Positions 1 through 64,000 of a DNA stretch of 64,000 bases are shown here, one piece after another. Position numbers and translations under genes: made by a program. The notes beneath the pieces were generated by a model, which was given only the letters and a program-made list of their open reading frames with translations, was not told where the DNA came from and did no database searches. This stretch comes from an uncultured cyanobacterium (GTDB lineage: Bacteria; Cyanobacteriota; Cyanobacteriia; CAKZMO01): NCBI GenBank assembly GCA_963719515.1, contig CAVRCJ010000011.1, positions 192,001 through 256,000 on the forward strand. Direction: 5' to 3'. Numbering within the stretch: position 1 is the stretch's first letter; each line of letters begins with the position of its first letter.

Positions 1-1476
1 CTAGCGGCGGAGCTGCTGCTGGGCACGCTGGCCAGCTACCTGGTGGGCAACCAGGCCTTAGCCTACGGTGTCGCGGTGGGCGGCTTCCTGGCGGCCATGG
101 GTCTGGGGGCCTACCTCACCCGCTTCGTGGCCCAAGACGCCTCGCCGTCTCGCCTCCAGGGCATTCTGGTGACGCGCTTTTTCCAGGTCGAGCTGCTAAT
201 TGCCCTGCTCACCGCCCTGCTGCCCCTGGGTCTGTTTGCCCTATTCACCGTCGATGGTCCCCTGTGGCTGGGGCTAGGGCTGGTGACCCTGATGCTGGGC
301 ACCCTGGCCGGGGCGGAAGTGCCGCTGCTGACCCGGCTGATGGAGCGCGACCAGGGCATGCGGGAGGCGCTGTCCGGGGTTTTGGCACTAGACTACATGG
401 GCGGGCTGGCCGGGTCGCTGCTGTTTCCGGTGGTGCTGCTGCCTCTGCTGGGCATGTTTCCGGCGGCGGCGGTGATTGGGGCCTTCCCCGCCTGGATGGT
501 GTATCTCATGGGCGGGGCGTTTCCGGGGATGCGGCGCTGGCGGCGGGGCGGTTTAGCCCTGGGCGTGGGGCTGCTGCTGTTCGCGCCGCTGACGCTGACC
601 GTGAGCAACCGGCTAGAAAACACCCTCTACCAGGCCCCCATCATCAACCGGCAGCAGTCTGCCTACCAGCGCATCGTGCTGACCCGCTACGGCCAAGACG
701 TGCGGCTGTTCCTCGACGGCGACCTGCAAATGTCCACCCTAGACGAATACCGCTACCACGAGGCGCTCATCCATCCGGCGCTGTCCGCCAGCGGCACGCC
801 CCGGCGGGTGCTGCTGCTGGGAGCCGGAGACGGCATGGCCCTGCGGGAGGTGCTCAAATGGCCGGAGGTGGAGCAGGTTCTGATCCTGGAGCTAGACCCG
901 CAGGTGGTGGCGCTGGCCCGCCGCCACCCCGCCCTCCTGCAGGCTAACGGCGGCGCATTCGACGATCCGCGCGTCACCCTGCGCTACGGAGACGCCTTTA
1001 AGCTCATGCGCGATCTGGGCCAGACCTTCGACGTCATCGTCGCCGACTTCCCCGACCCCGACGTAGACGCGATCGCCAAGCTCTACAGCCTGGGCTTCTA
1101 CCGCCAGCTGCGCCAGCGCCTCACCCCCAGCGGCGTCCTGGTCACCCAGGCCTCCAGCCCCTTCTTCGCCCCCAAGGTTTTCGCCTGCATCACCACAACG
1201 CTGGAGGCCGCCGGGTTTCGCACCCACCCCTACACCGTCAGCGTCCCCAGCTTTGGGCCTTGGGGGTTTGTGCTGGCGGAGCCCGAAACCATCGACGCAG
1301 TTGACGTCAGTGCCCTGACCCTCCCCATTCCAACGCAATTTTTAACCCCCTCTCTCTTGCCCGCCCTATTTATACTTCCCGGCGATATTACCTCACAGCC
1401 GGCTCAGGTCAACCGACTGGGCCACCCCGTCATCGTCCGCTACCAAAACGACCCGCGCTGGGCTTTGTATAATTGA
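1..1476 (+). CDS. speE: Membrane-fused polyamine aminopropyltransferase (spermidine synthase-like), 5' end outside the window
   Basis: Frame is open from base 1 (LAAELLLGTLASYLVGNQ...). N-terminal TM helices, then LFLDGDLQ, YHEALIHP, LLLGAGDG, ELDPQVV and DVIVADFPDP motifs. Confidence 0.85.
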   Translation, partial: LAAELLLGTLASYLVGNQALAYGVAVGGFLAAMGLGAYLTRFVAQDASPSRLQGILVTRFFQVELLIALLTALLPLGLFALFTVDGPLWLGLGLVTLMLGTLAGAEVPLLTRLMERDQGMREALSGVLALDYMGGLAGSLLFPVVLLPLLGMFPAAAVIGAFPAWMVYLMGGAFPGMRRWRRGGLALGVGLLLFAPLTLTVSNRLENTLYQAPIINRQQSAYQRIVLTRYGQDVRLFLDGDLQMSTLDEYRYHEALIHPALSASGTPRRVLLLGAGDGMALREVLKWPEVEQVLILELDPQVVALARRHPALLQANGGAFDDPRVTLRYGDAFKLMRDLGQTFDVIVADFPDPDVDAIAKLYSLGFYRQLRQRLTPSGVLVTQASSPFFAPKVFACITTTLEAAGFRTHPYTVSVPSFGPWGFVLAEPETIDAVDVSALTLPIPTQFLTPSLLPALFILPGDITSQPAQVNRLGHPVIVRYQNDPRWALYN

Positions 1477-1537
1477 TTTGCTATAGAAAAAGGGCTGCAG
1501 ACGGCTTTACCGGTCCACCCAACAACGATTTTTACCC

Positions 1538-2137
1538 ATGGTTACTTTACCTCTGTTGTGGCTCCTGATTGCGCTGGTCGTTATCGGCGCTGGCGCATTC
1601 TGGTGGTTTTCCTCTCGCCCCCAGCCCCGCACGCGGGAGACCTCCCGCAACCTCCCGCGCCAGCCCTCCCTGTTTGACATGCACATCGGCGATATCGTGC
1701 AGTCCATGGGCCGCGACTGGGTCGTCGAAGGCAAGCTGCGGTACGAAGACGACGGCTTTTCCTGGCTGGAGTACATGCTCCAGGACGACAACGACATTCG
1801 CTGGCTGTCGGTGGAGGAGGACGACTGGGTCACCGTGTCGCTGCTCTCCCCTGTGACCAGCCTAGATGTGAGCGCCAGTCCGCCGCCGGAGCTGACCTTT
1901 GAGGGCCTGGTGTACCGCTGCACCGAGTCGGGCACCGCCCAGATGCGCCGCGAGGGCAACCCCCGCCGACCGGACATCGAGCAGTGCCGCTATTTTGACT
2001 ACGAAGGCCCTGACGAGCGGGTGCTCTCCATTGAAGATTGGGACGGGGATGTGGAGGTGACGGCGGGCACGATTATTGCGCCGCGATCGCTGGTGATTTT
2101 GTCGGGGCAGGGCGACAGCGTTTACAGTCCGGTATAG
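1538..2137 (+). CDS. DUF4178-like protein with N-terminal TM anchor
   Basis: N-terminal hydrophobic helix plus the W-x-EY...WLSVEEDD...LSIEDW pattern. This family commonly lies next to membrane-fused SpeE. Confidence 0.7.
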
Positions 2138-2162
2138 TGGGGTACGCCACGGCTGTAGCCCT

Positions 2163-2972
2163 ATGACTATCCACATCCCCACTGCCCTTACCATTGCCGG
2201 CTCCGACAGCGGCGGCGGAGCCGGCATCCAAGCCGACCTCAAAACCTTCGCCTTCCACCGCGTCCACGGCACCAGCGCCCTCACCTGCATCACCGCCCAA
2301 AACACCCAGGGAGTGTCCCGCGTCGACGCCTTGCCCCCCGAGGCTGTGGTCGCCCAAATTGAGGCCGTCGCCAGCGACATCGGCGCTGACGCCGCCAAAA
2401 CCGGCATGCTGCTCAACGCCGACATCATCAGCGCAGTCGTGCAGCAGGCTGAGGCTGGCGTCCTAAAAAATCTCGTGGTCGACCCCGTGATGGTGTCTCG
2501 CACCGGGGCGCAGCTGATTGCCGATGAGGCGATCGCCGCCTTAGAAGCCCTAGTTCCCCTGGCCACAATAGTCACCCCCAACCGCTACGAAGCCCAGATC
2601 CTCAGCGGCCAAGAGATTCATACCCTAGAAGACATGGCGGCGGCGGCAAAAGCGATTCTCGCCCTCGGCCCCAAGGCCGTCATCGTCAAAGGGGGAGGCT
2701 TTGCGGGCGAGCTGCGGGGCGTGGATGTGTTTTGCGACGGCGATCGCACAGAGACCTTGAGGACAGAAACGGTGGACACCCCCCATACCCACGGCACCGG
2801 CTGCACCCTCTCGGCGGCGATCGCCGCCAACCTGGCTCTGGGCCATCCCCTGCTGACGGCGGTGCGGCAGGGCAAGCACTACGTCACCCAAGCGCTGCAC
2901 CACAGCTTGGCCGTCGGGTCGGGGCAGGGACCAGTGGGGCATTTCTTTCCGCTGCTCGTACAGACCAGCTAG
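2163..2972 (+). CDS. thiD: Hydroxymethylpyrimidine/phosphomethylpyrimidine kinase
   Basis: [33 protein letters not shown] and [15 protein letters not shown] motifs. Confidence 0.95.
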
Positions 2973-3970
2973 TGCGACGCGCCTCAATCGCCGGAGTATC
3001 GCTGGGGCTAGGACTCGTGACGGCGCTGGTGCTGTGGCAGGGCGCCGGGCTGCTGGCCCAAACCTTTAGTCAGCTGGGCTGGCGGCTGGGGTGGCTGCCC
3101 CTGGTTTACCTAGTTCCGCTGGGCGCGGCGCTGTTTTCCTGGCGCTATTTGTTTCCCCCCGGCAGAGCCCCCAGCCTGAAGCTGCTGATGTACGGCGTCT
3201 GGCTCAACTATTCCATCAACTGGCTCTTGCCCGTGGGCCAGGTGGGGGGAGAGCTGGTGCGCATTCGGCTGCTGCTCAACCGCAAGTTTGCGCCAGAGAC
3301 GGCGATCGCCAGCGTCGTGGCGGACCAAACCCTGCAGCTGGTGACCCAGGCGCTGTATGCGCTGCTGGGAATCGGGCTGCTGGCCTATAGGCAGCTGGGC
3401 CAGGGGTACAGCGGGCGGCTGTGGGCGGTGACGGGGGCGAGCCTGGTGGTGCTGGTGGGAATTAGCGCTGGCTTTTACTGGGTGCAGCACCAGGGGCTGT
3501 TTCGCCTGCTGTCGAAGGTGGCGCGCAAGTTTCCCCGCATGTTTAGCAGTTCGAGCAAGCCCTTGGAAGAGCAGGCCCAGGCGGTAGACGTCGCGCTGAA
3601 AGAACTGTATCAGCGGCGCGATCGCCTCTTGGCGGCGACGCTGTGGCGGGTGGTGTTTCGGCTGACGACGGCGGCGGAGACCGGGCTGGCGCTGCATTTT
3701 CTGGGAGCAACCGTTAGCGTGGCTGACGCGCTGATCTTGGAGAGTCTGGGGCAGGCCATTCGCTCGGCGGCATTCTTGATTCCGGGCGGGCTGGGGGCGC
3801 AGGAGGGGGGCCTGATGGTGATCGGGGCGGCCCTGGGGCTACCGCCCTCGCTGGGGCTATCGCTATCGCTGTGCAAGCGGGTGCGGGAGCTGATCTTGGG
3901 GGTGCCGGGGCTGCTGGGGCTGCAGATGGAAGAGGGGTGGCGAATGGTCCGCCTTCGGCGGGGTCGGTGA
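2972..3970 (+). CDS. Lysylphosphatidylglycerol-synthase-TM / flippase-like membrane protein (HpnL-like)
   Basis: Multi-TM protein with INWLLPVGQVGGE and IPGGLGAQEGG motifs. Likely start is the GTG at 2972, overlapping the thiD stop. Confidence 0.7.
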   Translation: MRRASIAGVSLGLGLVTALVLWQGAGLLAQTFSQLGWRLGWLPLVYLVPLGAALFSWRYLFPPGRAPSLKLLMYGVWLNYSINWLLPVGQVGGELVRIRLLLNRKFAPETAIASVVADQTLQLVTQALYALLGIGLLAYRQLGQGYSGRLWAVTGASLVVLVGISAGFYWVQHQGLFRLLSKVARKFPRMFSSSSKPLEEQAQAVDVALKELYQRRDRLLAATLWRVVFRLTTAAETGLALHFLGATVSVADALILESLGQAIRSAAFLIPGGLGAQEGGLMVIGAALGLPPSLGLSLSLCKRVRELILGVPGLLGLQMEEGWRMVRLRRGR

Positions 3971-4322
3971 TCAGATCTCTGCCCGGAGGGGCAAAGCTTG
4001 CGGCTGTAACAGCCGACCTACGGCGTTCCTTGAGGGCCCTTACAATAGAGTACGGGCACAGATATTTAGCGGATGCGGTAGTAGCGCCTTTAAACGGGGT
4101 TGGTAGCCTATGGCTATGCTCTTGCAGTGGCCGAACTGCGATGGTCCAACAATAACCGAATGGCCGGATGGAGAAGTGGATCACCCTATCCGGCGCTTCT
4201 GCTCTCAATATTGAAGATTAAAGCAGAGACGGAGGCCTAGAGACGGCAGCGTCTAGCTCTAGGACGAGTCACGTCCAGCCTCCTCAGCCGTTTAACTTGC
4301 TCTAAAGTCTACGAGAGGTGAT

Positions 4323-4508
4323 ATGAAAAGAATCATTTGCTATTTAAGTGCTATGGCCGCAGCGTCTAGCGCGATGATCTTGCCTGCAGCGGCAATGCCC
4401 CTTCGGCTCGCTCATCAGAGCCTTGCCGCCATTGATATAGAACTCTCCACGAGGGACGTTGTCTCCTGCGATCGCGTCAACGATCCGTCAAGCTGTACCG
4501 GAGCCTAA
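4323..4508 (+). CDS. Small putative secreted protein (61 aa)
   Basis: GAGGTG RBS just upstream, signal-peptide-like N-terminus, two C-terminal Cys. Confidence 0.45.
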   Translation: MKRIICYLSAMAAASSAMILPAAAMPLRLAHQSLAAIDIELSTRDVVSCDRVNDPSSCTGA

Positions 4509-4542
4509 GAGCTGCGCTGGGCCAACCCCGGTCGTCGGTCCG

Positions 4543-7500
4543 CTACTGATTCGATTGACAAAAGTCGATGATTTCCTCAACGGCGGCCTGACTAGTTTCG
4601 CTGTTTTCCTGAGGCGCGGAGCTTGATCTACGCTGCTGCGCCTGCAGATAGCTGCCCACCGCCCCGCAGCCCTCTTCAATCAACAGACCTAGGGTGTCGC
4701 CGCTGAAGTCCTTAGGCAACCGCCACAGTAGAACCCGATTATCGTAGCTCGCAGAGGCTAGGGCGATATCATTCGCTTTTAGGTCTAGCTGGCCTGTTCC
4801 GGGGCTGAACTGGACGCTGGACACTTCTCTGTGGTGGTTTCTCAGCGTTGAAATCAGCTTGCCCTGCTGATTCCAGAGCTTGACGGTTCCATCTTGGCTA
4901 GCGGAGGCTAGCAGTTGGCCGTCGGGGCTAATCCCCACATCTAGAACGGCGTCCCCATGACCCTTAAGGGTGTCAAGTAAACCGTCCTCTACATCCCATA
5001 GCTTCACGCTGGCGTCGGCGTTTCCGGAAATCAGCCGCTCCCCTTCTGGGTCAACGGCAATGCTCGTCACGTCGTCTGCGCGCGTGGACTGTCCCTGATC
5101 GCTCAAGGTTTTGACCTTTACGACTCTAACGCCGCTGTCCGTCGGTACTTCAAAAGACCAGATTGTAATCCCTCCGGGTGTATCCGGTTCCGAAGATCTG
5201 CTGGAGGTGACTAGCCAACCGCGCTGCGGGACAAATTCCAAATCCGAGAGGGATGCGTCATGCTCAACGGTCGTCAGAAGGTCGCCATCAAGCGTCCAAA
5301 ACTTGATCAGCTGGTCCGCGCCCGCAGAGGCAATCATAGTCCCGTCGGGGCTAAAGCGAACGGCGCTGATCTCCCCGTCGTGACCGGCAAACTGGCGCCA
5401 GGGCTCTGTGGTGGAGACGTCGGGACGCCAGAGCTTGATTTGGCCATTGCTTTCACCGGAAACGAGAAGCTGAGAATTAGGGCTATAGTCAAGGCTATTG
5501 ATAATGCCGGTTGGGGTTTCGGTCGCCTGAATGTGGGCAATTAGGTCTCCAGCCAAATTCCACAGTCGGATGTTTTGTCGTCCTCCGGAAGCGATCACTC
5601 TACCGTCAGGGCGAAACCGGACGGCATGGACGCGGTTGGTGTGGGGGAACGTATTGATGGGGTTATCTAAATTCCACAGGATAATGGTGCCGCTAGCGCT
5701 GCCCGAGGCCAGCAGGTCTTCTTCGCCGGGGGCGGGGGCAATGCTCAAAACCTCGTCTCGATGCCCCTCAAACTCCTCTAAAAGCAGTCCCTGTTGCCGA
5801 GACCAGATTTTAATCGTGTCATCCACGCCCGCGCTGATTATCGTCCGTTCGTTTTCGGCAAACTGCACGCGGTACACTGCCCCTAGATGGCCGCGCAAGG
5901 TGTGCAGCAGCGCTCCTTTTTTTGACCAAACCTTGATGGTGCCATCCTGGCTCGCTGAAGCCAAGAACAGTCCACTAGGGCTAAACGCCACGCGGTGTAC
6001 AGTGCTGAGATGCTGGTTGTCTTCCAGCGGTATGGCGCTGCCGTCCAGGTTATACAGCTTGGCAAACCCCCGCACGTCCGCTGAGGCGATCGCCTTACCG
6101 TCGGGGCTAAACTCCAGATGGATGATGGGTGAACCGCTCTCAAACTGGTTTATCAAGGTTCCAGTCGAGGACCACAGCGCAATCGTCCCTTCAGCGTCGG
6201 CGGTCGCCAGCAAATCGCCATAAGGGCTGAAAGACAACCCCAGCACAGGCTCTGCATGGGGCAAGACGACGGGTGCCTTGAAGCCATCTGCTCTGTTCCA
6301 AAGCTGCACCGTTTTGTCATTGCTGGCGGAGGCCAGCAGCTGCCCGCCGGGGCTGAAGCTGACGACGTTGATGCGATCCTCGTGGCGGCGAGGAACCGTG
6401 GTGTAGAGCTCGCCGTTGGAGGTCCAAACCTTAACTCGACCATCGTGGCTTCCAGAGGCTAGCAGTTCACCATCGGCGCTAAAGGTGACGCCAATTACGG
6501 CCTCTTCATGGCCCCGCAGCGGAGGGGTCAAGGGCAGTCCATCTAGCCCCCAAAGCCTGACCGTACCGTCTTCCCCCCCCGAGGCGAGACGGGTGCCGTT
6601 GGGGCTAAAGCGAACGCTAAAAACCTTGCCCTCATGACCCTCTAAATAGTTGGCCGCTCGCAAACTGTAGATTTCTCGGTGAAGCGCCGCCACCGCCCTA
6701 ATTCTCAAATTAGAGCGCATGCTGCTAAACAGCAGGCCATAATTCTTGAGCCGTTTGCTCGCTTTGAGCGCTACTTGGAGGGCGTCAAGCCCCCGACGGT
6801 CTTCTAGAGAATTGACGAGCGCCCGCACCTCTTCAACTGCGATGGTCACGCTGAAAGTGGATAACCCCAACAGTACGGCTGTCGCAATGCCGCCAATCAA
6901 AGCCCAGGTTCTGCGCTTAGTTTTTAGGATGCGATCGCTTTCGGTGACGTATTTCTTTTGAAGAGGCGTCAGCTCTGGCAGATCGCGCTCTGAAGGCCGC
7001 CGGTGCTGCCGCCATAGCTTCACCTCCTTGAGCTGCTGAGGGGTCATCAAAAAGCCGTCCCGGCGGTTGCTGTCGTCCCACTCCAACGCGCGCCGCATCA
7101 GCCGCTGGTGCTGCCTGACGTAATTGAGGTCAGTGCGAATGGCGCTGAGCAGGTGCAGCAGCGCTGGCGTGAAGTCCTCTAGCTGGCAAAAAGAAATATA
7201 GTGCAGTTTGCTGAGCCCCAGGGCTTCGAGGCGGTTTTGGTTGTAGTCGCTGCGCCATAGCACTGTGATAATGCGCTTGTTGAATTTCTGGGCAATCTTA
7301 ATCTCCTGTTCGCAGTGAACCGAGAGCGCCGAGTCTGGACTGATGACAAAGATAACGGTGTGGACAGCCTGAATTCCCGCTTCCACCTCCTGCTGCCAGT
7401 CTGAGGCCACGGGGATATTTTTCCAGTCAACCCAGGGGCTATGCCCCGCCTCATTGAGCCCCTCGTACAGCCTTTTGACAAAGGCGCTATCTCGGTGAGA

Positions 7501-8262
7501 GTAGGACAGCAAGAGGTCTACATCTTGGTCGGCATGGGCCAGGCTAGCCTGCACCAAGGCCTCTTGCTCAGGCGACAGCTCAGCTTGCTTACCCAAGAAT
7601 TGCTTTAGCGTTTGCTGGCTTGCCTGAACCGCAGCCACATCTTGAGATCGCAGGAGTAGATCTTGGGGATACTCCCGCTGTTGCCAGATGTGGGCGCGGA
7701 CGAGCAGCTTAGTAAACGCATAGAGATCAACAATGAAATCTGCCAGCAAATTGACCTCGAAAAGGCCGCCTGCTCGGCTATCCCACGGGAGGTGTAGCCA
7801 AGACATCTGCTGCAGCTCGCTGGGCAGCTGCGCGGTCGATGCAGTCGGATTCCACAGCACGAAAATAAGCAGCTTGTTGAGCCTTAGAGCGAGGTTTAGC
7901 TCGCTTTGGCGCGATCTCACCAGCGCGGGTGTAACGATGAAGATCACCACGTCTGCGCCCTGAATGCCTCTTTCTACCTGCGCTTCCCGCGTCGAACCGT
8001 CAATCACATCTTCGAAGTCAATCCAGGGGTCATGCTCTCGCTCTCGCAGTTCTCCATCGAGCAGGCGCACAAAGCCAACGTCTTCGGGGGCATAGGAAAC
8101 AAAGATTTTGTTACTTCTGGCTGTCGACAACCCGATTGCCGTCAAGTCTTCAGCGGCGGGCAAGCGATAGGAGAAGGGAAGTGAGTCCCCTTTTGATCTC
8201 AAGGCCAAGGCAGCAGCGGTATGCATAGTGGAGTTGAGGGCTGAAAGGAGAACTTGTCCCAA
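4543..8262 (-). CDS. Tandem TIR-TIR domain, single TM, WD40-repeat protein
   Basis: Two TIR motifs (IFVSYAPED...PWID...SELNLA and LLSYSHRD...PWVD...CEQEI), a TM helix WALIGGIATAVLLGL, and about 14 GH...W repeats. True start may be the ATG at 8226. Confidence 0.85.
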   Translation of the reverse strand: MGQVLLSALNSTMHTAAALALRSKGDSLPFSYRLPAAEDLTAIGLSTARSNKIFVSYAPEDVGFVRLLDGELREREHDPWIDFEDVIDGSTREAQVERGIQGADVVIFIVTPALVRSRQSELNLALRLNKLLIFVLWNPTASTAQLPSELQQMSWLHLPWDSRAGGLFEVNLLADFIVDLYAFTKLLVRAHIWQQREYPQDLLLRSQDVAAVQASQQTLKQFLGKQAELSPEQEALVQASLAHADQDVDLLLSYSHRDSAFVKRLYEGLNEAGHSPWVDWKNIPVASDWQQEVEAGIQAVHTVIFVISPDSALSVHCEQEIKIAQKFNKRIITVLWRSDYNQNRLEALGLSKLHYISFCQLEDFTPALLHLLSAIRTDLNYVRQHQRLMRRALEWDDSNRRDGFLMTPQQLKEVKLWRQHRRPSERDLPELTPLQKKYVTESDRILKTKRRTWALIGGIATAVLLGLSTFSVTIAVEEVRALVNSLEDRRGLDALQVALKASKRLKNYGLLFSSMRSNLRIRAVAALHREIYSLRAANYLEGHEGKVFSVRFSPNGTRLASGGEDGTVRLWGLDGLPLTPPLRGHEEAVIGVTFSADGELLASGSHDGRVKVWTSNGELYTTVPRRHEDRINVVSFSPGGQLLASASNDKTVQLWNRADGFKAPVVLPHAEPVLGLSFSPYGDLLATADAEGTIALWSSTGTLINQFESGSPIIHLEFSPDGKAIASADVRGFAKLYNLDGSAIPLEDNQHLSTVHRVAFSPSGLFLASASQDGTIKVWSKKGALLHTLRGHLGAVYRVQFAENERTIISAGVDDTIKIWSRQQGLLLEEFEGHRDEVLSIAPAPGEEDLLASGSASGTIILWNLDNPINTFPHTNRVHAVRFRPDGRVIASGGRQNIRLWNLAGDLIAHIQATETPTGIINSLDYSPNSQLLVSGESNGQIKLWRPDVSTTEPWRQFAGHDGEISAVRFSPDGTMIASAGADQLIKFWTLDGDLLTTVEHDASLSDLEFVPQRGWLVTSSRSSEPDTPGGITIWSFEVPTDSGVRVVKVKTLSDQGQSTRADDVTSIAVDPEGERLISGNADASVKLWDVEDGLLDTLKGHGDAVLDVGISPDGQLLASASQDGTVKLWNQQGKLISTLRNHHREVSSVQFSPGTGQLDLKANDIALASASYDNRVLLWRLPKDFSGDTLGLLIEEGCGAVGSYLQAQQRRSSSAPQENSETSQAAVEEIIDFCQSNQ

Positions 8263-8441
8263 GATATTGTAGACTTTGCCTAAATCCCATCAAGGAAAAA
8301 TCTCATAACTCGTATCAGACGAATAGCCAGCGGCAGGAGACCTCAAGGCCGTTGGCCCATCCCCTAGTTTTCAGCAGCCGTAGGCAGACCTAAACTGGTA
8401 GCCTTACTTCAACACTACAGGGCAAAATCGGGAGTTTCGAA

Positions 8442-8624
8442 ATGAGCGAAGCGCTTTCTTTTAGCTTTTCCCAGATTCGCCAAGCCCGCGCCGCCGCTTT
8501 GAGGGCTGAAGACGTCGCTGAGGCTGCCCGAGTTCTGGGACGTTACCGCGCTCCTGCAGCAGCTGATGGCGCAATCCAGCAGCCCATAATTTACGAGGCA
8601 GCGATCGCCCATGGATTCTTCTAG
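8442..8624 (+). CDS. Small hypothetical protein overlapping the start of the SLATT gene
   Basis: GGAG upstream of the ATG and overlap with the next gene. No recognisable motif. Confidence 0.35.
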   Translation: MSEALSFSFSQIRQARAAALRAEDVAEAARVLGRYRAPAAADGAIQQPIIYEAAIAHGFF

Positions 8625-9732
8625 ACTTGAGGGTGGCCGCAGCGCTAGCGCTATTCGCAGCCTTAGTCAGCTGCAAGCTACGCCCACTAACACGAGGCTG
8701 CTGAAGATTGCTTGGGAGCGTCAAAGGGTTTACAGCAGCAACGCAAGCGCATCGCAGAAGAGGTTTTATACGTTTAGGCGCTTGATCTCCTGGCTCAGCG
8801 TGACGGCGATCTTCCTCGCAATTATTCACACCGAGATTCCCAGATTTGAGGAAGTGACAGGCGACTTGCTGATCCTGCTGCCAATCTTGGTCAGCGGGCT
8901 GCTGGCCTTTGCTGTGAAATACGATAGAGGCAACAACTGGCTGCTGCTGCGCGGCAACGCGGAGGCCCTCAAAACAGAAATTTACTACTACCTAACCGGG
9001 GTGGGCCACTACGGCAGGCGGCGGGATGAAGTGCTAGCCCACAGGATAAAGCTGATCAGCGAGCGACTCAAGGGGAGTTCGGTTCACCAGGGCTCTTTGA
9101 GACCGTTTGAGGAGGAAGTCCGGAATTACGGTCTCCTCGGCAATTTGGCCCAGGCTATTCGCCGTACGGTTAGCGATCGCTACGGCACTCTCCGCCAAGC
9201 GCTGCTGGGGCCCCTGTTTCCCGACAGCGGCAAGCCTATAGAGAATCTTTTGCCTGCTGACTACATTCCTCACCGGCTTGAGGCGCAGTTCAACTGGTAT
9301 CGCTACAAGAGCCGTCAGTTCGACCGCCAGCTTCAGCTATTTCAGTCGTTTGTCTATGTGTTTGGAGGACTGGGGACGCTTTTAGCCGCTTTTGGGCAGC
9401 AGGCCTGGGTGGCCACCACCACTGCCGTGGCCGGGGCGCTGCTCAACTACCTGGAGTTTAAGCGGGTGGAGTCGACGCTGGTGGGCTACAACCAAACGGC
9501 AGATGCCCTGTATGACATCCGCACCTGGTGGACGTCGCTATCGGCAGGGCAGCAAAAGCAGTGGCGGAACTTTGAGCTTTTGGTGCAGGGAACGGAGGAG
9601 ACAATTCGCAGTGAGCATACGAGTTGGCTACACGATATGCAGGATAAGCTCGCTCAGATTTACGGACAAACGGACTTTGAGGGGAGCCAGTCAGAAGACG
9701 GCGAGGGGGCTCAGCCGACCCGTGAGGAGTAA
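8611..9732 (+). CDS. DUF4231/SLATT-type membrane protein (two 2-TM units)
   Basis: Two TM hairpins, with W-x-x-LR-x-x-AEALK-x-E-x-YYY and Y-x-x-x-RL-x-x-Q-x-x-WY motifs and a C-terminal LV-x-x-TE-x-x-I-x-x-E-x-x-x-W. Confidence 0.75.
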   Translation: MDSSRLEGGRSASAIRSLSQLQATPTNTRLLKIAWERQRVYSSNASASQKRFYTFRRLISWLSVTAIFLAIIHTEIPRFEEVTGDLLILLPILVSGLLAFAVKYDRGNNWLLLRGNAEALKTEIYYYLTGVGHYGRRRDEVLAHRIKLISERLKGSSVHQGSLRPFEEEVRNYGLLGNLAQAIRRTVSDRYGTLRQALLGPLFPDSGKPIENLLPADYIPHRLEAQFNWYRYKSRQFDRQLQLFQSFVYVFGGLGTLLAAFGQQAWVATTTAVAGALLNYLEFKRVESTLVGYNQTADALYDIRTWWTSLSAGQQKQWRNFELLVQGTEETIRSEHTSWLHDMQDKLAQIYGQTDFEGSQSEDGEGAQPTREE

Positions 9733-9800
9733 TCGCGACGGCTAGACAGACCTGATAGTCTCTTCTCGTTCTGGCCCGTACCGACAAGCGCAGCTCTAGC

Positions 9801-10250
9801 TCACAGGGGCGAGAGCGATCGCTGGCAGGCGGGGCATACGGCGTGGATAGTGAGCTGGCAGTCTAGGAGGTGGTAGCCCTCTTTTTGAGCTGTTCTCACG
9901 CCCGTCTTCAAGATAGAGTCATTTTTAAACTCAGTTGTCTTGCTGCAGCGAACGCACACGAGATGATGGTGGTGGTGGGGACGAGGCCGGTTGAGCTCAT
10001 AGCTCTTATAGCCCTCGGATAGCTCCAGCTCCCGCAGAATTCCCATGCGGGCCATCAGCTTCAAGTTGCGATAGATGGTGGATAGGCTAACCTTTTCCCC
10101 CTGCTCGTCTAGCAGCGTACAGACCTCCTCGGCGTTGAGGTGACGGCCCTCTTCAAGATCTTGAAAAAACTGCAGAATCTTCTCTCGCTGGGGGGTGAGC
10201 CGCCAGCCCCGCTCATTTAGCTCTGCTTTAAGGGCGGTGACGCTATACAT
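9801..10250 (-). CDS. fur: Ferric uptake regulator (FurA-like)
   Basis: LKAELNERGWRLTPQR, STIYRNL, HHHHHLVCVRC and CPAC motifs. Confidence 0.9.
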   Translation of the reverse strand: MYSVTALKAELNERGWRLTPQREKILQFFQDLEEGRHLNAEEVCTLLDEQGEKVSLSTIYRNLKLMARMGILRELELSEGYKSYELNRPRPHHHHHLVCVRCSKTTEFKNDSILKTGVRTAQKEGYHLLDCQLTIHAVCPACQRSLSPL

Positions 10251-10300
10251 GGCGGTTGACCTCGCGGTGGCAGTAATGACGGTGGCAATAGTGATGGCTT

Positions 10301-10370
10301 ATTGATAATGATATCGAAAGAATCAGTAAATTTGCAAGAACAGCGCCTTATTGAGAATTGATGTTGATAT
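10301..10370. promoter_or_regulatory. Putative Fur-box-like operators between fur and futB
   Basis: ATTGATAATGATATCGAA and TTGAGAATTGATGTTGAT resemble the GATAAT-based Fur consensus and lie in the divergent promoter region. Confidence 0.55.
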
Positions 10371-10454
10371 GGGTATTCACAGTCTCGTAGGATTGATCTA
10401 CCGTTGTTAAATGGCTTCAAAAAACGCTCTATCGGCGAGCAGGCACGGCCCAGA

Positions 10455-12146
10455 ATGGATCGCTCCCCCTCATTGCAGGTCATCACCAGACGTCTAGCGA
10501 GGCTTCGTCAGCGCCAATCTCAGTTCAGCGTCTGGTCGCTGGTCACTTTGGCGATCGCCCTGCTGATTTTGCTGCCCATTTTGGTGGTGCTCAGCAGCCT
10601 ATTTGCCGACTCCGGCGACATTTGGAGCCATTTAGGGGCTACCGTCCTGCCGATCTACATTCGCAATTCGCTGCTGCTGATGGCGGGCGTTGGGTTTGGG
10701 GTGATTGCGCTTGGGGTGAGCGCTGCCTGGCTGGTGACCACCTGCCGGTTTCCGGGGCGACGGCTGTTCGAGTGGGGGCTACTGCTGCCCCTGGCGGCCC
10801 CGGCCTATGTGCTGGCCTACGTCTACACCGACCTGCTAGATTACTTCGGCCCGGTGCAGTCGGCCTTAAGGGCCCTGTTTGGCTGGCAGGGCAGCGGCGA
10901 CTACTGGTTCCCCCAGGTGCGATCGCTGGCGGGGGCCGCGATAATGCTCTCTCTAGTGCTCTACCCCTACGTCTATATGCTGGTGCGGGTAGCGTTTTTA
11001 GAGCAGTCGCTCTGCACCATTGAGGCTAGCCGATCTCTGGGCTGCAGCCCCTGGCAAAGCTTTTGGCGAGTGGCCCTGCCCCTGGCGCGGCCCACCATCG
11101 CGGCGGGTACGTCTTTGGCCCTGATGGAAACCCTCAGCGACTTTGGCACGGTGCAGTATTTTGGCGTCGAGACCTTTACCACCGGCATCTATCGCACCTG
11201 GTTTGGCCTAGGGGAGCGGGTGGCGGCCTCGCAGCTGTCGTCGGTGCTGCTGCTGTTTATCCTGGCTCTAGTGGTGCTAGAGCAGCGATCGCGGCGACAG
11301 AGCCGCTACTACCAAACTGCCGCTGCTCCGCAGCAGAGGTCAACCTACAAGCTGACGGGCTGGCGAGCGGGGGGGGCTTGGCTAGCCTGTGCCCTGCCGC
11401 TGGGCCTTGGCTTTGGGATCCCGTCGCTGGTGCTGCTGCTGTTGGCGATCGCCAACGCGACTGAAAACTTCACGGACAATTTCTGGAGCTACGCGCGCAA
11501 CAGCGTTTTAGTCGCCAGCGTCACGGCGGTCATCGGAATTGCGCTGGCCCTCATCCTGGCCTACGGGCGGCGGCTGCAGCCGGGTCTGCTAATGAATGCC
11601 GCCGTGCGCACGGCGGCGCTTGGCTATGCCTTTCCGGGTATCGTCATTGCGGTGGGTATCCTGATTCCGGCAGGCGCAGTTGACAACGCCCTAGACGCCT
11701 GGATGGAGCGGACGTTTGGCGTTTCGACGGGGCTGCTGCTCAGCGGAACGATTGTGGCCTTGGTGCTCGCCTACCTGGTGCGATTTTTGGCGGTGGCGTT
11801 CAACACGGTGAATACAGGGCTGCTGCGCATCAAGCCCAGCCTCGATGAGGTGTCCCGGTCTTTGGGCCATACCCCAACCCAGACGTTACTGGAGGTCCAC
11901 GCGCCGCTGATGCGGGCAAGCCTGTTGACCGCCGCCATTCTCGTGTTTGTAGACGTGATGAAGGAGCTGCCCGCCACCCTAATCGTGCGGCCCTTTAATT
12001 TCGATACACTGGCGGTCCAGGTGTATCGGCTGGCGTCGGACGAGCGGCTGAGCGAAGCGGCGGCCCCGGCCCTAGCCATTATCGTGGCGGGGCTGCTGCC
12101 GGTAGCCCTGCTCAGCTGGCGGATTCGCCACAAGCGCGTCGTGTGA
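10455..12146 (+). CDS. futB: Fe(III) ABC transporter permease
   Basis: Duplicated permease with LYPYVY, EASRSLG, DFGTVQYFGV and VMKELPATLIVRPFNFDTLA. ATG at 10455. Confidence 0.9.
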   Translation: MDRSPSLQVITRRLARLRQRQSQFSVWSLVTLAIALLILLPILVVLSSLFADSGDIWSHLGATVLPIYIRNSLLLMAGVGFGVIALGVSAAWLVTTCRFPGRRLFEWGLLLPLAAPAYVLAYVYTDLLDYFGPVQSALRALFGWQGSGDYWFPQVRSLAGAAIMLSLVLYPYVYMLVRVAFLEQSLCTIEASRSLGCSPWQSFWRVALPLARPTIAAGTSLALMETLSDFGTVQYFGVETFTTGIYRTWFGLGERVAASQLSSVLLLFILALVVLEQRSRRQSRYYQTAAAPQQRSTYKLTGWRAGGAWLACALPLGLGFGIPSLVLLLLAIANATENFTDNFWSYARNSVLVASVTAVIGIALALILAYGRRLQPGLLMNAAVRTAALGYAFPGIVIAVGILIPAGAVDNALDAWMERTFGVSTGLLLSGTIVALVLAYLVRFLAVAFNTVNTGLLRIKPSLDEVSRSLGHTPTQTLLEVHAPLMRASLLTAAILVFVDVMKELPATLIVRPFNFDTLAVQVYRLASDERLSEAAAPALAIIVAGLLPVALLSWRIRHKRVV

Positions 12147-12266
12147 GCCGAGGTCATCGACCGAAGTCCGGGATGGTATCACCTCCCCTTGACCCATCAT
12201 CGCCTTACACTGTAGTTGCGCTGCCCGTAGCGTAGCGCCCCACAGCGACCCCCACCATCGATTGCT

Positions 12267-12746
12267 ATGTTTATCGAACTATTATTCAACGCCGCCAATA
12301 TTTTCGTGCTGCCCTTTTGGGCCGCGATGATTGTGCTCCCCAACTGGCAGGTCACCCGCCGCGTCATGGCGTCGATGCTGCCTTTTGTTGCCCTCGCCCT
12401 GCTCTACGTCTACTTTTTTGTCCTCAGCGTCACGCCAGAGACCGCTCAGTCATTCAGCAGCGCCGGCCTATCGGAGATTGCCCAGCTGTTTGCCGACGAG
12501 CGCGTTGCCGCCACCGGCTGGGTTCACTTTTTGGTGATGGATTTACTCGCCGGACGCTGGATCTATCAAGACGGACAGACTAACGGGATCTTCACGCGCC
12601 ACTCGCTGGCGCTGTGCCTGTTTGCTGGACCCATGGGATTACTCTCCCACGTGGTCACCCGCTGGATTGTCAACGCTCGGCGAGCCGCTGATGGCGAGGT
12701 ACCGGTGGGGGAGGCTGCCGCGCCGCCCACCTCTAGCCAGGCTTAG
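12267..12746 (+). CDS. ABA4-like / DUF4281 membrane protein
   Basis: VLPFWAAMIVLPNW, GWVHFLVMDL and CLFAGPMGLLSH motifs. Confidence 0.8.
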   Translation: MFIELLFNAANIFVLPFWAAMIVLPNWQVTRRVMASMLPFVALALLYVYFFVLSVTPETAQSFSSAGLSEIAQLFADERVAATGWVHFLVMDLLAGRWIYQDGQTNGIFTRHSLALCLFAGPMGLLSHVVTRWIVNARRAADGEVPVGEAAAPPTSSQA

Positions 12747-12876
12747 CCACCCGGCGCAGGCCAAGGCGGAATGATCTGATGCGAGGCTCAAAGCGGGAAA
12801 GGAGCTTTGCAGTAGCCGTCAAAGATGCGATTGTGTCACCATATGGGTGACGCATCCCTAAACCCCAAGTACCACT

Positions 12877-13086
12877 ATGAACGAGCTTTCACCGTTAATT
12901 AGAGAAATATCTAGCCATCCGGTTGCCTTCTTTGGAGGCTTCTTCTCCGGCGTCTTTCGCCTGAACCTCAACGACGACCCGGTTAAAAACTGGTTGTCAG
13001 AGCATAACGTTAACGGCCCGGTCCAGCCGCCATCTGTCCGACCTGGAGACAACGGCAGCGGTCCCCAATCGATTTCTATTGACTAG
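12877..13086 (+). CDS. Small conserved cyanobacterial hypothetical protein
   Basis: HPVAFFGGFFSGVFRLNLNDDPVKNWL...GPQSISID pattern. Confidence 0.7.
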   Translation: MNELSPLIREISSHPVAFFGGFFSGVFRLNLNDDPVKNWLSEHNVNGPVQPPSVRPGDNGSGPQSISID

Positions 13087-13140
13087 ACCTGACGGCAGCT
13101 GAGTAGGGGTAGGGCGGCCTTGCCCCCACTCAGCCCTAGC

Positions 13141-13989
13141 CTACAGGCCGGAAATGGCGTGGCTGGGCACGCCTAGAGGCGTCAGTAGCTCATCAAGCCA
13201 AGAGACTACCTGAAGCCGCAGCCGGCAAGAGCGCCGATTTGCGGTTTCGTAAGAGAGCGGCAGCTGCTGCAGCGCCTGGTAGTAATCGGCAACAGCGCAG
13301 TTCCAATCGCCATCGAGGTGATATGTGCGACCTCTTTCCGCGTAGATATGGCCTTCTAGCAGGCGGAAGCTGAGCGCTACCTCAAAGCAGTGCAGTGCGC
13401 GCTCGTACTGATGCATTTCTCGGAACGTAATGCCTTGGTTAATCCAAGCCCGCACGTTATGAGGATTGAGGTCGATGGCGGTTTCGTAGTCCAGGATGGC
13501 TTCCGATAAACGGCCTTGATGGGCATAGTAGTTGGCCCGGTTGTTGTATACCCGGTCGAGCAGTGGGTTTAGCTCGATCGCCTGGTTGTAGTCGGCGATC
13601 GCCTGCTCTGGCTGGTTACTTTGGAAATAGACTAGGCCTCTATTGTTGTAGTCCGTGGCGCTGCTGGGGTTGAGGGCGATCAAATGGGTAAATAGGGCGA
13701 TCGCCGTAATGTTGTTGCCCTTTCGAGCTTCGTCCAAGGCACGTTGACGGATGCGAGATGATTGCTCTAGCTTTGCCTCATGTTGAATCAGTATTTCCAA
13801 TAGCTGGGCTGGACACCCTTCTGGGTCAACCGCCGCTTTAGGCGCGTCGCTGCTGGAGGAAGTTGCCTGGGCATCTTCAGGAAATACGGGTAACGTTAGG
13901 GCTTCAGGAGTTGTCAGGAACAGAGTATTCTCAGTGAGAGCGTGACGATTTCTAGCAGAGTGCGCGTCCATTCTAGGCCTCGTGATCAA
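13141..13989 (-). CDS. TPR-repeat protein
   Basis: Repeated YNNRG/AIADY/AIELNP motifs. Start uncertain. Confidence 0.85.
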   Translation of the reverse strand: MITRPRMDAHSARNRHALTENTLFLTTPEALTLPVFPEDAQATSSSSDAPKAAVDPEGCPAQLLEILIQHEAKLEQSSRIRQRALDEARKGNNITAIALFTHLIALNPSSATDYNNRGLVYFQSNQPEQAIADYNQAIELNPLLDRVYNNRANYYAHQGRLSEAILDYETAIDLNPHNVRAWINQGITFREMHQYERALHCFEVALSFRLLEGHIYAERGRTYHLDGDWNCAVADYYQALQQLPLSYETANRRSCRLRLQVVSWLDELLTPLGVPSHAISGL

Positions 13990-14435
13990 GATTGGTGTTG
14001 TAAACGTCTAAGGTTGCGGGCGGCGCTGCCCTAATTGCAGTGCTAGCACCCGCCAATGGTTTGGTAAATGCACTCCTATACTCTTTGATACGGGGTTGAG
14101 CTACTGTTGTTCGAGGTTGAAACTACGGAAATTTGATTTGGGGCTTTAGGGGGACATACCCCACAACTCCCTGCAAAGCCCGACTCAACGGGCTAAACGC
14201 CCGACAGCACAAAGGTTTACTTAACGAAAAGCGGTGGGAGCGCGAATTTACGTAGTCCTACGGATGCCGCTCGAGTTTTGCGAGAAAGCGCAGTCTTTTC
14301 AGCGGTTGGCGGCGGCTTTGTTGTAACGGTAACGACCATATCTCAGCATCTACGTAATTAGTCGGGGCTGGTATTGGTGACGGTTCTCTACGGTTTACAA
14401 GGGGAAACGCAATAACGCAGAGCGCCCGCGATAGA

Positions 14436-14933
14436 ATGACAGCCGTTGACCGTTCGCAAAGGACTATGCCTAGCATGACCAATCATTCAGCTACCGATAT
14501 CTCAGACCATGCTGAGAGCTACGTTGTTCTAGGGCTAGCGCACTGTTTTGTTCGCGACGAGGGAGAGGTCCACGAAGTCGAGGTCGTCGAGCCAATCCCG
14601 TCTGCGGCTTTAGAGGCTTTGCTCAAAGGCATTCCAACCTCATACAACAAAGCCTGTGCTGTTCTGCTAGGGGACGTGCTGCAGCAGGAGACGCCTCAGC
14701 TGCCCTCCGTTTTCCCAGACAGTGCTCAAATCTGTGACGATTTTGCAAGCCGTGCGTTAGCCGCTGCCCGCACTTACCAAACTAACGAGAGTGCCCAGAC
14801 GCATATTCCGACGGGGTCGGTCTATGACGCATTCAACTTCTCGACGGAGCGAAAGCGTATCCTCAATTCAGAGCGCATTATCAAAACCGAGGATAACGTC
14901 AAGCAACATGAGTATACCCACAAGGTTTTGTGA
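14436..14933 (+). CDS. Conserved cyanobacterial hypothetical protein
   Basis: YVVLGLAHCF, EPIPSAALE and DNVKQHEYTHKVL. Start may be 14466 or 14475. Confidence 0.7.
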   Translation: MTAVDRSQRTMPSMTNHSATDISDHAESYVVLGLAHCFVRDEGEVHEVEVVEPIPSAALEALLKGIPTSYNKACAVLLGDVLQQETPQLPSVFPDSAQICDDFASRALAAARTYQTNESAQTHIPTGSVYDAFNFSTERKRILNSERIIKTEDNVKQHEYTHKVL

Positions 14934-15167
14934 GCTATCGCGGATTATTCCGTCTTAAGGCGTTTTAAGCCCAAATGCGGGGGATTTTCCATGCGCAGCG
15001 CCTCGGGTAAAGGCAAGTTCTGCCCGAAGCGCTGGCAGCCGCTATTGTGTCGAAAGGTATGCATTGATTAACTTTCAAGACAGGGTGTAACGCTCATAGA
15101 CACAAAGTTGATAACCTTACATTTACGTTGGTTTATTAAATCAATATAAAAAAGAGGCAACTTAATT

Positions 15168-15275
15168 ATGAACTCACGACACTTAGGCGAATCTGTGTCA
15201 ATGGGCGTCGTCCTGTTCTTGGCAAGCTTTAGCATCATTGGGCTAATGGCGCTGCAAAGCGGCGCGCTGCGATAG
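15168..15275 (+). CDS. 35-aa single-TM small protein (not in the ORF track)
   Basis: AAGAGG RBS, ORF MNSRHLGESVSMGVVLFLASFSIIGLMALQSGALR, AT-rich upstream region and a downstream terminator. Confidence 0.6.
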   Translation: MNSRHLGESVSMGVVLFLASFSIIGLMALQSGALR

Positions 15276-15332
15276 CGCTTTTAATCTCCGTTGAGTCTCA
15301 ATCGATTTAACTTTCAGCATTCATCCGTCTCC

Positions 15333-15366
15333 TATCCCCTGTGACAACGCAGGGGATATTTTTTTT
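15333..15366 (+). terminator. Rho-independent terminator
   Basis: TATCCCCTGTG-ACAA-CGCAGGGGATA stem followed by a T-run. Confidence 0.8.
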
Positions 15367-15409
15367 GCCGAAGTCAGGCGATCGCCCTCGGCGGCTCTGA
15401 TGTGGGTGA

Positions 15410-16504
15410 CTATAGCCAGTGGCCAAACTCATCCAAAAAGCGATCGCTCAAAATCGCCTCGCGGATGCGCACCGTGAACCGCACCAGCTCGGTGATGTTG
15501 TGAATCGACAGCAGGGTGTGGGCGAGCTGCTCCCGCGCGTGGATGAGGTGGCTGAGGTAGGCGCGGGAGTAGCGGCTGCAGGTGTAGCAGGGGCAGCGCT
15601 CATCTAAAGGCGTGAAGTCTTCTCGAAAGCGGGCGTTCTTTAGGTTCCAGCGCTCCCCCTCTACGATGGCGCTGCCGTGGCGGGCCAGACGGGTAGGAAT
15701 CACGCAGTCAAACAGGTCAATGCCAGCGGCTATAGCCTGGGCCATCTCTCGGTGGGTGCCGACTCCCATCAGGTAGCGGGGCTTTGTGGGGGGCAGTAGG
15801 GGCGTAGTGGCCTTAACGATATTTTGAATCAGCTCCGGCGGCTCCCCAACGCTGACCCCGCCTACCGCGTACCCCGGCAGGTCAAACTCCAGCAGCGATC
15901 GCGCCGCGCTCTGGCGCAGGTCGGGGTAGACGCCCCCCTGCACGATGCCAAACAGCGCCTGATGGGGTTGGTCGTGCTCGGTAACGCAGCGCCCCAGCCA
16001 GCGATAGGTGCGCTCGGTAGCCTGCTGCACCTCTTCGCGGGTGGCGGGGTAGGGGGGACATTCGTCAAAGGCCATGATCACGTCGGCCCCCAAGGTGTTT
16101 TGAATCTGCACCGAGCGCTCCGGCGTCAGGTGGATCATGTCCCCATTTTTGGGAGAGCGAAAGGTGACCCCCTCCTCGGTGATGGTGCGCATCTTGCTCA
16201 GGCTAAACACCTGGAAGCCGCCTGAGTCGGTGAGCATAGGGCCGTCCCAGCCCATAAAGCGGTGCAGCCCGCCCCCCCGAGCGACGATGTCTTCCCCTGG
16301 CTGTAGGTGCAGGTGATAGGTATTGGAGAGCACCATCTGCGCTCCTGTCTGCTGCAGCTGCTCGGTGGTGACGGTTTTGACGTTGGCCAGCGTGCCTACG
16401 GGCATGAAGCGGGGGGTTTCTACGGGGCCGTGGGGCGTCTCGAAGACGCCCGCGCGGGCGTGGGTGTGGGAGCAGCGCGACTGGAGGTGGTACTGAAATG
16501 TCAT
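15410..16504 (-). CDS. tgt: Queuine tRNA-ribosyltransferase
   Basis: [37 protein letters not shown] and CPCYTC motifs. Confidence 0.97.
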
Positions 16505-16511
16505 TTTATGG

Positions 16512-17405
16512 TTAAGCTACCGCACCTAGAATCATGCCGACCAGCAGCACGAACCCCAGGTAAACGTTTTGACGAAAGATGCGCCCGTAAAGCGAGGGCG
16601 GAATGTGGGAGCGGCGCAGCTGCCCGTATTCCCAGACCCAGCCCCCAGCGGCGATCGCGAGAGCGAGCCAGAATGCCGCGCCTAGGGCCAGGACGACGCC
16701 GGTCGCCGCCAGCAGCAGCACGGTGCCCAGGAAAAATAGCCCCACCGCCTGGGGAGCCTGGGGACCGAAGTAAAGCGCGCTAGAGCGCACCCCCAGCTTC
16801 AGGTCGTCCTGGCGGTCGGCCATGGCGTAGACGGTGTCAAACCCCAGGGTCCACAGCACCACCGCCTCCCACAGCAGCCAGGCGGCTACGGGCAGTTGGC
16901 TCGCCACGGCACTCCAGCTGATCAGCACCGCGAAGCCCCAGGCTAGCGACAGCACCAGCTGCGGGACAGGGAACACCCGCTTAGCTAGGGGATAGAGCAC
17001 AATCACCGGCACCGACAACACGCAAAGCAGCAGGCTGAGGGGGTTGAGGTAAAGCGCTAGTCCCAGGGCGCAGGCGAAAGCGACCAGCAGCACCACAATT
17101 CCCGTCTTCACCGTTAGGGCTCTCGCCGCCAGCGGTCGGTTGCGGGTGCGCTCGACGTTGGGGTCAATGTTGCGGTCCCACAGGTCGTTGACGACGCAGC
17201 CCGCCGCGCTCGTGGCCAGCGTGCCTAAGATGATGACCAGCACTAGGGGCAGAGGCGGCAGGGCTCCGGGGGCGAGGCTATGGGCTCCCAGAAACACGGC
17301 CCAAAGGGCCGGAATCATCAAGATCAGTCGTCCGGCGGGTTTGTCCCAGCGGAGCAGCCGGACGATCTTGCGCCAGGCGGGTTCATAAGGTTGAGGGGTC
17401 ACCAT
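16512..17405 (-). CDS. ubiA: 4-hydroxybenzoate solanesyltransferase (plastoquinone synthesis)
   Basis: [17 protein letters not shown] and [13 protein letters not shown] motifs. Confidence 0.9.
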
Positions 17406-17529
17406 AAATTGAGTTGTAGCGTAGACGCGACGCTGCTATCGTGCAGATGCGTCATATAGTACGGGTTTTACTGTGCCGGGTCGCTGCGTCGAGTTGCCCT
17501 GCGCTGCCCTTTTGAATAGTACCTTAACC

Positions 17530-19062
17530 ATGTCCAATCCTTCAGAGTCCGCTTCGGCTCAGCCCCCTGCGGCCCAATCTGCTTCGGCCCAGTCTGCTTC
17601 GGCTCAATCTCGCTCGGCACGCCAGCTCAGCCGCACGCAGCACACCCTCACCACGGGCGGCGGCCCCTTAGCCTATACCGCGATCGCCGACTGGCAAATC
17701 CTGCGCGATCGCGATAAGCCGGCGGCCGAGCTGTTTCACGTGGCGTACTTAGCCGATCAGGGCGGCCGCCAGCGCCCCCTCACCTTTGTCTTTAACGGTG
17801 GCCCCGGGGCGGCCTCGGCCTACCTCCACATGGGCGCGCTCGGCCCCCAGCGGGTGAGCTTTAACCCCGACGGCAGCCTGCCGAAGCCGCCGGTCCAGGT
17901 CGTAGATAATACCGAGACCTGGCTCGCCTTTACGGATTTGGTGTTTATCGACCCCGTAGGCACGGGCTTTAGCCGCAGCTTGGACGACAAGGACAAGGCA
18001 GAGGGCGAAAAGCCTGCTACGGACGACGACAAGCCCCAGGAAACCAAGTTCTGGTCTGTCGATCGCGACCTCAAGTCCCTCGGCGAATTTATTCAGGGCT
18101 TTTTGTCTCGTCAGCAGCGCTGGCTCTCGCCTATTTTTATTGCGGGTGAAAGCTATGGCGGCTTTCGGGTGGCGCGGCTGGTGCGACAGCTGCAGCAGGA
18201 TTATGGCGTAGGGCTGTCGGGGGCAATTTTGATTTCCCCTGCCCTAGAGTTTGGCCTGTTGGGGGGCAGCGACTACAACGTCACCCCCTGGGCCACGGTG
18301 CTGCCTTCTTTTGCGGCGGCGGCGGCGCACCACGGGCTGACCCAGCCTGAAACCCTGGACGCCTGCCTCCAGGAGGCCGAGACTTTCGCCCGCCGCACCT
18401 ACCTGCCGCTACTCGCCATGGGAGACGCGGCCCCTGACGAGGAGCGGCAGGCCGCCTATCAGCAGATGGCCGACATGACCGGCCTGCCGGTGTCCTTAGT
18501 GGCGCGGCAGGCGGGGCGAGTGGACCTGGGCGTGTTTGCCCGCGAGCTGTTGAGGGACCGGCAGCGCGTGGTGGGCCTATACGACGCGTCGGTGACTGCC
18601 ATCGACCCTTTCCCCGATCGCCCTACTTTCGACGGCGCAGACCCTACCCTAGACGGGCTAAACCGCCTATTTACTGGGGCGATCAACAGCCACCTGCGGG
18701 ATAACTTGGGGGTAGAGACCGACCTGACTTACCACCTGCTCAACTTCGAGACCTTCAAAGCCTGGCAGTATGACCTCAAGGGGGAGTGGCGACAGGGCTT
18801 TGTGGGGTCGGTGGATGAATTTCGCGCCGGGATGGCTCTCAACCCGCACATGAAGGTGTGGATCTCCCACGGCATTTATGATTTGGTGACGCCGTACTTT
18901 GGCTCGAACCATCTGGTAGATCTAATGCGGCTGGACCCGGAGCTGCGGGATAACCTGACGCTGAAGCATTATTTGGGGGGCCATATGTTCTACGCCTGGG
19001 AGGAATCTCGTGAGGCGTGGCTGCAGGATATGCAGGGGTTTTACCGGCAGGCGCTGGCGTAG
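17530..19062 (+). CDS. Serine carboxypeptidase, peptidase S10 family
   Basis: FNGGPG, IDPVGTGFS, GESYGG, YDLVTPY and GGHMFY motifs. The N-terminus has five imperfect 15-bp (SASAQ) repeats at about 17548-17622. Confidence 0.9.
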   Translation: MSNPSESASAQPPAAQSASAQSASAQSRSARQLSRTQHTLTTGGGPLAYTAIADWQILRDRDKPAAELFHVAYLADQGGRQRPLTFVFNGGPGAASAYLHMGALGPQRVSFNPDGSLPKPPVQVVDNTETWLAFTDLVFIDPVGTGFSRSLDDKDKAEGEKPATDDDKPQETKFWSVDRDLKSLGEFIQGFLSRQQRWLSPIFIAGESYGGFRVARLVRQLQQDYGVGLSGAILISPALEFGLLGGSDYNVTPWATVLPSFAAAAAHHGLTQPETLDACLQEAETFARRTYLPLLAMGDAAPDEERQAAYQQMADMTGLPVSLVARQAGRVDLGVFARELLRDRQRVVGLYDASVTAIDPFPDRPTFDGADPTLDGLNRLFTGAINSHLRDNLGVETDLTYHLLNFETFKAWQYDLKGEWRQGFVGSVDEFRAGMALNPHMKVWISHGIYDLVTPYFGSNHLVDLMRLDPELRDNLTLKHYLGGHMFYAWEESREAWLQDMQGFYRQALA

Positions 19063-19139
19063 GGTATGTTCCCATCAGGTAAACGCACCGTTGAATATGG
19101 CATTTGGTCAGCGATCGCCTGAATATCCGATAATAAATA

Positions 19140-19292
19140 ATGTCCAACAATGCGGTGCGTTTGCTCTACGCCCGCCCCGACGAGTGGTCCGAGCCTATTC
19201 CGCTGAACGACACCGGCGGCATTCTGCGCGGCCTCACGCCCACCGACGTCATGCGCATCCTCACTAAGCGCATCCCGCTGCCGCCTCGCTAA
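19140..19292 (+). pseudogene. Truncated paralog (C-terminal half) of the 25085..25423 small protein
   Basis: Translates as MSNNAVRLLYARPDEWSEPIPLNDTGGILRGLTPTDVMRILTKRIPLPPR. LRGLTPTDVMRILTKRI is identical in the 25085 gene. Confidence 0.75.
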
Positions 19293-19443
19293 GCTGGTTT
19301 GGTCGCGGCTGGGCTATCCCAACGGCCCCACCAGATAGCCCGCCGCGCCTTAGCAAGGGGTGGCCCGATCGCCCCTATGCCGATCGCTCTTTAGGACGCG
19401 ATGTAGCATTGCAGTAGATAATAGACCCCGTAGACTTCCCGCA

Positions 19444-19599
19444 ATGACCCCAGATAGCCTTTCCAAAAACGATTCACGGGCCTCTCGTGAACCGAATAGC
19501 CAAGACGAAGACGACAAGATCCTTTGTCCCCACTGCCGCCGCACGGCAACAAACGGCATCAAGTGCAAAGGAATTTGCGTTGCCGACAACGACTATTAG
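19444..19599 (+). CDS. Small Cys-rich cyanobacterial protein (51 aa)
   Basis: C-terminus CPHCRRTATNGIKCKGICVADNDY. ATG at 19444. Confidence 0.65.
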   Translation: MTPDSLSKNDSRASREPNSQDEDDKILCPHCRRTATNGIKCKGICVADNDY

Positions 19600-19689
19600 C
19601 CCCTGCCGCGCTTTCAAATAGGAGACTTCAGACGTAAGGCCCTCCGCCGTAGCCCTACAGTGGAGACATACTCCATCTAGAACCCCGCC

Positions 19690-20937
19690 GTGACTCCCTT
19701 CGATCGCCTCGTTGCCTGGCTCCCTGACCTCGATCGCCGCATCTGGCTGCTGTCATTCGGGCGGCTGCTGTCTCAGTTCGGCAACGGGTTCGTGCTTTTC
19801 TACGCCCCTATCTTTTTCGTCAACCAGGTGGGACTCTCGGCAACGGCGGTGGGAATCGGGCTGGGGAGTGGCTCTGTTTCGGGCGTGGTGGGTCGCTTTG
19901 TGGGCGGTACGGCGGCAGACTCTCCCCGCTGGGGACGCCGCAAAACTCTGCTGTGGTCGGCGGCGGTGTCGGCGCTGGCGGACGTGGGTCTGATTTTAGC
20001 GGATAACTTTCCCCTGTTTGTGGGGGCTAACCTGCTGATGGGGCTGGGCATTGGGCTGTACTGGCCTGCCACCGAGGCCATGGTGGCTGACCTCACCCAG
20101 TCGAAGGATCGCAACGAGGCCTTTGCCCTAGTGCGGCTGGCGGATAGCGTGGGGCTGAGCCTGGGCGTCGCCGTTGGCGGTACGCTGGTTGCCCTAACTG
20201 ACTCCTACCGAGCCCTGTTTGCCATCGATGGGGTCACCTACCTGCTGTTCTTCGCCATCATCTACTGGGCGATCGCTGAAACCCGGCAAAAAAACGCCGC
20301 CAAAACCTCACTTCAGGAGGGCTGGCGGCTGGCGCTGGGGGACGCCACCCTCTGGATCTACGTCAGCGTCAACGTGTTGTTTACCGTTTACCTGGCCCAA
20401 GTCCAGACCACGCTACCTCTCTACTTGAAGAACGTCGCTAGCGTTGCCGGGGCAGACACCGCTGGGTTCACCACCGCCCGCATCAGCGCCCTGTTCACCT
20501 GGCACGTGGTGCTGACGGCGCTCTGTCAGCTTCCCATATCGCGATCGCTGCGGCAGTGGCCCTACACTCGCACCTTGGCTTTATCCGCCGTAGTCTGGGG
20601 AGCGGGGTTCGGCGGCGTGTGGCTTACGGGAATGGCGCAGCAAGAATGGGCGGCGATCGCCTGGGGGGCCGTGACGCTGGCGGTGCTGGCGGTGGCGACG
20701 GTGATCTATCTACCCGCTGCGTCAGCCTATGTGGTGGATTTAGCTCCTAAGGCGCAGCGGGGCATCTATTTGTCAATTAATTCTCAGTGCTGGGCACTGG
20801 GCTACTTTGTGGGGCCGCCGCTGGGGGGCTGGGCCATGGACCAAGCTGGCGTCGTCAGCCACGGCTTTTGGCTGGCGCTAGGTCTGACGACTCTGGTGGC
20901 CGTTGCGGTCTTAATTCAGCTCGGTAAGCGCCGCTAA
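19690..20937 (+). CDS. MFS transporter
   Basis: About 12 TM helices and a G-x-x-AD-x-x-x-x-GRR motif A. Confidence 0.9.
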   Translation: MTPFDRLVAWLPDLDRRIWLLSFGRLLSQFGNGFVLFYAPIFFVNQVGLSATAVGIGLGSGSVSGVVGRFVGGTAADSPRWGRRKTLLWSAAVSALADVGLILADNFPLFVGANLLMGLGIGLYWPATEAMVADLTQSKDRNEAFALVRLADSVGLSLGVAVGGTLVALTDSYRALFAIDGVTYLLFFAIIYWAIAETRQKNAAKTSLQEGWRLALGDATLWIYVSVNVLFTVYLAQVQTTLPLYLKNVASVAGADTAGFTTARISALFTWHVVLTALCQLPISRSLRQWPYTRTLALSAVVWGAGFGGVWLTGMAQQEWAAIAWGAVTLAVLAVATVIYLPAASAYVVDLAPKAQRGIYLSINSQCWALGYFVGPPLGGWAMDQAGVVSHGFWLALGLTTLVAVAVLIQLGKRR

Positions 20938-21156
20938 TGCCAAGGTGCTGCTGGCTACTCTACGCGATGCGCCAAGGGCAATGATGACGCGGACGGTACG
21001 ACAAGATGGCCTTAAAAACCTTAGAAGATAAATCGTTCAGCGGTTTGATCTAGCCGTCCTCCGGTTTCTAGCAGGCCATTGACCCTGACGCTTCAAGCCC
21101 CTGCAGCCTTAGAAGCAGGAGCAATATGGCATTGCCACATCCTTGCCCAAAGAACT

Positions 21157-21651
21157 CTATTCGGCCTTGAGTATCTTGTACATCACCAGCGCATCCACGA
21201 AGCCCAGCTGCGCATGCTTGAACGCGCCAGGCAGCGTGCCCACAATGCTAAACCCTAACTTCTGCCACAGCTGCACAGCGATCGCATTGGTCGAGACTAC
21301 TATGTTGAACTGCATGGCGCGAAATCCCAGACTAACAGCTTCACGCTGAGAGTGCTGGCACAGCTGGGAGGCCACCCCCTTCCCCCGAGCCTTTACGTCG
21401 ACGACATAGCCGCAGTTGCAGACATGGGCTCCTAGACCAGGCTGATTGGGCTTGAGGTAATAGGTGCCGAGAATGATACCGTTCTCTTCTGCAACATAGG
21501 TCGCCAGAGGCGCATTAACCCAAACTCGCTGCGCCTCTGGCTCTGAAATGTCGGGAGGAAAAGCACAGGTTTCGCCAGCGCGAAACGTCGGCTCGATGAT
21601 CGCCCAGACTGATGGCCAGTCAGCAGACTCAATGAGACGTATCGCTACCAT
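21157..21651 (-). CDS. GNAT family N-acetyltransferase
   Basis: ARGKGVA acetyl-CoA motif, MQFNIVVSTN and WQKLGF. Confidence 0.9.
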   Translation of the reverse strand: MVAIRLIESADWPSVWAIIEPTFRAGETCAFPPDISEPEAQRVWVNAPLATYVAEENGIILGTYYLKPNQPGLGAHVCNCGYVVDVKARGKGVASQLCQHSQREAVSLGFRAMQFNIVVSTNAIAVQLWQKLGFSIVGTLPGAFKHAQLGFVDALVMYKILKAE

Positions 21652-21706
21652 GGCGGGCTCCTAGGCTAGAGGGCATCGGTCGGATGGCTAGGTGCAGGAC
21701 TTTTCA

Positions 21707-22828
21707 CTACGCTCGGTTGACTACCTCACCCCGATCAGGATTAGGAAGTGCGATCGCCTCTTCACCTGAGCGATAGCTGCGCAGGGTTTCCATATCGATC
21801 ACGTGGCGGAATCCATCATCGCTGCCGCTGGCCAGCACGTCGAACACGTCGTTCACCTGGTCAATGCCGATCATCTTTATCAGCGGCTTGATGTTGTGCT
21901 CTGCGCAAAGGTCGAGAATTTCCTGAGTATCAGCGATGCCGCCAATCAAAGAGCCCGCTAGGGTGATGCGGTTAAACACCAGCGGGCCGGGAGAGAACTC
22001 TGGGAAACTGACGATGTTGCCTACCACAATCAGCGCCGAGCTGGGGCGCATCAAGGCAATGTAGGGCGTAATGTCGTGGGGAACCGGGATGGTGTTGATC
22101 AGCATGTCGAGGCTTTGGGCGGCCTCTTCCATCTGGGCATCGTCGGTGGAGATGATGACCTTGTCGGCCCCCATCTTGAGAATTTCCTCTCGTTTCGACT
22201 CGCTGCGGGTGAAGGCCACCACCTCAGCGCCCAGGGCCTTGCCGATTTGCACCGCCATGTGGCCTAGTCCGCCAATTCCAGCGACGCCCAAGGTTTGACC
22301 CTTTTGCAGCTTCCAGTGCTTCATGGGCGCGTAAACCGTGATTCCCGCACAGAGGATTGGCCCCGCGTCTGCTAGCTCTAGCCCATCGGGAATCCGCAGA
22401 ACGAACTCCTCCCGCGCAACGATATCGGTGCTGTAGCCGCCGTAGGTATTGGTTCCGTCGGGCTTTTTAGAGCCGTTATAGGTAAACGTCGCGCTTTTAG
22501 GGCCGTCGCAGTAGTTCTCCTCTCCTTGCTTGCAGGGGTCGCAAACTTGGCAGCTGTTCACCATGCAGCCCACGCCAACGCGATCGCCTTCCTTGTAGCT
22601 AGAGACGCCTTCGCCCACAGCGGAAACCACGCCGATCACCTCGTGCCCCGGCACGCAGGGGTACATCGTGTTGCCCCAGTCGTTGCGCACCTGATGCAGG
22701 TCCGAATGGCAGATGCCGCAGTGGGTAATTTTGATGGCCACTTCACCGGGGCGCACGTCCTGGCGCTCGAAAACGACGGGCTCTAGCTTGTCGTCAGCGC
22801 TCTGGGCACCCAATCCAAAAATCTTCAT
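21707..22828 (-). CDS. Zn-dependent NAD(P) alcohol dehydrogenase (cinnamyl-ADH-like)
   Basis: CGICHSD, GHE, a four-Cys Zn site, LCAGIT and GIGGLG motifs. Confidence 0.92.
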   Translation of the reverse strand: MKIFGLGAQSADDKLEPVVFERQDVRPGEVAIKITHCGICHSDLHQVRNDWGNTMYPCVPGHEVIGVVSAVGEGVSSYKEGDRVGVGCMVNSCQVCDPCKQGEENYCDGPKSATFTYNGSKKPDGTNTYGGYSTDIVAREEFVLRIPDGLELADAGPILCAGITVYAPMKHWKLQKGQTLGVAGIGGLGHMAVQIGKALGAEVVAFTRSESKREEILKMGADKVIISTDDAQMEEAAQSLDMLINTIPVPHDITPYIALMRPSSALIVVGNIVSFPEFSPGPLVFNRITLAGSLIGGIADTQEILDLCAEHNIKPLIKMIGIDQVNDVFDVLASGSDDGFRHVIDMETLRSYRSGEEAIALPNPDRGEVVNRA

Positions 22829-23008
22829 GCGTTCTGTCTCCTAATAAAGGCCTGACCTAGATAATGCTAGCGCCAAACTATTGCATTGGTTCAGGTGCTA
22901 TAGGACAACAGAATTGACTGAAAGCCTGACGTTATGTAGGCTACCGAACGCGCAAATGTCCCAATGCATCAGGACATTTGCTATATCACGGACAGCGGCC
23001 AGCGAACA

Positions 23009-23356
23009 TCACCCAAACCGGCAGGTGACCCGTCCTAGAATATGGTCGAGCGGCACCGCCCCAAACTGACGGCTGTCGCTGCTCTCCCGGGGATTATCGC
23101 CGCTCAGCAGGCAAGCCCCATCTTCCCGCACTGCCACCACCCGCTTCACTAGCTTCAAGTCCCGCGCTGGGTGGCGGGCCACCACCAGGTCTCCCGGCTC
23201 CGGTCGCCGACCTCGGTAGGCGCAGCCATCCACCAGCACCTCCTCCCCGGGCTTGAGCAGCGGCACCATTGAGCGGCCCGTCACCTGGAAGCGATCGCGG
23301 CGGCGCAGCGCCCACAGCAGCAGCTCCTTGGCGTTGGCGTCGGGAAGCGTCTCCAT
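23009..23356 (-). CDS. sodX: Nickel-SOD maturation protease (S26-like)
   Basis: VTGRSMVPLL, HP...LVKRV and GDNPRESSDSRQFGAV motifs. Confidence 0.8.
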   Translation of the reverse strand: METLPDANAKELLLWALRRRDRFQVTGRSMVPLLKPGEEVLVDGCAYRGRRPEPGDLVVARHPARDLKLVKRVVAVREDGACLLSGDNPRESSDSRQFGAVPLDHILGRVTCRFG

Positions 23357-23361
23357 CACGG

Positions 23362-24369
23362 CTAGTTGGGCAGCGTGTAGCCCATGGCCGTTTTCACTTT
23401 CGTGAGGGTCTGCTGGGCGATTGCCTCCGCCTTCTCCTTCCCCTGGCGCAGCACCGAGTCCAAATACCCTGACTCGGCGCGAATCTCGCGGTAGCGCTGC
23501 TGAATGGGGCCTAGAGCCGCGATCGCCGTCTCCGTCAGCAGCGGCTTAAACTGCCCCCAGCCCATCTCCCGGCATTCATCGGCCACCTGCGCTTTGGTTT
23601 TGTCGGCCAGCAGCATGTATAGCGTCAGCAGGTTATTGCACTCAGGGCGCTCCGAGTTATCAAACTCTAGACCTCGCATGGGGTCAGTCTTACACTTTTT
23701 GATTTTCTTGGTGATTAGCTCGGGGGGGTCCAGCAGGTTGATGCGGCTGAGGTCCGAAGGGTCAGACTTCGACATCTTGCTGGTGCCGTCGGCAAGGCTC
23801 ATGACCCGAGCGCCTTCCGCTTGAATCATCGGGTCCGGCATTTTGAGCACGGGCGCTTTTTCCGTACCAAACCGGTGGTTTACCCGCACGGTGATGTCCC
23901 GGGTCAGCTCTATATGCTGCTTTTGGTCCTCTCCCACGGGTACTTTGTCCGGCTCATACAGCAGGATGTCTGCGGCCTGCAGCGCCGGGTAGCACAGCAG
24001 CCCCGCCCCCACGTTTCCCCCCTGGCGCACGGCCTTTTCCTTGAACTGCACCATGTCTTCTAGCCAGTTCAAAGGGGCGATGCAGGTGAGCAGCCACCCC
24101 AGCTCGGCGTGGGCCGGAACGTGGGACTGGACAAATACGGTGGAGCGCTCGGTGTCGATGCCGCAGGCCAGGTAGAGGGCGGCCGTTTTGTAGGTGGTTT
24201 CGGCCAGCGTCGCCGCATCGTGAGGGACGGTGATGGCGTGCAGGTCCGCCATGAACAGGAAGCTGTCGTAGGTCTCTTGTAGCGCTACCCAGTTCTTAAT
24301 CGCGCCCAGGTAATTGCCGAGGTGGAGATCGCCAGTGGTTTGGATTCCGGAAAGGATGCGCTGTCTCAT
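23362..24369 (-). CDS. trpS: Tryptophan-tRNA ligase
   Basis: HLGN, VPVGEDQKQH and KMSKS motifs. Confidence 0.97.
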   Translation of the reverse strand: MRQRILSGIQTTGDLHLGNYLGAIKNWVALQETYDSFLFMADLHAITVPHDAATLAETTYKTAALYLACGIDTERSTVFVQSHVPAHAELGWLLTCIAPLNWLEDMVQFKEKAVRQGGNVGAGLLCYPALQAADILLYEPDKVPVGEDQKQHIELTRDITVRVNHRFGTEKAPVLKMPDPMIQAEGARVMSLADGTSKMSKSDPSDLSRINLLDPPELITKKIKKCKTDPMRGLEFDNSERPECNNLLTLYMLLADKTKAQVADECREMGWGQFKPLLTETAIAALGPIQQRYREIRAESGYLDSVLRQGKEKAEAIAQQTLTKVKTAMGYTLPN

Positions 24370-24597
24370 AGTTTGGGATGGGAGCGGGTAAAGAAAGCCG
24401 GTGTGGTGGAGGCAGAGGTTGGCTGCTGAGCTGTAATCCTTTCGAAATCTTTCGTTTGTCAGACGCCAAGATCGTAAAGAACTGTAAAGATACTATCAGG
24501 ATCTGCAAGCCGGTTCGCAAAATACTGTCGGCATAGAGCTGTCGACGTGCAGCAGCTGAGCCCTGCCGATCTCCCTACCGCTAATTTTGGAGACCGA

Positions 24598-24900
24598 ATG
24601 TCTACCTTATCTTCTCAAGAAACCCTTGACCAGCTCAAGCTCTGCTTTCGCTTGACTGAAGAACCCAAAACCCATGCCGAGGCTAAGCAAGCTTTCCAGC
24701 AGGTCCGCGATCGCGTGGCCAACGACTGCCCTGATGCCGTGGAGGTTGTGGAGATGCTGTGGCAAGAATTAATCTCCAGTCGGCGCTCAGCAATTTTCTG
24801 GCAAGAGCTGTCGGACATGGAAAAGAATCTGGGCGAGAAGATGGCGGAGAACCAGATGCAGCTTCGTCAGAACTACAACCGACTGGTGCAAGAACAGTAG
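24598..24900 (+). CDS. Conserved coiled-coil hypothetical protein
   Basis: Helical ORF ending LRQNYNRLVQEQ. GGAG before the ATG at 24598. Confidence 0.65.
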   Translation: MSTLSSQETLDQLKLCFRLTEEPKTHAEAKQAFQQVRDRVANDCPDAVEVVEMLWQELISSRRSAIFWQELSDMEKNLGEKMAENQMQLRQNYNRLVQEQ

Positions 24901-25084
24901 GGTACCGTTGCGAAGCAAACGTACCTCTCTAGCAATCGCGGTTGCGATCAATCGAGAAATTTGGGGCGATCGCCACGCTGACGCCTAGGGCAGTTGCCTT
25001 TCAGCAGAAGTCGGTGGCGATCGCGAAGCCAGTCGGGGCCTCATTGTGCCCTGGCTGGCTTCGTCTATTGGGCCCCCGAAGCGG

Positions 25085-25423
25085 CTAGTCGGAGCGCTGC
25101 GGTAGGGAGATGCGCTTGGTGAGGATGCGCATGACGTCTGTGGGGGTGAGGCCGCGCAGGACGCCGTCGGGGTTGTTCAGGGGCAGGGTCTGGGACCAAT
25201 CGCTGGGATGGGCGTAGCCGAGCTGATGCAGCCGGTCACGGCAGTTGTTGACGGCGTAGAGGGAGCCCACAGCGATGAGGCGCAGGGTGTTGAAGCTGGG
25301 GGTGCGGCCTTTGTCTTCGAGCAGGTAGTCGCCGGTTCTAGGATCGATGTCGAGGGCATTTTGGTGGGCGGCCAAGGCGACGTTGTGGCCTGCGTTGAGC
25401 TGGCCGGAAGGATTGTATGTCAT
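25085..25423 (-). CDS. Small protein of a dispersed cyanobacterial family (copy A)
   Basis: AAGGAG RBS. Motif LRLIAVGS..AV..C..RLHQLGYA....WS...VMRILTKR is shared with 32446..32727 and 19140..19292. Confidence 0.75.
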   Translation of the reverse strand: MTYNPSGQLNAGHNVALAAHQNALDIDPRTGDYLLEDKGRTPSFNTLRLIAVGSLYAVNNCRDRLHQLGYAHPSDWSQTLPLNNPDGVLRGLTPTDVMRILTKRISLPQRSD

Positions 25424-25520
25424 TTGAGGGTTGTCTCCTTTCGTGGGTTAGGAAAGACAACCCAAACGTTTAGCCACCCCGCGAATATGGCGAGGTGGCT
25501 ACCCTGGGATAAAATCCCTG

Positions 25521-25600
25521 TAGCTCTCGCTGGTTGTCTCAGCGGGGGTTAGTCGTCTGGAAGTGGTGGTAACACGACCAGGCGGCGCTAAATATTTGGG
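25521..25600 (+). ncRNA. Predicted cis-antisense sRNA upstream of copy A
   Basis: Follows a TAAAAT -10 box (25510-25515). Two hairpins close only with + strand G:U pairs, and one carries a GUAA (GNRA) loop. Prediction only. Confidence 0.5.
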
Positions 25601-25753
25601 GTGTCGGAGTTAGGACAGCGTGTGATTTGCGTCCATGGCTTGGCATGATAGCGGAGTTTTAGCGCGATCGCAACCATAGGGTGGGAGAAAGTTGGCAAAA
25701 TATTTAGGGTGGCTGGAAGTTTCCTAAGTAGGAACTATATCGTATTTAGCTTC

Positions 25754-26239
25754 TTACCAAAGCTTTTCATCTACTGCCCTCGACCTCGCTTCCATTTGCC
25801 GTACTTTTTCTTCCATACGCTCAAAAGCTGTCATTACGTTGTCAGCCGCTGAATTCCGGGAATACATGTTTAAAGTGGTAAATGAATTTTTATCTTCTAA
25901 AATAGCTATGCTTGGCGCTAGCTTTTCTATTAATGCCGTCAATTCATCATATTGAGGCTTAAGCTCTTCTAAAGCCTTAGAAATCTCTCTTTTCTGAAAT
26001 AGAGCCTGCCGCGCTGTATGTTCATCTCCCCTTTGCAAAGCTACTTGCGCTCTCTGCTTTCATCTGCCAATTTCTAACTCTAACTGTTTGAATTTATTTT
26101 GATACCAAGCTTGGTGATCTATCAGCTTAGTAAGCGCTTGCTTTGCGTTTTGAGTAGTCACTTACATTTCTCCCATTGAAATACTCAGGGCGCTTGAGCA
26201 ATTACCTGTCAACGCCCTATTTATCCTGTTGAAGTGCAT
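25754..26239 (-). pseudogene. PspA/Vipp1(IM30)-like pseudogene
   Basis: One frame reads EM*VTTQNAKQAL...IGR*KQRAQVALQRGDEHTARQAL...AFERMEEKVRQMEARSRA, with in-frame stops at 26162-26164 and 26060-26062. Confidence 0.75.
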
Positions 26240-26402
26240 TCGCGCTTATATTAGTGATAGCCTCAGCAGTCTATTTTGTTGCGGCAATTTTCCCATTTGA
26301 TGCTGACTTCAACCTGCTGTTTTAACTCGAATACAATCTCTGATGTCTATCTTTTTGTTCTAAGAAGCTGGTTTAGTAATTATAGTGGCAAATAGGTTTT
26401 GA

Positions 26403-26957
26403 TCACAAAGCCCAATCGGGCGCTGAGCCCAGACAAACCATTCTATGCAATGCGTATCCACCCATCTCAGCATTACTCGGGAAGCCGACATCTCCTCGGA
26501 TTACTACCTCATAACCATTTTCGTTGACGACTGAACCGGAAATCCCGTCACTACAATGGACATCTTTAACTGACTCTTCAATGACCGCACCTTCAGGATC
26601 ATCGTAAATCGTTCTGACTTGAACTCTGTAGCGCTGATACATTCCTGTAGGACGATCTTCCACCAATTCTGAAGCTGTAATTCTAGAGGACCAAGCGCCA
26701 TTATCTCGCCAGGACTGCCAGTAGAGAATTGTTTCAGAGTCAGGGCGAGCAATAGAATCTCTAGGGATATCTGCAATTAGCTCAGAGTACCCATCCTGTG
26801 TCAAGTCTAAATCGTTGGCTAAAATAGTGCTCGATATCTGAGCAGTCTGCGCAAAGCTTGATTTTCCTACGCCTAAGAAGACACCTAAAACGGCGATAGA
26901 AATAGCCAAATTTCTACCCCAAAAAACTATCTGAAAACTATTCTTCCTTGCCATCAT
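26403..26957 (-). CDS. Putative secreted hypothetical protein
   Basis: Signal-peptide-like N-terminus ending SFA-Q, two Cys. Overlaps the upstream stop. Confidence 0.6.
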   Translation of the reverse strand: MMARKNSFQIVFWGRNLAISIAVLGVFLGVGKSSFAQTAQISSTILANDLDLTQDGYSELIADIPRDSIARPDSETILYWQSWRDNGAWSSRITASELVEDRPTGMYQRYRVQVRTIYDDPEGAVIEESVKDVHCSDGISGSVVNENGYEVVIRGDVGFPSNAEMGGYALHRMVCLGSAPDWAL

Positions 26958-27247
26958 ACTAATCCATAGCTCTCAAGCAATGCTCTCAACTCATCCTTAT
27001 TCAGTCTTGAGTAACCTTTTAACCCATGCTGCTTAGCGACTACAAACATGTCTACTTTCTTCATATCTCTAGACCCAACTCGTTTTGAATAGTATGAGAT
27101 TGGCCCTGGCAAATTAGCATGCACTTTTCCAGTTCTAGAGTTCCAACTGATAGGGCCTGCCTTTATGCTTGTTGAGATACCAGACTTTGAGAGATTCACG
27201 GATAAACCAGGAAACAGCGTTATCTTTTTTCTAAATCTAAAATTCAT
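26954..27247 (-). CDS. DUF4236-like domain fused to a Rho-N-like helical domain
   Basis: FRFRKKITLFPGLSVNLSKSGISTS N-terminus and AKQHGLKGYSRLNKDEL C-terminus. Confidence 0.7.
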   Translation of the reverse strand: MNFRFRKKITLFPGLSVNLSKSGISTSIKAGPISWNSRTGKVHANLPGPISYYSKRVGSRDMKKVDMFVVAKQHGLKGYSRLNKDELRALLESYGLV

Positions 27248-27467
27248 GGCATCCTAAAGAAACTAGAGCGTTGACTCAATTATCTTCTTGCGCAACAATC
27301 GCGTTCTTAAGGTGCTTAAGGCTTTATAGTAAATTTAAGTTTTCATGAATAAGCCCCCCCGGATTTCGAAAACTTCCGGGCTAGCTATATTTTTACAAAA
27401 GGCGCAAGTAATATTGCTATTTAGAACTGCTTGAGAATTATTGTGTTCGCTCAGGCGATCGCCGCGC

Positions 27468-27971
27468 TTAACTCCATCCATCGACCCGTAGATTGTTAGA
27501 GTTGACCGTATCAACACCCTGATTTTGAAGATATGCCGCTAGCTTTAGGTCATCCGTTAAAACGAGATACTGACCTTGAGCGACCTCAAAAATACTGCAG
27601 TCCGTCAATCCAAAACGAGAAAATTTCTCATTTTTTGAGATGATCTCGCTTTGGCTATAATGCTCGCTGAATTGGCTAAGAAGCTGAGAAAAAACCACGA
27701 GGCACTGCGATCGCTCTGGCTCACCCAACTGATTGATCAAGCTATTGACTTCCGTTAAGATATTCGGCGTTGTCACAATCTCATCTCGAAACGCTAACAG
27801 AAGGTCGCACAACAAAGTATAGTCGTCAACATTAAAGCTGTTGGTCCGCTTGAATCGAGATATCCGACTTGGATTTACAGCTCCAACAAAATAGAGCAGC
27901 AAAATATTTGTATCGATTAAAATACCTTTGCGCCGATACTTATTCAAAAGCTCTGCTGCATAGCTGTTCAT
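27468..27971 (-). CDS. PIN-domain protein (putative toxin/RNase)
   Basis: ILIDTNILL, LTEV, GLTD and LTDD acidic PIN motifs. Confidence 0.85.
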   Translation of the reverse strand: MNSYAAELLNKYRRKGILIDTNILLLYFVGAVNPSRISRFKRTNSFNVDDYTLLCDLLLAFRDEIVTTPNILTEVNSLINQLGEPERSQCLVVFSQLLSQFSEHYSQSEIISKNEKFSRFGLTDCSIFEVAQGQYLVLTDDLKLAAYLQNQGVDTVNSNNLRVDGWS

Positions 27972-28282
27972 ACCTGCCGAATCTTCATCGATTCGATCTT
28001 GCCCGTTGAGGCATTCACAGCGAAAAGCTTATATTCCCGCTTAAATCCGCGAGGTGCATTAATCGACTGCATCATCTCATCAAGAGCAGACTTGCGCTTA
28101 ACTGGCACATCATACCCTAGCGTAACCAGCCAGGTTTTCTCATCTTCAGACAGCTCAACCTCTTCCAGCCTTAGATCATCAAGATCGCTGCCCATCAAAT
28201 CTTGAAGCTCTCGAACATAGTGATAGGCGGACTTTACAGCCGTTTTTACGTCTTTGATATCCAGCGTCGTTTCATCTAACAT
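27968..28282 (-). CDS. Hypothetical protein translationally coupled to the PIN gene (candidate antitoxin)
   Basis: ATGA overlap with the PIN gene. Acidic LRLEEVEL..W.VTLGY...REYK pattern. Confidence 0.7.
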   Translation of the reverse strand: MLDETTLDIKDVKTAVKSAYHYVRELQDLMGSDLDDLRLEEVELSEDEKTWLVTLGYDVPVKRKSALDEMMQSINAPRGFKREYKLFAVNASTGKIESMKIRQV

Positions 28283-28414
28283 GGCTTTACTCAGAGGGTT
28301 CGGCTAGCTTTCATATCTAAGTATAAATCTCTTGAAAGGATGCCCTGCTGACCAAATACATTACCAGGCAAAAGGTAAATGCCATCAATGAAGCCGCCAG
28401 CATCACAGCCCCCA

Positions 28415-29116
28415 TCAGTGCCGCGATCGCTGCCCAAACGGACAAAGGTCCAAAATGGCGCAGCGATCGCAGGCGGGACTGCGGTAGTAGCAGCACTTTT
28501 GCCCGTGAAGCATGAGCACTTCATGGTTATCGTAAACCTGCTGGGCGCTCCAGTCTGGGGGCAGCTGCGCCGCCAGTACCTGATGCGACGGCCCCACCGC
28601 AACCTTAGGCCCAATCAGCCCCGTCCGCGCCGCCACTCGGTGGTGGTGGCTATCCACCGGCAGGGCCGGACGCCGCAGGGTACTGAAGCAGAGGACTGCG
28701 GCACTTGTTTTGGGGCCAACACCGGGAAGCGCTTCTAGCCAGGCCCTCGCCTCCGGGACCGACAGCTCCGTCAAGAAATCCAGCGACAGCTCGCCCCGCC
28801 GCTCGGTGATGCCCCTCAACACCGCCTGCAGCCGGGGCGCTTTTTGCTCGGGCCAGGTGCAGGGGGCGATCGCCTGCTGTACTGCCGCCACATCGCCATC
28901 GCGTACGGACTCCCACGAGGAAAAAGCCTGCTGAATTTGCTTGAACGCCCGCCCCGAATCTGCGTTGCGGGTGCGGTGGGAGAGGAGCGCTGACACCAGC
29001 TCGCTGAGCGGGTCTAAATTATGGAAGTAGGGAATAGGGCAGCCATAGACTTGGCAAAGACGCTGATGAATCAGCAGCGCTTTATCAGAGCCAGACAGAC
29101 AGGGTAGATCTTTCAC
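28415..29116 (-). CDS. Endonuclease III-like HhH-GPD DNA glycosylase
   Basis: LPGVGPKT, PVDSH and a C-x6-C-x2-C-x5-C Fe-S motif. Confidence 0.9.
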   Translation of the reverse strand: MKDLPCLSGSDKALLIHQRLCQVYGCPIPYFHNLDPLSELVSALLSHRTRNADSGRAFKQIQQAFSSWESVRDGDVAAVQQAIAPCTWPEQKAPRLQAVLRGITERRGELSLDFLTELSVPEARAWLEALPGVGPKTSAAVLCFSTLRRPALPVDSHHHRVAARTGLIGPKVAVGPSHQVLAAQLPPDWSAQQVYDNHEVLMLHGQKCCYYRSPACDRCAILDLCPFGQRSRH

Positions 29117-29504
29117 GGGTTAATCGGACTAGGTTGGATTGGCTACGCGCTCTGGCGACAGTAAAATCTCCTATCCCTTTAGCAAGATGACGGGCCGAAT
29201 GCTGCTGCCAGAAACTGTAGGCTCAATAAAAACATTTTTAACTAACGCAGCGTTTAACCACTCAATAGTTAACACGATATCTCAACAGGACTGCTCTAGC
29301 TTGGCTGCCGCGCTTCCAGCACACATTTGAGTGACGCCACCGATATCCTATCGGCCCAGCGGCGGGGCTGTTCCACGCTGCTGAAGCCTGGTCATTAAAG
29401 CTGACGGCGATCGCTACTGCCGGAGCTGCTTGCGCTGGGTCTGAATTACGTTTCGCAAAGCCCGCGCCGCTGAGCAAAATAGCCCCGAGCGAGCGCTCCA
29501 AGCC

Positions 29505-29807
29505 ATGATCCTAGAAATCGCCATCCTCGACGTTAAACCTGACCTAGCTGAAAACTTTGAAGCGGCGTTTCGAGAGGCGTCCACACTTATCGCGGCCATA
29601 CCGGGGTACAGCTCCCACGAGCTTCAGCGGTGTCTAGAAAAAGAAAATCGCTACGCTTTGCTTGTGCGCTGGCAGAATTTAGAGGATCATACCGTTGGGT
29701 TTCGGCGATCGCCAGAATACCAGCGGTGGAAGTCTCTGCTGCATCCCTTCTACGACTCGTTTCCAACGGTCGAGCATTACGAAAGCGTTTTTTCCTCAAC
29801 GCCCTAA
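29505..29807 (+). CDS. Antibiotic biosynthesis monooxygenase family protein
   Basis: MILEIAIL...W..LEDHTVGFRRS.EYQ.W pattern. Confidence 0.85.
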   Translation: MILEIAILDVKPDLAENFEAAFREASTLIAAIPGYSSHELQRCLEKENRYALLVRWQNLEDHTVGFRRSPEYQRWKSLLHPFYDSFPTVEHYESVFSSTP

Positions 29808-29961
29808 CTCAACTCCCCTAATTTAATCTTTAAACCTTGAACGACCCGTTTTCTCCCAACCCGAATGCCTGGCTCGACTGGCTGGCCATCTGTGGCTATG
29901 TCGGCTTCACGCTGTTTATTGCCTGGCAAGTCGTGACGCGCCGCTAGGTCAAGCGGTGGGG

Positions 29962-30879
29962 CTACGGGCTGACACCGTCGATATCTAAAACATCTAGGGA
30001 TGTCACGGACTGGGACCGCGTCTCGATTAGCTCCTCCATGTTCTGAACGATGGTTTGACAGATGGCGTTCAGCGGCAGGTCGTTTGGATCGTGGCCAAAG
30101 GGGTTTTCGATCTCCACGCCGATCTCCTCAATCCCGAATACGGTGAAGCTGACGATTCCCGTCACGACGCCAGTCCACACGCCCCAGGTGTCCACCACTA
30201 AAAACGGCAGTACGCAGCAGTAGAGCAGCAGCAGCTGCCTGAGGTGAATGACGTAGGCCAGCGGAATAGGCGTTTTCAAAATTCGCTCGCTGCCCCCCAG
30301 AACATCTACCAGCTTATTCAGCAGCTCCTGCATACTGTGGAGCTGATACAGGGGCAGGCGATCGCCCTCATACTGGCGCTGGAGGTAGTCCCCAATCCAG
30401 AAGGCGACCTGCAGCGGCACGTGGGCGGTGTGGGTGAGCGTCTTCAGTTGGGACGGCGTGACTAGGGGCTGCAGCTCGTCGTAGGGCTCCTCCCGCAGGT
30501 GCAGCTTCATGGCGATCGCAAAGGCGCTCAGCAGACGCACCGTCGCGGCTTTCGCCTCTCGGTCCTGTTCATCGTGTTCTTGGACGTTGATCCAAATTTG
30601 CCGTCCCAAATTGCGCGTCGCGTTGACCAAGCTGCCCCACAGCTGCCGGCCTTCCCAAAAGCGATCGTAGGCCGTGTTGGTGCGGAAAACGAGCAGCAGG
30701 CCCAGCACTAGGTCGGGAATAATGCTGTTGAAGGGGAGCGCGACGTTGATGTCTAGGGCGTAGAGTACGGAGGCGATCGCGCCAATAGCGGTGCAGAGCA
30801 GGGTGCGCGGCCAGATAGCGGGAATGACGGATCCTCTCCATCGGAGGGCGTCTCGAAACCAATGGTGATCTACGACCAC
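29962..30879 (-). CDS. Bestrophin family (YneE-like) channel
   Basis: LLVFRTNTAYDRFWEGR, ERILKTPIP and EIENPFGHDPNDLPL motifs. Confidence 0.92.
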   Translation of the reverse strand: MVVDHHWFRDALRWRGSVIPAIWPRTLLCTAIGAIASVLYALDINVALPFNSIIPDLVLGLLLVFRTNTAYDRFWEGRQLWGSLVNATRNLGRQIWINVQEHDEQDREAKAATVRLLSAFAIAMKLHLREEPYDELQPLVTPSQLKTLTHTAHVPLQVAFWIGDYLQRQYEGDRLPLYQLHSMQELLNKLVDVLGGSERILKTPIPLAYVIHLRQLLLLYCCVLPFLVVDTWGVWTGVVTGIVSFTVFGIEEIGVEIENPFGHDPNDLPLNAICQTIVQNMEELIETRSQSVTSLDVLDIDGVSP

Positions 30880-31133
30880 TGAATCACTGACTTAAACTGC
30901 ATTGGAAGTGAGTGATAGTTGCCTCTGCCATTATGGCGTCAAGCAGCGGTTTTGGCGGGCCTTGTGCTGCGCGGGATGGGGCGCTGAGGGTAGAGAAAGC
31001 GGCGGCGATCGCTGAGCCGCGCCCTATAGCAGAGTCTTTGTCCCCTTAGGTAGATGAACCGCTCGTCCCGGCTGAGGCAGGCTTGACGAATGCAGTGCTC
31101 AGCTGCGAAGACGGCCACGAAAGGATTTAACTC

Positions 31134-32315
31134 ATGAAAGCACTCTGTTGGCACGGCAAAGAAGACGTCAGGGTAGACAACGTTCCTGACCCCAAGATTC
31201 AAGAAGATAGCGACGCCATCATTCGCATCACCGCCACCGCCATTTGCGGCTCTGACCTGCACCTTTACGGCGGCAAGGTGGCGACGATGAAAGAAGGGGA
31301 CATCTTGGGCCATGAGTTTATGGGCGAGGTGGTGGAAACCGGTTCGGCTGTCTCGCGGCTGAAGAAGGGCGATCGCGTTGTGGTTCCTTTCACTATTTCC
31401 TGCGGCCACTGCTTTTTCTGCGAGCGAGACCTCTATTCCCTATGCGATATCTCTAACCCCAATGAGGAGATGGCCCGTAAGCAGATGGGCCATGCGGCGG
31501 CGGGCATCTTTGGCTATGGCCACATCACCGGCGGGTTTGACGGGGGACAGGCTGAGTATGCGCGGGTGCCCTACGCGGATGTGGGGCCGATCAAAGTTCC
31601 GGATCATCTGCCGGACGAGAAGGTTTTGTTTTTGTCTGACATTTTCCCGACGGGCTACATGGGGGCGGAGAACGCCAACATTGAGCCGGGGGACACGGTG
31701 GCTATATGGGGCTGCGGCCCTGTGGGGCTGTTCGCCATTCGCAGCGCCTGGATGCTGGGGGCGGGGCGAGTGATTGCCATTGACCACGTGCCGGAGCGGC
31801 TGCGGCTGGCGGAGAGCTACGGCAAGGCGGAAACCATCGACAGCTTTGACCCCGATGAGGTGTACGAGAAGCTGATGGAGATGACCAACGGCATGGGGCC
31901 TGGAAGCTGCATTGACGCAGTGGGGATGGAAGCCCACGGCAGCGGCCCGATGATGGAGATGCTGGACGGGGTGAAGGACGCCATGAAGCTGGACAAGCAG
32001 CTTCAGCATCCCTATGTGCTGCAGCAGATGGTCAAGTGCTGCCGTAAGGGCGGGACGCTCTCGGTTCCGGGGGTGTATACGGGCTTTTTGAATATGTTTC
32101 CCATGGGGCCTGCGATGAATAAGGGGCTGACCTGGAGGATGGGTCAAACCCACATGCAGAAGTATCTGCAGCCGCTGTTGGAGCGGGTGGAGAAGGGGGA
32201 TATTGACCTGGCGGCCATCATTACTCACCGGCTGAGCCTAGACGAGGCTCCGAAGGGTTACGACATCTTCCAGCAGAAGAAGGATGACTGCATTAAGGTG
32301 GTGCTGACGCCGTAG
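31134..32315 (+). CDS. Zn-dependent alcohol/formaldehyde dehydrogenase-like protein
   Basis: [19 protein letters not shown] and GCGPVG motifs. Confidence 0.9.
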
Positions 32316-32321
32316 CGGGGG

Positions 32322-32365
32322 CCTTGAAGCTTGTGGTGTAGGTTGTCCCAACACAAGCTTCAAGG
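32322..32365. terminator. 14-bp perfect inverted repeat between convergent genes
   Basis: CCTTGAAGCTTGTG ... CACAAGCTTCAAGG. Confidence 0.55.
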
Positions 32366-32445
32366 GGCAGGAGCGCTTTTGTGGGTTGCGCGGCTGGCCG
32401 CCCCGCCGTTGGCGTCCCCCTTGGTCAGGGGAACGCTCGCCGTGG

Positions 32446-32727
32446 CTAGTGCGGGAGATCGAGGGAGCGCTGCCGCACTAGGTAGCTCAGCACCTGCCCT
32501 TCTTTTTGGGTAATCGTGACGCCGCCTTTGCCGATCGCAATCAGCTGGGTCCAGAGGCTCTGGTCAACGTAGCGTCTGTTGTGCAGCAGATGTATTGCCT
32601 CGCGGACGCCCTCAGGGGAGCCGATGAGAACGTGGCGAATGATTTCGCCGTTGGGTCCGGGCTCGGGGGTGGTCAGCACGGTGGGTGCGGCCTCGGTGGG
32701 AGGCAGCTCGGGGTATAGAAATGTCAT
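32446..32727 (-). CDS. Small protein of a dispersed cyanobacterial family (copy B)
   Basis: IRHVLIGSPEGVREAIHLLHNRRYV....WT...VLSYLVRQR aligns with copy A. Confidence 0.75.
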   Translation of the reverse strand: MTFLYPELPPTEAAPTVLTTPEPGPNGEIIRHVLIGSPEGVREAIHLLHNRRYVDQSLWTQLIAIGKGGVTITQKEGQVLSYLVRQRSLDLPH

Positions 32728-32825
32728 GGGTTTTCTTCTCGTTTAGGTTAGAAAACCCCACAAATTTGGCCATCCCGGACTATGGCGTGTCTAGGATGGC
32801 CTTCTACCACGGTTTAAGATGGCAA

Positions 32826-32915
32826 AAGTCCAAGACAGGGCTTGTCTGTCGCGGGCTAGGGCGCGATCGTCGCTGGAATCGGCGATCGCGTCCGTTGTTG
32901 ACCAAATTTTTGGGG
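32826..32915 (+). ncRNA. Predicted cis-antisense sRNA upstream of copy B
   Basis: Follows a TAAGAT -10 box (32815-32820). Two hairpins with + strand G:U pairs, same layout as at copy A. Prediction only. Confidence 0.45.
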
Positions 32916-33229
32916 ATCAGAGCTAGAAATTAAACAGCTCTAGGAAGAGACAATAGCGTATTCGGGGCTGGGTCGCAAGAGTAGTACAAAAAAATTTATG
33001 CCGCTTGACCCCTTACGCACTTAAAGGGCGCTGCTGATTGATGGGCTGTTTCCCCCTTCGCTGTGCTTGATTGGCTACTCTTTGGCTGCGGGAGGGGGTG
33101 AACGTATAACAGGGGCGATCGCTCGAAGATAGACAAAGGTCGATTGCTTATCATCGGAAAATTGCGTTTGGCGTATAATTTTGACTGGTGAACCAGGATA
33201 TTCACCGATACATCCTTGAAAATTTCCCT

Positions 33230-34468
33230 ATGACAAGCTTCTTCATCAGCTACACCAAAGCTGACCGCGTCTGGGCCGAGTGGATTGGTGGGATGCTGGA
33301 AAGAGAGGGGCATAGCGTCATTATCGACGTGTGGGACTTTCGGCCTGGGAGTAACTTTGCGCTGGAGATGCAACAGGCAGCAACAAGGGCCGACAAGACC
33401 TTGCTGGTACTCTCAGAAGATTACCTCGAAGCGGTGTATACGCAACCTGAGTGGGCCGCTGCGTTTGCCAAAGACCCTTTGGGCTTGAAACGCAAGATGC
33501 TTCCGGTTCGGGTGGGGGAGTGCGATCCTGAAGGGCTGCTGGGGCCAATTGTCTATGTGGATTTGATTGGTCTAGATGAGGCGGCGGCTCGCCAAGCTAT
33601 CTTGAACGCTCTACTGGAGCGGGGTAAACCGGCGACAGCGCCTCGATTTCCTATAGCGAGTCATGCCCAAGCGACGGAAGTTCCAGCGTTCCCGGCAGCA
33701 AGCGATCGCCCTTCTCCATCGCCTTCTCGGGTACCGGTTACCATACCGCCAAACCCCTTTGTGCCCATCAACGGCAGGGTCGACCAAGCCCACCAGTTTT
33801 TTGGCCGAGAGACGGAGCTCCGCAGCGTGTTTGAGATTCTCAATGGCGGCAGCAGCGTGGCGATTATTGGGGCACGGCAGGTGGGAAAGTCGTCGTTGCT
33901 GAAGGCGATCGCCCGTGAAGCACCGAACAGGCTGCATCAGCCGCGCCGTCCGGTGTATCTGAATTTGCAGGACGTGTATGACGAGGCGGACTTTTATGAG
34001 GCGCTGTGTGAAGAGCTGAAGGTTGAGGTTTCGAAGGGGCGAAGACTATCTCAGGCGGTGAGGAAGCTGTCGCCGAAGGTGCTGCTGCTACTGGATGAGC
34101 TAGAGAAGATGACCTGGGATGGGTTCACGGGGCAGGTGCGATCGCAGCTTCGGGGTTTGGCTGAGGGTGGGGATGCGCCACTGCGTCTGGTGGTGTCAGC
34201 GTCGGTGCCGCTGGGTGAGCTGTTTCCGGATAGCCATGGGAATGTGTCGCCGCTGCGGAATATTTGTTTGGAGGAATCGCTGAGGGTGTGGGATGAGGGG
34301 ATGGTGCGATCGTTTGTTGCGGAGCGGTTGGGGGGGACGCCGGTTAGGCTTACGGAGGATGAGATTTTGCGGATTGTTGCTGATGCTGATGGGAATCCGC
34401 AGCGGGTGATGCTGGCTTGTTTTCGGCTGTATAGTGGTTGGTGCGATCGCTTGAGCGCTACCCTTTAA
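33230..34468 (+). CDS. TIR domain + STAND-like P-loop ATPase
   Basis: FFISYTKADRVWAEWI...PEWAAAF TIR domain, NPF...FFGR, Walker A GARQVGKSS and Walker B LLLLDE. ATG at 33230. Confidence 0.85.
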   Translation: MTSFFISYTKADRVWAEWIGGMLEREGHSVIIDVWDFRPGSNFALEMQQAATRADKTLLVLSEDYLEAVYTQPEWAAAFAKDPLGLKRKMLPVRVGECDPEGLLGPIVYVDLIGLDEAAARQAILNALLERGKPATAPRFPIASHAQATEVPAFPAASDRPSPSPSRVPVTIPPNPFVPINGRVDQAHQFFGRETELRSVFEILNGGSSVAIIGARQVGKSSLLKAIAREAPNRLHQPRRPVYLNLQDVYDEADFYEALCEELKVEVSKGRRLSQAVRKLSPKVLLLLDELEKMTWDGFTGQVRSQLRGLAEGGDAPLRLVVSASVPLGELFPDSHGNVSPLRNICLEESLRVWDEGMVRSFVAERLGGTPVRLTEDEILRIVADADGNPQRVMLACFRLYSGWCDRLSATL

Positions 34469-34469
34469 C

Positions 34470-34554
34470 CTCGTAGGTTGGGTTGGAGCGCCAGCGTAAC
34501 CCAACAAATGCTAAATGTTTGCGCTGGGTTTTCTGCATTAACCCAACCTACGAG
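34470..34554. repeat. GTAG-type REP/REPIN-like inverted repeat
   Basis: CTCGTAGGTTGGGTT ... AACCCAACCTACGAG termini with internal palindromes. Confidence 0.8.
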
Positions 34555-34583
34555 CTAATCAACTTGTCTCAATTTAGCTGTAG

Positions 34584-37500
34584 ATGCCTAACTCTTCGGT
34601 ACCTCGTCTTGATCTAGCGCCAAAGCTCAATCGCCCTTTGTCGATTTGGAATCCGCTGGATTATCTAAAGATATTGTATTGGGTATTTTACTTCCCTCAA
34701 GCGTTAGGATGGTATGTCAACACCTTCGGAGGAGGTTATATTCTAGACGGCGAAATGAGTGTCGAAGAGAGATGGAAGATTCTAAAAGCTAACGATGTAC
34801 AACGGAATCTACTATTTCAAGGAGTTCTTATTATTCCTGTCACTACATTTGTATCCTGCTGGCTATTACAACAATCGGGACTCACTATCACTTGGGGTGG
34901 TGTTGCAGTTGGTGTAATTGTAGGCATGGCAGTCTACGTAGCGGTCTACATAACAGGACTTACGGCATTTGGTGTGGTGTTTGGCGTGGCATTTGGTGTG
35001 GTGTTTGGCGTGGCATCTGGCGTGGCATTTAGTGTAGTAGAATTCGTATCAGAGTTCGTATTTGAGCTCATATCAGAGCTTATGTCATCCGAATTCCTGT
35101 CAGAAACCATTCCAGAATTTATGTCAGAGCTCAGGTCATCAGAATTCTTATCAGTACTCATTCCAGAGCCTAAGCCAGAATTCGCGCCAGAACCTGTGCC
35201 AAAATTCGCGTCGGAACCTATGCCAGAATTCATATCGGAATTTATGTCAGAATTCACATCAGGATTCTTAGCGTTTTTTGTGGCAGGTAGCGTAGCATTT
35301 TTTGTGGCAGGTAGCGTGGCAGTAGGTATGGTAGGTGGTGTGCCATACGATGTGGCAACCAGCGTGGCATTTAGTGTAATAGGTGGTGTGATAGGCGGTA
35401 CGCTATTTGGTATAGCATTCGGCATGATATTTGGTGTAGCAGTTGGTGTAGCGGTCGGCGTAGCAGTTGGCGTGATATGCTGCCGATTAGAGAACTACCT
35501 TATTGGATATTTAGCTAATTCCTATCAGTTGCGGAATGGTAGCTGGTTGTTTCCACGTGTAACTATCTTACCGCTTTCATCCTTGGACAGGCGTGTTCAG
35601 CAATGGTTTGGTCAAGACTGGGAATTGACAGTATTTAACATCAATGAGCTGCTTCGCTATAGCTGTCAATTTGCTGCCGTAATTAACGCAGCTAATCGCG
35701 CTTTAAAAGCGCTACCTGACAATCAATTAATTTATCGGCTTGCGCAAATTACCACTGATCTATACGACTGGGATTTCGCTTACTATCTTTCGATCTCAAC
35801 TTCGAAAGGACTAAGAAGCGAATTTTTAAGAGGTTTGGTGCTCCAAGGTGGTGCTTACGACCTATCTGCCAATCCTAGGCCAGACACTTTAGCTCATGCC
35901 ACTGTCGCAGGATTCTGGTATCTCCACCGAAAAGAACCTACTAAAGCCGCTAAAGCTTTTGATGTAGTCCGCTCCGTTCTCTATGGAGAAGAGATGTATC
36001 AGCTTGCCTCGAGCTTGTCCTGTTGCCAACAAGCCCGAAACCCCGACACCATTAAAATCACCTACCTCCCTGCCTTCGAAGCAAAAGTCTTTCTTCGCCC
36101 CACCACCTGGCAAGCTATCCGTGCCTTTGACCGCGTCATTCAAGACACTAAACTCGTCTCCTACAGCGTCGGTAAAGCCACCCGCTCACTCGCCCTCAAC
36201 CGTGCCATCGGCGAACTCACTCAAATTATCAAAAATAAGTCTCAACTTCCTGATGCCGAACGTGGTCTCGTGGTTAACGTAGCTCGAACCTGGAAAGCCG
36301 CTCTCGAAACACTCGCCCTCGAAATTGGTCAAGCCAAAATTACCCAGCCTATTCGCAATCCCTACACCATAGGTGATCCCGTTCTCGGCAATCGCTTTGT
36401 TGGTCGGAACGACATCATACGCCAGCTCGAAGAGCTGTGGATCACAAACGAAACCCTCCAGTCCATCGTCCTATACGGCCACCGTCGCATGGGCAAAACC
36501 TCCATCCTGCGCAACGCCACAAACCGGATCGGCTCGCGGTCGAAGGTGATTTACATCAATCTTCAGCGTTTGGGCAATGTGGAGAACGGCGTCGGCGAGG
36601 TGCTGCTGGCCCTTAGTGACGAAATTAGCGACGTAACGGGCGTTGCCCCGCCAAAGGACGAGGAGTTTCTGCGGCTTCCGCAGCGGACTTTTGAGCGGTA
36701 TCTAAAGGCAGTGCTTCGAGCTTTAGAAGGCTCACTAACTTCCAGCACGGATGAAACATTTCGTAGGCAGGTCGAACCTCCTGGAGGCCCCCTAACCCCC
36801 AATACTGGGGGAACCGGAGGAAGTCCAGAACCTTCGTTACCACAAACCTCTGATAATTCTGATCTCGAATCCCGCTCCCCCAATCTCGGGGGCTGGGGGG
36901 GGCTCTTCCGAATCCCGCTCCCCCAAACTTGGGGGCCGGGGGGCCTCTTCGAGTAGCGAAACTTCAGAAACGTCACAAGACATAGGCCCTGTCAGCAACT
37001 TTGAATCTGAAGGACTACAAACTCAGCCCTCCCCTTCGCGGAGCGTGGCCGAAGGTCGTGAATTGGGGGGCAGGGGGGCCTCTTCATCCACCGGCCTCAT
37101 CATCGCCCTAGACGAATTCGAAACCCTCGAAACCCTAATCTCACAAGGCCAGCTCTCCCAAAGCTTCCTCGGCTACCTGCGCGGCCTCCTACAAATGAAC
37201 CCCCGCCTCGCCTTCGCCTTCGCCGGCCTCCACACCCTCGAAGAAATGACCGCCGACTACTTCCAGCCCTTCTTCGCCAGCGTCATCCCCATCCGCGTCG
37301 GCTTCCTCAACCGCGCAGCTACACTCCAGCTGCTCACCACCCCCAGCGAAGACTTCCCCCTCGACTACCAGCCCGAAGCCCTCAACAAGATCTACGCCCT
37401 TACCCACGGCCAGCCCTACCTCTGCCAGCTCATCGGCTTCCAGCTCGTCCGCCGCTACAACGACTACGTCTTCGAGCAGGGCCGCCAGCGCGACAACCTG

Positions 37501-37821
37501 CTCACCATCGCCGACATCGACGCCGTGATCACCGAGAAATTCTTTCAAACCGGGCGCTACTACTTCGACGGCGTCTGGCGACAGGCAGGCCAAGGCGCAC
37601 CCGGTCAACAGTCCACCATGCAGGCGATCGCCGCCTCCCCCCAAGGCCTAACCACCGCCGAACTGCGGGACCAGCTCCCCCTAGACGAGCCAACCCTAAG
37701 AGAAGCGATCGCCACCCTACAAAAGCACGACGTAGTCGAGCCCGTAGGCGATCGCTGGCAAATCACCGTAGCGCTGCTCAAAACCTGGCTCACCAACCAT
37801 GCCCCCAACCCACAGGGATAA
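34584..37821 (+). pseudogene. Membrane-anchored STAND-like ATPase split by a +1 frameshift at a G8 tract (34584..36956 + 37045..37821)
   Basis: GVAF-repeat TM region, NPY..GDP..FVGR and Walker A GHRRMGKTS in the first part; Walker B LIIALDEFE, GQPY and a probable wHTH in the second. Deleting one G from 36895-36902 gives one continuous frame. Confidence 0.8.
36788..37085. repeat. Cluster of short C-run/G-run palindromic dispersed repeats inside the ATPase gene
   Basis: CCCCCTAACCCCCAATACTGGGGGA, two tandem GAATCCCGCTCCCCCAA..GGGGGC.GGGGGG..CTCTTC units (36867, 36910), and a partial third unit near 37063. Confidence 0.75.
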
Positions 37822-37859
37822 CCCATAGGCCGTAAGGGCGAGAGGCCTGCCGCCCATTC

Positions 37860-38399
37860 TCACCGTCGCCCCGTCATCCCCACCACATCCCCCACCGTCA
37901 ACCCCGGCATATCCCCCAAGCTCGGCAGCATCTCCGCACCCGACAGAATCATCGGCAAATCATCCCCCTGCCAAACCCAAACCTGCTGCCGCGCCAAATC
38001 AATTAGCCACGCCAGCTGCGTCTGCGCACCCAGACAGTGCAGAATCTTGCTCTGCAAATTCAGCGTACTTTGGTCCGGTGAGCGAATCTCAATCAGCCAA
38101 TCCGGCGCACCCTGCAGCGGGCCATCCTCCTCCGGCAATCGCTCCGTCGACACCACCGAAATGTCTGGCACCGGAGAATAGGGCGGTACCACACAGCGTA
38201 GCTCTTGAATCGCTTCAAATCGCTGGGTATGTCGGTTGATGTGATTGACCAAATTGCGCTGCAGACGCGAGTGAAACAATGTCGGCATCGGCTTTTGAAC
38301 GGTACACCCCTCAATCAGTTCCCACGCTGGCGACTCCTCAATATCAGGCCTAGCCAGAAATTGAGATAGAGAAATTGCTGTTGAAAAGCCAGTGCTCAT
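37860..38399 (-). CDS. Uma2 family (PD-(D/E)xK) endonuclease
   Basis: ELIEG...KPMP...HSRLQ, VPDISV and APDWLIEIRSP motifs. Confidence 0.9.
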   Translation of the reverse strand: MSTGFSTAISLSQFLARPDIEESPAWELIEGCTVQKPMPTLFHSRLQRNLVNHINRHTQRFEAIQELRCVVPPYSPVPDISVVSTERLPEEDGPLQGAPDWLIEIRSPDQSTLNLQSKILHCLGAQTQLAWLIDLARQQVWVWQGDDLPMILSGAEMLPSLGDMPGLTVGDVVGMTGRR

Positions 38400-38507
38400 A
38401 CCGTGCGATCGCCCCTCTAAGCTAAATCTCCCACGTCCCTCCCGCTATCATAGCCAGGGCCTCGCCACATCTAGCTAAACCTGGCCGTCTAGTACATTGA
38501 GTATATA

Positions 38508-38732
38508 GCGATCGCCGCCGCCCCCCAAGGCCTAACCACCGCCGAACTGCTGGATCAGCTTCCCCTAGACGAGCCAACCCTAAGAGAAGCGATCGCCACC
38601 CTACAAAAGCATGACGTAGTCGAACCCGTAGGCGATCACTGGCAAATCACCGTAGCACTGCTCAAAACCTGGCTCACCAACCACGCCCCCACCCCACAGG
38701 GGTAACCCATAGGCCGTAAGGGCGAGAGGCCT
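38508..38732 (+). repeat. 225-bp diverged direct repeat of 37624..37848 (orphan 3' end of the ATPase gene)
   Basis: Ungapped alignment by eye with 11 substitutions. Starts at a HIP1 site. Confidence 0.95.
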
Positions 38733-38772
38733 CTCGCCCCATAGACCGTACGGGCGAGAGGCCTCTCGCCCC
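38716..38772. repeat. Tandem REP-like palindromes GGGCGAGAGGCCTCTCGCCC
   Basis: Two perfect copies, plus a degenerate one at about 37836-37855. Confidence 0.75.
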
Positions 38773-38795
38773 AGAGGGCCGCCCCCTCATCGCTA

Positions 38796-39602
38796 TTACA
38801 GCACCGACTGCACCAGCGGCTGAAACACCGCCACCAGCTCTTCGCCGCTAACCACCAGCGTCGGAAACGCCTGCACGCTGTAGTTCTTCCCCGAAGTCAA
38901 AGGGAAAATAGGCCCCGTCAGCGGGACCCAAATGCCCCCAGCCGCTTGCACAATCACCCAGACGGCGGCAATATCCCAAATCTTAGGCGTCGCCTCCACC
39001 GCCCCCAAAGCGATCCCCGACGCCACCAGCAGCAGATTATAGGTAGCCACCCCCAGCATCCTAATTTTGCAGGGAAACGGCTGCGTCTGGCGCAGCACCG
39101 AAAGACTGCGGGCGCAGAGGCTAAAAAACTGCGACGACGAGGGCTTACCCGCGATCGCATGGGTGGGTTGACCATCTTTAAAGGCCCCCGTCGGCATCTC
39201 CAGCCCCGTCTCCCCCGGCCAGTAGCCATAGAACGCCTGCCGAATCGGGGGCAGGGCGACGTAGCCAAACGCCGGGGTGCCTTTGTAGAGCAGCCCTAGG
39301 GAAATGCCCCACAGGGGAATGCCCCGCGTGAAGTTGGTGGTGCCGTCGATGGGGTCGATGATCCAGCACCAGTCGGCGTCGGGAAAGGTGTGAATGGTCT
39401 CTTCGCTCAGTACCCCGTGGTCAGGAAACTCCTGGGCGATCGCCCGCCGAATCTCCTCATCCGCCCACTGATCGCACCGCGTCACTAAGCTACCGTCCGC
39501 CTTTTGCGTGGCCTCAACGGTGCCAAAGTCCTTGAGGATTTGCTCCCCGACTCGAGCGCTGGTGTCTTTTGCAAAGGCGAGAACCCGATCCCAAAATTCC
39601 AT
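38796..39602 (-). CDS. Inositol monophosphatase family protein
   Basis: SEE, WIIDPIDGTTNF and WDIAA motifs. Confidence 0.92.
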   Translation of the reverse strand: MEFWDRVLAFAKDTSARVGEQILKDFGTVEATQKADGSLVTRCDQWADEEIRRAIAQEFPDHGVLSEETIHTFPDADWCWIIDPIDGTTNFTRGIPLWGISLGLLYKGTPAFGYVALPPIRQAFYGYWPGETGLEMPTGAFKDGQPTHAIAGKPSSSQFFSLCARSLSVLRQTQPFPCKIRMLGVATYNLLLVASGIALGAVEATPKIWDIAAVWVIVQAAGGIWVPLTGPIFPLTSGKNYSVQAFPTLVVSGEELVAVFQPLVQSVL

Positions 39603-39699
39603 GAATACCGTTTCAAACTAGTCGGCTTGCGCAGGGGGTTCCTGCTAGCCGGTTAACCCCAAAAAATCTATCACGCACCCTGTGGCGCTAACCCCTTCG

Positions 39700-41139
39700 C
39701 TAGTCCATATCGCTGGCCAGCACCAGGGCGATCGCCTCACGAGCGTTATCCTGAAACTCTTTCACGTTCACCCGCTGCAGCAGCGTCACCGCAACCACCA
39801 TGCCCACCGCCTGGGCCGCAAACACCAGAGCATAGGCGGGAAACAGGTCGGCCTCTTCTACCGGAGCGCCGTTAATCAGCCCCAGCACCCCCCGCCCCAC
39901 GTCCAGCACCGCCCCGCCGGCCACCGTTGCCGTCGCCCGGGCGATCGCCTGAGCTAGCCCCCAAGCGCCGATGAAGGTGCCCGCCGTTTCCGCCGCCGTC
40001 AGGTCCAGCATCAGGCTAATGGCCCCGTTGGTGGTCACCCCCGCCCCAATGCCAAACAAGAACACCGCCAGCTGCAGCACCTTGGGGTTTTGCGTCAGCC
40101 CCGCCAAGATAATCAGCCCGAAGCAGCCCGCCGTCAGCAGACACCCCAGCCGCGTCGTCCGCTGCTTGCCCAGCCGAGGCACCACAAAGAAACCGGTGGT
40201 GCTGATGCCCAGCAGCGTCCCCATGCCCCAGTAGGCGTTCAGCCGCGTAGTCTCGGAGATGGCCATGCCAAACACCTGCCCGCCGTAGGGCTCCAGCACC
40301 GCCTCCTGCATAAACAGGCTCACCGTCATCACCAGCAAAAAGGAGAAGAAAATCCCCGTTTGGCGGCTGGCGGTCAGAATTCTCAGGGCACGGCCTAGCG
40401 TGATCTGGTCTTCCCGATCCGTCAGGGTAGAGCGACTGCGGTAGCGGGAGTAGCGGTGCTCGATGCCCGCCGTAGAGGCGATCGCCACCACCAGCACCGC
40501 CACCGGCACCGTCATAAATAGCCGGTTCACCGAAGACTGCACCACCGCCAAAGGCGTATCGAGGGCCAGCTGCTTCAGCAGCACGCTGCTCAAAATCGCC
40601 CCAATTACGATGCCCACCATCAGCATGGACCAGACGCTGCCCACCAGCCGCGAGCGGTTGTCTTCATCCGACACATCCACCAGCAGGGCGGCAAAGGGCG
40701 TCGAGCTGGCGCTGAGGGCCAGCCCGTAGAGCGCAAACACCAGCCCCAGCAGGGCCAGCCAGCCGTAGGTGACGGGCGTCCAGCCGTTGGCGACTAGGCT
40801 GCCGTTGAGCAGCCAAATCACCTGCACGGCCACAAAGGCCATCAGGGTAAACAGCGTCGTCCCCACCCACACGTAGCCCGTACGGTGATGCCCCAGGATG
40901 GGCTTAGCGTCTGACAGCTGCCCAAACCACAGCCGCGCCGGAGCCACGAACTGGTGCATGGCGATCGCCCCCGCCGCCAGTAGGGCCGGAACCTTTAGCT
41001 CATCGATTAAAATGCGGTTGAGAACCCCCAAGGTAAGCACCGACATAATCCCTAACCCCATCTGAAATAGCCCCAGCCTGAACATAGTGACGGGCGTAAT
41101 TCGAGGCGCGTTTGGGGTAGAGGGTGCGGAGGAATCCAT
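39700..41139 (-). CDS. BCD/PucC family MFS transporter
   Basis: RLGLFQMGLG, LNR, GHHRTGY, LEPYGG and AGTFIGAWG motifs. Confidence 0.9.
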   Translation of the reverse strand: MDSSAPSTPNAPRITPVTMFRLGLFQMGLGIMSVLTLGVLNRILIDELKVPALLAAGAIAMHQFVAPARLWFGQLSDAKPILGHHRTGYVWVGTTLFTLMAFVAVQVIWLLNGSLVANGWTPVTYGWLALLGLVFALYGLALSASSTPFAALLVDVSDEDNRSRLVGSVWSMLMVGIVIGAILSSVLLKQLALDTPLAVVQSSVNRLFMTVPVAVLVVAIASTAGIEHRYSRYRSRSTLTDREDQITLGRALRILTASRQTGIFFSFLLVMTVSLFMQEAVLEPYGGQVFGMAISETTRLNAYWGMGTLLGISTTGFFVVPRLGKQRTTRLGCLLTAGCFGLIILAGLTQNPKVLQLAVFLFGIGAGVTTNGAISLMLDLTAAETAGTFIGAWGLAQAIARATATVAGGAVLDVGRGVLGLINGAPVEEADLFPAYALVFAAQAVGMVVAVTLLQRVNVKEFQDNAREAIALVLASDMD

Positions 41140-41188
41140 AGATTACGGTGAAGTAAGAACTTTGGGCCGACCGAGAGTCGCCCCCCGA

Positions 41189-41446
41189 TTATCCCCCATG
41201 AACAAGCTGAATGCGGTAATTCTCAATCACGGGGTTGGCCAAGAGGCGATCGCACATCTGGTCGATTTGCTGCTTGGCGGTCTCTGGGCTGTCTGCCGCC
41301 GTCGATAGCTCGATGTACTTGCCAATCCGCACCTCTCCGACCTCTTCAAAGCCCATCTGCTGTAGCCCAGAGCGCACTGCCGTTCCCGCCGGGTCAAGGA
41401 CAGAGGGCCTTAGGGTGATATAGATTTGAGCGTGGTACTGTTTCAC
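41189..41446 (-). CDS. purS: Phosphoribosylformylglycinamidine synthase subunit PurS
   Basis: LRPSVLDPAG, VRIGKYIEL and LLANPVIENY motifs. GTG start at 41446. Confidence 0.93.
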   Translation of the reverse strand: MKQYHAQIYITLRPSVLDPAGTAVRSGLQQMGFEEVGEVRIGKYIELSTAADSPETAKQQIDQMCDRLLANPVIENYRIQLVHGG

Positions 41447-41549
41447 GAGACTCTTAATCCGCGCAGCGGTTGAAATTATTTGGGACACTGGAGAGGCTGG
41501 TAGCCACTGCCTTAACAATGACCCACCCGAGCGCCCCCCTGACTGTAAG

Positions 41550-41954
41550 ATGAAACGGACCCGCAGCCAAGAGCAAATTTTATCCCTCCTCAAGCAGACA
41601 CCGCGAGCGATTTCCGCTCAAGATCTCCACGTTGAGCTGCGGAGCCAAGACCGCGCCATGGGTCTAGCTACGGTCTACCGCGCCCTGGACGCCCTAAAGC
41701 TCGACGGCGCGGTGCAGGTGCGCACGCTGACTAACGGCGAGGCCCTCTACAGCCTCACCCAGGAAGATCGCCATCACTTGACCTGTCTGCGCTGTGGCTC
41801 ATCCCTCCCCATTGACGAATGCCCGGTCCACGAGCTAGAAGAGCGGCTCAACCAGGACCACCGCTTTAAGGTGTACTATCACACGCTGGAGTTTTTCGGT
41901 CTCTGCACAACCTGCCAGTCAGAGGACTCTCCAGGTAAATCGTCGGCTGGATAG
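41550..41954 (+). CDS. Fur family regulator (Zur-like)
   Basis: GLATVYRAL, HHLTCLRCG and EFFGLCTTC motifs. Confidence 0.88.
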   Translation: MKRTRSQEQILSLLKQTPRAISAQDLHVELRSQDRAMGLATVYRALDALKLDGAVQVRTLTNGEALYSLTQEDRHHLTCLRCGSSLPIDECPVHELEERLNQDHRFKVYYHTLEFFGLCTTCQSEDSPGKSSAG

Positions 41955-41965
41955 CGCTTTTGCCG

Positions 41966-43063
41966 CTAGGGCTGTGGGGTCCACTGCATAGCTTCTGCTA
42001 GTTCAATGAGGTCTGTCCCACTGGGGGCTGTCCCACTGGGGGCTGTCCCACTGGGGGTCTCGCTAAAATCTGGGGGCGGCGAGTTAGCTGACGGGCTATT
42101 CGACGGTGGGTTCAGCGGGAGGCTATGAATCGACAGCTGCATTCCTCGCTCTTGCCACAGCAGCGTCGGCATCGTGGTGGCTTCTAGGCGAGCGGGCTGG
42201 CCCCGCAGGCGAAGCGTCTTTGGGCTGGGGCTAAGGGGGCTTTGATCGCCTTTAGGAATAGGAGATTGGTTGATAACGATCTGGCTAGAGGGGCCTTGGT
42301 AGAAGAGCGCCACGTTTTGAGCGCTGTCTGGGTACTGGGTGATATAGGCATAGTCGAAGGCATAGCCCTCGGGCAGGGCGGTCGGCACCAGCAAGGGGAA
42401 CGCCAAGGTTGCCTGCGCCTCATTGAGGGTGACGCGCTGCGTATCTATATTCTGAATTTCATGGGCGGGAATAGCGCTTAGCCCTGCAGCCAGGACAATC
42501 GCGCTCAGAGTGATTAGCCCCCGGGTCAGGCGCTGCCGCTGAGAGCCGCTGTCACGGGAGCTGCCCACCAGCCCACCGCTGACGCCCCCCACTGCCGCAC
42601 CCGCTAAAAGCGGTAGACCAAAGGTCAGCAATTCGGGTAGAGAGAGCACATAAGGCAGGGCCAAGCTCCAGTAGACGCCAGCTATCCAGCTCGCTATAGC
42701 CGCCGCCGTGATGGCGATCGCCCAGTAGGGGGCATGCGTCCGGCGACGTAGCGCCACCCACTGGGTAAGGGCCATAGCTGAGCCAAAGACGGCGGCGCTG
42801 GTGACAATGACAAACAGACTGTGCTGCCGGTTTTGCAAGATGTCTAGACCGCTGTACACAAGGGCAAAAAAGACCCCAGAGGTGGCTAGACTGCCGAGGA
42901 GGATGCCCGCAGCGTAGAGGCCAAGCCACCGGGCGATCGCGCCTGAGGTGCGCTGGAGCGCCCAAGCTTGAGCTGCGGCAAAGGTGAGCCAAAAGAGGAG
43001 TAGAAGGGCCGTATTCGAAAAGACTTCAACCATGGGCCACGCTCGCGATCGCGCTAAAGACAA
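41966..43063 (-). CDS. Multi-TM membrane protein with a C-terminal extracytoplasmic domain
   Basis: About 6 TM helices followed by a P..LPEGY domain. Three 15-bp repeats (PSGTA) at about 42014-42057. Confidence 0.6.
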   Translation of the reverse strand: MSLARSRAWPMVEVFSNTALLLLFWLTFAAAQAWALQRTSGAIARWLGLYAAGILLGSLATSGVFFALVYSGLDILQNRQHSLFVIVTSAAVFGSAMALTQWVALRRRTHAPYWAIAITAAAIASWIAGVYWSLALPYVLSLPELLTFGLPLLAGAAVGGVSGGLVGSSRDSGSQRQRLTRGLITLSAIVLAAGLSAIPAHEIQNIDTQRVTLNEAQATLAFPLLVPTALPEGYAFDYAYITQYPDSAQNVALFYQGPSSQIVINQSPIPKGDQSPLSPSPKTLRLRGQPARLEATTMPTLLWQERGMQLSIHSLPLNPPSNSPSANSPPPDFSETPSGTAPSGTAPSGTDLIELAEAMQWTPQP

Positions 43064-43184
43064 CTTGCCTAAATCCTATCGAGATTTTATTTTTATCAAA
43101 GGGATTAGCGGCCAGATCATCAATCGGCGAAAACTCTGCGGGCGGCCGACCTGCGGCAGAAGTTCCGCAGGGGCACGGATGCCC

Positions 43185-43955
43185 TCAGCCCTGAGCGTGG
43201 CTCCCACCGCAGCTCTGGATATCAGCGAGTTCCTGAGCGGATAGCGGCTGAACCACAAAGTCCACGTCAAACCAGGCGCAGGCCGCCGCTGTCAGAGTCT
43301 CGATGACCTTGACAGTGAACGCATCGTCCACCTGCCGAGAAAACTGAGCTTTGGGCGCGGGTTCTGCAAACAGCGCCGCAAATAGCTCAGGGTCAGGTGA
43401 AAGCTGCATTGAGCCGTGCTGCAGCACCGCGCGACCTGGGGCTGTGCGGCCATAGCGCTGGGCGCTGCCGATGAACTTTTGGCCCTGGGGGTCAACCAGG
43501 TCGGCCTGAGTCGCGACGCCAAAGCAGTTTGCCCTGTGGCGGTCGCTCCGCCTCGCCTCGCCGTAGTGGAGGTCTAGGCCCAGCGATCGCCAGCCGCGAA
43601 TCAGAAATTCGCAGAGGTGCCGGTAGATTTCTGGGCGGCGTCCCTGCTGATATTGGGCGACCATGGCATAGGTAAGGTCGCCTTTGTGCAGCACGGCGCG
43701 GCCCCCTGTAGGCCGCCGCACGATATCCAGCGCGGTCTCTCGGCTCAGCGATCGCCAGCGCTCGGGAAAATCCTTTTGCAGATACCCCAGGGAGATTGCG
43801 GGGCGAGACCATTGGTAAAACCGCAGCGCTGGCGGATGTTGACCCTGTTCATGCTGCTGGAGCAGCCAGGCGTCGATCTGCATTTGCAGCTGCCCCGGTG
43901 CTGCCATAGGGGGAATCAGTCGCCAAGGGCGGTCGGGGTACAGCAGGGCGGCCAT
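43185..43955 (-). CDS. Lipoate-protein ligase A family protein
   Basis: LRFYQW, VRRPTGGRAVLH, KFIGSAQ and LQHGS motifs. Confidence 0.9.
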   Translation of the reverse strand: MAALLYPDRPWRLIPPMAAPGQLQMQIDAWLLQQHEQGQHPPALRFYQWSRPAISLGYLQKDFPERWRSLSRETALDIVRRPTGGRAVLHKGDLTYAMVAQYQQGRRPEIYRHLCEFLIRGWRSLGLDLHYGEARRSDRHRANCFGVATQADLVDPQGQKFIGSAQRYGRTAPGRAVLQHGSMQLSPDPELFAALFAEPAPKAQFSRQVDDAFTVKVIETLTAAACAWFDVDFVVQPLSAQELADIQSCGGSHAQG

Positions 43956-43985
43956 GGGAATTTATGTCGGGATACAGTCTTGCGG

Positions 43986-44372
43986 TCAAACCGGGTCTCC
44001 TCTTTGGGCATCCAGGCTCAGCCTGCCGGGGCCGCTGTAAATCGTCATCAGCAGACCGCCGATCAATCCCAGATTTTTGAGGAATGCATTGGTCTCGGCG
44101 GGGTCTGCAATGAAGTTGTGAAACAGGAGCGTGGTGGGAATCAGAAACACAATCAGCAAAATTGCGCCAATCTTGGTCTTAAAGCCCAGCAGCAGCATGA
44201 CGCTGCCCACGAGCAAGAAAACAACGGTACCGGCGGCCAGTAAACCCGTCAGGGGTAGCCCCTGGCTGGCAATAGCTTGCTGCAGTCCGCCAAAGGTCAA
44301 CAGGTGAGAGATCCCGGCTTTGAGAAAAATGATGGAGAGAAAAACGCGGGCAGCGAGGGCAACGTAAGGCAT
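43986..44372 (-). CDS. DoxX family membrane protein
   Basis: FLIPTTLLFH, FLKNLGLIGGLL and GPGRLSLD motifs. ATG at 44372. Confidence 0.88.
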   Translation of the reverse strand: MPYVALAARVFLSIIFLKAGISHLLTFGGLQQAIASQGLPLTGLLAAGTVVFLLVGSVMLLLGFKTKIGAILLIVFLIPTTLLFHNFIADPAETNAFLKNLGLIGGLLMTIYSGPGRLSLDAQRGDPV

Positions 44373-44465
44373 GGAAGACTCCCTGTAGACATGGTCATTG
44401 CGGCAAACGAAGGGCGAGGAGACCAACAGCCCATTTATCTCTTATAGCCTACCGCCGACGTAGCC

Positions 44466-45722
44466 CTAAGGGCGATCGCCATTTTTCCAAGACTGAAAGG
44501 GCTCCCGGTGGATGCGGTCATGCTTGACGTAGTCTCGCAGCCAGCTCTTCAGCAGCGTCCACCGATTGGCGAGCCCCGGCAGGTAATAGAGGTGCACACC
44601 TAGCCAAACCAGCCAGCCCAGCGCCCCGGTCACCGGAATGCGGCCCAGCAGGTGAGCGACCCCTGCGCTGCGGGCGACGATGGCGGCGCGGCCTTTGTTG
44701 AAGTACTTGAACGGCTGCGGCTCTTCGCCCTGGATCTGCCGGCGAATATTCTGGGCAACGGCCTTTCCCTGCTGCAGCGCTTCGGGGGCCACCCCAGAGA
44801 AGTTCGCCTGCTTCACCGCAGCGGCATCTCCAACCACATAGACGTTGGGAGCGTTGTGAAGCTGTAGCGTCGGCTGCACTAGAGCCTTTCCCTTTTCGGT
44901 CCGCGCTACCCCCGCCACAGCAGGGAGGTTTGCTTCGATGCCCGCCGCCCAAACCACCGTGGCCGTGGGCACAACAAAGCCATCGTCGAGAGTAACAGCG
45001 GTGGGGGATACCGATTTGACCTGAGTACCGAGGTGAACCTTGACCCCGCGCCGCCGCAGGTAAGCAGCGCTGCGGCGACCTAGGGACCGGGGAAGATCGA
45101 CGAGAAGGCGATCGCCCGACTGAATCAGCAGAACGCGGGCTTGGAGGTGGCTTAGCTCGGGAGAGTCTTTGATCAGGCAGTCGTTGAAAAACTCGATGAC
45201 TGCCCCCGCCACTTCTACCCCAGTCGCTCCCCCACCGACAACGGCTACCGTCAGCAGCTCTCCTTGCGCTTCCGGGTGGGTTGCTGCCCGCTCGACGCAG
45301 CGCAGCAGGTGTTTATGAAGCGCCACCGCGTCGTCTAGGGTGCGGAGCGGGAGGCTGTGGTCAGGGGTTCCCGGAACCGGCAAAACCCGCGTTTGGCTTC
45401 CCGTGGCTAGGACTAGGTAGTCGTAATTAAAAGAGAGACCGTCGACCTCTAAGGTCTGAGCTCCAACATCGACTTGGGTGACGGTGCCCTGGAGGAAGCG
45501 CACGGAGGAGTAGCGCTGTAAAACCTGTTGGATAGGGTAGGCAATGACCTCTGGCCCAATGAACCCTGTGGCGACCTGATAGAGGAGGGGTACAAAGGTG
45601 TGGTAGCTGTTGCTGTCAATCAAGATGACGTCAGCATCCGCCCGAGCCAGCCGCCGAATCGCGCTTAGGCCTGCAAATCCTGCCCCCACAACCACAATCT
45701 TAGGGGTCACTGTACTGCTCAT
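44466..45722 (-). CDS. Type II NADH dehydrogenase-like FAD oxidoreductase
   Basis: GAGFAG, PLLYQVATG, GGGATGVE, WAAG and GD motifs. Confidence 0.9.
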   Translation of the reverse strand: MSSTVTPKIVVVGAGFAGLSAIRRLARADADVILIDSNSYHTFVPLLYQVATGFIGPEVIAYPIQQVLQRYSSVRFLQGTVTQVDVGAQTLEVDGLSFNYDYLVLATGSQTRVLPVPGTPDHSLPLRTLDDAVALHKHLLRCVERAATHPEAQGELLTVAVVGGGATGVEVAGAVIEFFNDCLIKDSPELSHLQARVLLIQSGDRLLVDLPRSLGRRSAAYLRRRGVKVHLGTQVKSVSPTAVTLDDGFVVPTATVVWAAGIEANLPAVAGVARTEKGKALVQPTLQLHNAPNVYVVGDAAAVKQANFSGVAPEALQQGKAVAQNIRRQIQGEEPQPFKYFNKGRAAIVARSAGVAHLLGRIPVTGALGWLVWLGVHLYYLPGLANRWTLLKSWLRDYVKHDRIHREPFQSWKNGDRP

Positions 45723-45908
45723 GGTAGCCCTGTAAGCGATGTCTAATAGTTTACCGAGGCTGATAGGGACTGTCCAGTGATATCTGGTTCGTTTGGCCTA
45801 AGGTTTCGAGACCGCTGATGTAATCCATAACACCTCACCTACGGTTGTTACCGATCTCCAACCACACCCCTCAAGCTGAAGTATAAGACTCCGCAATTTT
45901 GAGTAACC

Positions 45909-46763
45909 ATGGTTCAGGCCACCCAGCCCGTCTCTAACGTAATCGCGATCGCTTTCGACTTCGACGACACCCTAGTTCCCGATTCCTACGACGCCGTCAT
46001 CAGACAGCTTGGCTATGATCCCAAAACCTTTCGAGAAGAGCGGTATTATCCCCTGCTGAAAGATGGATGGGACGGCATCCCTGCCCGCTTTTATACGCTG
46101 GTAGAAGAATCCCGGCGGCGACCTGAAGGCAAGATCACCGCCGAGTTCTTCAAGACTCTTGGGCAAAAGCACGATCCCTTTCCGGGAGTGCGCGACATGT
46201 TCGGTAAGCTGCGGCAGCAGTGCAGCGAATGCAATGCCAACATCGAGCTGGAGTTTTACCTGATTACCAGCGGCTTTGTGGAGATTGCCCGCAGCACTGA
46301 TATCGCCAAGGAGTTCACGGCGATGTGGGGCTGCGAGTTTCACTACAGCGAATCGGGTGAAGTGGTTCACTTAAAGCACGACGTCAGCCACGCCGAAAAG
46401 CCGCGCTACCTGCACTACCTTTCTAAAGGAATCGACTCCCATTCGGAGGACGACCTGCTGTTTGCCTACGAAGATGTCTCTGACGGTGAGCTGCGGCTAC
46501 CCCTCAGCCAAGTCATTTATGTGGGGGATGGCACATCGGACTTGCCCTGCTTTGAGCTGCTTAACGCAACCGGTGGGACCTCCATCGGCGTCAATAAAGA
46601 TGGTTCTGACTGGGCCAAAAAGCATAAGGTGACCAAAAGCCAGCGTGTTGATAATCTCGTTCCCGCAGACTACAGCGAAGACTCTGAAATGATGGAGACG
46701 CTTCTCCTCGCGGTGGAAAGCCTGTGCAAGCGGATTCAGCTGCGGCAGCTCGGGTCCCGATAA
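45909..46763 (+). CDS. HAD family hydrolase
   Basis: FDFDDTL motif I and YVGDGTSD motif IV. Confidence 0.88.
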   Translation: MVQATQPVSNVIAIAFDFDDTLVPDSYDAVIRQLGYDPKTFREERYYPLLKDGWDGIPARFYTLVEESRRRPEGKITAEFFKTLGQKHDPFPGVRDMFGKLRQQCSECNANIELEFYLITSGFVEIARSTDIAKEFTAMWGCEFHYSESGEVVHLKHDVSHAEKPRYLHYLSKGIDSHSEDDLLFAYEDVSDGELRLPLSQVIYVGDGTSDLPCFELLNATGGTSIGVNKDGSDWAKKHKVTKSQRVDNLVPADYSEDSEMMETLLLAVESLCKRIQLRQLGSR

Positions 46764-46794
46764 TCATCACGCGGTAGGAGAGAATGGTCTACAT

Positions 46795-47691
46795 GTGCCG
46801 TGGTCCATCAGCATGACGTGGATAATTTCGTGGCTGAAGCAGGGTCAAGCGGCCCTGCTTTGGTGTTTTAAGTGGCGGTTCGTTCGCTACTGGGTGCGCT
46901 CCGGCTACGCCAGCAAAGGCGTCGTGTATTTCTTTGTGGGGTTTTTGGCGCTGAGGGCGGCCCTAGGGAACCCCGTCACTATTGTGGGCACGGAGGAGGC
47001 GCTGCTGGTGCTGCTCAGGCAGCCCCTGGGGGCTGCCATTGTGACAGCGCTGTCTATCGGGCTGTGTGGTTACGGGTTCTGGCGTTTTGTGCAGGCGATC
47101 GCTGACCCAGAGCACGACCGCGAGCTGGGGCTGAAGAGTATCGGTCAGCGGGTAGGCTACTTGATGAGCAGCTTTGCCTACACCAATTTGGCCTACGAGT
47201 CGGTGGACTTTGCCCTTGACACCGCGCCGATCGAGACCGACGCCATCAGCGAGACAGTGTCCCGGCTTTTGACCTATCAGTTTGGCGAAGCGCTGATTGG
47301 CCTGGGTGCCCTGGTAATCTTCGGCATCGGTGCGATTTATATTTATGGCGCGGTCTCTGGAGAGTTCATCAGCGAGTTCAAGAGCACCTGCGACCTGCTC
47401 GACCGCACCAGCTATCGCTGGCTGAGAAAGGCGGCGACCTATCTAGCTCAGATCGGCTATACCGCTCGCGGCGTCGCTATTCTGGTAATCGGAGGTGGGT
47501 TTATCCGGGCCGCGCTTACCTCAAGCGTTGAGCCTGTAGGCGGCCTGCAGGAGGCGCTGCAGCAGCTGTTGAAGCGCTCTTACGGCACCGAAGGCCTGAT
47601 GCTGATCGCCCTTGGATTTATCGCCTACGCCCTGTACATGGTGTTTAATGCCTTCTACCGGCGGTTTCAGATCGATACGATAGAAAGGTAA
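46795..47691 (+). CDS. DUF1206-like membrane protein
   Basis: Three repeats of the (R/Q)xGYxx(K/R)GVxY-type two-helix unit. Start uncertain. Confidence 0.75.
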   Translation: MPWSISMTWIISWLKQGQAALLWCFKWRFVRYWVRSGYASKGVVYFFVGFLALRAALGNPVTIVGTEEALLVLLRQPLGAAIVTALSIGLCGYGFWRFVQAIADPEHDRELGLKSIGQRVGYLMSSFAYTNLAYESVDFALDTAPIETDAISETVSRLLTYQFGEALIGLGALVIFGIGAIYIYGAVSGEFISEFKSTCDLLDRTSYRWLRKAATYLAQIGYTARGVAILVIGGGFIRAALTSSVEPVGGLQEALQQLLKRSYGTEGLMLIALGFIAYALYMVFNAFYRRFQIDTIER

Positions 47692-47714
47692 GCCGCGCTT
47701 CGCCGAGCTGACCC

Positions 47715-49949
47715 ATGACATCTGATCGCCCAACACCTTGGCGGCTACCGCCGCTAGCTGACCTTCCCCAGCCTTGGGTTGAGCAGGTCGCGCTTCATCT
47801 TCCCGAGAATAGCCGTCGCTTTGCCGCTGCTGTTGCCCAGCTCCTCTGGCAGCGCGGTATTCAAGACCCCGAGCAGGTCGGGCCTTTCCTCAACCCCAAT
47901 CTCTATACCCCCGCCTCTCCTTTTGCCTTCGGCGACGCCATGGCCCAGGCCTGCCACCGCCTCGCCCTCGCTCGCGATCGCGCCGAGAAGGTGGCGGTGT
48001 GGGGAGACTTTGACGCCGACGGCCTCACGGCAACGGCGCTGCTGTGGGAAGGGCTCGGCGCTATCTTCCCCCCCGAGCGGCTGACCTATGTGATCCCCAA
48101 CCGCCTGACCCAGTCCCACGGGCTGAACCGCGAGGGCATCGACGCGCTGGCGCAGCAGGGCTACACCCTAATGGTGACCTGCGACACCGGCAGCACCCAC
48201 GCCGAGCAGGTCCGCTACGCCCGCGATCGCGGTCTCGACACCATCGTCACCGACCACCACACCCTACCCGCTGATGACGAGGGCGAGCCCTTCCCGGCGG
48301 TGGCCCTCATCAATCCCCGCAGTCTGCCCGCCGAGCATCCCTTGGCCGCTCTCTCTGGGGTAGCGGTCGCCTACAAGCTTATTGAGGCGGTCTACCAGCA
48401 TCTGAATATTCCAGACTCCCCTGAACCCCTGCTAGATCTGGTAGCCATTGGCCTGATTGCCGACCTCGTCGAGCTGCGGGGAGACTGCCGCTATCTCGCT
48501 CAGCGGGGCATCGAGCAGCTGCAGCAGCGCCAGCGCCCCGGCCTCAAGCACCTCATCCAGCAGTGCCAGCGCAGCGGCGATCGCCCCGCCGATATTTCCT
48601 ATGGGCTAGGTCCGCGCATCAACGCCGTCAGCCGCATCTACGGCGACGCCAGCTTTTGCGTTGAGCTGCTCACCACCCGCGACGAGAAGCGGGCCTCCTA
48701 CCTGGCGCAGCAGGCCGAGCTCGCCAATCAGCGGCGGCGATCGCTGCAGCAGCGCGTTCTGCAGGACGTCGAGTCGCGGCTAGAGGCGCTGGACGACACC
48801 ACCCGCGTCATTGTGCTGGACGATCCCCAGTGGTCTGTTGGGATCTTAGGACTGGTGGCGGCCCAAGTGGCGCAGCGCTACGGGAGGCCAGCGCTGCTGC
48901 TGCAGACGCCCCCCCACGCGCAGTCGGTAGCCCGAGGGTCGGCGCGCTCGGTTCAGGGCCTAGATCTCTACGATCTGGTTCGCCGGCATACCCATCTGCT
49001 GCATCAGTTTGGCGGCCATCCCTACGCCCTGGGCCTGAGCCTCCCGGTTGAGAATATCTCTATGCTAAAAACTGCGCTCAACCGTCAGACCAGGGTCACG
49101 GTCTCCGCCCGGCCTCGCCTCGCCCAAGCAGACCTCACGGTGGCCGTCCAGGATCTTGGCCCAGACCTGTTTCAGGCATTCAAGCCCCTAGAACCCTTTG
49201 GCATGGGTCACCCCATCCCTAAACTTTTGCTTCAAGACGTTTGGTTTACTGACCTCTGGAGCCCTAAGCAAACCGACCTAAGGGGGCAAAATACTCACTA
49301 CCCCAGGACGACGTTTAAGGTGTGCGACGAGAGCTGCCCCGAGGGTCGTCCTGGCCTGTGGTGGGGCCATCGCAAGACAGATTTGCCTCCAGGGCACTGC
49401 GATGCTCTAGTAGAGCTAGATTTCGACAGCTCTCGTAAGGAGTACCGGCTGAGGTTGGTAGGCTTAGCCGCGCGGCCTGCCACCTCCCTAGACCCAGATT
49501 CGACGCTGCACCCAGCCTCCGAGCCCTCAGACAAGCCCTCAAAGCTTGATAAAGAGCTCGGAGGCTGGGTGCCTGCCGGGCAATATCAGCGCCCGACGCC
49601 GCGAATTTCCCCAGAAGCCGCATGGCAGCAGCTTATAGGCATGGCAAAATACCTCAGCCGCACGGGGGAAGCCTGCTCAGCTAGCGCAATAGCGGAGCGG
49701 CTAGGGTGGGGAGAAAAGGTGCTAGCGCTGGGGCTAGAGACCCTGGAGCAGGTTGGCTTTGAGGTACATTTCCTGCCCTTGAACAGCATTCCTCACCTGC
49801 GGTTCGCCTCAACCAAAAAAAAAGCGCCGCTTGGTAAACAGCAGGCGGCGCTTTACGCTTTTCTGGCAAGTGCTCATGAGGAGCAGTTTCAGGACAGCTA
49901 CAACACCCCCAGCGGGGCCACCGTCCTAGAGTGTGCAGCTCATCGTTAG
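47715..49949 (+). CDS. recJ: ssDNA-specific exonuclease RecJ (cyanobacterial long form)
   Basis: GDFDADG, TCDTG, TDHH, GPRINA, RGSARS and FGGH motifs. Confidence 0.92.
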   Translation: MTSDRPTPWRLPPLADLPQPWVEQVALHLPENSRRFAAAVAQLLWQRGIQDPEQVGPFLNPNLYTPASPFAFGDAMAQACHRLALARDRAEKVAVWGDFDADGLTATALLWEGLGAIFPPERLTYVIPNRLTQSHGLNREGIDALAQQGYTLMVTCDTGSTHAEQVRYARDRGLDTIVTDHHTLPADDEGEPFPAVALINPRSLPAEHPLAALSGVAVAYKLIEAVYQHLNIPDSPEPLLDLVAIGLIADLVELRGDCRYLAQRGIEQLQQRQRPGLKHLIQQCQRSGDRPADISYGLGPRINAVSRIYGDASFCVELLTTRDEKRASYLAQQAELANQRRRSLQQRVLQDVESRLEALDDTTRVIVLDDPQWSVGILGLVAAQVAQRYGRPALLLQTPPHAQSVARGSARSVQGLDLYDLVRRHTHLLHQFGGHPYALGLSLPVENISMLKTALNRQTRVTVSARPRLAQADLTVAVQDLGPDLFQAFKPLEPFGMGHPIPKLLLQDVWFTDLWSPKQTDLRGQNTHYPRTTFKVCDESCPEGRPGLWWGHRKTDLPPGHCDALVELDFDSSRKEYRLRLVGLAARPATSLDPDSTLHPASEPSDKPSKLDKELGGWVPAGQYQRPTPRISPEAAWQQLIGMAKYLSRTGEACSASAIAERLGWGEKVLALGLETLEQVGFEVHFLPLNSIPHLRFASTKKKAPLGKQQAALYAFLASAHEEQFQDSYNTPSGATVLECAAHR

Positions 49950-50279
49950 ACGCTCAATTTGGTTACTAAAGTCGCCCAGGGCGAGCTGCAGATCGTCGTT
50001 GGTGTAAAAATCCTCCATTCGATGTACGACTTTACCCTGATCAAACAGCACCAGCGTCGGCAGCGATCGCAGCCGATAGGCGTTGGCGAGCTTGAGGTTT
50101 TCGTCCGCGTTGATACTCACGAGGCTAAGCTGGCCATTCCACTCGGTTTTGAGCTGGGCTAGCATAGGCTCGAGAAGACGACACAGACCACACCAAGGCG
50201 CAGAAAAGTGGACCAAGACAGGGGAGCGGGAGCTTAACACGTCATCCTTAAAGGTTCCTTCATTAACGCGTGGGGTCAT
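49926..50279 (-). CDS. Thioredoxin, atypical WCGLC type (TrxC-like)
   Basis: FSAPWCGLC active site and SLPTL motif. Confidence 0.85.
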   Translation of the reverse strand: MTPRVNEGTFKDDVLSSRSPVLVHFSAPWCGLCRLLEPMLAQLKTEWNGQLSLVSINADENLKLANAYRLRSLPTLVLFDQGKVVHRMEDFYTNDDLQLALGDFSNQIERLTMSCTL

Positions 50280-50528
50280 CGTTATTTTGTTATGCTTGTT
50301 TATTTTTTTAGAGAGAGATTGATCTCCGCAGGGTGATTTCCCAACGGAATTTAACTTCCCCTATGGAATCACATTTTATAGGAATCTCCGAGCTAAGAGA
50401 ACTGTATTTTATAAGAAAAGTTGCTGACGGTTACGGTTTACAACTCTTTTTGATCCCCGTCCCCTTTAGTGATAGCGCCACTGCAGCGCCAGCGAACCAC
50501 AGCGCGGTATGGCTTGTGTCCACTTAGG

Positions 50529-51284
50529 CTATAGATTTAGCTCGCTGGCGCTGCTCACCATCAAAGGATGAACCCACCACAGCAGAAGTATGAATGTCAC
50601 GATACCGATATAGGCAGGTCGAAGAAATTCACGGGGTTTTAGCGACTGTCGGCCTTGGGCGATCGCTAGAAACGGGATCACGGAGGTGCGCTGCTTAGCC
50701 GCTTCAAAGGTCTCGCCATAGCGCTGCGCCATGCGCCGATCCCCGTGCCAGACGGCAAACAGGTGATGCAAAATCAATCCGGCTGAAGTCAATAGCGTGA
50801 AGCTAGTCCCCAGCCACAGGCCGTGGGCCACGCACCAAATTACCTGCCCCACCATTTGAGGGTGGCGAGTGATGCGCATGATGCCCGTTTCGTAGAGATG
50901 GACCTGGGGCTTTTGAACGGCGGCAATCTCCAGCAGGTTAAACGTTGCGGGGTAGAGAAAAATAAACGAAACTGCCGAGAGTATCCACACTAGCGCCCAC
51001 AGCCCCGGCACCCCCTGTAGATTCCAAAGCTGCAGCCCATCATAGCGGTGGCGGATAAAGTAGGCGACCAGCAGCACCGCAAACGGCAGGCTGACCAATG
51101 CAAACCCCACCCGGTAGAGCCTGGCTCCGATGCGCTTTTCGCCCCAGGGACGCAGGGCTGCCAGGCCGCTGTGGGCGATCGCAAACCCAAGCAGCAGAGC
51201 GGCCATGATGGCGTGGCTTGTCGTGAACCAAGGAACGAGAAAAGAACTTGAGGCGGCAGCCATGTCGATCGGCAATATTGTCAA
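50529..51284 (-). CDS. NnrU family protein (zeta-carotene isomerase Z-ISO-like)
   Basis: HSGLAALR, ITRHPQMVG, HGDRR and TSVIPF motifs. Confidence 0.85.
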   Translation of the reverse strand: MTILPIDMAAASSSFLVPWFTTSHAIMAALLLGFAIAHSGLAALRPWGEKRIGARLYRVGFALVSLPFAVLLVAYFIRHRYDGLQLWNLQGVPGLWALVWILSAVSFIFLYPATFNLLEIAAVQKPQVHLYETGIMRITRHPQMVGQVIWCVAHGLWLGTSFTLLTSAGLILHHLFAVWHGDRRMAQRYGETFEAAKQRTSVIPFLAIAQGRQSLKPREFLRPAYIGIVTFILLLWWVHPLMVSSASELNL

Positions 51285-51537
51285 AGCGCTAGGAATTGAT
51301 TGGACAGGAAAAGGACCACGCGTTTAGCCCGCCCGCGTTTAGGCAGAGCCTATGCTTCGTACTCGCTCAAGCGAACGCGGGCGCTGTGGCATGACCAAAC
51401 TGAGAATTGCTGTCTATAACTAGAGACATTTCCCTATATACAGAAGATACCTTAAGATTGTTGTAAGAATTTGGGTTCATTCGGAATCACTCTGTCTGCA
51501 ACCAAACTTTCTGCGACAAAATTTTAGGAGGTAATCT

Positions 51538-52617
51538 ATGGCGCTCGTACCAATGCGGCTAATGCTCGACCACGCCGCTGAGAATGGCTACGGCATTCCT
51601 GCATACAACGTCAACAACATGGAGCAAATCCTGGCGATTATGCAGGCCGCTGATGAGACAAACAGCCCTGTGATTCTGCAGGCCTCTCGCGGTGCTCGCA
51701 AGTACGCAGGTGAGAACTTTCTACGCCACCTAATTCAGGCTGCCGTAGAGACGTATCCTCACCTCCCCATTGCCATGCACCAGGACCACGGCAACAGTCC
51801 TGCCACCTGCTACTCAGCTATACGCAACGGATTCACCAGCGTGATGATGGATGGCTCCCTCGAAGCCGACGCCAAGACTCCCGCAAGCTTTGAGTACAAC
51901 TGCGATGTCACCCGCAAGGTGGTTGAAGTGGCTCACACCGTCGGCGTTTCGGTTGAAGGTGAGCTAGGCTGCCTGGGCTCTCTCGAAACCGGCATGGGAG
52001 ATAAGGAAGACGGTCACGGCGCAGAAGGCGTGCTCTCTAAAGAGCAGCTGCTGACTGACCCTGATGAAGCGGTTCAGTTTGTAGAGGCCACTCAGGTGGA
52101 CGCGCTAGCCGTTGCTATCGGCACCAGCCATGGCGCGTACAAGTTCACCCGTAAGCCTACCGGTGAAATCCTGGCCATCAGCCGTATCGAGGAGATTCAC
52201 TCCCGTCTGCCCAACACCCACCTAGTCATGCACGGATCCTCTTCCGTGCCCCAAAAGTGGCTTGACATGATCAACGCCAACGGCGGCGAGATCCCTGAAA
52301 CCTACGGCGTCCCCGTCGAGGAAATTCAAAAGGGCATCAAGAGCGGCGTTCGCAAGGTGAATATCGATACCGATAACCGCCTAGCCATCACAGCTGCCAT
52401 CCGCGAAGCGGCGATGAAGGATCCGTCTAACTTTGATCCTCGCCACTTCCTGAAGCCCTCCATCACGTACATGCAGCAGGTCTGCTCCGATCGCTACAAC
52501 GCTTTTGGAACGTCGGGCAACGCGGACAAGATCAAGCAGGTCGACCTCAACGCCTTTGCGTCTAAGTACACCAGCGGCGAGCTGGAGGCCAAGACCAAGA
52601 AGGCCGTCACAGCTTAG
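51538..52617 (+). CDS. fbaA: Class II fructose-bisphosphate aldolase
   Basis: [27 protein letters not shown] and KVNIDTD motifs. AGGAGG RBS. Confidence 0.97.
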
Positions 52618-52629
52618 GATCTACAAGAG

Positions 52630-52730
52630 GTAGGGACATGGGATGCCATGTCCTGCCCCATGCCTCTGACTGAGCAGCATGGGAGTACTGGATACGAACT
52701 TATAGGGGGCGCAGCGTGCTGCGCCCCTAC
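52630..52730. repeat. Pair of GTAG-type REP-like palindromes after fbaA
   Basis: GTAGGGACATGGGATGCCATGTCC and TAGGGGGCGCAGCGTGCTGCGCCCCTAC. Confidence 0.65.
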
Positions 52731-52775
52731 GTTTGTGAATGCATCGTGACTGCTCGCCCCTCAACGCATTTTTCT

Positions 52776-53531
52776 ATGAACGACAAAACGGTATTGATTA
52801 CCGGAGCCAGCAGCGGCATCGGTGAAGCCTGTGCGCGCGTCTTTTCCCAAGCCGGGGCCAGGCTTATTCTTGCCGCCCGTCGCCGCGATCGCCTCCAGGC
52901 TCTAGCCCAATCTTTAGGCGGCGATACCCACCTGCTTCCCCTAGACGTCTGCGATCGCGAGGCCGTTTTCCGGGCGATCGCCGATTTGCCCGCTGAGTGG
53001 CAGGCCATCGACGTGCTGGTGAACAACGCGGGCCTCAGCCGGGGGCTAGACAAGCTGCACGAGGCTGAGATTCAAGATTGGGAGGAGATGATCGACACCA
53101 ACGTCAAGGGGCTGCTCTACGTGACGCGGGCCGCGGTGCCGGGGATGGTGGCGCGCAATCGCGGTCAGGTGATCAATTTGGGCTCTATTGCCGGCCATGA
53201 GACCTACCCTGGCGGCAGCGTCTACTGCGCCACCAAGTCTGCCGTGATGGCCCTCACCGAGGGGTTAAAGCTCGATTTGCTGGGCACCCCCATCCGCGTT
53301 TCTGCGGTGGACCCCGGACTGGTAGAAACCGAGTTTAGCGAGGTGCGATTTCGGGGAGATGGCGATCGCGCTAAGCAAACGTACCAAAACATGACGCCCC
53401 TGACGCCCCACGACATCGCGGAGATTATTCTGTTTTGCGCCACCCGTCCGTCCCACGTCAATATCAGCGATGTGTTGGTGGTGCCGACAGACCAGTCGAG
53501 CGCAACCCGGGTCCATCGCCGGGAGAGCTAG
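52776..53531 (+). CDS. SDR family oxidoreductase (YdfG-like)
   Basis: TGASSGIG, NNAG, YCATK and PGLVETEF motifs. Confidence 0.92.
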   Translation: MNDKTVLITGASSGIGEACARVFSQAGARLILAARRRDRLQALAQSLGGDTHLLPLDVCDREAVFRAIADLPAEWQAIDVLVNNAGLSRGLDKLHEAEIQDWEEMIDTNVKGLLYVTRAAVPGMVARNRGQVINLGSIAGHETYPGGSVYCATKSAVMALTEGLKLDLLGTPIRVSAVDPGLVETEFSEVRFRGDGDRAKQTYQNMTPLTPHDIAEIILFCATRPSHVNISDVLVVPTDQSSATRVHRRES

Positions 53532-54361
53532 GCATCTGCGCCTTTGGACTCACGGGATGAATTTTGGGTGTCCCCACGGTCCCCTTTTGCGCTGACGACG
53601 CACAGGTAATAGAGCCACATCTCGTCCTCAATCGCCGGGTCCCCGAGTTCCACCCTCACACCGCGCTTCCACGGATAAAGCTCCACTTGGTGAAAGCCGA
53701 AGTCGAGCTGCTCAATCTGCGCCTCAGGGCGAATGTAATAGTTTTGAAGGCGAAAGTTGTGGGACTCGTCTTTTAGAGTTAGGTGAGCGGCGGCATCAAT
53801 TTGCGCGACGTTCACCCCCCGGTTAACCAACCTGAGCAGCCCCCACATCACCAAATCAACGTACGTTTTTAGCGGATTGAGGCTGAGATGGGTCTTGTAG
53901 TCGAAGGCTCGGGCTATGCTCCGTAGATTGTGACTAGAGAAAAACGCATAACTGCCCGGCTTGCCCACCCGACAGATTTCCCGCAGGATCTTGAGGCGAT
54001 CGCTGTGGGAGACGGAGTCAATGCCGTTGTAGCTGAACAAAATAAAGTCGAACGAGCTATCGGCAAACTGAGGCATGGCTCTGGCATCCCCCTCCTCAAA
54101 GGCAATTTCGGGGTACCGCCGCCCACAGGCTGCAATCATCTCTGGGGAGGGGTCAATGCCCAAATAGTCCCCCGCTAGCGGGGCAAAGTGACCGGTGGTG
54201 CGTCCGGCCCCAACGCCAATATCCAGCACCTTCATCTGAGGCAGCTGCTCTCGAAAGCGAGCGAGAATAGTCTGCTCTGCTGGCTGGAGACGGCGGAGCT
54301 GGGTGTAGTACCCCACAATGCTGGAGTCAGCGTAGACGGTTTGATTGGAGTCGTGTGTCAT
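53528..54361 (-). CDS. Class I SAM-dependent methyltransferase
   Basis: VLDIGVGAGR, GDAR and FDFI motifs. ATG at 54361 overlaps the upstream TGA. Confidence 0.88.
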   Translation of the reverse strand: MTHDSNQTVYADSSIVGYYTQLRRLQPAEQTILARFREQLPQMKVLDIGVGAGRTTGHFAPLAGDYLGIDPSPEMIAACGRRYPEIAFEEGDARAMPQFADSSFDFILFSYNGIDSVSHSDRLKILREICRVGKPGSYAFFSSHNLRSIARAFDYKTHLSLNPLKTYVDLVMWGLLRLVNRGVNVAQIDAAAHLTLKDESHNFRLQNYYIRPEAQIEQLDFGFHQVELYPWKRGVRVELGDPAIEDEMWLYYLCVVSAKGDRGDTQNSSRESKGADA

Positions 54362-55491
54362 TGGGGGTCGAGAGCGCTCAACTGGATTGAAACGATGAGC
54401 TGGTCGCTGGGGACGGGAACCCCACCTGAGATAGCGGGCTCGAAGGTCCACTGTTCTTCGAGGACGCAGGCCGCGAGCTGCTCGTAGGCTTGATCTTCAG
54501 ATGTTAAAGGGCTGGGGCCGCTAGCGTCGTCCAAGCTAGTCGGGTCCAATGTAGCCCAGGGAATTACCCTACCATCCGGTTCGACCATTACGCGGACGCT
54601 TACCGTCTCTCCTAAACGGCGAGCGCTCTCTGGAGTTGGAAGGCAGGCGGAGGTTAGAGGATCAGCTTCAAAAACGCGCTGCGTTTCTGGGGGGTAAGGA
54701 AGCTGATCGAGACCGGATTCTTCCGAAGGAGCCGCCGGATTTACCGTCAAGCTAGCCAGGTAAGACTTGGGCTCGCTGGGCTGCTCGGGCACCGCGACCG
54801 TAGGCAGATCTAGTGATGCGTCAGTCGGCGCATCAGTTGGCGCGTCGGGCGATCGCTGCGGGGTTTGTTCGGCGATCGCCTCTGGGTCAGAAGCCTGGTT
54901 GGGTGCTGAACTCTCTGGTATTGAGCTTTCTGATACTGGACTTTCCGGCGCTTCAGAAGGTTGCGGCTCGGGAGGCGTTTTTTGGGGGGGATTTAAGGAC
55001 GGAGGAGCGACCGTCTCGTCGGGTTCAAGGGTTGGTAAGTCCGGGAAGGTAGGAGCTTCCACAGTCTGTTCTGGGAGAGCCAGCGGGACAGATCCGGGCG
55101 ATGCAGCCTGTGCATTGGCCTCAATGCCTTGCGGTCTACTTTCGGGGGCAGCTGTTATCGGTGACGGCGGACGGGCAGGAGGCCCTTCTGATGGAGCAGC
55201 GGTGTCGATGGGAACGGATGAGCTAGAGGACGGGAAGGGGCGAGGGAGCGGTGGCGCAGCATTGACGGGTAGAGGGTCAACTAACTGGACTGCGAGGGGG
55301 CTGGCAGTAGCAGTATCGAGCCTGGGCCGAGCGGCGCGAAGACTGATGCCAAGCCATAAAAGACCACTGTGAACTAAAAGAGAACCGATAGCGCACAGCC
55401 ACAACCTAGGAAAATTGCGGTGGTAAATTCCATCAACCATAGGGTGCTGCAGCACCTCTTTGCGGTCCTGGAGCCGTGACATGAGACCCAT
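54358..55491 (-). CDS. TonB-like protein (TM anchor, Pro-rich linker, TonB-C-like end)
   Basis: SLLVH TM motif, long Pro/Glu/Ser linker and V.V.V.PDGRV...WTFEPA C-terminus. Confidence 0.65.
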   Translation of the reverse strand: MGLMSRLQDRKEVLQHPMVDGIYHRNFPRLWLCAIGSLLVHSGLLWLGISLRAARPRLDTATASPLAVQLVDPLPVNAAPPLPRPFPSSSSSVPIDTAAPSEGPPARPPSPITAAPESRPQGIEANAQAASPGSVPLALPEQTVEAPTFPDLPTLEPDETVAPPSLNPPQKTPPEPQPSEAPESPVSESSIPESSAPNQASDPEAIAEQTPQRSPDAPTDAPTDASLDLPTVAVPEQPSEPKSYLASLTVNPAAPSEESGLDQLPYPPETQRVFEADPLTSACLPTPESARRLGETVSVRVMVEPDGRVIPWATLDPTSLDDASGPSPLTSEDQAYEQLAACVLEEQWTFEPAISGGVPVPSDQLIVSIQLSALDPQ

Positions 55492-55511
55492 TTCTAATCA
55501 AGGAAGGTTGC

Positions 55512-55598
55512 CTTTGCACTATCTTCACGTTCATCTCAGCTCACTCAACCATAATCTTTGCACTATCTTTACATTCATCAAAGCCGCTTAATCATAAT
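55512..55598. repeat. Imperfect 44-bp tandem duplication upstream of the TonB-like gene
   Basis: CTTTGCACTATCTT(C/T)AC(G/A)TTCATC...CATAAT at 55512 and 55556. Confidence 0.8.
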
Positions 55599-56112
55599 AA
55601 CGAGATTTATCTCCGGATTTCTCACTGTCCTTGAGCTACCCTAGAACTCTGGAGAAACCGCGAGATTGAAGTCCTAGCGGCTTCTCTTTAACCCGCTGCC
55701 GTCTTCTCTAAAAGACGAGGAAAGGGAACCGGAGTTTGACGCCCCTGTCCGCTGCTGAAAGAAGACCTTAAGGTTGGAGCGCAAAGGGAGTCTGCTTCAA
55801 CTCTCAAAGAGGCTGAAGACATCTTCTAGGGTTAAAGCAGGTCAAAAGAACACCACTTCAAGGAATCTATTGTGACTTACAGGCCTTGCGCCGCTCTAGT
55901 GATGTGCATAATCCTAACTCCGATAGCCCAATCAGGTGCCCCTATCTCTGCCCCTATTCTTAGAAACGCAGCTAACATTGTGACGTACATCACAACACTT
56001 CCTAAAGGAACTAATAACAACCTCTTTAAAGTTCCTGCTTTTAGCGTTTTTAGCGCAGTGACAAATTCCGACAATTGAAGTGCCTTTTGGCTGAAACACG
56101 TAGGGTATCAAT

Positions 56113-56164
56113 ATGGTGCGGCAAAATGGTGCGGCAAAATGGTGCGGCAAAATGGTGCGGCAAA
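56113..56164 (+). repeat. Four perfect 13-bp tandem repeats ATGGTGCGGCAAA
   Basis: Read directly; no spacers between units. Confidence 0.95.
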
Positions 56165-57082
56165 ATCATGGAGGACGTCTGTGGACTTGACCGAAATTTC
56201 ACGGACAGCTCCCCAAACGGCTAGCTTCAAATGAGTATGAGGCCTATTACAAGATCTATCACACTATGATCAAGCTCACGCCGAAAGCAATGGCGAAACT
56301 TAAACAGCAGCTGAATCGTCTACCTGATTCAGAGAAGTTGTTCTTTGAGCTTCCTTATTTCCCCGGCGTGACTTAGGATGTTTTTTTAGCTGAAGTACTC
56401 TAAATTCCTGCAGGTGCCTGTACGACTACTCACGAGTATGGTACCTTCTATACACGGAAACATTTTGTAAAGTTCCGGTCTCGCGTTCCCGAAACTCTCG
56501 GTTAGGTCGTGAGTTTCTGAAGCTACATAGCCCCCAATACGCTGTAGCCTAGATCGATTGATTGGCTAGAACTATACAACCTCCCCCCTTCGGTTTGCTA
56601 GTTCTAACTGCTGGACCTAAAAGGTGGTTCTCCTTACCGTTCCAGCAGCAGCTCATTGATCGCCCTATTCGTTACAATGCATTCCACGTCAACTCGATTT
56701 GATAGACATAATTACGCTAAGCAGAGAAATAGGCTGATGTAAGCGCTACGCCAAGCGCGGGCTAGCTAACCTTCAGTGGCTAGAGCATCTGAAAGTGGAG
56801 CTAGAGGATACTTTTCTCGAGAGCCTTGTTGACTAAATGCAGAACAAAATGAGTGCTTTACGTGACTTATCGCACAGCTTATATCAATTCATTAACTTAA
56901 ATTGATGACGCTAGCCTGGGACCGAGCGGATGCCTAGCATCCCTAAACTTAAAGGTCTGAAACTTGCCGATATTGGAACAATTTTGACCCCGCTTCTAAG
57001 CTAAACACTCTGCATGTTACAGCATCACGAGTTCGTGACATGCAGGGGGATTGAACAACACTCACTAAGGAAAACTGAGCTT

Positions 57083-58093
57083 ATGTCTATTTTGATGATT
57101 GGAACTCAGCGGTCTGGTTCGAACCTACTGCGCCTTATGCTTAACCAAATTCAAACTATTTCAGCGCCCCACCCCCCTCATATTCTGCAGCGCCTCATGC
57201 CGCTGCAGCCCACCTACGGCGACTTGTCAGACCCAACCGCCTTTACGCAGCTTGTAGATGATGTGTGCCGACTGGTCGAGCTAAATCCAGTGGCTTGGGA
57301 TGTAACCCTCGACCGCCAGAATGTTGCCGATCGCTGTACCTCACCATCTCTAGTGGCAGTCTTCTCTGCGGTCTACGACATCCTTGCAGAGAGCCAAGGC
57401 GCTGAAACCTGGTGCTGCAAAAGCCTATCTAACGTTCACTATATGGACGAGATTAGCGAGTACCTGCCCAACATCAAGTATCTCTACCTTTACCGCGACG
57501 GGCGGGACGTTGCGGTTTCCTTTAAGAAAGCGGTGGTGGGGCAAAAGCACTTTTACCACATTGGCCAAGAATGGGCCAAAGCCCAGCGTAAGGCGATCGC
57601 CATGCAAAAGCAGTGTGACCCCAAGCAGTTCTTCAGCCTCAGCTACGAGTCCCTGGTAAGCGACCCTGAACCTATTCTTCGCAACCTTTGCGAGTTTCTA
57701 GAGGTACCTTATAGCCCGTCGATGCTAGAGTTTCACCAATCGGGAGAAGCTACCAGCACCGCATCATCTAGCTCTCTATGGGGCAACGTTACCAAGCCCG
57801 TAATCGCCAGCAACACCAAGAAGTTCATGACCAAGGCCACGGAGGAAGAGGTCAAAATCTTTGAGCTAGTGGCGGGAGATGTTCTAGACGCCTTGGGCTA
57901 TGAGCGCGTACACACCTCAAAGGGTGAGAGCTCAGCCTTTACCTCGGAGGAAATCGCTCAGTTTGACGCAGAAAATCAGCAGCTCAAATCTCAAGTCAGT
58001 GAAGAGATGGACCCCGAAGACCGGGAGCGTCGCAAGCGCCAGGCGGCGCTGCTTGAGGAAATTAAAACCCGTCAGCCTGCGTCGGTTGCCTAG
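57083..58093 (+). CDS. Sulfotransferase family protein
   Basis: GTQRSGSNLLR 5'-PSB loop, RDGRDVAVS 3'-PB motif and YESLV..PE. ATG at 57083. Confidence 0.88.
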   Translation: MSILMIGTQRSGSNLLRLMLNQIQTISAPHPPHILQRLMPLQPTYGDLSDPTAFTQLVDDVCRLVELNPVAWDVTLDRQNVADRCTSPSLVAVFSAVYDILAESQGAETWCCKSLSNVHYMDEISEYLPNIKYLYLYRDGRDVAVSFKKAVVGQKHFYHIGQEWAKAQRKAIAMQKQCDPKQFFSLSYESLVSDPEPILRNLCEFLEVPYSPSMLEFHQSGEATSTASSSSLWGNVTKPVIASNTKKFMTKATEEEVKIFELVAGDVLDALGYERVHTSKGESSAFTSEEIAQFDAENQQLKSQVSEEMDPEDRERRKRQAALLEEIKTRQPASVA

Positions 58094-58134
58094 GTAATGG
58101 GATTGTCTAAGCTGATGTCTCCGGTTAATTTCTC

Positions 58135-59406
58135 ATGACTAAACCTCCGATAAAGACTCCAGATTTCCAATCTGAAAGCGCTCCTAACGAAACTGCTGGC
58201 CAGTATCCTGGTCATGATGAGGCTGACACCGCCTCCCTAGGCTACCTGTTCTGGACCTTCCTCAAGATCGGCAGCACTGCCTTTGGCGGCTTTATGGCCC
58301 TGGTCTCAGTGGTCGAAAATTTTGTGGTGCAGCGGCGAAAGCTGCTCACCCACGAGGACATGCTTGACGGTATTTCTCTCGCCACAGTGTTACCCGGCCC
58401 AGTGGCGGCTAACGTCGTTGCCTACGTGGGCTACCGCATTCGCGGCGGCTGGGGGGCAGTGGCAACAGCAACCAGCGTCCTCCTACCATCATTTTTGCTG
58501 GTGGTCGGATTGACCGCTGCCTACTACGAGGCGGGCGAAATCGACGCCGTGTCCCGGGTATTTGCCGGGTTTATTCCGGCGGTGGTGGCGATCATCATTT
58601 CCGCTGCCTGGCGTATGGCCAAGAAAACCATCAAGACTTGGCAGGCGATCGCCCTGGCGGTAACGGCAGGACTGCTGATTCAGTTTGTCGGCGGCTTTTA
58701 CACCACCCTGTTGGTAATCGTTGGCGCAGGTGTGCTGGGCTACCTGATGTTTTCCAGCACAACAGAGGTCGATCCAGCGCTGCGGGCAGCGGCTCCCCAG
58801 ATCGATAAGCGGCGCATGGCGATTTCCTTTGCCGTGCTGGCCTGCTTTGTCCTGCTGTATATCGTGCCGATGCCGTTCTTGGGCACCGACAGCCTGGCGC
58901 GGCTGTTTACCACCTTCTCGGGCATGAGCCTGATGCTGTTTGGCGGCGGCTACGTGTTTATTCCGCTGATTCAGCAAATTGTAGTCGACGGCTACGGCTG
59001 GGTTAACCAAGCTGAGTTTGCCAATGCGATCGCCCTGGGGCAGGTGACGCCCGGCCCCATTTTGATTAGCGCCGCCTTCATCGGCTATGCGGTCAAGGGG
59101 TTTATTGGTGCCCTCGTAGCCACGGTGGGAATTTTCTTCCCGCCAGCGCTGCTCATGGTCACCTGCTCTCACCTGCTGGACCGTATCAAAACCTCAGCCG
59201 CCATCCAAGCTGCCCTCAAAGGCATCCGTCCGGCTATCGTTGGCATGATCTTTACCGCAGCGATTGTAGTTGCCCAAACGGCGCAGGTCCACTGGGCAAC
59301 GGCGCTAATTTTTGTGGGATCTTTAATTGCCATTTGGCGGTTCCGCGTAGAGGTGGTCCTCGTAATTCCCTTTGCGGGTCTGCTGGGACTGCTGCTCTAT
59401 CCATAG
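58135..59406 (+). CDS. chrA: Chromate/oxyanion transporter, long-chain CHR family
   Basis: Two halves with FGG and PGP motifs (AFGG..LPGP; FGGGY..TPGP). Confidence 0.9.
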   Translation: MTKPPIKTPDFQSESAPNETAGQYPGHDEADTASLGYLFWTFLKIGSTAFGGFMALVSVVENFVVQRRKLLTHEDMLDGISLATVLPGPVAANVVAYVGYRIRGGWGAVATATSVLLPSFLLVVGLTAAYYEAGEIDAVSRVFAGFIPAVVAIIISAAWRMAKKTIKTWQAIALAVTAGLLIQFVGGFYTTLLVIVGAGVLGYLMFSSTTEVDPALRAAAPQIDKRRMAISFAVLACFVLLYIVPMPFLGTDSLARLFTTFSGMSLMLFGGGYVFIPLIQQIVVDGYGWVNQAEFANAIALGQVTPGPILISAAFIGYAVKGFIGALVATVGIFFPPALLMVTCSHLLDRIKTSAAIQAALKGIRPAIVGMIFTAAIVVAQTAQVHWATALIFVGSLIAIWRFRVEVVLVIPFAGLLGLLLYP

Positions 59407-59500
59407 GCTAGCTGACGCGCCGCCCCCCTAATCTCCTATACCGGGGAAAACAAAGGGGGGAACCAGCTCAGCTATAGACCCACCTGGGGGCTAAAGGAAC

Positions 59501-59947
59501 TTAGACGTCGCTTAAGCATTGCCACACCCGGTAATCTACGACGCCGTCATCCTCTAGTCCCCAATCTTTTTGGAACCTTTCTACAGCGGCCTGCGTCTTA
59601 GAACCGTAGTTGCCGTCAACAGCGCCTCGGTAATAGAGATCGATAGCTAAAATTTCCTGGAGCTGCTTTACCGCAGCCCCAATGCTTCCAGCACGAAGAA
59701 CAGGTTGACCTACGGGGCCATCCGTATAGAGGGCCTGCCACGTGCTCGGCCCCACAACGCCGTCTGGCGTCAAGAACATCTTTGACTGAAAATATTTGAC
59801 CGCAATCTCTGTGTCGTAGTCAAATAAGCCAGTCGCTGGGACGGGCCGGCCCTGTCTGCTCAGGCGCTGCTGCAGATCTTTTGTAGCGGGATGGCGATCG
59901 CCTCTTGACAGCGTGGGGTAGCGGGATAGAAGTGAGTATGGCGACAT
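59501..59947 (-). CDS. Tandem peptidoglycan-binding domain protein
   Basis: Two LQ..L...G.F...T..AV..FQ....L..DGVV repeats. Confidence 0.88.
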   Translation of the reverse strand: MSPYSLLSRYPTLSRGDRHPATKDLQQRLSRQGRPVPATGLFDYDTEIAVKYFQSKMFLTPDGVVGPSTWQALYTDGPVGQPVLRAGSIGAAVKQLQEILAIDLYYRGAVDGNYGSKTQAAVERFQKDWGLEDDGVVDYRVWQCLSDV

Positions 59948-60515
59948 TAGAACAATTGTCTTAAAGAATTTTCAAACTAGACTAAGCCGCACGCCTGACA
60001 AAATATTCCGGATTCCAAACCAGGTAGCCCGTCAACTGCATATCGGAGCCAAAGGTTATATGGCTATCTACAAGCCTACGAAATCAGGTCGTGATATGTC
60101 TGCGATGCTTCTACAGTCTTTAAAGGGGTTTAAACCTTACATAAACTTGAGCCGCTTTCGTCACTGAGCGTTTTCCTATCTGACACTATGTAAGATATAT
60201 GTCGCAATACGAGTGATATTACTCAAAGCGAGTGTAATCAATAACCTCGCCGATTGCACAGAATGCTGGTTGAGCTTCAAGGAAGGCAGCTGTAAGGGTG
60301 AGCTAATTTCAGATTCGCGCTAGCCAGCGCATTTAAACTAGGCTCTTCTGGAAAGAGAACAATATTCCGAAGAGAAAGTTTATTCCTTTTGTATAGGCAA
60401 GAGTTAGGCAAAGGTTGATTGCTTCGAATTCTATTGTTTGAGTTCAGAGGATCGATGCTTAAACGTAAGGCCTCTTTTCAGCACGCTATTCTTACATTTA
60501 TAACGTTAGGACTCA

Positions 60516-61706
60516 ATGTCTTCCAAAGTCGCTGTGTTCCCGCGAATTCTAGAATCTCCCGCCATCGCTAAAAAGCTGCAGCTGCTGAGCACGCTGAAGC
60601 GGGTTGGCTTTAGCGGCAGGCTCATTTGGAAAAGCGACTCTGGCCTAGCCTGGGTTTTCTTTTTCAACTCGGGTGAGGTTATCTACGCAACCGGTGGTCG
60701 GCAGTCCATCCGGCGGTGGTATCGATATTTATATCAGCAATGTCCCTCTCGGGTCACCAACTTCCAGACCCTGCAGCGGCAGCTGGTCGCTATAGAGCAT
60801 CCCATACTTCCTAAATGTCCCGACTATCAGCTGCTCTACGACTGGGTGACCCAAGACCAGCTTGCTCCAGATCAGTTGAGCCAGCTTGCCGAGGCGATCG
60901 CCAGCGAAATCCTGTTCGACATTGGGCAGCAGTCCAACGTCACTCACGAGCTCCAGCAAACTAAACCCGTCGCCGTCCTGCCAGACGTCTTGGCGAGTAG
61001 TGACGCCATTGCCTCCAACGTAGCCCAGCTGTGTCAGCGCTGGCAAGCGGCAGACCTCCCCAACTATCCCCTCAGCTACATCCCTGTGATTCGTCAGCCG
61101 GAGCAGCTTGAAGCAGCCACCCCACCCCAGGTTTACCGCATGCTGACGTCGGTGATTGACGGCAAGCGAACCCTTTGGGACATTGTGCTCAAAACTCAGC
61201 GAGATACGATTCAGGTCGTCAAAGCGCTTCATCCCTACTTAAAGGCGGGGTGGATTGACCTAGTCGAGCTGCAAAAAGATGCCGCGCACCCGGCCCGCAC
61301 GCCGCCTAAAACCACCCCCAGCAGCAAGCCAGCGGTTGCCTGCGTCGACGATAGCCCAATGGTTTGTCAGTCCCTAGGGCAAATCGTCAGGTCTTCAGGA
61401 TACGAATTTATCGGTATTCTCGATGCTTCGCGGGCGATCGCAACGCTGCTGAGCCGCAAGCCCGAAGTTATCTTCTTAGACCTCATTATGCCTGAGACCA
61501 ACGGCTACGAAATCTGTAGTCAGCTGCGCAAGACGTCTCAGTTTAAAGAAACGCCAATTGTGATTTTGACGGGTAACGATGGCGTCGTTGACCAGGTTCG
61601 AGCCCGTCTGATGGGGGCAACCGATTTCATCAGCAAACCCATAGAGCCGGTCATAATTTTGAATATTATTCATAAATATCTGCCGGTTAACTCATCTCAG
61701 GGGTGA
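60516..61706 (+). CDS. PatA-type response regulator (PATAN + receiver)
   Basis: N-terminal FSGRL..W.FFF..G...YATGG....RRW region; C-terminal VDDS, FLDLIMP and KP receiver motifs. Confidence 0.88.
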   Translation: MSSKVAVFPRILESPAIAKKLQLLSTLKRVGFSGRLIWKSDSGLAWVFFFNSGEVIYATGGRQSIRRWYRYLYQQCPSRVTNFQTLQRQLVAIEHPILPKCPDYQLLYDWVTQDQLAPDQLSQLAEAIASEILFDIGQQSNVTHELQQTKPVAVLPDVLASSDAIASNVAQLCQRWQAADLPNYPLSYIPVIRQPEQLEAATPPQVYRMLTSVIDGKRTLWDIVLKTQRDTIQVVKALHPYLKAGWIDLVELQKDAAHPARTPPKTTPSSKPAVACVDDSPMVCQSLGQIVRSSGYEFIGILDASRAIATLLSRKPEVIFLDLIMPETNGYEICSQLRKTSQFKETPIVILTGNDGVVDQVRARLMGATDFISKPIEPVIILNIIHKYLPVNSSQG

Positions 61707-61781
61707 ACAAAGGACTAGGGTATTGATGTTATCTACCGCGTTCGTTATTCATTTCTTTACTAGTTTAAAGGGTAGGTAAAC

Positions 61782-62144
61782 GTGAGCATAGTGTTAGTCG
61801 TTGAAGATAATAACACCGAGAAGGCAATTATTACTAACTGCCTGCAGACTAATGGCGTCAGCGTGCTGACGGCTCAAAACGCAGAGGAAGCCTTTGAGCA
61901 GCTAAAGAACCACCAGTTTGATGCCGTTATTCTAGACATCGTGCTGCCCGACCGCAGCGGATTTGAAATTTGCCGCGAGCTCAAAGCAGAAGCCGGAACC
62001 AGCAAAATTCCCGTGGTCATGTGCTCCACCAAAAACGGCGAAATGGATAAGTTTTGGGGGATGAAGCAGGGCGCGGATGCCTACTTGTCCAAACCGATTG
62101 ACCAAGACGAGCTGGTTCGCACCGTCAAACAGTTTTTGGTCTAG
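61782..62144 (+). CDS. CheY-like single-domain response regulator
   Basis: VLVVED, LDIVLP and KFWGMKQGADAYLSKP motifs. Confidence 0.92.
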   Translation: MSIVLVVEDNNTEKAIITNCLQTNGVSVLTAQNAEEAFEQLKNHQFDAVILDIVLPDRSGFEICRELKAEAGTSKIPVVMCSTKNGEMDKFWGMKQGADAYLSKPIDQDELVRTVKQFLV

Positions 62145-62155
62145 AGGGCGTTGAT

Positions 62156-62776
62156 ATGGCCAACTCAACTCCCCAACCCGCACCTGTCCCAGGCTCAGTA
62201 GCGCTGGAAGCCAGCGCTACCGGCGCTCCTATCCCTAGTGCTTCCTCTCTCAGCGCCCCCACAGAGGTCGCCAGCATAGCGCCTGCTGGCGACCAGATGC
62301 TCAGAGTTTCCGCAGCTGACGTCGAGCTGCTGCTGCCGGTCGAGTATCTGGTGGAAATTTTGACCATCCCCAGTGGTCAGGTCGTGCCTATCTTTCATCT
62401 GCCGCCATGGGTGCCCGGCGTCTACAACTGGCGCGGTGAGATCCTATGGACAGCGGATCTCAGCCATCTGCTGGGGCTACCCCCGTGGTACCAGCAGGCC
62501 AACTACGGGGCCAATCACACCGTAGTTGTGCTCGATTACCCCGAGTCTCGGCAGCTGCGCAACGAAGAGCGATCGCCCCTAGGGCTAATCGTCAACAGCG
62601 TCAAAGACATGACGCCGATAGATCTCAGCGTCCTATCGGCCTCCCCTAGCCACAAGTCCAGCGCCATCGACCAACCAGGTCAGTTTGTTCAGGGCTACTG
62701 GTCTCAGCCTGGTGTAGACCTCCCTGTCTTAAATGGCAGAGCCATTCTAGACGCCATGCCCCAACCCAACGAATAG
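62156..62776 (+). CDS. cheW: CheW-like adaptor
   Basis: VPIFHLPPWVPGVYNWRGEILWTADL and LGLIV motifs. Confidence 0.88.
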   Translation: MANSTPQPAPVPGSVALEASATGAPIPSASSLSAPTEVASIAPAGDQMLRVSAADVELLLPVEYLVEILTIPSGQVVPIFHLPPWVPGVYNWRGEILWTADLSHLLGLPPWYQQANYGANHTVVVLDYPESRQLRNEERSPLGLIVNSVKDMTPIDLSVLSASPSHKSSAIDQPGQFVQGYWSQPGVDLPVLNGRAILDAMPQPNE

Positions 62777-62821
62777 TTCAGCCTCCAGCAATTAAGACTC
62801 GCTTCACAACCGCAATTTCTT

Positions 62822-63754
62822 ATGCTTTTACCTTCGAATATCAAACCCAAGCCAGCGGCATTCCTGCTGGGACTCACAATGCTGACGGTGTCATCGCTGT
62901 CAGCCTGTAGTCAGGTCAATAGCGGCGATGGGGCCGCTGCTGAATCTGACAGCAACGGCGTTGAGGTTGGTGTACTGGTCATCGACGACATTACGACGAC
63001 CCGTGACCGATATGAGCCCTTGTTCAAAGAGCTTAGCAAGGCAGTGGGTCAGCCCATTCAGTTTGTCCCCCTGACGCAAGCCTCTCAATTCAACGAGGTT
63101 CAAGACGGCGGCGTCAATTTTGTGATCACAAACCCGCTGGCATCGGTGCAGCTGAGCCAAAACTACAATACAGAGCTTCTGGCGACGCTGTCTCGGACCG
63201 GCACAGGGTCGGAGTTTGGCGGTGTAATCATCGTCAAGTCCGATAGCGCTATCAACAGCATTGCTGACTTAAAAGGAAAGACCGGCGCTTGTGTTTCTAT
63301 GACCACGGCAGCCGGGGGCTGTCTGTTTCAGATGTATCACCTGCAGACTAAAGGGGTCGATCCCTATCTCGACGTCGCCAGCATACAGGAGATTCCGTCT
63401 CAAAATGTGATTGTGCAAACTGTCATCAACGGCGAGGTGGACTTTGGCTTTGTGCGCTCCGGGCAGCTTGAGAGAATGGTCAGCCAAGGGACCATCCCTA
63501 GCGCAGACGCTGTAAAAGTTCTAGAACCGGCCACAGATAGCTATTCCCTACCCCACACGACCCGGCTCTATCCAGACTGGGCTGTTTCAGCGACCCAAGA
63601 TGCCCCCGCTGATTTAGTCAACAAGATGCAGCAGGCGCTCCTAAACCTGCCATCGGATAGCGACGCTCTGAGCAACGCCAACATTGAGCAATTTGTGCCG
63701 GCGGAAGACTACGGCGGCGTCAACGAACTTATTGAAACGTTTGACCTCAAATAA
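62822..63754 (+). CDS. PhnD/PtxB-like (phosphonate/phosphite-type) substrate-binding lipoprotein
   Basis: Lipobox LSAC, GVIIVKSDS.I.SIADLKGK, V..GEVDFGFV and T.LYPDW motifs. Confidence 0.75.
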   Translation: MLLPSNIKPKPAAFLLGLTMLTVSSLSACSQVNSGDGAAAESDSNGVEVGVLVIDDITTTRDRYEPLFKELSKAVGQPIQFVPLTQASQFNEVQDGGVNFVITNPLASVQLSQNYNTELLATLSRTGTGSEFGGVIIVKSDSAINSIADLKGKTGACVSMTTAAGGCLFQMYHLQTKGVDPYLDVASIQEIPSQNVIVQTVINGEVDFGFVRSGQLERMVSQGTIPSADAVKVLEPATDSYSLPHTTRLYPDWAVSATQDAPADLVNKMQQALLNLPSDSDALSNANIEQFVPAEDYGGVNELIETFDLK

Positions 63755-63829
63755 GCCAGCCCGTTCTACCTGCCCTATTCCCTCCCACACTTCCCCACCT
63801 GTACCTGTTGTAACTCCAGGCAAAATGTC

Positions 63830-64000
63830 ATGACCCAGCTTCCACTCCAATCCCCATCCACCCCGCTCACCCAAGACCCCGAATCCTCTGTCGTTTTGCC
63901 CGTGGTTGACAATCCTCCCGCCGGTACTATTCGAGAAGACCTCCAGCCTGATAGCGCCGCCGTCGGGGCGGGGGGCAACACCCTCAGACGACAGCTGTTC
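63830..64000 (+). CDS. 5' fragment of the next operon gene (probably an MCP, by context)
   Basis: ATG at 63830 and open to the window end (MTQLPLQ...TLRRQLF). Identity inferred only from gene order. Confidence 0.45.
   Translation, partial: MTQLPLQSPSTPLTQDPESSVVLPVVDNPPAGTIREDLQPDSAAVGAGGNTLRRQLF

Follow-up and report, generated by a model that had tools for sequence, protein, structure and literature searches.

On the minus strand of the window, by which we mean the whole stretch of 64,000 nucleotides that was analysed, a gene for a small protein of 112 amino acids (copy A) is preceded by a long leader in which features of both strands are closely packed (Table 1). Taken as a whole, this arrangement is probably best explained as one module made up of a sense promoter, a structured 5' leader of ~200 nt, the small-protein gene and a convergent antisense promoter inside the leader. 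All elements that a sequence-only reading had pointed out here were recovered at the positions given: the inverted repeat GGGTTGTCT (25428-36) / AGACAACCC (25455-63), which flanks and overlaps the Shine-Dalgarno sequence (SD); the hairpin TAGCCACC (25471-78) / GGTGGCTA (25494-501); the + strand TAAAAT and the two hairpins that follow it; and the long-range stem first described as 25461-74 / 25587-600, which is longer at its full extent (P2). The broader proposal of a small-protein gene whose structured leader can occlude the SD is likewise supported, both by the predicted folds and by comparison between copies. Short ORFs of 35-36 aa were also seen within the leader, where the compensatory changes at paired positions speak for RNA structure.

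Table 1. Features of the copy A locus, in window coordinates.
Feature	Position	Strand	Basis or remark
CDS, 112-aa small protein, copy A	25085..25423	-	Open-reading-frame list
SD-sequestering hairpin	25428..25463	-	Pairing read off the sequence, 14 bp in copy A
Anti-SD arm and P2 base GGGUUGUCUUUCCU, paired with AGGAGACAACCC (contains the SD)	25450-63 with 25428-39	-
SD	25435-39	-	ctcct as + strand letters
Multi-helix junction domain of the sense leader	25456..25605	-	Closed by P2; holds P3, P4, P5/P5a and P6
P2, long-range stem	5' arm 25587-25605, 3' arm 25456-25474	-
P1, optional 5' hairpin of the sense leader	25613..25634	-	MFE fold; covariation among paralogs
Sense promoter TTGCGA-17-TATCAT	25645..25673	-	Promoter scan
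Putative antisense -10 box TAAAAT	25510..25515	+	At the apex of sense hairpin P5a (25506-25518)
as-P4 extended, first predicted antisense hairpin	25521..25551	+	13 bp including G:U; loop UUGUC
as-P3, second predicted antisense hairpin	25552..25586	+	9-bp stem, two U:G pairs, internal loop, inner GUG/CAC stem
Possible antisense RNA 3' region GCUAAAUAUUUGGG	25587..25600	+	U-rich; complements the upper P2 5' arm

The copy A protein combines a variable N-terminus with a conserved C-terminal domain at about residues 44-106 (LRLIAVGSLYAVNNCRDRLHQLGYAHPSDWS..PL..DVMRILTKR). A tblastn search of the source genome gave 26 paralog matches, a profile search of the same genome identified 77 open frames of the family, and 772 representatives were present in a library of 1.84 billion proteins. 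AF2 modelled residues 40-112 as a beta-alpha-beta core with a pLDDT of 89, the full-length protein reaching a pLDDT of 65. No Pfam or NCBIfam family matched the copy A protein above the curated cut-off, no protein-family profile matched five diverse members apart from one spurious match at E 0.23, PADLOC returned no family for 16 members, and a sequence profile search of the PDB gave no match. Foldseek found no match at E <= 0.001 for the full-length model (best VIA Z 4.8) and none for the domain model; the fold matches of the latter (best Z 4.3) were generic split beta-alpha-beta arrangements (E2 DNA-binding domain, ribosomal proteins, CutA1/PII, MinE) and were rejected as a guide to fold or function. 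In the ESM Atlas the protein met unnamed cyanobacterial clusters only, and its named homologs, one of them in Leptolyngbya iicbica LK, are always annotated as hypothetical protein. The small protein is an uncharacterised cyanobacterial family, and the earlier statement that the locus could not be assigned to a named family agrees with the outcome of the Rfam, Pfam, NCBIfam, PADLOC and PDB searches.

Type I toxins are usually small hydrophobic membrane-active peptides, with exceptions that include SymE and RalR. The 112-aa protein is not of that usual kind: its longest hydrophobic run spans ~12 residues (LRLIAVGSLYAV), and its sequence contains no hydrophobic stretch of membrane-spanning length. 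A type I toxin-antitoxin label for the module would be an analogy.

The leaders come in two related classes of ~200 nt, A and B, and copy A belongs to class A, which is represented in the source genome by 16 strong and 2 divergent copies. Of the 77 family frames, class A leaders precede 18 and class B leaders 45, the remaining 14 having neither, so that 63/77 have a leader of either class; seen from the RNA side, 18/18 class A and 44/47 class B leaders of this genome lie upstream of a family frame. In other genomes the conserved protein domain was found directly downstream of the RNA in 25 of 31 loci, the other six being contig ends, a remnant, or cases in which the script picked a different frame. 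The covariance model R1, which describes the architecture of the paralog (class A) leaders and was built from a shortened rather than a full-length alignment, matches 13 of the 17 genomes of the order and 35 of the 151 sampled genomes of the cyanobacterial class. Rfam 15 gave no match at the gathering threshold across the whole window; at E <= 10, positions 24900-25900 yielded two sub-threshold matches, both outside the leader (rli38, E 4.2; S4-Bacteroidia, E 5.9). The literature searched held no description of the leader RNA or of the protein family. These results point to an RNA family and a protein family that are both undescribed.

The predicted fold of the 220-nt sense leader has an energy of -74.7 kcal/mol (z = -5.14), and none of 200 shuffles folds as well. 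MFE folds of 16 paralog leaders yield a common architecture. Across 51 leaders, 87% of the cells are paired, compared to 33-46% in slid controls, and double changes occur in 44 of the 50 pairs, values reached by none of 500 shuffles; these counts come from paralogs and relatives and are therefore not independent events, and the model to which alignment A6 was fitted had itself been derived from the sense structure. P1 covaries among the paralogs; neither strand is preferred in class A, and the sense strand is favoured in 38/44 class B leaders. The hairpin is absent in some genera, since the -10 element there ends 7-9 nt before P2. The scan for a sense promoter returned one site at the locus against 0.3 expected, and a TTGnnn-16..18-TAnnnT arrangement lies upstream of 49/51 leaders.

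Wobble pairs are divided between the two strands in a helix-specific manner. Counted on the gene strand of the 51 leaders, the ratio of G:U to A:C is 86:24 in P2, 22:7 in P5, 18:2 in P5a and 47:4 in P6, in contrast to 0:10 in P4. The seven annotated pairs of P3 comprise 309 Watson-Crick cells, 48 A:C cells, and not a single G:U or other mismatch on this strand; among the 23 distinct P3 helices, 18 contain A:C and none contains G:U. In terms of stability, P3 is favoured on the antisense strand in 51/51 leaders (-21.9 vs -15.9 kcal/mol), as is the extended as-P4 in 49/51 (-18.0 vs -11.1 kcal/mol), the MFE structures of the extended P4 containing 145 G:U among 667 pairs on the antisense strand vs 8 among 484 on the sense strand; conversely, the sense strand is more stable for P5 in 44/51 and for P6 in 46/51 leaders. 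Six hold-out loci from other families agree on all three features, including the -10 box and the as-P4 preference (6/6). Class B leaders favour the antisense strand for P3 in 36/44 (the sense strand in 8/44) and for the extended P4 in 43/44, and their P6 preference is reversed, with the antisense strand favoured in 36/44. The comparison supports a partition in which wobble is mainly gene-strand in P2, P5, P5a and P6 of class A and opposite-strand in P3 and the extended P4. Protonation could in principle allow the A:C mismatches to act as wobble pairs in the sense RNA. The sequence-only reading had stated that the two + strand hairpins close fully on that strand only, which is true for copy A and extends to the whole family.

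The antisense-specific helices start just downstream of a -10-like hexamer that occupies the aligned place in 51/51 leaders, with A at position 2, T at position 6 and variation at positions 3-5 (TAnnnT in 41/51, [CA]ATAAT in 10/51); class B leaders carry TAnnnT in 32/44 and nA(n)AAT variants in 12/44. No recognisable -35 element was found for this antisense promoter; promoters consisting of a -10 element only have been described for cyanobacteria (PMC4181335). The + strand segment 25521-25605 folds as exactly two hairpins at -38.6 kcal/mol (z = -5.11), and none of 200 shuffles is as good. A terminator scan of the locus gave none for the antisense RNA, and the alignment shows U-runs after as-P3 in some relatives (U7 in L103; U5 in L102 and L104). 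Together, these observations support a predicted cis-antisense RNA of ~65-80 nt with two hairpins, starting near 25521, and the earlier suggestion of a + strand RNA starting there gains comparative backing from the 51/51 -10 box and the antisense-only wobble in P3 and P4. The GUAA tetraloop noted in copy A is indeed present there and is not conserved: the apical loops of P3 differ, and the antisense hairpin loops in general differ from copy to copy. The most conserved 'unpaired' nucleotides of the sense leader (CTAACC, GGCTA and GATTTTATC) appear to owe their conservation largely to the arms of the antisense hairpins and to the -10 box.

A convergent promoter could also act without a functional transcript, cutting sense transcription by collision or occlusion. 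The two predicted promoters do face each other at a distance of ~130 bp, and because no antisense terminator was found, the antisense transcript may run into the sense promoter. Such transcriptional interference needs no RNA structure, however, whereas both antisense hairpins have been kept by antisense-specific wobble and compensatory changes across families, and we regard interference as the only function as quite improbable. We give even less credence to a + strand RNA that works independently of the leader it overlaps, either as a trans-acting sRNA or in another role, for example as a partner of the encoded protein. Its long stable hairpins begin at the predicted 5' end, as they do in many stable sRNAs, but the RNA always accompanies the gene (see the linkage counts above), and loops that vary between copies are hard to reconcile with one trans target common to all.

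The 3' arm of P2 complements both the P2 5' arm and the flank of the SD, so that P2 and the long SD-sequestering hairpin are mutually exclusive. This three-way complementarity covaries across lineages, occurring as GACAxCCC/GGGTTGTC/GACAACCC, CAGAAC/GTTCTGG/CCAGAAC and AGCGC/GCGCT/AGCG. The cognate sequestor duplex reaches -18.5 kcal/mol in copy A and is at or below -14 kcal/mol in 26/43 leaders, the sequestor of the other 17/43 being a short anti-SD helix only; the mean is -13.5 kcal/mol for cognate vs -9.7 kcal/mol for non-cognate duplexes. In class B an anti-SD/SD helix with compensatory changes is predicted as well. In thermodynamic modelling, opening the SD was computed to cost 4.8 kcal/mol with the leader free and 10.3 kcal/mol with it blocked over the stretch that runs from the 5' arm of P2 through that of P5; this block raised the cost in 41/43 leaders, by more than 3 kcal/mol in 35 of them. 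Blocking P3 to the P5 5' arm, with the P2 5' arm left free, changed the computed cost from 4.8 to 5.7 kcal/mol, with an increase in 28/43 leaders and a decrease in 2.

A switch between P2 and the SD sequestor would be a workable expression platform in the sense RNA by itself. The leader might accordingly be a purely sense-strand, riboswitch-like sensor of a metabolite, of temperature or of the encoded protein, which sets the P2/sequestor balance, the + strand features having no RNA function. The gene-strand-specific G:U pairs of P2, P5, P5a and P6, the succession of a multi-helix junction and an anti-SD element, and the covarying three-way complementarity are all in keeping with such a sensor. 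The composition of P3 (A:C without a single G:U or other mismatch on the gene strand), the closure of the extended P4 on the antisense strand only in 49/51 leaders and the failure of any Rfam family to match speak against it, and because the conserved unpaired nucleotides are accounted for by the antisense arms and the -10 box, little is left for a ligand pocket. We therefore rate the sense-only explanation as unlikely.

For the copy A module we favour, as the probable account, refolding between P2 and the SD sequestor that is driven by the antisense RNA. The predicted + strand RNA would pair with the 5' half of the leader, that is with the P5 5' arm, P4, P3 and the upper P2 5' arm. This pairing would disrupt P2 and set free the P2 3' arm, which could then form the long hairpin that locks the SD and turns translation off; decay triggered by the duplex may add to the repression. 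Where the antisense RNA is lacking, P2 would form and leave a weak 6-bp anti-SD hairpin, so that the gene would be translatable. The variable hairpin loops would keep the antisense RNA of each paralog private to its own mRNA.

The sequence-only reading had proposed a more direct logic, that of a type I locus in which the antisense loop GGUUGUCUC pairs with the RBS region GAGACAACC and blocks the ribosome. The 9-nt match on which this was based is real in copy A, where GGTTGTCTC occurs twice on the + strand (25429-37 and 25532-40); a 9-mer match is improbable by chance, the copy A duplex (-18.2 kcal/mol) ranks third of the 43 in its row, and the match recurs in one non-orthologous leader (L033). 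It does not hold for the family, however, being confined to 2/43 leaders, and L042, the closest homolog of copy A, has a different loop. Duplex means are -8.9 kcal/mol for cognate vs -8.1 kcal/mol for non-cognate combinations, and the expected covariation between loop and RBS did not appear (longest shared word, 4.33 cognate vs 4.17 non-cognate). The protein, moreover, has no hydrophobic stretch long enough to span a membrane, unlike most type I toxins. Pairing of the loop with the RBS is not a conserved recognition mechanism, and we consider the direct model very improbable. The likeness to the C4 RNA of phages P1/P7, which had been suggested alongside it, was not borne out either: the candidate RNA is encoded opposite its presumed target and has a putative promoter of its own, and no Rfam match was obtained. 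C4 RNA is cut out of the very transcript that carries its target, on the same strand, which makes it a poor model for the module.

Cis-antisense regulation is thought to be common in cyanobacteria, and we know of few cases there whose mechanism has been worked out; the present locus offers one that sequence comparison by itself can reveal. Within one stretch of 150 nt, separate strand-specific structural constraints act on both strands, and three-way complementarity ties an upstream stem to the ribosome-binding site. Its dozens of copies per genome and its spread over many cyanobacterial families make the module a source of natural compensatory mutants for testing.

Elements of the proposed mechanism are familiar from other antisense systems. 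In the plasmid systems CopA/CopT (R1) and Inc RNA/repZ (ColIb-P9), which control replication initiator genes, a short stem-loop antisense RNA targets hairpins of the leader that lie well before the RBS, and translation is blocked indirectly through altered leader pairing, by way of a leader peptide or an activator pseudoknot. The mode proposed here would be alike in its indirect block via leader pairing, but the competing structures are P2 and the SD sequestor and the genes are chromosomal and multi-copy. The Ibs/Sib and SymE/SymR loci of E. coli are paralogous loci with private antisense RNAs, whose specificity lies in variable regions; these RNAs overlap the coding region or the RBS, the copy numbers are single-digit, and SymE is a soluble type I toxin of ~113 aa. 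Multi-copy paralogs with proposed private antisense RNAs are the shared trait, copy number in our case exceeding 60 per genome; no homology to SymE was detected, as Pfam gave no match.

Another such system is AapA1/IsoA1 of Helicobacter pylori (PMC5416894), where a cis-encoded antisense RNA likewise lies opposite the toxin gene and folding of the mRNA impedes translation, two stem-loops serving for kissing and extended-duplex formation; related loci are reported in Helicobacter and Campylobacter genomes. AapA1 is a 30-aa peptide that needs 3' processing of its mRNA, whereas the proteins of the present family have 76-140 aa and a predicted beta-alpha-beta domain, with no processing implied. The predicted antisense RNA here also differs from IsoA1 in lacking overlap with the SD and in its >60 copies per genome, and no sequence or Rfam relationship exists. 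The literature searched contained only one other cyanobacterial type I candidate, in Microcystis. This system, msoT1/msoA1 of Microcystis aeruginosa, shares with the present one its cyanobacterial origin and a cis-antisense RNA predicted as two hairpins; MsoT1, however, has 63 aa and two predicted membrane helices, and the region paired by its antisense RNA comprises the 3' UTR together with the 3' end of the CDS (PMC12390103); the system is unrelated to the module in sequence and layout.

The tight control of the protein suggests a costly or toxic activity, and the double lock together with the copy number invites the speculation that uncontrolled expression would be harmful, by analogy with type I toxin-antitoxin systems. 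Were the proteins toxins, they would constitute a further large candidate for a type I-like system in cyanobacteria. It is possible, though we hold this only tentatively, that the modules form a new and very large antisense-gated gene class of filamentous cyanobacteria, type I-like, with a soluble alpha/beta toxin and private two-hairpin antisense RNAs, in which the RBS is locked by refolding and is not covered by the antisense RNA. Should this be true, it would represent an unusually large set of cis-antisense-controlled paralogs in one genome and a widespread RNA family absent from Rfam.

Finally, no neighbouring gene was common to more than 4 of 22 loci. Inspection by eye showed Uma2-like, TnpB-like, TPR, TIR-like, ABC-transporter-like and D1-like proteins among the neighbours, and in a check for mobile-element boundaries the two most similar copies were found to lie in a shared segmental duplication that exceeds the size of the module.

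Copy A, the minus-strand gene of a 112-aa protein together with its folded upstream leader, is best read as a module in which an antisense-gated leader that sequesters the Shine-Dalgarno sequence (SD) would control a novel small protein. The window is cyanobacterial, with many GCGATCGC and with named homologs from Elainellaceae. The sequence-only reading had described an inverted repeat around the SD, a long-range stem, a hairpin TAGCCACC/GGTGGCTA, a TAAAAT hexamer, two hairpins on the + strand and a duplicated 9-mer (GGTTGTCTC); these were all recovered from the sequence at the positions given, and the + strand hairpins also by folding. The observation is confirmed and greatly extended; its interpretation is partly supported. 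The 220-nt sense leader folds at -74.7 kcal/mol (z = -5.14) and the + strand of 25521-25605 forms exactly two hairpins at -38.6 kcal/mol (z = -5.11), with 0/200 shuffles folding as well in either case. The sense promoter of copy A is closely preceded by a 94-aa ORF of coiled-coil-like sequence.

Coordinates of the features of copy A and of related elements in the window
Feature	Positions	Strand	Remarks
112-aa ORF of copy A	25085-25423	-	real open frame
Inverted repeat around the SD	25428-36 with 25455-63		
9-mer, two occurrences	25429-37 and 25532-40		
Long-range stem	25461-74 with 25587-600		can be extended to 25456-74 with 25587-605
TAAAAT	25510-15	+	
Two antisense hairpins	25521-51 and 25552-86	+	
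Sense promoter of copy A	25673-25645	-	TTGCGA-17-TATCAT; canonical, promoter scan
94-aa ORF	25754-26038	-	
3' fragment of family gene	19137-19289	+	leaderless, 51 codons
Gene of second family member	32449-32742	-	second protein subfamily (MTFLYPELP...IIRHVLIGSPEGVREAIHLLHNRRY...)
Class B leader of that gene	~32743-32981		promoter TTGCGA-17-TATTGT, P1, P2, P3, antisense TAAGAT box, anti-SD UUUUCU

Each minimum-free-energy (MFE) fold of the 16 paralogous leaders of the copy A type (class A) gave the same architecture, consisting of an optional 5' hairpin (P1) and a long-range stem (P2) around a junction of P3, P4, P5 (with P5a) and P6, followed by an anti-SD. In A6, an alignment of 51 leaders, 87% of the cells are paired, compared to 33-46% with partners slid, and changes on both sides occur in 44/50 pairs, values that 0/500 shuffles reach, although these figures overstate independence because the alignment was fitted to R1, the covariance model of the leader core (164 positions, 50 pairs), and its rows are relatives. 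For 21 leaders of a second related type (class B), RNAalifold independently predicted P2, P3, P4, P6 and the anti-SD/SD helix, with double changes in 15/34 pairs.

The 3' arm of P2 runs straight into the anti-SD and is complementary both to the P2 5' arm and to the SD flank. The three covary between lineages (GACAxCCC/GGGTTGTC/GACAACCC; CAGAAC/GTTCTGG/CCAGAAC; AGCGC/GCGCT/AGCG), and the class B counterpart is UUUUCU/AGAAAA versus GACUCC/GGAGUC. The sequestor, the long hairpin hiding the SD, has 14 bp in copy A (GGGUUGUCUUUCCU/AGGAGACAACCC); among the 43 leaders with recognisable SD and start codon, its duplex reaches -14 kcal/mol or lower in 26, the other 17 having the short anti-SD helix only. 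In constrained folding of these leaders, opening the SD cost 4.8 kcal/mol with nothing blocked and 5.7 kcal/mol when the stretch spanning P3 to the P5 5' arm was blocked (up in 28/43, down in two); blocking the P2 5' arm as well brought the cost to 10.3 kcal/mol (up in 41/43, with a rise above 3 kcal/mol in 35). Since the two results differ, the strength of the predicted effect depends on the extent of the putative antisense RNA.

The main result is the division of the leader structure between the two strands. An A:C mismatch on one strand is a G:U pair on the other. On the gene strand of the 51 leaders, G:U and A:C were counted as 86:24 in P2, 22:7 in P5, 18:2 in P5a and 47:4 in P6; P3 comprised 309 Watson-Crick cells, 48 A:C, no G:U and no other mismatch, and P4 had ten A:C and no G:U. 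Counting only the 23 distinct P3 helices, A:C was present in 18 and G:U in none. Folding energies, a comparison independent of pair annotation, favoured the antisense strand for P3 in 51/51 leaders (-21.9 vs -15.9 kcal/mol) and the sense strand for P5 in 44/51 and P6 in 46/51, with no strand preference for P1. The P4 hairpin of the antisense strand extends to 12-16 bp, its arms being formed by the conserved CTAACC and GGCTA; the extended form is more stable on that strand in 49/51 leaders, and its MFE structures hold 145 G:U among 667 pairs there versus 8 among 484 for the sense strand. The strand pattern agreed in all six hold-out loci, which come from other families and had not been used for R1. 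In class B the antisense strand is favoured for P3 in 36/44 leaders and for extended P4 in 43/44; P6 also favours it there (36/44), contrary to class A.

At the apex of P5a, the antisense strand reads TAnnnT in 41/51 leaders (TAAAAT, TACAAT, TAAGAT, TATGAT, TATACT or TACCAT) and [CA]ATAAT in the other ten, so that A at position 2 and T at position 6 are invariant and positions 3-5 vary. Such a pattern characterises a -10 box, not an RNA loop; the hexamer is a putative antisense -10 box. It closely precedes the first antisense hairpin, which in copy A begins at 25521-22, 6-7 nt past the box. No -35 element was found for this putative promoter; -10-only promoters have been described in cyanobacteria (PMC4181335). 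The sense promoter pattern of copy A recurs upstream of 49/51 leaders. A scan at copy A found no terminator for the predicted antisense RNA, and U-runs follow the second antisense hairpin in some relatives.

It had been proposed from the sequence that a hairpin loop recognises the ribosome-binding site (RBS). Copy A does have the 9-mer common to P4 loop and RBS flank, which may matter for copy A itself, but loop/RBS pairing was rejected as the mechanism of the family, as only 2/43 leaders have the shared 9-mer (the window copy and leader L033) and cognate and non-cognate pairs are alike (mean longest shared word 4.33 vs 4.17; duplex -8.9 vs -8.1 kcal/mol). The combination of P3 and P4 loops differs among all 16 class A paralogs (A2, an earlier paralog alignment, by eye), which would fit private antisense/mRNA pairs, and would also fit drift.

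In the plasmid systems CopA/CopT and Inc RNA/repZ, antisense binding far upstream alters the pairing options of the RBS region, and the predicted module would follow the same idea. Among the published systems consulted, AapA1/IsoA1 is the nearest in mechanism: there the SD is hidden by mRNA folding and a cis-antisense RNA forms a duplex via two stem-loops (PMC5416894). The literature searched yielded a single cyanobacterial type I candidate, msoT1/msoA1, which is unrelated to the module (PMC12390103), and no description of the module was found in that literature. The toxin in type I toxin-antitoxin systems is usually a hydrophobic peptide; the copy A protein sequence has no hydrophobic run of membrane-spanning length, and membership of the module is not established. 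Toxicity of the protein is a guess, made because its control is tight. Family proteins have a variable N-terminus and a conserved C-terminal domain of ~60 residues, modelled as beta-alpha-(turn)-beta (pLDDT 89). Sequence searches of Pfam, NCBIfam, PADLOC and PDB gave no family match, and fold searches only generic split beta-alpha-beta similarities (Z <= 4.8).

In the source genome, tblastn found 26 paralog matches of the copy A protein and a family profile search 77 open frames. Conservation of the DNA itself among paralogs covers about 250 nt upstream of the gene, and no neighbour gene was common to the loci compared; the unit is promoter, leader and gene. Iterated nhmmer found 16 full-length and two partial class A leaders. 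R1 had 23 matches, the weak ones upstream of a second, distantly similar protein subfamily. To this subfamily belongs a second window member, probably the "copy B" of the sequence-only reading, whose leader has the same layout as class A and two A:C mismatches on the gene strand of P3; R1 with default filters (E <= 10) did not match it. Used as nhmmer query, this leader identified 47 class B leaders, 44 of them full length. By frame, 63/77 have a leader (18 class A, 45 class B) and 14 have neither; no family frame lies downstream of three of the class B leaders or of one partial class A match (C11:319555-319667). The fragment on the + strand of the window, 68% identical over its last 44 residues and located immediately behind the stop codon of the preceding gene, is probably a remnant of a family gene. 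The pair of class A copies with the highest similarity (C8:41687-42299 and C14:276100-276710) lies within a segmental duplication, at least 1.7 kb long, that reaches past the module on both sides and carries an indel of ~555 nt, estimated from the offset of two aligned blocks.

On the best reading, the source genome carries more than 60 copies of the module, which has a wide distribution among filamentous cyanobacteria. R1 matched 13/17 genomes of the order, up to 37 times per genome, and 35/151 genomes sampled from the class, over nine family labels. The protein profile matched 51/401 genomes sampled from the phylum, and 772 representatives (E <= 0.001) in a library of 1.84 billion proteins, named homologs all being "hypothetical protein". 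The conserved protein domain lies immediately downstream of the RNA in 25/31 loci from other genomes, the remaining six being contig ends, one remnant and two loci where the script chose another frame. In some distant lineages, which were judged Nostocales-like and Microcoleus-like, the family protein stands behind a different, short leader. In five such leaders from Nostocales-like genomes of other families (L091, L092, L095, L099, L100), each with a canonical promoter, one or two GGCGATCGCC...GGCGATCGCC hairpins replace the large junction domain. In one relative (L040:1389-1567) a leader joins straight onto the final 12 codons of a family gene (MRILTKRIPLPR), and this locus is a deletion remnant.
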